NCBI GenBank assembly: GCA_048939245.1
Contig: JBHLPR010000042.1
Span: 1 to 18,418, forward strand
Source of the DNA: Promethearchaeota archaeon
GTDB lineage: Archaea; Asgardarchaeota; Hermodarchaeia; Hermodarchaeales; Hermodarchaeaceae
DNA length: 18,418 nt
Direction: 5' to 3'
Under the pieces are notes generated by a model. It had not been told where the DNA came from and ran no database searches. It saw only the letters and a list, made by a program, of their open reading frames with translations. The position numbers were made by a program, and so were the translations under genes. Shown here piece by piece: positions 1 through 18,418 of the stretch. The stretch's first letter is position 1, and each line of letters starts with the position of its first letter.

Positions 1-431
1 ACACCATCTTCTGGTATCAGAATCTTATATCCACGGAAGAATGCATCGGCAGCCGTGTGACGAACACAAAGATGCGTGTGCAGACCGGTGAGTACCACCG
101 TATCGACCTTCCGACTACGCAAAATAGAGTCCAAGGGCGTTTCAAAGAAGCTGCTGTATACATGCTTTCCTATAGTAATAGCATCATTGACAGGAGTAAG
201 TTCAGGGATGACTTCTGCGCCTTCTGTGCCTTCGATGGCATGTGCGCCCCATCGTCCCATTTCAAAGTCGGTGTCAAAGTGACTATCATTAGCATAGATT
301 ATCAGTAGCTTGTGTTTATGAAAAGCTTCGATAAGATCCCGGATATGGGGGATAATCCGTTGGGCACGATCGCATTTGAGCGATCCCGTGACGAAATCGT
401 TGAGCATATCTACGATGATTAGTGCCTTCAT
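1..431 (-). CDS. Isochorismatase/nicotinamidase-family cysteine hydrolase; runs off the left edge (alternative in-frame ATG at 455)
   Basis: Not in the ORF track. Manual translation of the minus strand gives MKALIIVDMLNDFVTGSLKC...NDSH...WGAHAIEGTEGAEVIPEL...GKHVYSSFFETPLDSILRSRKVDTVVLTGLHTHLCVRHTAADAFFRGYKILIPEDG, with the D-K-C catalytic triad motifs of the family. Confidence 0.9.
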   Translation of the reverse strand, partial: MKALIIVDMLNDFVTGSLKCDRAQRIIPHIRDLIEAFHKHKLLIIYANDSHFDTDFEMGRWGAHAIEGTEGAEVIPELTPVNDAITIGKHVYSSFFETPLDSILRSRKVDTVVLTGLHTHLCVRHTAADAFFRGYKILIPEDG

Positions 432-503
432 TTTACTCAACAGTGTAAAGCCCATGTCTGGTTAAAAGAGTATTGAACTGGCGAAAAATCACAACCCAGT
501 TTC

Positions 504-537
504 TTAACTATGTTAACAAGTTCAGTACAAATATAAA
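504..537 (+). promoter_or_regulatory. Putative ferritin promoter: inverted repeat TTAAC-N3-GTTAA (504-516) upstream of a TATA-like TATAAA (532-537)
   Basis: Seen directly in the divergent intergenic region, about 50 nt upstream of the ferritin ATG. Confidence 0.4.
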
Positions 538-586
538 CAGGTATTACGACGCATTCAACACTATACTAATTGCGAAGTGATGATAA

Positions 587-1081
587 ATGGAAATCAGTAA
601 AGAACTTCAAGAAGCAATCAATGATCAAATTAATTTCGAACTCTATTCTGCTTACATCTATCTTTCGATGGCTACCTATTTCGAATCAGTCAACCTCAGT
701 GGCATGTCCCACTGGATGAAACACCAAGCTGTTGAAGAATACGAACACGCTATGCGATTTTGGAAGCACATCTCCGATCGAGGAGGCCGCGTAATTCTGA
801 CTGAGATAAAGGGTCCTGCTACTGAATGGGACTCGCCCTTGGCTGCATGGGAAAATGCCTATGAACACGAACAAATCGTTACCAAGCGCATTTTCGAAAT
901 CGGCAAAATTGCTGAAAAAATGGGAGATAAGTCCGCTGTCCCCATGCTCAACTGGTTCTACGAAGAGCAAGTTGAAGAAGAGGAACAAACACAAAATATT
1001 GCTGAAATGTTGAAGGAGATTGGAGATTCAAAAGGAGCATTATTTATGCTCGATAACAAACTTGGTCAACGCGGCACATAG
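587..1081 (+). CDS. ftnA: Non-heme ferritin (FtnA type)
   Basis: QINFELYSAYIYLSMA, EEYEHAMR, AYEHEQIVT and WFYEEQVEEE ferroxidase-centre motifs; 164 aa. Confidence 0.95.
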   Translation: MEISKELQEAINDQINFELYSAYIYLSMATYFESVNLSGMSHWMKHQAVEEYEHAMRFWKHISDRGGRVILTEIKGPATEWDSPLAAWENAYEHEQIVTKRIFEIGKIAEKMGDKSAVPMLNWFYEEQVEEEEQTQNIAEMLKEIGDSKGALFMLDNKLGQRGT

Positions 1082-1120
1082 AATTTGTAGAATACCATTC
1101 TAAGGGAAAACCCTTACTCC

Positions 1121-1163
1121 GCAGAAGGTGGCAGAGTCCTTCCTTCTGCTTTCTTTTTTCTTT
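1121..1163 (+). terminator. Hairpin plus U-rich tract after ferritin
   Basis: GCAGAAGG (1121-1128) pairs with CCTTCTGC (1142-1149), followed by TTTCTTTTTTCTTT. Confidence 0.65.
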
Positions 1164-1257
1164 AAAAAATTCGCGAGCTAGATATCTTACGCGATACAAA
1201 TTTTAGGAAGTTTATGAAAACTAATATTGGTTTTCACAATTGGAAGGCTGAAATTGA

Positions 1258-1386
1258 ATGGCTCAAGTTCAAGCTGTAGGCGAGAGATATCGATGTGATG
1301 TATGTGGGAACGAAATTGAAGTCACTTCTGCAGGTGGCGGCGAACTTCGTTGTTGTGCTCGACCAATGAGGCGAATAGGAAGATAG
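1258..1386 (+). CDS. Desulforedoxin-like / desulfoferrodoxin FeS4 iron-binding domain protein (42 aa, stand-alone)
   Basis: Below the ORF-track cutoff. Translation MAQVQAVGERYRCDVCGNEIEVTSAGGGELRCCARPMRRIGR carries the YxCxxCGN...GGG.LxCCxxPM signature. Confidence 0.9.
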   Translation: MAQVQAVGERYRCDVCGNEIEVTSAGGGELRCCARPMRRIGR

Positions 1387-1458
1387 TAGGCATTATAAGT
1401 AGTTCCAACTAAATGAGCAGCACTGAAATCCCGTGAATCATTAATGGGAGGTATAATT

Positions 1459-1959
1459 ATGGGAACTAAAGGTCGAGAAATCGTCCAATATGATCTCAAA
1501 GAACTTGTTGAATTACTAAACAAAGCGTTAGCAGATGAATGGTTAGCTTATGTTCAATATTGGAACGGGGCAAAATTAGCAGTTGGACCTATGCGTGATT
1601 TAGTTGCGAGTGAACTCAAGGAGCACGCTAACGAAGAACTTGAACACGCTGGTATGCTCGTCGAACGAATCATCCAACTGGGTGGAACTCCAATTCTTAC
1701 ACCATCCGAATGGTTATCAAAAACCAATTGTGGATACGAAGCCCCTACTGATCCTTTCGTTGTCACCCTACTAGAACAAAATATCAAAGGCGAACAGTGT
1801 GCCATTGAGACCTACACCAAAATCCTTGATAAAATCAAAGGCAAAGATCCGTTAACCACCCACATCGTCTATAAAATCCTTGATGATGAAGTGGAACATG
1901 AAGAAGATCTCGAAGCAATCATGGACGACATTAAAGCAGCAAAGAAATTCTTCAAATAA
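1459..1959 (+). CDS. DPS-like (DPSL, thioferritin) ferritin-superfamily protein
   Basis: LNKALADEWLAYVQYW, EELEHA..LVERIIQLGGTP, the Cys pair CGYEAP...EQCAI, and DEVEHEEDL. Start placed at ATG 1459 behind a GGAGGT ribosome-binding site (the ORF track starts at 1444). Confidence 0.9.
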   Translation: MGTKGREIVQYDLKELVELLNKALADEWLAYVQYWNGAKLAVGPMRDLVASELKEHANEELEHAGMLVERIIQLGGTPILTPSEWLSKTNCGYEAPTDPFVVTLLEQNIKGEQCAIETYTKILDKIKGKDPLTTHIVYKILDDEVEHEEDLEAIMDDIKAAKKFFK

Positions 1960-1985
1960 ATTAAGCATCATTAACTTCAACTATT

Positions 1986-2020
1986 TGCGGACCAGTGGAA
2001 TTTGATTGGACTGGTTCGCA
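1986..2020. terminator. 11-bp hairpin between the convergent DPSL and EamA genes
   Basis: TGCGGACCAGT (1986-1996) pairs with ACTGGTTCGCA (2010-2020), with one G-U pair; T-rich sequence follows. Confidence 0.6.
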
Positions 2021-2031
2021 GATATCTTCTT

Positions 2032-2958
2032 TTAAAATAATAACACCGCTAGCCACACACCACTAATTGTAAGGATTGTTCCAAGTAAAATTAATGGTGT
2101 GACTTTTTCTTTTAGATAAATCACAGTGAAGGGAAGTGCGAAGAGAGGTGCTGTTGCAGCAATTACGGATGTGACGGTTGCTCCGGTGAAAAAGACAGCG
2201 TTGACATATAAGACTGAACCAATACCCATTCCGAAAAACCCAGCGACTAATACGAGTTTGGTTGCACGTCGTGTGGGCATGGGCATACCCCGTTTCCGAG
2301 CGAAAAGGAAGATTGGTAGAAGGAATAGCGATCCGATTGAGATTCGGATAAGGTTCGCATCGATGGGATCACTACCAATTAATCCAATTTGGAGAATCAC
2401 GGTTGCGGAAGCCCAGCTAAAAGCGGCGCCTATGGCAAGTATAATTCCGAGTTTATCCCAGCCAACCCGTGTTTGCTTATTATATGGCGGTACGTCCTCT
2501 ATTTCTTGTCGTGCTTGTTCGTGGGTGATGATGCTGATTCCAAGTATGGCCAAGATGACTCCTAGAAGACGATGTAGAAGAAATGGCTCCTGTATAATCA
2601 CTATTGAGATTAAATACGTGATGACAGGAAACGTCATTGCTATGGGAAAAGCACGGGAAACGCCAATGCGGGATTGGCTTGTTAGGTAGAGGAGGTCTCC
2701 AATGCCAGCACCCAAGATAATTGAGGTAGCTAAAAAGGGAATAGAGACCAGAGAAACGTTGAGTCCGGTGGGAAAAAGAAAAAGAAGTACTACAATGGCA
2801 ATCACAGGTAGGGCAATCCACATTTTGTAGGCATTAATGGCAATAGGTTGGATTTCCATACTTTGCGATTTGTACACAACATTCGAAAAGCCGAACAGTG
2901 CCGCACCCAGAATCCCCATAAACACACCTGCAAGAAATAGTTCGGGGGAGACTGCCAC
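2032..2958 (-). CDS. DMT/EamA-family transporter (about 10 TM, two EamA repeats)
   Basis: Hydrophobic duplicated halves: GAGIGDLLYL..SRIGVSRAFPI and GMGIGSVLYVNAV..TGAT..ATAPLFAL..LKEKVT. GTG start with AGGTGA RBS. Confidence 0.9.
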   Translation of the reverse strand: MAVSPELFLAGVFMGILGAALFGFSNVVYKSQSMEIQPIAINAYKMWIALPVIAIVVLLFLFPTGLNVSLVSIPFLATSIILGAGIGDLLYLTSQSRIGVSRAFPIAMTFPVITYLISIVIIQEPFLLHRLLGVILAILGISIITHEQARQEIEDVPPYNKQTRVGWDKLGIILAIGAAFSWASATVILQIGLIGSDPIDANLIRISIGSLFLLPIFLFARKRGMPMPTRRATKLVLVAGFFGMGIGSVLYVNAVFFTGATVTSVIAATAPLFALPFTVIYLKEKVTPLILLGTILTISGVWLAVLLF

Positions 2959-3101
2959 GGTAAATCACCTATTGCCTTGTTATTGAATGCGCGTAAATCG
3001 TCCGATGTGGGGTTTTAGTCTAAAAAGGTTGCAGAGAGGTAAGTTTTTTGAAGATGTTATTAACAAGGGGGGGTAAACTCTGGATGTGGAGGTTACATTC
3101 G

Positions 3102-3662
3102 ATGTACCCTATTGATATTCTCCTTGATGAACACAAATTGGTTGATAGAGTATTTGCAATTATTGAGAAGGTCCGTGATAAGCTAAAGGATAAAGAAGAA
3201 ATTCCAGCGCCCGTTTTTTGGAAGTTGGTCGAGTTCATTCGTGGTTATGCTGATGTTATTCATCACTCGAAAGAGGAAGACATCCTCTTTGATACTTTGC
3301 GTGAACATGATACTGATTTACCGAAAGAAGTCGACCGAAATATCGCTGTGCTCATCGAAGAGCATATTGAGGCTTTAGATCTGGCCAATGAGATGCACAA
3401 AGCCATTCGAGAGTATCATCGAGGTGCACCTGAAGCGCGTGATAAAATTCTCAAGTCGGTTGACGAGTATCTCAAAATCATGAAACCACATTTCAAAATG
3501 GAAGAAGATGATGTATTTCCTTCTATAGTGAACGTGCTTAGCCAAGAAGAGAAAGATAAAATGAAAGCCGATTTTGACCGTTTCGACGAAATTCTTGGTG
3601 GTAAAGAGGTCCATGGAAGGTACCATCAAATTGTTGAAGACCTTGAACAGCAATTCATGTAA
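3102..3662 (+). CDS. Hemerythrin HHE cation-binding domain protein
   Basis: LLDEH, HHSKEEDILF, LIEEH and PHFKMEEDDVFP motifs. ATG 3102 follows a GGAGGT RBS (the ORF track starts at 3048). Confidence 0.9.
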   Translation: MYPIDILLDEHKLVDRVFAIIEKVRDKLKDKEEIPAPVFWKLVEFIRGYADVIHHSKEEDILFDTLREHDTDLPKEVDRNIAVLIEEHIEALDLANEMHKAIREYHRGAPEARDKILKSVDEYLKIMKPHFKMEEDDVFPSIVNVLSQEEKDKMKADFDRFDEILGGKEVHGRYHQIVEDLEQQFM

Positions 3663-3869
3663 TTGAAAAAAGAGACCTCCTATAGTAAAAGAGAAGCAAC
3701 AGAATAAGACCAGAATTTCCTAAAATACTGCTTCAGAAACGAATTCACCTTAATATTGGCTTATTCTCAAGTAGAATACGCAAAAAAGCTGTATTAACTC
3801 ATTTCAAATAAAGAAAGGCAAATCTTTTCCGACCTTATCACGGTTAGTGTAGAATAACAATTCAACGAC

Positions 3870-4487
3870 GTGGTATTCATGTCGACAAAAAATGAGGAAA
3901 AACGTTCAATTAACTGGGATCTGGTCTTTAGTGGAATAGCCTCAGTGACTTTTGCTTTCCAATTAATCTCATTTTTGATTCTTGTGGGAGCGGGAGTTGT
4001 ATTCTTGTTGATGCTTTCAGGCATCTGGGGAATTCTTGTGGCAAACGAAGACATCTTTATTTTTGTCCTGCTATTAGGAGGTGGATTCACTTTTCTACTC
4101 TTCGTTTGGCTCCTGGGAGTTTTTCTCCGTTTTCACCGTAGAATTAGGCGTTTCATTGTTGGAGAAGGTGTAGGACATATTGATGCAGATGATTCAGCGA
4201 CCAAAACTGTTCTTACGCTTTTTGCGATTTCAACCATTTTCGTGCTCGTTGCTGGCATCTATGGCTATTATCTACTATGGAAATATCTTCTACATCCCTG
4301 GGGCAGCGCCTGGCTAACTTCAATGGGATTATCAGGAATCCTGTTCTACGAAATAGGAATATTAATCGTATTCGTTGCTCTCGGCGTAATAATCGTAACA
4401 TTTGTAATGCAGATATTGACACTTGCTATTAATCGGTATACGGGACGACTGGTGTCTTCCTTTGACGAGATGACTGAGAAAACATGA
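3870..4487 (+). CDS. Hypothetical integral membrane protein (about 4 TM)
   Basis: 205-aa ORF with four long hydrophobic segments and no recognised motif. Confidence 0.75.
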   Translation: MVFMSTKNEEKRSINWDLVFSGIASVTFAFQLISFLILVGAGVVFLLMLSGIWGILVANEDIFIFVLLLGGGFTFLLFVWLLGVFLRFHRRIRRFIVGEGVGHIDADDSATKTVLTLFAISTIFVLVAGIYGYYLLWKYLLHPWGSAWLTSMGLSGILFYEIGILIVFVALGVIIVTFVMQILTLAINRYTGRLVSSFDEMTEKT

Positions 4488-4539
4488 ATGAGGTAGTCGT
4501 CGTCACAATCTAATAGCTCCTTCACTACAACAATTAGCT

Positions 4540-5307
4540 ATGTTCAACCCATTTCGCAAACAATGGCAGTCCAATGCCGAAGCATTCACTCAACTAATCA
4601 ATGGGAAAGGTACACCCCATCATCAGCAGATACTTAATCCCTGTATTGAACAACTAATGGGAAATGTCGAAGGTCGTCGCATCTTAGATGCAGGTTGTGG
4701 AGAAGGTTACCTTTCCCGATATTATGCACAAAAAGGCGCAGAGGTAACTGCTGTAGATTTTTCACCAGAGCTTATTGAAATAGGAGAAAGGACCTCGAAA
4801 GATTTACCCATTACCTTCCTGATTGGCGACCTCTGCTCGCTAGAAACCCTTCACGACGAAGAGTTCGACATTATTTTATCTAATCTGGTTCTCCTCAATC
4901 TTGATTGCCTAGAAAAAAGTTTACATGAATTCCATCGGTTACTTCGCCCCAAAGGGTTTGTAGTGTTTTCAATCGTTCATCCAGCATTCAATATGTATGG
5001 ACCAGGACATTGGGAATTGGGTAAAAAGGAAAGCCAGTCTAGACGCCGGAAAGGTAAGTTCTTTGTGATGGATCAATACTTTGCAGAGAAAGAGTATCGG
5101 TTTCGATGGAAAACCCGATCAGGCGAAGGATTTCCCGAAGAGTTTAGCTTTTTTCACCGAACCATCGCAACCTACATCAAAACACTTCTACGGATTGGGT
5201 TTCGTTTAACCGCATTTGAAGAACCACGCCCCATAACCAATGCACCATTCTTTGAGCGTGAACGACGAATTCCCTTCTTCCTCGTAATACGGGCAGAGAA
5301 AGACTAG
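4540..5307 (+). CDS. Class I SAM-dependent methyltransferase
   Basis: ILDAGCGEG motif I, AVDFS, FDIILSNLVL and LLRPKGFVVFSIVHP. Confidence 0.92.
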   Translation: MFNPFRKQWQSNAEAFTQLINGKGTPHHQQILNPCIEQLMGNVEGRRILDAGCGEGYLSRYYAQKGAEVTAVDFSPELIEIGERTSKDLPITFLIGDLCSLETLHDEEFDIILSNLVLLNLDCLEKSLHEFHRLLRPKGFVVFSIVHPAFNMYGPGHWELGKKESQSRRRKGKFFVMDQYFAEKEYRFRWKTRSGEGFPEEFSFFHRTIATYIKTLLRIGFRLTAFEEPRPITNAPFFERERRIPFFLVIRAEKD

Positions 5308-5327
5308 ACACAAGCTACTGTTATGTT

Positions 5328-5864
5328 CTACGTCTCTTTATTGATTCGTGGAAGGAGCAAGGACACTTCTTGAAAGGCTTCCGGGCGTTTGAGTAAGCGA
5401 GAGATAAATCGTGTGAAAAGTTTAGGGTCTTCAGCACAGGCAGCTGAAAAGCCGACTGGTGAGAGCCCTGTGAGTACAAACCGTTTTGAAGATCCAAAAA
5501 TTGAATCCGTAGTTCCTTCTGGGAATTCAGGCAAGTCTTCATGTAGTATGGCCACTTCCTCCGTGACGAATAATGCGCCTGCTGAAAGTGCACGGGGATA
5601 ACTTTTCGTTAGAATCGCAAATAAGGGCGTATTAGCTGGAAGTGCCTTTTCCTGTGGAGATCTCACTTCCTCAATGACAGTTTTGATCACCCAATTTTCC
5701 CGATCCTGAATAAGCTCAAATAACTGGTTAATGAAAGCGTCCCCAACGATGAAGTTGCGAGGACTGAGCAAAGATTCAGCATTCTGAAAATCAAGAGCGA
5801 CTCGCACGTCTTGGCCTTCCGCTTCGCCATGGATTATCACAATCCAGACATCAGTCGCTTCCAC
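5328..5864 (-). CDS. Hypothetical protein
   Basis: 178-aa ORF filling the gap, GTG start with GGTGA RBS, protein-like composition, no recognised family. Confidence 0.7.
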   Translation of the reverse strand: MEATDVWIVIIHGEAEGQDVRVALDFQNAESLLSPRNFIVGDAFINQLFELIQDRENWVIKTVIEEVRSPQEKALPANTPLFAILTKSYPRALSAGALFVTEEVAILHEDLPEFPEGTTDSIFGSSKRFVLTGLSPVGFSAACAEDPKLFTRFISRLLKRPEAFQEVSLLLPRINKET

Positions 5865-5969
5865 AAGGAGTCACCAGCGTGATAAGAGGTAGACGTTGGA
5901 AGAAAAAACTCTTTGGACAGAAGAGTGAAATGGTCTCAAATTGCCTATTGTGGTTGGTGTTAGACCAAC

Positions 5970-6758
5970 GTGACAAGTCCAAAATCAAAGAAGCAAGAAC
6001 CAGTTGAATTGTATTATGTAAAGAAAGGACAAGGACTCCCTCTCATTTTTATTCATGGCTGGGCCGCTTCACACCGTTTTTGGAGACATCAAATCCCCTT
6101 TTTTGCACAGAAGTACCAAGTTATTGCCTATGATTTACGGGGACACGCCGATTCATCCAAACCCCAGAAAAGCTATCGAGTTGATGACCACGTCCAAGAT
6201 CTGGTAACGCTTCTTGCTGACCACCAGATTTCGAATCCTGTCTTGGTTGGGCATTCTTTAGGTGGGATGATTGCCCTTCAATACACATTGGAGAAGCCAA
6301 GCAAACCGCGAGCCCTTGTCTTAGTGGGAACAAGTCCTAAGCCCGTGGCATCCCGAAAGCGCAGCATTCAATTCAGTTTTCTACGCCTTCTTATCCGCCT
6401 ATCAAGAAAAAGAGCTGCACGATTCACAGAAAAAGAATTATTTGCACCTGATGTTAACCCCGACCTTGTCCGCTGGGTAAATACTGAATCCCTAAGAACC
6501 CCCACCTATGTCATCTTACAGATACTACAAGATGTCAAACGATTCGATGTAACAGCCCGACTCCCTGAAATTCAGATTCCAACGCTTATTCTGGCTGGCG
6601 AATATGACACAGCTGTGGAATCAAGGACTATGGAACAGATGGAAAATCTATTACCAAAAACACAAATTCAAGTAATTTCAGGAGCGGGACACAATTGCAT
6701 GCTTGAGCAATATTCAACATTCAATATGGTCTTGGATTCATTCTTACGAGAACTGTGA
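5970..6758 (+). CDS. Alpha/beta fold hydrolase
   Basis: FIHGW, YDLRGHADS, GHSLGG nucleophile elbow, GEYD and GAGHN catalytic Asp/His. Confidence 0.93.
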   Translation: MTSPKSKKQEPVELYYVKKGQGLPLIFIHGWAASHRFWRHQIPFFAQKYQVIAYDLRGHADSSKPQKSYRVDDHVQDLVTLLADHQISNPVLVGHSLGGMIALQYTLEKPSKPRALVLVGTSPKPVASRKRSIQFSFLRLLIRLSRKRAARFTEKELFAPDVNPDLVRWVNTESLRTPTYVILQILQDVKRFDVTARLPEIQIPTLILAGEYDTAVESRTMEQMENLLPKTQIQVISGAGHNCMLEQYSTFNMVLDSFLREL

Positions 6759-6806
6759 ACGCAATGAATTCTGGCTTTGACTCAGGATGTTTATACTTAG
6801 TAGTAT

Positions 6807-7214
6807 TTATGGGTTGAAAAATGGCCATCCGCGGGCGAACACTGTAACAGTGCCTTCTAGGTTTCCGATACAGGTGATAATGATAGTACACGAGCCAGTT
6901 GCATCTAGCCAAGTGGTTGTGACCGTAGTGTTGGAAATGCTAATACTCAGATCAAAGTCTATGGGATTATCTGCAGCGTCACGGATTTCATATCCCCATA
7001 TTGCAGATACCGACGTAAGTTGAATAGACACCTGCATTTGGGTATTGGGCCAGGAAATTGTCACGGGAATAGTTTCTTGGGTAATAATTCCAGTGAGGCT
7101 GATGGCGGTGGATTGAACTGGAAACGGATAAGCTAACCCAAAGTATATGCTAACTCCGGCTATTACGATGATTACTATAGCTATTGCCGCATTTCGTCTG
7201 GTGTGTTTTCCCAT
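6807..7214 (-). CDS. Hypothetical membrane-anchored or secreted protein with a beta-rich extracellular domain
   Basis: Basic N-terminus plus a hydrophobic helix (AAIAIVIIVIAGVSIYFGLA), then Thr/Ile/Val-rich strands. GGTGG RBS upstream. Confidence 0.7.
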   Translation of the reverse strand: MGKHTRRNAAIAIVIIVIAGVSIYFGLAYPFPVQSTAISLTGIITQETIPVTISWPNTQMQVSIQLTSVSAIWGYEIRDAADNPIDFDLSISISNTTVTTTWLDATGSCTIIITCIGNLEGTVTVFARGWPFFNP

Positions 7215-7317
7215 TTGAACGAACCACCACTAATGGTTCGTGTGAATGTGCGGATGTTGTATTTAGTCTAATTGCGAGAAAAACACGAATGATTTCAAAA
7301 ATGACAAACATAGATAA

Positions 7318-8925
7318 TTGGAAGAACAACCTAGTCTTGACGTAGCGTTTGGAGATTCACCGACTATGTTGTCCCAGATTGATCTTGCGGTAATCAACGC
7401 AGACATCAGAACCATGGATTCACAGTTACCCAAAGCTGAAGCGATGGTGATTAGCAATGGACGAATCCTAGCCATAGGAGGAGGGGCAGATATCGAAATA
7501 TATCTTAGGCAGGCAATCAAGACCGTGGATATGGAGGGCAGGACAATTCTGCCTGGTTTCATTGACACTCACGCACATTTGGTAGGTTTGGGGAGAAAAA
7601 TTATTCACCTTGATTTGGGAAACACAACCTCGATTGAAGAAGCCCTTCAACTGGTCAAACAACGAGCTGGTGAATTAGCCAGGGACGAACTAATCTTGGG
7701 GTATAACTGGGATGAAAGTCATTGGAAAAATCCCCGGTATCTGACCAAAGAAGACCTTGACCCCATTAGTCCGAATAATCCAGTCATTTTGATTCGTGTG
7801 TGTGGTCATCTGATTAGCGTAAACTCGTTGGTCTTAGATCAATTGGATTTTGATCCGAATCAGGAAGGCGTAGATCTTAATCCAAAGACCGGTGAATTGA
7901 CTGGTATCCTTCGGGATATTCCTGTTGACACTCGCAAATTTCAAACTAATGAGGAGGATTTATCCAAGGTAATCGTGGAAGGATGCCGCTATGCGAACAG
8001 TGTGGGCATAACCTCCTTGCACGAGAATTTGTATCGTGAACAGCTTCCCTTTGTTGCCACATACATCAAACTCCGGCAAGAAAAGGAACTGACAGTACGG
8101 GTTTATGCCAATTTGGAAGCAAAGCTAATTGATCTATTAGCGGCGCTTGGGGCCCCCTCAGGATTTGGTGATGACCATTTCCGATTGGGCGGAGTGAAAG
8201 TATTTACTGATGGCTCGTTTGGAGCACAAACTGCAGCCATTTCCAAACCTTATAATGATAAACCCGAAAGCGATGGGCTAATGTTATTTGCCGAAGAGGA
8301 CTATGACTTTTTGATTCAGACGGCCAATCACTTGGGTTTACAGGTTAGTACTCATGCAATTGGGGATCGAGCGATTGACATGGTACTTCGAGTGCATGAA
8401 AAAACCAGTAAATCCAAGCTGGTTCACAAGCTGCGTCACAACATTATCCACGCTGAGTATCTCACCCCTCCCCTGATAAAGCGAGTAAAAAAGTTGGACA
8501 TGCTTTTACTGCAACAACCCAATTTTGTCCATCGTTGGGGGTTGCCGAATGGTATGTATGATTCACGTCTGGGACCCCATCGGGCAAAGCAGCTGAACAA
8601 TTTTCGTCGCATCCTTGATGCGGGAATTAAGGTTGCGTTTGGATCAGATTGTATGCCCATGGATCCCCTCTATGGCATCTATTCTGCGACAACGCATCCG
8701 TATGACTCGATACGAATTACTATCGAAGAGGCCATCCGTTTGTATACGATTGATGCTGCCTACGCCAGTTTTGATGAAAAAGACAAAGGCTCTTTGACTC
8801 CTGGGAAACTAGCGGATTTCATTGTTCTATCCCAAAATCCCCTTGAAATGAAACCTGAGGAACTAAACAACGTCGAAGTACTAGCAACCTATGTTGGTGG
8901 CAATTGTGTGTTTTCACGCCTCTAA
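7318..8925 (+). CDS. YtcJ-like amidohydrolase (Amidohydro_3)
   Basis: LPGFIDTHAH, GVKVFTDGSFG, THAIGDRA, FGSD and KGSLTPGKLADFIVL. The true start may be ATG 7366. Confidence 0.92.
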   Translation: MEEQPSLDVAFGDSPTMLSQIDLAVINADIRTMDSQLPKAEAMVISNGRILAIGGGADIEIYLRQAIKTVDMEGRTILPGFIDTHAHLVGLGRKIIHLDLGNTTSIEEALQLVKQRAGELARDELILGYNWDESHWKNPRYLTKEDLDPISPNNPVILIRVCGHLISVNSLVLDQLDFDPNQEGVDLNPKTGELTGILRDIPVDTRKFQTNEEDLSKVIVEGCRYANSVGITSLHENLYREQLPFVATYIKLRQEKELTVRVYANLEAKLIDLLAALGAPSGFGDDHFRLGGVKVFTDGSFGAQTAAISKPYNDKPESDGLMLFAEEDYDFLIQTANHLGLQVSTHAIGDRAIDMVLRVHEKTSKSKLVHKLRHNIIHAEYLTPPLIKRVKKLDMLLLQQPNFVHRWGLPNGMYDSRLGPHRAKQLNNFRRILDAGIKVAFGSDCMPMDPLYGIYSATTHPYDSIRITIEEAIRLYTIDAAYASFDEKDKGSLTPGKLADFIVLSQNPLEMKPEELNNVEVLATYVGGNCVFSRL

Positions 8926-9906
8926 CGGACGATGGCGCATAAGAAATGCTGAGGTTTCTTGAAGATTCGGAAATAGTGATTGATTGGGACGGCGCATTAC
9001 ACGAAGGGCAGCTACTGCATTAGCAAAGACGGCGGCTCGTCCCATGGTTGCCCCCGAAAGCATGCTTGCAGCAAATCCGGCATCGAAGGCATCACCTGCG
9101 GCCGTGGTGTCGACAACTTCAACATTAAACCCAGGAACCAGGGCCTGCTCACGTTTGGACGCCAATAAACAACCTTTTGCACCTAATTTCACAACGAGGG
9201 TTGGTGCTCCAGCTTCGAGAAGGACTTCCGCTCCTTTTCGAGGACTACGTTTTCCTGTCAGGGCTTTCAACTCGTCGATATTGGGAAAGAAAATATCAAC
9301 ATGCTCAAGTAAATCCATTACTTGCTGGGTAGTCTCGTCAGACCAACCTGTGGGATCCCAGCCTGTATCTAAAGAAGTTGTTGCTCCCCGCGATTGGGCT
9401 GTTTTTAGTAATTTAATAGTAGGTTTACCTTGTAGAGAATCAAGCAGGTTATATCCAGCAATATGTACCCAGCGTGGGGGGCTATCAGTGGTCAAGCATT
9501 TACTCAAGACATTAAATTGTAATTCCGCAATGGTGCCTTGATAGGTGATGAAAGCACGCTCGCCATCTTTCCGAATTATCGCGACGGTTACACCAGTCGA
9601 GGAGTCTTCAACCAGCTGTAAACATCTTGTATCCACATTCGCATCGCGAAAAGCCTTCAGCACAATTTCACCAAAGGAATCGACGGCTAATCGACCAGCA
9701 AATCCTGTTTTCACTCCGAGGCTAGCCCCACAAATCGCAAAATTGGCCGCAGATCCTGCTGCCCGTAGATTGAGGTTCGGGACAACAATTTCCTGTCCAA
9801 AGCGTGGTAACTTTTCCAAAGAGGAAAAGACCAACTCGACATTTGCATCTCCAACGGAGAGGAGTTGGACAGCAGTGGAAACCAACGTACCCGTACGGTG
9901 TTCCAT
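8914..9906 (-). CDS. PfkB-family carbohydrate kinase
   Basis: AAGSAANFA, FFPNIDE, VVKLGAKG and the DTTAAGDAF signature. Overlaps the convergent amidohydrolase 3' end by 12 nt. Confidence 0.93.
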   Translation of the reverse strand: MEHRTGTLVSTAVQLLSVGDANVELVFSSLEKLPRFGQEIVVPNLNLRAAGSAANFAICGASLGVKTGFAGRLAVDSFGEIVLKAFRDANVDTRCLQLVEDSSTGVTVAIIRKDGERAFITYQGTIAELQFNVLSKCLTTDSPPRWVHIAGYNLLDSLQGKPTIKLLKTAQSRGATTSLDTGWDPTGWSDETTQQVMDLLEHVDIFFPNIDELKALTGKRSPRKGAEVLLEAGAPTLVVKLGAKGCLLASKREQALVPGFNVEVVDTTAAGDAFDAGFAASMLSGATMGRAAVFANAVAALRVMRRPNQSLFPNLQETSAFLMRHRPLEA

Positions 9907-9985
9907 TTAATTTCCTCCAATAATAAGCCGATGTGTGGCACATTATAGTTAAGATTTGAGTGAAAAGCATATCCTCTTTCCTAGA

Positions 9986-10079
9986 CCGGCAAAAAGAAGG
10001 GAGTGTGAACGCTAATGCTATAGACTAGCAGGGCGTTCTCACCTGCCGGAATGGCGTACCTAGCAATCTATGATTGCTG
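9986..10079 (-). terminator. Structured 3' region / terminator downstream of alba
   Basis: Nested stems 9986-9991/10044-10049, 10003-10012/10033-10042 and 10016-10020/10026-10030, plus a hairpin at 10062-10078. On the minus strand a CCCTTCTTTTT tract follows the main stem. Confidence 0.55.
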
Positions 10080-10112
10080 GATTGGTCCGTGGTTCAGAGG
10101 TAGTATGCGGTA

Positions 10113-10583
10113 TTATTTTGTTCCGCGAACCAATGTAATCTCCATTGCTGAGACGTTCGCGACGTTGCCTTCGGCGGTTTTGACCTGCTCTGTCGAGATG
10201 TCGATATTGTTCACAACGAGATCAGGCATGAATCGGTTTCGTAGCACCTCAGCAACGTCTACGGCGCGGCTGATGGCTCGTCCCCGGGCCTTGATCACGA
10301 GTTCATCGGGGTTTCGGTTGAGTTGCGTAACACAGGCAGTGATATAGCTCATTAACGGTTTACTGCCAACAAAGACGACGCTTTCGTCGCGTCGTGACTT
10401 GGGGGCTTCCGCTTTAGCTTCTGCCTTAGCTTCTGCCTTAGCTTCAGCTTTGGGTTTAGGTTCTTTTTTCTTCGGAGCCTTGGCTTTTGGTTCTTCAGCC
10501 TTGGGCTCTTCCGCTTTAGCTTCTTCAGGTTTTGGAGTCTCAGCAGATTCTGTTTCTTTAGACATTTTGGGAGTTTCCTCCAT
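10113..10583 (-). CDS. albA: DNA/RNA-binding protein Alba with a long low-complexity N-terminal extension
   Basis: [27 protein letters not shown] and NVSAMEITL Alba signature, preceded by about 62 aa rich in K/E/A/P. Confidence 0.95.
10405..10452. repeat. Four imperfect 12-bp tandem repeats encoding (KAEA)4 in the Alba tail
   Basis: GCTTCCGCTTTA GCTTCTGCCTTA GCTTCTGCCTTA GCTTCAGCTTTG. Confidence 0.85.
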
Positions 10584-10662
10584 CTCTAGTGTGTTTGTAT
10601 GCTGGTTTCACCAGTTGTCCAGTGACGTATTATAGAAGGGATTAGGAGCGCCTCCTATAACA

Positions 10663-10699
10663 TGGTGAGGAGAACCGATACCTCGCCACGAACTTTAAA
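10663..10699 (-). promoter_or_regulatory. Putative alba promoter: TTTAAA box (10694-10699) with an adjacent downstream inverted repeat
   Basis: TGGTGAGG (10663-10670) and CCTCGCCA (10681-10688) are 7/8 complementary and lie between the TATA-like box and the likely start site. Confidence 0.4.
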
Positions 10700-10747
10700 G
10701 TGTTTGGTTTGACCCCAGAAATTCTTTGTCTAGATATAAGATAGGAA

Positions 10748-11833
10748 TTAATCAGTTTCTTTTTGAAATTTTAACTTATAGACAATCCAAATAATGAGAA
10801 CACCAATGATTAATGGAATCAGCCCCAGTAGAATAAGTTGACCAGGGGCCAATGGATACCCAGTCGGTGTGAAGTAGGTTGGAAGTTGTAATTGCGTTTC
10901 CATGAACGCTTCAACAACCCGCCCTACAATTTCAAGAGAAGCAGATGAGCATTTATCCGGAGTATCTTCAAGTGTATGCCAAAAGGGATAGGTAAAATCA
11001 ATAATATCCACAGCAGGAATGCCTGCGTCTAGGAAGGGACGGTGATCGTCAATTAAGTATGGACCAGGGGTATCCAAAAAAACATCTTCATAGTTAAGGT
11101 CAGCAGCTGTTTGCCAAATTGCATCTACTAAATCGGGAGTAGAGGATCTTTCCCGTGGAAGTTGAAGGCTATTATCACCAATCATATCCAAGAGAATGAC
11201 CGCTCTGATAGTGGATTTTTGAGAAAGAGTTAGGTTATTCACAAAGTAGGTGGATCCAACAATCCAGTCCCAACCGTCATAATTCCCTGAGTCTTCTGCA
11301 TCCACAAAGAGCAGCATTGTTACAGCTTTCGCTTCCTCAGGTAATACATCTGCTAGCTCCATCAACACTGCAACGCCACTTGCTCCATCGTTGGCTCCTA
11401 AAATGGGATGTGATCGATTCAGTGGATCCGGGTCACTATCTGCTACTGGGCGAGTATCATAATGGGCTAATAGCACATAGTGTGGATTAGAAGCCCCCGC
11501 GAGTATATTACGAAGCTGAGTGTTCTGATGGGTCCAGGTTTGTGTTTCAACTACCCAATTCTTATCCTCAAGTGTTTGAATGATATAATTGCCACATTCT
11601 GTCAGGTTGCTGGATCCGGGAGGGCGGGGTCCAAAGGCACATTGGTCTTCGAGGTAGGTGAACGCTTGTGTACCATTAAACTCCAATTGTTGTTGCACAG
11701 GAGAACCACCATGATAGTTACTAAATATTTGATCCGGATAAGGAGTGCAGGTTATTTGTAGTAGGGGAAAAAGCAGAAGAAAAAAGAACAGTAGGGTGAG
11801 TAGCGTGAATTGCTGTGGAAGAATTCGATTCAT
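10748..11833 (-). CDS. M28-family zinc enzyme, glutaminyl cyclase-like, with signal peptide and C-terminal TM anchor
   Basis: FGPRPPGS, AHYDTRP, GANDGASGVAVLMELA, DAED, LLDMIG, DDHRPF and WHTLEDT; hydrophobic N- and C-termini. Confidence 0.88.
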   Translation of the reverse strand: MNRILPQQFTLLTLLFFFLLLFPLLQITCTPYPDQIFSNYHGGSPVQQQLEFNGTQAFTYLEDQCAFGPRPPGSSNLTECGNYIIQTLEDKNWVVETQTWTHQNTQLRNILAGASNPHYVLLAHYDTRPVADSDPDPLNRSHPILGANDGASGVAVLMELADVLPEEAKAVTMLLFVDAEDSGNYDGWDWIVGSTYFVNNLTLSQKSTIRAVILLDMIGDNSLQLPRERSSTPDLVDAIWQTAADLNYEDVFLDTPGPYLIDDHRPFLDAGIPAVDIIDFTYPFWHTLEDTPDKCSSASLEIVGRVVEAFMETQLQLPTYFTPTGYPLAPGQLILLGLIPLIIGVLIIWIVYKLKFQKETD

Positions 11834-11933
11834 AGATGTCCGGAGTTCCTGAAGCAGCGTATTAATTAGAGAGTAGTCAGAAAACCCGAAACCTATAAAA
11901 GTAGTGGACTGGTGCCTCTCTTTTCGCCATTAG

Positions 11934-12329
11934 GTGGCTGATATGTCTAAAGATGCCGATGAGCTCAAACGTATCCGAGAACGCAAGATGCAAGCGTTGA
12001 TTAAAGAGCAAGAGCGTCGTGCAGCTATCAAGGATGAAGTTGAAGAACGAGAAAAGGAGCGGGAACAGATAATCGATGTTCTCTTTTTACCAGATGCGGT
12101 TGCATACCTCAAGGAATTGAAAAAAACTAAGCCAACAATAGCTCATCGGATAGAAGATTTAGCGATTGCTCTTTACTTGCGAAAACAGCTTGTTAATCGA
12201 ATTCCTAAAAGCGGTGTAATTCTAGTCCAACGCAAAATAGAAGGTGTCGAACCTAAGATTACTGTAAAACGCCGAGGCGAAGATGAAGTTAGTTTCTATG
12301 AAGCCGTTAAGAAAGATTTGGCAAAATAA
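11934..12329 (+). CDS. PDCD5/TFAR19-like (dsDNA_bind) DNA-binding protein, divergent
   Basis: DELKRIRERKMQAL N-terminus, K-P-x-x-A..IE helix, and KITVKRR C-terminal motif. TATAAAA at about 11894-11900. The start may be ATG 11943. Confidence 0.8.
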   Translation: MADMSKDADELKRIRERKMQALIKEQERRAAIKDEVEEREKEREQIIDVLFLPDAVAYLKELKKTKPTIAHRIEDLAIALYLRKQLVNRIPKSGVILVQRKIEGVEPKITVKRRGEDEVSFYEAVKKDLAK

Positions 12330-12402
12330 GGGGAACAACCTAGCGACCCGAAGCCACCATATACATGTCGCCAGCAGCGATTCTATTGAAAAGGTTAAGC
12401 AT

Positions 12403-12888
12403 CTAATATGCCGCGGCGTGAGTTTCTCCAGTTAAGGTCTCTTTTAAAATCTGACCTCGCCTATTTTGGAGTGAGACTCTTACCACACTAACAGCATTAG
12501 CTCCCCATACCGTTCGTTTAACATCTCTTTCCAGCATTTTAACTGCGGAATCATTGCTTAGTTCCTGGAATGCCCCAGGCCCTAGGTGAAGCAAAAGATG
12601 AAGGATTGTTCCCGCTTCTTGAAATAGAGGATCAGGAGTTATGTCTAAATCCGCCTCTTCAGCTGTTATTGTCATCGGCAGGGGTTTCCAATTGAAATAT
12701 CGTTTACGAGCTTCCTTGCGAATATCCACTAATCCTGCACAACATAGCACTTCGATTACATCATAGAGTCGTCGTTTTTCTTGGAGTGGCAAGCCTAAGT
12801 GCATAAGAAGTGTATTAGCAGTGTATTCTTGATCGGGATGTTCCTGTAAAAAGGCAATAACGTGTCTGGCAACCTCGCCTAACTTCAT
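12403..12888 (-). CDS. E2F/DP-like winged-helix DNA-binding domain protein with an unknown C-terminal domain
   Basis: Residues 1-70 contain KRRLYDVIEVLCCAGLV...KRYFNW, matching the E2F/DP consensus RR(I/L)YDxxNVLxxxGL(I/V)...W. GAGG RBS upstream. Confidence 0.8.
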   Translation of the reverse strand: MKLGEVARHVIAFLQEHPDQEYTANTLLMHLGLPLQEKRRLYDVIEVLCCAGLVDIRKEARKRYFNWKPLPMTITAEEADLDITPDPLFQEAGTILHLLLHLGPGAFQELSNDSAVKMLERDVKRTVWGANAVSVVRVSLQNRRGQILKETLTGETHAAAY

Positions 12889-12910
12889 ATCGATATCCTC
12901 GCCCAGTCCA

Positions 12911-13004
12911 TAACACTCTAAGGCAAGCTACATATTACTCTCCAAGAGTTAGCCTAATGAAGGCTATTCCAGCGAATCCGAGAGTAGCTTCCCTCAAAGC
13001 ATCA
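12911..13004 (-). ncRNA. Putative structured 5' leader RNA (multibranch) of the E2F/DP-like gene
   Basis: On the minus strand, TGATGCTTTGAGGGAAGCTAC pairs with GTAGCTTGCCTTAGAGTGTTA (one mismatch, several G-U pairs) and encloses three short hairpins. A TTTTTAA box lies about 30 nt upstream. Confidence 0.5.
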
Positions 13005-13196
13005 AGTGTATCTTTACCCTTTCCATTTCTTGTTAAAAAGAGCTGGTATTACGCATTGACATTCCTAAAATATTCTTAGAACAGTTATTTAGAAAGACGC
13101 ACCCAGCTCTGATACAATAGTATTGATGAGTCAGTAAAAGGAGAGAGCTTATATCAGTTGTTTCATGCTAGTAGAGTTGGGGCAAGGCTGGTCGGA

Positions 13197-14450
13197 ATGC
13201 GGAAGAGTCGCCTAGGAATTATTCTCGTCGTCCTCTTACTACTTTTGATTGGAGCGACATTGCCTCCCCGCGTTTCGGCTTTTAATTATGTTCACTACTG
13301 GAGAATTAACTTCGCTGGATCTATTGAGGTCACCGGAAATGAATCAATGCCAATAACACCATATTGGAATTACATCGGTAACACGAGCTGGCAGACCTGT
13401 GAGCTGCTTTCCTTTGAAATGACCCTGAATGACACCCCGATAGTGATTACAGGGATGGGTGTTGACATCGATGGAAATCCTCGCTTAACACTTAATTTGT
13501 CTTCAGGGTTACAACCCGAAGAGGTTCTGAGATGGGATGAAGAATGGTTATTCACCGTTGCGAATCGCCGTCCCGCCCTTCCACCCATTAGCGAACTCCG
13601 TTCAGGTCGGGTCGATGAGATTGAAAACCTAATGGATGTCGATGAGTTACTCAGATATACTCAGGCAACGACATTATGGAAAAGGTGGAATAGCAATCTT
13701 ACTGAAATTGCAGAGCTTATACGTGATGGACTAGCGGAAGACCAACAAGATAATGTTCTAAGCCTATTATTTGCCAGTATTCAGTGGATTCAAAACACCA
13801 TTATTCGTTCAGGTGGTGTAACAGAGCCCCAATATCCTGAAGAAACCATTATGAGCCAAATTGGAGATTGTGATGACCAATCCAATCTTCTAATTGTGCT
13901 CCTCCGAATTTTTAATATCCCATGTTACTTAACAACGGGCCATTGGTTTCAAGATGGTGCCCGAACGAGCGGATTCCTCTGGGGTTCTATAAGTGAAAAC
14001 GCCTACCGTTATGTTGATTACCAAAACTCTGTGGGACATGGTTGGGCTATGGTATTTGTTCCACCCTGGGGCTGGTTACCTTTTGATTTGTTTGCATTAG
14101 AGCCGGGATCAGATCCTGAGGAAGCATATACGAATTCGCTTTTCGCTTCAAGCCTACCATTTGCGAGCCTCTGGCAAATTATTACCAGCGACTATATCGC
14201 TAAACGACGAACAGAACAGGCGAGCTTGTTTACGTATCAGGTTCATCGTATAGAAATTGAAGAATGGACCTCACTTGGTTCAGTTCCAATTATTGATGCC
14301 GAATACTTGTTGACGAATGTAGCAACACTAATTGTTCTTATTATCACTCTGGGCTTTTTGACATTTCTTGTGGGAGTAGCTATTCGAAAACAGCCACAGG
14401 AGGAGCTAAAACATGACTCCACGACTCGCACCCAGTACACTTTACACTGA
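13197..14450 (+). CDS. Transglutaminase-like (Transglut_core) protein, exported and C-terminally membrane-anchored
   Basis: Cys-His-Asp triad motifs GDCDDQSNL, GHGWAMVF and GWLPFD. Signal peptide after MRKSR (ATG 13197; the ORF track starts at 13158) and a C-terminal TM helix. Overlaps bshC by 38 nt. Confidence 0.85.
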   Translation: MRKSRLGIILVVLLLLLIGATLPPRVSAFNYVHYWRINFAGSIEVTGNESMPITPYWNYIGNTSWQTCELLSFEMTLNDTPIVITGMGVDIDGNPRLTLNLSSGLQPEEVLRWDEEWLFTVANRRPALPPISELRSGRVDEIENLMDVDELLRYTQATTLWKRWNSNLTEIAELIRDGLAEDQQDNVLSLLFASIQWIQNTIIRSGGVTEPQYPEETIMSQIGDCDDQSNLLIVLLRIFNIPCYLTTGHWFQDGARTSGFLWGSISENAYRYVDYQNSVGHGWAMVFVPPWGWLPFDLFALEPGSDPEEAYTNSLFASSLPFASLWQIITSDYIAKRRTEQASLFTYQVHRIEIEEWTSLGSVPIIDAEYLLTNVATLIVLIITLGFLTFLVGVAIRKQPQEELKHDSTTRTQYTLH

Positions 14451-16182
14451 ATACATATTCGATGACAATGAAGCCGCCCTACAATTCTGGGGACCAATTC
14501 CAAAGAACATCAAAGAAGCAATCAATCTAAGCACATCATTGATAGACGCATACCACAAAACACAACCAGTTTTCACTCAAGAACGCTTTCATGACCTCAT
14601 TAAAAGCCTCGAAGCAATCCATAAAAAATTCGACATGTTCTCACCACAGGTGAAAGAGAACCTTGCTAATCTCCAACAACAAGGCGCAGTAATTGAAGCA
14701 GGACATCAACCCGCCCTGTTAGGTGGACCCGGCTTCGTGATAAACAAAATCGCAGCAATAACCAAAATCGCATTAATACAACAAACAACCCCCCTCATGT
14801 TTGTTGGTGATCACGACCATGAGCAGAAAGAATTGACCGTCATTCACCTTCCCAGTCCTGGACCACGGGGATTAACCTTTTCCTTACCTATCTCCCGCGA
14901 ATTCAGGATGTCTCCTATGCACGTGCTTCCTCTGCCTCCCAAAAAATGGCTAAAAAACGTGGTTGATAAAATCACAGCAACATATCATGAATTAGTAATT
15001 GGGTCCGCTAAACAAAATATAGAAGATTATGAACAACGCCTGAAAATTTTACGCACACTTCTTGAAACAACCTATAACAGAGCAAATAGTATTGCCGAAT
15101 GGACAATCAGACTTTGGCATCAAATTACCAATATCACTCAGGATAGTGGTGTACTCTTCCAGAGCTTCTCCTACCCAGCGATTCGCGAACTCATGTTGCC
15201 TGCATTTGAATATCTACTCAGAGATACAAATCGACAAAATCTCATTAAAGCTTTGAATACTAGCGCGGAAAAACTCGAACAACTCGGATACGAACCAGGC
15301 ATTGGAAAAAGAGCTGAGAATTATGTGCCATTCCATCTTGAATGCCCAACCACCGAGTGTAATCGAACCCGCTTGGACCCCACAATTACCTCAAACCCAT
15401 CAGAGCCACACATCACCATCTCTGCCCAGTGTCCCAAATGTAAGGTCACACACACCATTGAGGTAAAAACAACAGCTCCGGACCTAGCTGACTGGAAGAC
15501 CTATCTTTCCCCCCGCGTCGATACACGTGCATTTCTTGTGCAAAGTTACACACCAGTCATTCTTCATGTTGGAGGAGCAGGGGAAACCAGCTATCATGCC
15601 CAAGTAATACCAGCCCTTCAGGCAACTAACAGTGTAGCTCCAATTTTCTATCGCTATACCCGAATATACTATGAAAACCCCTGGTCGAAAAGTCTCGCTC
15701 AAAAACTTGCACGTGAAAAGTTAATGCCTTTGAATCACGAGGAACTGCTATGCTTTGAAGCAGCGATTAATACAGGATATGCTGAGGAAAATACTGGAGT
15801 TGTGCAATCACTTTTCGCTGCCAGTCAAGAACATATCACTGATACCATCGAACGGTTGATTGAAGCGGAATCTCAACTGGAAAAAGAACGAAACGAATCC
15901 ATCAACCACCAACGTGAAATCACGGATTTGACACTAACGAAGGAAAACCAAGCGAAGATAGGACGCCTTACACGCCGTCGCCAAATACTACAAACCTATC
16001 TATCTCAAATGTTTGGTCGCTATTCCGTCGAACGTCTTGGACAGGAAGTAAGCTATCTTTGGCTTGATGCCGCCATATCAATACACCCAAACCATCACTT
16101 CAGCCGGCTTCTCGCGCATTATCAAAAATATACTCCGTCATCAGCCACATTTTATTTGGTCAACCAGGGGATGCAGCAGTAG
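14413..16182 (+). CDS. bshC: Bacillithiol biosynthesis cysteine-adding enzyme BshC, divergent, with a Cys4 insertion
   Basis: IEAGHQPALLGGPGFVINK (cf. TGQQxGLxxGPLYxxxK), GDHDHEQKEL (cf. EDHDFxE), LSPRVDTR (cf. FSPNVxxR), HVGGAGETSYHAQ (cf. YVGGPGExxYxAQ), a C-terminal coiled coil, and location next to bshA. Confidence 0.8.
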   Translation: MTPRLAPSTLYTEYIFDDNEAALQFWGPIPKNIKEAINLSTSLIDAYHKTQPVFTQERFHDLIKSLEAIHKKFDMFSPQVKENLANLQQQGAVIEAGHQPALLGGPGFVINKIAAITKIALIQQTTPLMFVGDHDHEQKELTVIHLPSPGPRGLTFSLPISREFRMSPMHVLPLPPKKWLKNVVDKITATYHELVIGSAKQNIEDYEQRLKILRTLLETTYNRANSIAEWTIRLWHQITNITQDSGVLFQSFSYPAIRELMLPAFEYLLRDTNRQNLIKALNTSAEKLEQLGYEPGIGKRAENYVPFHLECPTTECNRTRLDPTITSNPSEPHITISAQCPKCKVTHTIEVKTTAPDLADWKTYLSPRVDTRAFLVQSYTPVILHVGGAGETSYHAQVIPALQATNSVAPIFYRYTRIYYENPWSKSLAQKLAREKLMPLNHEELLCFEAAINTGYAEENTGVVQSLFAASQEHITDTIERLIEAESQLEKERNESINHQREITDLTLTKENQAKIGRLTRRRQILQTYLSQMFGRYSVERLGQEVSYLWLDAAISIHPNHHFSRLLAHYQKYTPSSATFYLVNQGMQQ

Positions 16183-16235
16183 GACATGGTAAGACTATTT
16201 TTATTGGCCTGCTCCTCAAGTTTCAACGAATCATC

Positions 16236-16748
16236 ATGGAATTTCTTGATGTATTGAAAGGTCGACGTAGCATTCGACAATATCATTCTCACGAAGTCGA
16301 AAAAGAAAAAATCGACACTATCCTTGAAGCTGCTCAATGGGCACCATCAGCATCTAACAAGCAACCCTGGCACTTCATCGTTGTCCAAGATAACGCAAAT
16401 CGTAAACGTCTGGGGCAAATTCATTCGCACGGTCGATTCATGGAAGAAGCACCTGTTGTCATCGTAGTGCTGGGAAACCCCGAAGCACATCCGAAGTATT
16501 ATCTGTGTGATCCCCATCAGGCTGTTCAAAATATACTTCTTACAGCATACTGGTTAGGCTTGCGATCATGTTGGATGGGAGTTCGAGGAACGCCTTTCGA
16601 GAACGAGATAAAAGAGCTTCTAGAGGTTCCACATGGACTCACGGTTATATGCACCGTTTCAATTGGCTACTCTGATCAGAAACGAGAAAGCACACGCTAT
16701 CCATTAAGTGAACTAGTTTCATGGGAAAGATACGGGAAAACGGACTAG
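16236..16748 (+). CDS. Nitroreductase-family flavoprotein
   Basis: RRSIRQY, APSASNKQPWHFIVV and QNILLTAYWLGLRSCWMG. Confidence 0.93.
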   Translation: MEFLDVLKGRRSIRQYHSHEVEKEKIDTILEAAQWAPSASNKQPWHFIVVQDNANRKRLGQIHSHGRFMEEAPVVIVVLGNPEAHPKYYLCDPHQAVQNILLTAYWLGLRSCWMGVRGTPFENEIKELLEVPHGLTVICTVSIGYSDQKRESTRYPLSELVSWERYGKTD

Positions 16749-16758
16749 GAAACACCAG

Positions 16759-17865
16759 CTAGCCCTGAATTGCATATTCATAAATAGCTTCATACTGCGG
16801 TAGAATTTTGTCAACTGTATGATTATCAAGGATTGTTTGTCGGGCTGCCTGACCAAGGTCTGCTGCCAGTGTTGAGTCTGTGAGAATTACATAGAGCTTC
16901 TCGGCAAGAATATCAATATCCCCAAAAGGTGCTAGCAGTCCATTTTTTCCGTCTTTGACAATTTCTGGAATTCCACCAACTGCTGTAGCAACAACAGGAA
17001 GACCACAACTCATGGCCTCAAGTAGTGAAAGAGGAGCCCCTTCCAATTCAGAGCTCAATGCAAACGCACATGCACATCGAAGATATTGGTGGACATCGCG
17101 TTTGAACCCAGGACACCGAATCCGGTTATTAAGCTCGTACTTTCTAATAAGCCGATCAACCTCTGGGCGCGTTGGACCATCACCAATAAGGAGAAGGTCA
17201 ACATCTGGAACTTCATCAGCAATTTGCGCAAATGCTGTAACCAAGTCACAGACTCGTTTTACTGGACGGAAATTCGACACATGGATTAGGTGTCGTTTCT
17301 CGTTTTCCAACTCGTATTCACAGGTATTCGGTGCAAATAGGTCTGGATCCGTGAAGTTAGTGATTGGTTCAATGGAGCAGCGGACCCCAAGAGTTTGTTC
17401 AGCTGTTTCACATATATGCTTAGTAACACACGTAACAGCATTCGCCGCTTCAACGGCAAATCGTGTGGTTGGTTGGTAGGCGGGATCAGCTCCCAGGGTA
17501 TGCACATCACTTCCATGCAATGTAACAACGTATGGAACCCCAGTCAATTGCTGAGCAAGAAAGGCTGACACCGCATGAGGAATTGCATAATGCACATGTA
17601 AAAGATCTAGATGATGTTTCCGGACCACTTGAGCCATCCGTGAAGCAAGGGCCACTGTATAAGGTGGATAGCGAAAAAGTGGATATTCTAAGACATCCAC
17701 GAGATCAACTTTGACATTCTCATATCGACCTTCTTGTAGTTCAAAAGGGACTTCATAGGTGATGAACCGAACTTCATGACCACGTTTTGCGAGTTCAACA
17801 CCAAGTCGAGTACCGAGAAGCCCTGACCCTCCAACGCCTGGATAAATTGTGATACCTATTCGCAT
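16759..17865 (-). CDS. bshA: N-acetyl-alpha-D-glucosaminyl L-malate synthase BshA (GT4)
   Basis: GITIYPGVGGSG, YPLFRYPPY..ALAS, LDLLHVHYAIPHA, TLHGSDV and HVSNFRPVKRV, all characteristic of BshA. Confidence 0.92.
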   Translation of the reverse strand: MRIGITIYPGVGGSGLLGTRLGVELAKRGHEVRFITYEVPFELQEGRYENVKVDLVDVLEYPLFRYPPYTVALASRMAQVVRKHHLDLLHVHYAIPHAVSAFLAQQLTGVPYVVTLHGSDVHTLGADPAYQPTTRFAVEAANAVTCVTKHICETAEQTLGVRCSIEPITNFTDPDLFAPNTCEYELENEKRHLIHVSNFRPVKRVCDLVTAFAQIADEVPDVDLLLIGDGPTRPEVDRLIRKYELNNRIRCPGFKRDVHQYLRCACAFALSSELEGAPLSLLEAMSCGLPVVATAVGGIPEIVKDGKNGLLAPFGDIDILAEKLYVILTDSTLAADLGQAARQTILDNHTVDKILPQYEAIYEYAIQG

Positions 17866-17980
17866 TTTCTGTCTCTTGGCATGCTACCTTCCTTGCCCAT
17901 ATGTGTTATGATGTAGGGAAAACAGTGTGAAAGGGTAGCGTCAGCAAACCTTTTGGTTAGAAATGAAGGCATACTCTAGT

Positions 17981-18418
17981 ATGCCAAAATCATCACGGAA
18001 ACGGCTTTTAGTTATTAGCGCGCACCCTGATGATGAAACCTTTGGGTGTGGTGGAACCATTACTTTGGAAGCCACTCAGGGTGCTGAGGTGACCGTCTGT
18101 TGCCTGACGGGTACGCCGTCCCGGCATCGAGAGTTAAAATCGGCTTGCGAAGTTCTGGGAGCGAAAGTTATTGCGCTAAATGGGAAGGATTTGCATCTGA
18201 CTGTTTCGGAGGTAACAGATGCCCTCATCCCGATCATTCAAGAGGTTCAGCCGGAGGTACTCATCTCGCACGGGGCCGAAGATTATCATCCTGATCATCG
18301 CGTGGTTTATCAGGCGTTCCAACGAGCCGCAGAATGGGCAGGTCATTCGACACAATATCAGAAAAAAGCTTGGCGCCCTCAGCGACTCTTTAGCATGGAA
18401 ATTAATACCCTGCTTGCC
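17981..18418 (+). CDS. bshB: PIG-L/LmbE-family deacetylase, probable BshB; runs off the right edge (alternative ATG 17963)
   Basis: Not in the ORF track. Manual translation MPKSSRKRLLVISAHPDDETFGCGGTI...ACEVLGA...QPEVLISH..EDYHPDHRVV gives the AHPDDE and HPDH zinc motifs; divergent from bshA. Confidence 0.75.
   Translation, partial: MPKSSRKRLLVISAHPDDETFGCGGTITLEATQGAEVTVCCLTGTPSRHRELKSACEVLGAKVIALNGKDLHLTVSEVTDALIPIIQEVQPEVLISHGAEDYHPDHRVVYQAFQRAAEWAGHSTQYQKKAWRPQRLFSMEINTLLA

Follow-up and report, generated by a model that had tools for sequence, protein, structure and literature searches.

A small Asgard protein with an E2F/DP-type winged helix, a C-terminal domain of its own and candidate GCGC palindromes upstream of orc1/cdc6 and cdrS-ftsZ

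The gene at positions 12403..12888 (-) of the 18,418-nt stretch of archaeal DNA analyzed here (the window) encodes a protein of 161 aa that very probably belongs to the E2F/DP winged-helix family. Judged from its sequence, the protein is likely to be a DNA-binding regulator, and there is a fairly good chance that it is an E2F/DP-family regulator that binds double-stranded DNA at specific sequences, in an Asgard-specific form that has already been catalogued.

The open reading frame, with an ATG start and the stop codon counted in, was found exactly where a sequence-only reading of this DNA had placed it, and the residues quoted in that reading (KLGEVARHVIAFL..., LGLPLQEKRRLYDVIEVLCCAGLVDIRKEARKRYFNW) were correct. 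The protein had 32 homologs at 55-99% identity, and PF02319 was found in all of them. Across 13 genus-level orthologs, the whole-gene dN/dS was 0.07; the median was lowest in the winged helix (0.04), slightly higher in the C-terminal domain (0.06) and highest in the linker between them (0.32). The dS values were close to saturation, so these values are rough. The region 12403-12888 is a real gene under strong purifying selection. The linker (residues 69-88, 12625..12684 (-)) is variable and was modeled with low confidence (pLDDT <50 at residues 72-82). The architecture of the whole gene is referred to below as type A, and the source genome contains only this one E2F_TDP gene. The source organism is an Asgard archaeon, as the sequence-only reading had guessed, and its relatives carry the labels Hermodarchaeota or Hermodarchaeia.

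Family membership was indicated first by the winged helix, which occupies residues 1-68 (12685..12888 (-)). Residues 3-67 matched Pfam E2F_TDP (PF02319) with 35.9 bits (E 6e-9), against a gathering cut-off of 25.7 bits, and Odin-type members scored 33-38 bits with the same profile. The recognition-helix motif KRRLYD (residues 38-43, 12760..12777 (-)), in which RRLYD spans residues 39-43, was invariant: none of K38, R39, R40, Y42 and D43 varied among 18 close homologs or among a set of 23 sequences of Hermod and Odin type. The wing has conserved K62, R63, Y64, F65 and W67. When the type A profile was compared with the 177,635 distinct sequences of the PDB search, it matched E2F8 (1.4e-5, both domains), E2F4 (3.2e-5) and DP2 (0.018); no other chain fell under E 0.1, and the remaining rows were DnaJ proteins at E>0.4. 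The AF2 model consists of helices at residues 3-16, 24-31 and 35-50 and strands at 54-59 and 62-67, which form a hairpin (54-67), with pLDDT of 83-93. It matched DP2 (1cf7_B) with a Z of 8.5 and an rmsd of 2.2 over 65 aligned residues at 23% identity. These results bear out the E2F/DP-like winged helix proposed from the letters alone, together with its RRxYD motif, the Cys49-Cys50 pair, a Trp in the wing (Trp67) and a Glu (Glu46) at the position of the conserved Asn of YDxxN, which is Asp in Odin-type members. No longer or fused homologs were found with residues 1-70 or the type B alignment (see below) as query, a result that carries little weight.

The C-terminal domain (residues 89-152, 12433..12624 (-)) was modeled with pLDDT of 76-88 when a diverse alignment was used, as an extended segment (93-103), two helices (106-110 and 113-126) and a hairpin (137-152). 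It contains the polar motif M-L-E-R-D-V-K-R (residues 118-125, 12514..12537 (-)), in which M118, R121, D122, K124 and R125 were unchanged from Hermod- to Odin-type members at ~22% overall identity. The M-x-x-R-D-x-K-R domain was confined to families f1, f26 and f27, which are Hermod- and Odin-type genomes. For the C-terminal ~87-90 aa, Pfam gave nothing at a threshold as loose as E<=10, and PDB and atlas searches gave no usable match; in the PDB profile search, a stretch of 20 residues resembled archaeal ribosomal uL23 (E 0.25-0.5), too weakly to be of use. Winged-helix rows filled the fold-search lists, so these are silent on the fold of this domain. No coiled coil was predicted in the 161-aa protein, the C-terminal 87 aa matched neither the coiled-coil/marked-box domain (PF16421) nor the DP dimerization domain (PF08781), and in hhalign comparisons it resembled neither the winged helix nor the coiled-coil/beta tails of type B. 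A first AF2 model with three helices and a hairpin had raised the idea of a hidden second winged helix, which neither the better model nor hhalign supported. The sequence-only reading had described an unrecognized domain in place of the coiled coil and marked box, and the searches agree with it: this is a strongly constrained alpha/beta domain of ~65 aa without detectable relatives. It probably mediates self-association, presents a surface to which a ligand or partner binds, or does both.

Upstream of the gene, the block GGACTGGGCGAGGATATC immediately 5' of the ATG (12889..12909 (-)) was identical in all 13 genus-level loci, and the GAGGA within it resembles a Shine-Dalgarno sequence. It is preceded by a structured 5' leader (12911..13004 (-)), found with RNAalifold on 13 orthologous leaders, in which a 13-bp long-range stem (12992-13004 with 12911-12923) encloses variable hairpins; 7 of the 13 pairs stay paired despite changes on both sides. 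A C/D-box sRNA was considered for the leader and rejected since the boxes were inconsistent between loci, and an Rfam search of the window gave no match. Further upstream, GTAATACCAG-N3-TTTTTAA (13033..13052 (-)) was conserved in 16 family-level loci and, from its position and sequence, is a putative BRE/TATA promoter of the E2F-like gene. Autoregulation through an SGCGCS site was discarded, as that word does not occur in the gene's own upstream region.

On the other side lies a gene for a PDCD5-like dsDNA-binding protein (PF01984, 11934..12329 (+)), arranged tail-to-tail with the E2F-like gene, with the two stops 73 nt apart. The two genes adjoin in 17/17 Hermod-type loci and 4/4 Odin f27 loci, and are one gene apart in f26; no PDCD5-like gene was found beside type B genes. 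The neighbors of type A genes otherwise differ between lineages.

Two palindromes elsewhere in the genome are, tentatively and from their sequence, candidate targets of the E2F-like protein. The first, TTTCGCGCCAAA, sits 151 nt upstream of the orc1/cdc6 ATG and is one of only two TTTSGCGCSAAA sites in 2.5 Mb. Its SGCGCCAA core was found at -148 to -156 of orc1/cdc6 in 13/13 genus-level loci, with a varying 5' flank, and the element reads GCGCGCGC in a second genus. The 28-bp orc1 element (GTTAACAACTTTCGCGCCAAATGTGAAC) has a canonical origin-recognition box (TTCCAGTGGAAAT-AAGGGGGG) on one side and the start of orc1 on the other, and sits within a larger conserved inverted repeat, GTTMACA...TGTGAAC, of the origin region. 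Among Odin-type genomes with the type A protein, 5/5 showed a GCGC element at -150 to -158 relative to orc1, in surrounding regions of 21-42% GC, and in the three genomes of family f7, which is without E2F_TDP, no GCGC element occurred within 400 nt of orc1. The second palindrome, TTGGCGCCAA, upstream of the cdrS-like/ftsZ pair, forms an invariant 10-bp island with poorly conserved flanks in 13/13 loci (element AATTGGCGCCAATC); it was not found upstream of ftsZ in Odin-type genomes. The 13 genus-level loci are close kin, and their agreement is therefore worth one or two independent observations.

Genome-wide counts showed no enrichment of such words. The intergenic/coding density ratio of TTTSSCGC was 0.92, 16 of the 104 WWSGCGCSWW sites were intergenic in a genome that is 13% intergenic, and TTSGCGCSAA occurred 9 times against 9.1 expected. 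Apart from sites at a histone gene and at topo VI B, the other intergenic WWSGCGCSWW sites were near unrelated genes (MFS, MscS, ETF, S13), and the histone-promoter site was conserved only in part. The factor that uses the orc1 element may also be a different one, for instance Orc1 itself.

By analogy with E2F-DP, the two Arg of RRxYD would read the guanines of the GCGC core. To our knowledge, E2F-type winged helices work only as pairs; as the genome has no second E2F_TDP gene, any pair would consist of two copies of the same protein, and two copies probably bind palindromes of the TTSGCGCSAA type. The predicted two-copy complex reached a score of 0.20, with the mark set at 0.42, and weighs neither for nor against pairing. 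Through the palindromes at orc1/cdc6 and cdrS-ftsZ, the protein would regulate replication and division genes. The full proposal, that a self-pair of the Hermod-/Odin-type E2F-like protein binds GCGC palindromes at orc1/cdc6 and, in Hermod-type genomes, at cdrS-ftsZ, and that this wiring is pre-eukaryotic, is one we advance with considerable doubt. If it is true, E2F-type control of replication initiation and division genes via the TTTSGCGCSAAA-type site predates eukaryotes, and the C-terminal domain, perhaps with the PDCD5-like neighbor, would be a pre-Rb switch.

The location of the orc1 element, between the origin-recognition box and the orc1 start and inside a longer inverted repeat, would also suit an origin- or chromatin-associated protein that acts there in replication initiation or chromosome organization rather than in transcription, possibly with the PDCD5-like protein, whose gene keeps to type A genes in both the Hermod- and the Odin-type lineages. 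The winged helix of Hop2 was the top Foldseek row, with kleisin and Cdc6-type winged helices among the rows, and Odin-type members gave weak Pfam matches, all under cut-off, to TBPIP/Hop2 and TFIIE-beta; such weak Pfam and fold rows, however, are common to winged helices generally. The convergent gene pair forms no operon, and the intergenic region of cdrS-ftsZ that contains the second palindrome is of promoter type and far from the origin in the source assembly. All characterized E2F_TDP-domain proteins that we know of are transcription factors. We regard this origin or chromatin role as unlikely.

Less likely still is that the protein is an ordinary TrmB/MarR-like wHTH regulator of local metabolism or stress, whose RRxYD motif and E2F_TDP score reflect shared wHTH ancestry or convergence. 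TrmB (PF01978) was the next-best Pfam family, but at 14.9 bits it fell short of its own cut-off of 25.6 and stood 21 bits below E2F_TDP, which passed its curated cut-off. One type B protein did pass the TrmB cut-off (26.9 vs 25.6), and the type B profile matched P. furiosus TrmB (E 0.012), in which the motif reads NRVYD and the wHTH is followed by a coiled coil; the type A profile, by contrast, picked up none of the TrmB, MarR and ArsR chains of the PDB at E<=10. PF02319 was over its cut-off in 136/400 genomes of the phylum versus 0/14 control prokaryote genomes. By structure the two readings were harder to tell apart. Other wHTH families reached Z up to 10.6 against the predicted winged helix, ArsR, MarR and Fur ranked level with E2F/DP, and the fold searches (Foldseek with two models; VIA-align wide) returned generic winged-helix rows only, with E2F4 ranked 31-43. 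On the question raised by the sequence-only reading, whether a generic wHTH family would fit better, the sequence comparisons favor E2F/DP; fold comparison does not separate the Asgard domain from winged helices of the ArsR, MarR, Fur, Z-alpha or Hop2 type. Since the neighbors differ between lineages, the PDCD5-like gene apart, no local metabolic operon is implied.

The sequence-only reading had also suggested that the Cys-Cys pair (residues 49-50, 12739..12744 (-)) might make the protein redox-sensitive in a thiol- and iron-rich neighborhood. That neighborhood is present: the window contains genes for two ferritins, a hemerythrin-domain protein, and BshC-like, GT4 and PIG-L proteins. A sensor in which Cys49-Cys50 switches DNA binding on oxidants and controls the nearby ferritin, hemerythrin and bacillithiol-type genes is nonetheless hardly credible, because the pair, although present in the window's protein, is not conserved (homologs of 55-75% identity have Ser or Ala instead of C49 and Ser instead of C50, and Odin-type members have K/E/S/T-A/V there); vicinal Cys-Cys disulfides are strained and rare, and Odin-type loci have a small GTPase and the PDCD5-like gene instead of thiol or iron neighbors.

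Returning to the E2F-type regulator, the E2F/DP proteins drive the G1/S program of eukaryotes, and we know of no role established for their Asgard relatives. With one small protein that has no partner gene and two deeply conserved E2F-type palindromes, the question becomes testable; the host organisms are not growable, and both the protein and the DNA can be synthesized. Binding of the protein to these sites would place some of the E2F target logic before the eukaryotes, whereas a lack of binding would mean that the E2F domain took on its cell-cycle role afterwards.

Among known relatives, the closest are the Asgard E2F/DP homologs of Eme et al. 2023 (Nature 618:992, PMC10307638, Suppl. 4.1.5 and ESP sequence table), assigned to arCOG02749, in which the DNA-binding domain and base-contact residues are described as conserved and homology as restricted to that domain. 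Three entries of the table in PMC10307638 (Hermodarchaeia_WORB2_22320, Hermodarchaeia_FT1 and Odinarchaeum LCB_4 OdinLCB4_00680) are the products of our loci L022, L026 and L034. In full-length alignment, the published Hermod orthologs are 75-85% and the Odin ortholog ~22% identical to the 161-aa protein. As far as these parts of the paper go, the published proteins and the 161-aa protein belong to one family and one ortholog group, with no family-level difference. The suspicion in the sequence-only reading that such domains might already be catalogued was well founded, as the table lists this very group: the Asgard E2F/DP family and this ortholog group are published, and the finding as first written therefore adds nothing new. 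The portions of the text of Eme et al. 2023 at hand mention no type A/type B distinction, PDCD5-like linkage, structured leader or candidate targets. Relative to those portions of PMC10307638, the additions are a second domain of its own kind and the conserved E2F-type words before orc1/cdc6 and cdrS-ftsZ.

The majority of Asgard E2F-like proteins combine a coiled coil with a beta domain. These type B proteins (Loki/Heimdall-group, Sif, Baldr and others) have a homologous winged helix (hhalign probability 97.8%, E 1e-12, 32% identity over 66 columns) with RRxYD, and are usually present as a single copy per genome. Unlike type A, they carry a coiled coil and a beta-rich C-terminal domain with an E-V-x-I-E motif, and they lack the three residues (LQE) that precede KRR in type A. 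The Odin-like family f26 carries both types. Among prokaryotic wHTH families, TrmB (PF01978; P. furiosus 3QPH) is the closest in sequence. It has NRVYD at the equivalent helix position and, like the Asgard protein, begins with a wHTH and continues with a dimerization/effector part. The Asgard protein lacks the TrmB sugar-binding domain, and TrmB is absent from the PDB matches of the type A profile.

Compared with eukaryotic E2F/DP proteins (PF02319; 1CF7, 4YO2), the Asgard protein, at 161 aa, has its own C-terminal domain instead of a coiled-coil/marked-box dimerization domain, has no pocket-protein-binding or transactivation region, and has no DP partner gene in its genome; in place of the Asn of YDxxN it has an acidic Glu, and the Odin-type members an Asp. 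Common to both are the winged helix, RRxYD followed by V-L-x-x-x-G-L-(I/V), and the wing Trp. The spacing before the motif is the same as in E2F4 (LAVRQKRRIYD in E2F4, LPLQEKRRLYD in the Asgard protein), and the second domain of E2F8 has RRLYD, as does the Asgard protein.

The E2F-like ORF (12403..12888, minus strand), which encodes 161 aa from an ATG start, is a real gene under constraint; the ORF and residues quoted in the sequence-only reading matched the sequence exactly. In Pfam, residues 3-67 matched E2F_TDP (PF02319) at 35.9 bits (curated cut-off 25.7, E 6e-9), and the runner-up families, TrmB (14.9 bits) and the viral F-93 winged helix (12.9 bits), were far under their cut-offs. No match was obtained in NCBIfam. 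A word-indexed search of 5.8 billion proteins returned 32 homologs with 55-99% identity, all carrying a precomputed PF02319 match and all named "hypothetical". In an alignment of 18 sequences, K38, R39, R40, Y42, D43, E46, V47 and L48 of the recognition helix were invariant, the RRxYD motif among them; K62 and R63 of the wing were also invariant, and W67 nearly so. A second invariant block comprised F107, Q108, E109, S111, M118, E120, R121, D122, K124, R125, A132, L140, N142 and G145. Across 13 genus-level orthologs, median dN/dS was low for residues 1-68 (0.04) and 89-152 (0.06) and higher for the linker (69-88; 0.32) and the final nine residues (0.35), values that are rough because dS exceeded 1. 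The suggestion that the Cys49-Cys50 pair could make the protein redox-sensitive was wrong: the pair is not conserved, many homologs having Ser or Ala instead of Cys49 and some having Ser instead of Cys50, and the Odin-type proteins have no Cys there.

Two architectures were distinguished: type A, that of the window, with a winged helix and a C-terminal domain containing M-x-x-R-D-x-K-R, and type B, with a winged helix, a coiled coil and a beta-rich tail. Searched on its own against PDB sequences, the window's protein gave E2F4 as its top match, a weak one (E 0.15, residues 3-68). When all 177,635 distinct PDB sequences were searched with a profile built from 23 type A sequences, the matches were E2F8 (1.4e-5, in both domains), E2F4 (3.2e-5) and DP2 (0.018), with nothing else under E 0.4 and no TrmB, MarR or ArsR chain. 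Together with the Pfam score, these matches uphold the earlier E2F/DP family call; the homodimer suggested along with it is still hypothetical. The type B profile matched E2F8 (1.1e-10), E2F4 (1.7e-6), P. furiosus TrmB (0.012) and DP2 (0.018), and we therefore regard TrmB-like regulators as the prokaryotic proteins most closely related to the group as a whole. AF2, given a diverse alignment, modeled the winged helix at pLDDT 83-93. Using Foldseek and VIA-align, the Hop2, Z-alpha, ArsR/HlyU, MarR and Fur winged helices ranked level with E2F4 or DP2, and the predicted structure is non-discriminating among winged-helix families.

The same diverse alignment raised the pLDDT of the C-terminal domain to 76-88, and AF2 predicted an extended segment (93-103), helices at 106-110 and 113-126, and a hairpin (137-141 and 147-152). 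Hermod- and Odin-type proteins share only ~22% identity, yet M118, R121, D122, K124 and R125 do not vary between them. Placed on the helix, these five residues share one face, which hints at a surface for binding more than at a part in packing. Pfam, the PDB profile search and a protein atlas yielded no family for this domain, in agreement with its earlier description as unrecognised. A likeness to the beta-alpha-beta core of archaeal uL23 (20 residues, E 0.25-0.5) was not relied on.

Source names of the near relatives include Candidatus Hermodarchaeota and Hermodarchaeia, with a few Hodarchaeota, Odinarchaeota and Promethearchaeota labels within the same 90% cluster, and the Asgard assignment made from the sequence was right. 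The window's assembly (2.52 Mb, 122 contigs, 88% complete, 44% GC) has one PF02319 copy, and the type B profile found no other convincing match in it. The window DNA recurs in metagenomes of sediment, mangrove and marsh. PF02319 was above cut-off in 136 of 400 genomes of the phylum versus 0/14 control genomes, mostly in single copy. Most families of the phylum have it; it was absent from some large ones (f7, 0/31; f10, 0/22; f19, 0/14), and f20 gave weak matches in 3/135.

Tail-to-tail with the E2F-like gene, 73 nt downstream, lies a gene for a PDCD5-like dsDNA-binding protein (11934-12329, plus strand; PF01984), which is single copy in the window's genome. The convergent pair was kept in 17/17 Hermod-type and 4/4 Odinarchaeum loci; in the Odin-type family f26, one coiled-coil gene lies between the two. 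No PDCD5-like gene was seen beside type B genes. Gene order thus gives a lead, not proof, that the two may be functionally linked, the linkage occurring in two or three independent lineages. Upstream of type A, Hermod-type genomes have a divergent gene for a transglutaminase-like membrane protein. In five Odin-type loci (L031, L032, L033, L036, L037) type A is directly preceded, at a distance of 57-160 nt and in the same orientation, by a gene for a Rab/Ras-like small GTPase, and the two genes could be co-transcribed. Elsewhere in the window, an Alba protein (10113-10583, minus strand) has an N-terminal extension of ~65 aa ahead of a normal Alba core (PF01918, residues 69-131), and 14413-18418 holds an archaeal set of bacillithiol-type genes (BshC-like, nitroreductase, GT4 glycosyltransferase and PIG-L deacetylase).

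The 270-nt region upstream of the E2F-like gene contains a conserved GTAATACCAG-N3-TTTTTAA block, a putative BRE/TATA. It also contains a leader of ~120 nt and, before the ATG, an invariant GGACTGGGCGAGGATATC block with a Shine-Dalgarno-like GAGGA. In the leader, 7 pairs of a 13-bp long-range stem on the minus strand (12992-13004 with 12911-12923) showed compensatory changes when 13 orthologous loci were compared. The stem encloses variable hairpins, ends just ahead of the invariant Shine-Dalgarno block, and could gate translation. The word GGTAATAC(C/T) occupies conserved promoter-proximal positions, once before the TATA-like box of the E2F-like gene (13043-13052) and two or three times upstream of cdrS-ftsZ (locus L050, ~1960-2010); it may be a lineage-specific promoter element or another factor's site.

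Candidate E2F-type sites were found at two genes. In the window's genome, TTTCGCGCCAAA is found 151 nt ahead of the start codon (ATG) of the best orc1/cdc6 gene, between the gene and a canonical origin-recognition box; the 2.5 Mb contain just two TTTSGCGCSAAA sites, this one included (0.9 expected). Its SGCGCCAA core was kept at -148 to -156 in 13/13 genus-level loci, which are close kin, with varying 5' bases; a second genus has GCGCGCGC upstream of orc1/cdc6. Around the core runs a longer inverted repeat that is also conserved, GTTMACA...TGTGAAC, and the element could serve the origin machinery instead of the E2F-like protein. The region next to orc1/cdc6 (L048, G000:C81, 1031-1574) is a probable replication origin, with a canonical ORB (TTCCAGTGGAAAT-AAGGGGGG), repeated GTTAAC/GTTCAC/GTGAAC words and conserved blocks GAAACCCTAATATGG and TTCCAAAAGAAACGCTAGTATTTCC. 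As regards a candidate E2F-type site at orc1, a GCGC element stands at -150 to -158 in five Odin-type genomes with type A, where the region has a GC content of 21-42%, and in two of three f27 (Odin-type) genomes it is the sole GCGC within 400 nt. Three f7 genomes, which are without E2F_TDP, had no GCGC element in the 400 nt upstream of orc1; two f3 genomes were uninformative, the region being GC-rich.

The second candidate, TTGGCGCCAA, is a 10-bp island invariant in 13/13 closely related loci with poorly conserved flanks. The cdrS-like ribbon-helix-helix gene that precedes ftsZ lies ~255 nt downstream of the island, and ftsZ itself ~440 nt. This palindrome was not found in Odin-type genomes, and E2F-type words had no genome-wide intergenic enrichment. 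In Odinarchaeum-type genomes (G303:C1:620220-625544; G302:C3:18711-24349) ftsZ and orc1/cdc6 point away from each other with only ~3 kb between them; several Hermod-type genomes have the two genes on one contig at a distance of 35-40 kb. A candidate site at a histone promoter was conserved only in part. At that histone-fold gene (L098, G000:C9:68300-69200), conserved GCG-containing words GGCGACCCAAA, GGCGCCAAA and TTTAGCGGCG surround the TATA box, and the central GGCGCC is not invariant among relatives.

Asgard E2F/DP homologs as such are already published. E2F homologs in Asgard genomes are noted in a 2024 review (PMC7617429), and the primary source is Eme et al. 2023 (PMC10307638, Supplementary Information 4.1.5). 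According to that paper, the homologs span most Asgard groups, homology is confined to the DNA-binding domain, regulator-binding and dimerisation domains are missing, and the conservation of the DNA-binding domain and its base-contact residues leads similar DNA motifs to be expected. Its supplementary sequence table lists the window's ortholog group under "E2F/DP PF02319", with entries from Hermodarchaeia and Odinarchaeum that are identical to products of loci examined here. No report of targets or function was found in the literature searched. In that literature we likewise found no account of type A as an architecture confined to genomes of Hermod and Odin type, its PDCD5-like linkage, or conserved E2F-type palindromes at orc1/cdc6 and cdrS-ftsZ. 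Together, these three features make the protein's function open to a small set of bench tests.

The C-terminal-domain profile was found in only 3 of 33 families of the phylum: f1, the window's family (16/18), f26 (3/3) and f27 (4/4), the last being Odinarchaeum because its L034 product is OdinLCB4_00680. Family f26 carries a type B paralog in addition to type A. With the type A profile, an exhaustive HMM search covering 1.84 billion representatives returned just 10 proteins: one close cluster, three full-length 152-aa relatives (one named Odinarchaeia), a Baldrarchaeia type B form and five small tandem-E2F_TDP proteins. Type B is the majority form of Asgard E2F-like proteins (167-207 aa; L003-L008, L012, L013, L046:511-1059). 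The two types have only the winged helix in common (hhalign 97.8%, E 1e-12, 66 columns), and their C-terminal parts were unrelated by profile comparison. The tandem proteins (195-248 aa; L038:8001-8588, L040:8001-8621, relatives P0038-P0042) are encoded on gene-dense, ORFan-rich metagenomic contigs of 40-73 kb, with neighbours including TBP, RCC1, protein kinase, Kelch and DAGAT genes, a setting reminiscent of giant viruses.

Compared with known systems, the small tandem proteins resemble a minimal E2F7/8. Translation of the best type B loci gave a winged helix (PKRRVYD), a heptad-rich coiled coil (e.g. LQVQVAELKEQLR) and a beta-rich tail with E-V-x-I-E; no Pfam CC-MB or DP domain was found in these proteins, and the layout parallels the DBD-CC-marked box order of E2F/DP, and that of TrmB too. 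Unlike type B, type A has three additional residues ahead of KRR, and its spacing there is that of E2F4 (LAVRQKRRIYD).

Follow-up and report, generated by a model that had tools for sequence, protein, structure and literature searches.

The DNA analysed here, referred to as the window, is a stretch of 18,418 nucleotides that makes up the entire contig C34 of a Hermodarchaeota MAG consisting of 122 contigs, which is 88% complete with an estimated contamination of 3.6%. An earlier note, made from the letters of the window, had placed a BshA, a PIG-L deacetylase and a BshC-like protein between positions 14413 and 18418. The positions of these open reading frames proved correct, and all three enzyme types were found, clustered at the 3' end. 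The features of the window discussed below are as follows.

10113-10583, minus strand: Alba, an archaeal marker on the same contig as the bsh genes
11934-12329, plus strand: PDCD5-like dsDNA-binding protein, an archaeal marker on the same contig as the bsh genes
12403-12888, minus strand: E2F/DP-type winged helix, an archaeal marker on the same contig as the bsh genes
14413-16182, plus strand: BshC-like gene, 589 aa (PF10079, 69.4 bits)
16236-16748, plus strand: nitroreductase-family gene, 170 aa (PF00881, 104.5 bits)
16759-17865, minus strand: bshA, BshA-type GT4 glycosyltransferase, 368 aa (TIGR03999, 375.2 bits)
17866-17962, no strand: intergenic region between the divergent bshA and bshB, with two boxes conserved among Hermodarchaeota
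17963-18418, plus strand: BshB-like PIG-L/LmbE zinc deacetylase, N-terminal 152 aa (PF02585, 84.7 bits), open at the window end

The deacetylase gene runs beyond the window. The window and contig C94 overlap by 77 identical bases, the last of the one and the first of the other, and through this overlap the reading frame continues on C94 (bases 3-314) to give a joined protein of 230 aa. AHPDDE is seen at residues 20-25 of the joined protein and HPDH at 109-112; AHPDD(E) and HxDH are the metal-binding motifs of the PIG-L family. The 152-aa fragment lies well above the PF02585 gathering score of 28.2. Its best NCBIfam match is BshB1 (TIGR04001) with 66.2 bits, and a full-length Hermodarchaeota ortholog (L023:9569-10249) reaches 106 bits, both under the cut-off of 182.5. 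A second PIG-L gene in the same genome, on contig C70, scores 123 bits against BshB1, also under this cut-off. The orthologs align from residue 6-7 onward, and the ATG at 17981 is the likelier candidate for the conserved start. When the spacer between bshA and bshB of the window is aligned with that of 13 Hermodarchaeota loci, two conserved boxes emerge, CCCWTATGTGTT (17896-17907) and AAACCTTTTGG (17946-17956), the second about 25-30 nt before the start at 17981. We infer these boxes to be promoter elements.

The bsh pathway is typical of bacteria, and in a MAG with this number of contigs and this estimated contamination, a bsh cluster could be bacterial DNA that was misbinned or chimerically assembled. 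However, this origin is highly improbable here, being already contradicted by three kinds of evidence. Alba, the PDCD5-like gene and the E2F-type winged helix share the contig with the bsh genes; the gene order from an amidohydrolase to beyond bshB is repeated in Hermodarchaeota MAGs of several independent studies; and the closest relatives of the BshA, BshB-like and BshC-like proteins are all archaeal. Wherever a Hermodarchaeota locus extends beyond bshC (14 of 14 loci), the order is bshC-(nitroreductase)-bshA-bshB, with Alba on the same contig in 10 of them; outside this genome, 10 Hermodarchaeota MAGs have Alba and the bsh genes in a single order. The host of the cluster is a Hermodarchaeota (Asgard) archaeon, in line with the archaeal host of the earlier note, and the contig is archaeal, not chimeric. 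The three-gene cluster is vertically conserved in Hermodarchaeota.

The distribution of these genes was surveyed in a sample of 301 Asgard genomes. BshA was found above its cut-off in 134 genomes, PF10079 above its gathering score in 142, and the bshA-bshC pair in about 45%. Both genes fall in the same Asgard families, nearly always on one contig and within about 2 kb of each other. The BshA tree and the BshC tree are divided into the same three groups, and therefore the genes move as a unit. In both trees, the versions of Hermodarchaeota, Thorarchaeota and Bathyarchaeota form one archaeal clade, marked by a Cys4 insert in BshC and by a change of the EGAP type from ESFG in BshA. The BshA, BshB-like and BshC-like proteins belong to undescribed archaeal branches. 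The situation differs in one Asgard family (f27, loci L038 and L039). Its bshC, bshB and bshA are adjacent, resembling the clustering in Hermodarchaeota, but its proteins all pass the equivalog cut-offs (BshC 386 bits, BshB1 237 (236.6) bits, BshA 405-423 bits), whereas the BshB and BshC of Hermodarchaeota do not. The f27 BshA groups with bacterial BshA (support 95/93) and keeps ESFG, and its BshC is without the Cys4 insert. This canonical bacterial-type cluster seems to have been acquired separately and more recently.

The BshC-like protein, whose ATG is preceded by GGAGG 8 nt upstream, matches PF10079 (BshC N-terminal domain) over residues 59-412, against a gathering score of 27. The sole NCBIfam match of the 589-aa protein is TIGR03998 (BshC), with 81.4 bits, under the equivalog cut-off of 265.8; other Asgard versions score 65.5 (Thor, f6), 91.6 (Heimdall, f4) and 386.4 bits (the canonical f27). 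Its AlphaFold model (pLDDT 95.2, pTM 0.94) has a Rossmann-like core and a C-terminal coiled coil as in B. subtilis BshC, with long paired helices at 442-534. In a Foldseek search, the top PDB match was that protein (4WBD, E 1.9e-20, TM 0.67/0.73, 15% identity), followed by the class I LysRS 1IRX (E 3e-7). In an alignment of 62 sequences, which takes in two genuine bacterial BshC (Bacillus sp. and S. aureus), Q99, G105, K112, D135, E140, F307, R320, G388, E391, Y394, Q544 and E545 are invariant. Additionally, a zinc-ribbon-like Cys4 insert (C311, C316, C340, C343) was observed, and bacterial and canonical Asgard BshC in the alignment lack it. The gene lies 577 bp from bshA, and co-occurrence with and adjacency to bshA was the criterion by which bshC was first identified (PMC5790435). 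The product of 14413-16182 is accordingly placed in an archaeal branch of the BshC family, as a putative cysteine-adding enzyme. The label "cysteine-adding" derives from bacterial genetics only, because no one has reconstituted the reaction of any BshC in vitro, not even of the bacterial enzymes (PMC5790435).

The 589-aa protein thus matches BshC in both profile and structure. Since the contig is also archaeal and not chimeric, none of the sequence-based observations named beforehand as telling against the bacillithiol reading was made. The profile checks gave a divided outcome: BshA passed its equivalog cut-off and the BshC-like protein passed PF10079, and the equivalog cut-offs of BshC and BshB1 were failed. 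From the divergence of BshC, the earlier note had also argued that the group attached in the last step may differ. Divergence alone is no pointer to this, as all 12 family-invariant residues are kept.

The BshA of the window scores far above the TIGR03999 equivalog cut-off of 273.7 bits, covering the profile from position 1 to 374 of its 375 (the genome search gave 374.8 bits), and B. anthracis BshA (2JJM/3MBO) aligns to it over the full length with 302 bits. It had been described as close to the bacterial consensus. This is too simple: its identity to bacterial BshA is 35-41% and its donor-sugar motif is changed from ESFG to EGAP. In S. aureus BshA, mutation of H118, T120, K209, E280 and E288 abolishes activity, and N171 is also listed (PMC10361700). 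In an alignment with four bacterial BshA, the equivalents of H118, N171, K209, E280 and E288 are retained in the window protein, including both E of EX7E, and all archaeal forms have Ser at T120 (HGSD versus HGTD). The ESFG motif (280-283 in S. aureus) forms hydrogen bonds to GlcNAc and has been called highly conserved in BshA; its Ser bonds the acetyl group, and the main-chain NH of its Gly bonds O3/O4 (PMC10361700). As compared across four bacterial BshA sequences and PDB entries, ESFG is intact in Bacillus, Brevibacillus, S. aureus and Bernardetia, as well as in the Asgard families f27, f4, f13 and f25. The window protein and all of its Hermodarchaeota orthologs read EGAP here, Thor family f6 reads EGMP, and Bathyarchaeota read ES[AS]P. 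Directly after the GGSG loop, the archaeal clade has Arg where bacteria have Glu. The window protein can be regarded as an enzyme of the N-acetylhexosaminyl-malate synthase type, with predicted activity, in an archaeal "ExxP" clade. The clearest hint of an altered product lies in EGAP of BshA, the protein that had been taken as canonical.

[quoted passage not shown] Established here are what the three proteins are and how they fold, that their genes cluster and are inherited vertically in Hermodarchaeota, and that they fall in the archaeal clade. By homology to the bacterial pathway, from which every chemical step is assigned, the BshA-type GT4 enzyme would move an N-acetylhexosamine from a UDP-sugar onto L-malate. 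The divergently transcribed PIG-L zinc deacetylase would then free the 2-amino group, and the BshC-like enzyme, whose Rossmann core resembles that of class-I aminoacyl-tRNA synthetases and which also has a coiled-coil tail and the archaeal Cys4 insert, would attach cysteine to the freed amine. The product is most likely a Cys-hexosamine-malate; that it is exactly bacillithiol is not assured. The same three enzyme families are clustered in the bacterial BshA-BshB1/B2-BshC systems of Bacillus subtilis, B. anthracis, Staphylococcus aureus, Deinococcus and Thermus, and in Chlorobi and Bacteroidota the bacillithiol is N-methylated. The Hermodarchaeota cluster agrees with the bacterial system in a BshA that passes its equivalog cut-off, a BshC-like protein with the 4WBD fold and the invariant residues, and preserved PIG-L metal motifs. 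It differs in its Asgard host, EGAP in place of ESFG, low-scoring BshB- and BshC-like proteins, the Cys4 insert, and in that Bdr/YpdA, BrxA/B and BrxC were not found. The logic of mycothiol synthesis in Actinobacteria (MshA-MshB-MshC) is also the same, from GT4 enzyme to PIG-L deacetylase to a cysteine ligase of class-I synthetase-like fold. However, the mycothiol models score far below the Bsh models on the window proteins, with 60 bits for MshA and about 40 bits for MshB and Mca. MshC is paralogous to CysRS and does not belong to PF10079, and the Hermodarchaeota cluster contains no MshD-type acetyltransferase.

Within this reading, the product could be authentic bacillithiol (L-Cys-D-GlcN-L-malate), to which we give somewhat less than an even chance, with the archaeal differences representing neutral drift or adaptation to archaeal partners. 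The BshA score above the equivalog cut-off, the retained catalytic residues with a conservative Ser at T120, the preserved BshC invariants and the fully canonical set held by some Asgard genomes (f27) are all consistent with this. However, EGAP alters three of the four ESFG positions, with loss of the acetyl-bonding Ser and the O3/O4-bonding Gly (PMC10361700); the motif change is fixed across the whole clade of Hermod-, Thor- and Bathyarchaeota; and BshB and BshC are both far under their cut-offs. A bacillithiol variant, that is, a Cys-aminosugar-acid with another hexosamine (such as the C4 epimer GalN), another acid or a further modification, is possible but rather unlikely. Here the change from G to P falls at the EX7E position by which the W and Y capsule polymerases of Neisseria are switched between Glc and Gal donors (PMC10361700). 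The loss of the Ser and Phe sugar contacts in BshA, the Arg after GGSG and the co-divergence of the deacetylase and BshC-like enzymes point in the same direction. Still, the argument is an analogy from a distant GT4 enzyme, the bacterial side consists of four BshA sequences and PDB entries, so that bacterial bacillithiol producers with ExxP could exist, and no epimerase is encoded in the cluster. Extended to the pathway of Hermod-, Thor- and Bathyarchaeota as a whole, the fixed change from ESFG to E(G/S)xP in the BshA donor pocket, together with the co-diverged deacetylase and BshC, suggests with considerable doubt an undescribed relative of bacillithiol, for example cysteinyl-galactosamine (or other hexosamine) malate. 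In this reading, the zinc-ribbon BshC of the branch might also differ from the bacterial enzyme in its activated cysteine donor or its partner.

Other thiol genes were sought in the 88%-complete genome. No Bdr/YpdA (TIGR04018) was found above the cut-off (best 73.6 bits against 339.9), and the bacilliredoxins BrxA/B (PF06491) and BrxC/YtxJ (TIGR04019) gave no match at E <= 0.001. Because of this completeness, the missing Brx genes are to be read as "not found" rather than "absent". These negatives weigh against the bacillithiol-type reading, as do EGAP in BshA and the low equivalog scores of the BshB-like and BshC-like proteins. A GCS2-type gamma-glutamylcysteine ligase was likewise not found, which speaks for that reading. 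So do three DinB_2-family genes above the cut-off, which are candidate thiol transferases. One of them, split between the end of C94 and the start of C10 some 3 kb past bshB, matches PF04978 (mycothiol-S-transferase) with 30.2 bits (gathering score 27). The failure to find Bdr/YpdA and bacilliredoxins would suit a product that is not a thiol at all, a hexosaminyl-malate or aminoacyl-hexosamine serving, for example, as a compatible solute or glycoconjugate precursor, as would the anaerobic sediment life of Hermodarchaeota and the fact that the amino-acid specificity of the BshC family has never been shown in vitro (PMC5790435). Such a product is nevertheless improbable, as the three genes co-occur and cluster as in bacteria, where genetics links them to bacillithiol, the invariant BshC residues are retained, candidate DinB/MST-like thiol transferases are present, and a bacillithiol derivative is also used by anaerobic Chlorobi (PMC12719100).

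A bacillithiol-type cluster is not new for archaea, contrary to what the earlier note had implied. On the basis of BshA and BshC matches, Rawat and Maupin-Furlow (2020) had predicted that Asgard archaea contain bacillithiol (PMC7278568), and NCBI annotation of Promethearchaeota, Thorarchaeota, Odinarchaeota and Bathyarchaeota MAGs already gives relatives the names "bacillithiol biosynthesis BshC" or "BshA". This protective thiol is known from bacteria only; its detection in an archaeon has never been reported (PMC7278568), and a 2025 RefSeq-based survey reported no archaeon with the full pathway (PMC12719100). The Hermodarchaeota cluster belongs to the Asgard/Bathyarchaeota BshA/BshC set of PMC7278568. 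That work gives InterPro match counts only (39 each), without naming Hermodarchaeota, and does not include the deacetylase, synteny, separate archaeal clades, Cys4 insert or EX7E change. What is new here is the case of Hermodarchaeota, together with the changed BshA motif and the agreement of the BshA and BshC trees. The core idea was already published; the 2020 prediction is now made concrete, and defined genes for expression are supplied. The sites that distinguish the archaeal clade, the EX7E sugar motif of BshA and the Cys4 insert of BshC, are testable by simple mutant swaps, and well-behaved archaeal BshC variants might help to solve which reaction BshC catalyses. As a genomic inference, the cluster also bears on redox-stress buffering in sediment archaea related to the eukaryotic ancestor.

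The nitroreductase gene between bshC and bshA was absent from the earlier note. This nitroreductase-family flavoprotein belongs to the cluster as a variable accessory, an optional passenger. None was found next to the cluster in the other Asgard families of the sample, and among the 14 Hermodarchaeota loci spanning the interval it is missing from 6 and present in 8.

Three clustered reading frames, taken as BshA, a PIG-L deacetylase and a BshC-like protein, had led the earlier note to propose a bacillithiol-type pathway in an archaeon. According to profile scores, all three frames are real and lie where they had been placed. A nitroreductase gene between bshC and bshA had gone unmentioned. The genes of the cluster, with the upstream neighbour of bshC, are as follows.

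13158-14450, + strand, transglutaminase-core protein; PF01841 37.7 bits, with a GDCDD catalytic-Cys motif
14413-16182, + strand, BshC-like protein, 589 aa; PF10079 69.4 bits (gathering threshold 27), TIGR03998 81.4 bits (cut-off 265.8)
16236-16748, + strand, nitroreductase family protein, 170 aa; PF00881 104.5 bits
16759-17865, - strand, BshA, 368 aa; TIGR03999 equivalog 375.2 bits (cut-off 273.7)
17963-18418, + strand, first 152 residues of a PIG-L/LmbE deacetylase; PF02585 84.7 bits, best NCBIfam match BshB1

Among Pfam and NCBIfam profiles, BshC models are the sole matches of the 589-aa protein, and the alignment of the BshA with its structurally solved counterparts from B. anthracis, B. 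subtilis and Staphylococcus runs over the full length. The genome is a 2.52 Mb MAG of 122 contigs, with an estimated completeness of 88% and contamination of 3.6%. The last 77 bases of the window's contig (C34) are identical to the first 77 bases of another contig, C94, and the deacetylase reads through this join to 230 aa, with the AHPDDE and HPDH family motifs present; the join is confirmed by synteny in other MAGs. The end of C94 and the start of C10 overlap likewise. The contigs are ordered C104 - C34 - C94 - C10 by k-mer overlaps of about 77 bases, and the assembly breaks along this row could be closed. Rfam and tRNA scans of the window gave no matches. In a profile search of the genome, the PF10079 gene of the cluster was the only one and no second BshC was found; neither was a second BshA, the only other match to that model lying on contig C120 at 108 bits, far under the cut-off. 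A second PIG-L deacetylase of 275 aa was found on contig C70 (70832-71554, - strand; 1429-2256 of the fetched locus L001). It scores 123 bits against BshB1, above the deacetylase of the cluster and still under the cut-off, and may be either a BshB2/Bca-type paralog or some unrelated deacetylase acting on sugars.

A bacterial or chimeric origin of the contig would account for bacterial-type enzymes in an archaeal bin. The contig carries the archaeal-type genes for Alba, a PDCD5-like dsDNA-binding protein and an E2F/DP-type winged-helix protein, and in the species-level genome collection the nearest matching loci bear the titles Candidatus Hermodarchaeota, Hermodarchaeum yapensis or Promethearchaeota. 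The window proteins were mapped in 15 Hermodarchaeota-type loci, which keep the order amidohydrolase, PfkB kinase, Alba, M28 peptidase, PDCD5-like protein, winged helix and transglutaminase-like protein, continuing with bshC, the nitroreductase where present, bshA, bshB and then the two genes of C94. Alba and the bsh genes share one contig in 10 loci, and bshA and bshB adjoin bshC in all 14 loci that reach past bshC. The synteny of Alba and the other archaeal genes across independent Hermodarchaeota MAGs rules out chimera, contamination and misbinning, and the archaeal host assumed for the cluster is thereby borne out. The kept gene order shows vertical inheritance of the cluster in this lineage. 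Of the three proteins, BshA varies least among Hermodarchaeota (72-87% identity), followed by the BshB-like (61-77%) and BshC-like proteins (55-70%). With a copy in 8 of the 14 loci and none in 6, the nitroreductase is regarded as an optional passenger.

PF10079 and the BshA equivalog were run against 301 genomes sampled evenly from the window's phylum. PF10079 exceeded its gathering threshold in 142 of the 301 genomes and BshA its equivalog cut-off in 134, and the two occur in the same families.

Occurrence of BshC and BshA by family in the 301-genome sample (genomes with a match / genomes of the family)
f1, the window's own family: BshC 16/18, BshA 15/18
f4, Heimdallarchaeaceae by name: BshC 28/29, BshA 28/29
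f6, Thorarchaeota-type: BshC 69/76, BshA 69/76
f13: BshC 10/11, BshA 11/11
f25: BshC 3/3, BshA 3/3
f27: BshC 10/11, BshA 10/11
f9, the largest remaining family: BshC 1/68, BshA 0/68

In nearly all cases bshA and bshC lie on the same contig within about 2 kb, and a BshB homolog adjoins them in f1, f6, f25 and f27. The maximum likelihood tree of BshA contains three groups: Hermodarchaeota with the Thorarchaeota-type family and Bathyarchaeota (support 100/99), f27 with four bacterial sequences (95/93), and f4 with f13 and f25. The same three groups appear for BshC, for which only a quick tree was built, and a long branch parts the canonical forms (bacteria and f27) from the archaeal ones. The agreement indicates that the genes moved together, as a functional pair would be expected to. 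The f27 set is fully canonical, with all members over their cut-offs (BshC 386, BshB1 237, BshA 405-423 bits). Two fetched f27 loci, L038 and L039, show a bacterial-type bshC-bshB-bshA row whose BshA groups with bacterial BshA, and this row looks like a separate, later transfer from bacteria. Asgard archaea have at least one archaeal version that is old, and a bacterial-type one imported later.

The 589-aa protein is a BshC relative, an identity supported by the match to PF10079 and by structure. Its AlphaFold model, built from a 60-sequence alignment, has a mean pLDDT of 95.2 and a pTM of 0.94, and the top Foldseek match in the PDB is B. subtilis BshC (4WBD; E 1.9e-20, TM 0.67/0.73, 15% identity), followed by class I lysyl-tRNA synthetase and other class I synthetases. 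Twelve residues (Q99, G105, K112, D135, E140, F307, R320, G388, E391, Y394, Q544 and E545) do not vary between the archaeal forms, the canonical Asgard ones and 2 genuine bacterial BshC (Bacillus sp. and S. aureus records), suggesting that the catalytic core is intact. What mainly sets the protein apart is a four-cysteine insert (C311, C316, C340 and C343; pattern ECPxxxCNR ... KCPxC). In the secondary structure of the model the insert falls on short beta-hairpins, and a zinc-ribbon form is the putative reading of pattern and model together. The insert is missing from bacterial and canonical Asgard BshC. An exhaustive HMMER search of 1.84 billion representative proteins returned 158 relatives at E <= 1e-3, 41 of them at E <= 1e-30, with a score gap between these 41 close relatives and the canonical-size BshC proteins (35-54 bits). 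The Cys4 pattern is present in about 60% of the close archaeal-branch representatives versus 2 of 68 canonical-size matches, and all named members of the archaeal branch are archaeal (Bathyarchaeota, Ranarchaeia, Promethearchaeota, Harpocratesius and Heimdallarchaeum). Two metagenomic BshC-family proteins of canonical size, P0300 (495 aa) and P0339 (524 aa), carry the pattern at the position of the archaeal insert and form a long separate branch within the archaeal group of the quick tree; these may be intermediate forms.

The BshA had been described as close to the bacterial consensus, a statement that does not hold at the donor-sugar site. The window BshA shares 35-41% identity with bacterial sequences and 41-45% with those of Thorarchaeota, and its closest relatives outside Hermodarchaeota are from Bathyarchaeota (50-54%). 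Sites were scored with the S. aureus residue list as quoted in PMC10361700. According to that source, activity strictly requires H118, T120, K209, E280 and E288; GlcNAc is bonded by N171 and by the ESFG motif (280-283), with S281 in contact with the acetyl group and the main-chain NH of G283 with sugar O3 and O4. In the capsule polymerases of Neisseria, which are related, the choice between UDP-Gal and UDP-Glc depends on whether Pro or Gly occupies the G283 position. The window BshA keeps the H, N, K and both E residues and has Ser for T120, and EGAP stands in place of ESFG, a replacement that the earlier note overlooked. The motif is EGMP in Thorarchaeota and ES[AS]P in Bathyarchaeota; ESFG occurs in Bacillus, Brevibacillus, S. 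aureus, Bernardetia (Bacteroidota) and the Asgard families f27, f4, f13 and f25. Directly past the GGSG loop, the Hermodarchaeota, Thorarchaeota and Bathyarchaeota clade has Arg, versus Glu in bacteria. Judged from alignment, with four sequences and PDB entries on the bacterial side, the loss of ESFG is a change in the donor-sugar pocket that is fixed throughout the clade. By analogy, it makes a sugar, and hence a final product, other than that of exact bacillithiol more likely.

Each chemical step is assigned by homology to proteins whose folds, linkage and conservation are observed. The BshA-type enzyme would take N-acetylhexosamine from a UDP-sugar and transfer it onto L-malate, after which the acetyl group would be removed by the PIG-L enzyme. 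The BshC-like enzyme would then put cysteine on the freed amine, and the product would be a Cys-hexosamine-malate thiol. Even in bacteria this last step is unproven: the reaction of BshC has yet to be reconstituted, and the activated donor of the cysteine is not known (PMC5790435). The cluster probably makes a bacillithiol-type thiol. Bacillithiol itself is a possible product, to be named tentatively, and a close variant is slightly less likely.

Rawat & Maupin-Furlow (2020) listed 39 archaeal InterPro matches each for BshA and BshC, mostly Asgard, from which they deduced bacillithiol for that group (PMC7278568), and NCBI and JGI annotation already names relatives BshA and BshC. The observation is real and the pathway interpretation reasonable, but already known. 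The enzymes fall in an archaeal version of the pathway that has not previously been described. A 2025 BLAST survey of RefSeq reported no archaeon with the full pathway (PMC12719100), perhaps because RefSeq holds few MAGs. In the literature searched, no other paper paired bacillithiol with Asgard biology, and the word bacillithiol does not occur in the text of the Hermodarchaeota description paper (PMC8163825).

For the rest of the thiol system, no bacillithiol disulfide reductase equivalog (best match 74 versus 340 bits), BrxA/B, BrxC/YtxJ or GCS2-type gamma-glutamylcysteine ligase was found in this 88%-complete genome, and at that completeness the recycling proteins count as not found rather than absent. 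Three DinB_2-family genes are present. One of them, a DinB-fold gene split over C94 (3343-3723, + strand, of the fetched locus L005) and C10 (1-324), lies about 3 kb past bshB and scores 30.2 bits (gathering threshold 27) against PF04978, the mycothiol-S-transferase family. It is a candidate thiol S-transferase for the product of the cluster; the other Hermodarchaeota loci retrieved showed no such gene at this position. Biosynthesis genes and possible transferases are thus present, and Firmicute-type recycling proteins were not found.

Two neighbours were considered as further partners. The transglutaminase-like gene overlaps the start of bshC by 38 nt at its 3' end and lies directly upstream of bshC in every Hermodarchaeota locus covering the region. 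Its product has an N-terminal signal/TM segment and a C-terminal TM helix, and it adjoins bshC in no other Asgard family; the role of BshC partner was rejected on these grounds. The TM segments point to a surface protein, probably co-transcribed with bshC and with no evident link to thiol synthesis. The methyltransferase at 4540-5307, 10 kb away, has generic class-I methyltransferase matches only, leaving a role as NmbA (N-methyl-bacillithiol synthase) unsupported.

Elsewhere in the window, two ferritin/Dps-like proteins (587-1081 and 1444-1959, the latter also matching rubrerythrin) and a hemerythrin-domain protein (3048-3662) form a run of iron and oxygen-stress type genes at 587-3662, on the same contig as the thiol cluster of a presumed anaerobe. 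Two genes past bshB, in all Hermodarchaeota loci examined, is a gene for a bactofilin-domain protein (409 aa; C94 1514-2743, - strand; PF04519 49.7 bits), and this bacterial polymer-forming cytoskeletal family holds a stable place in an Asgard genome.
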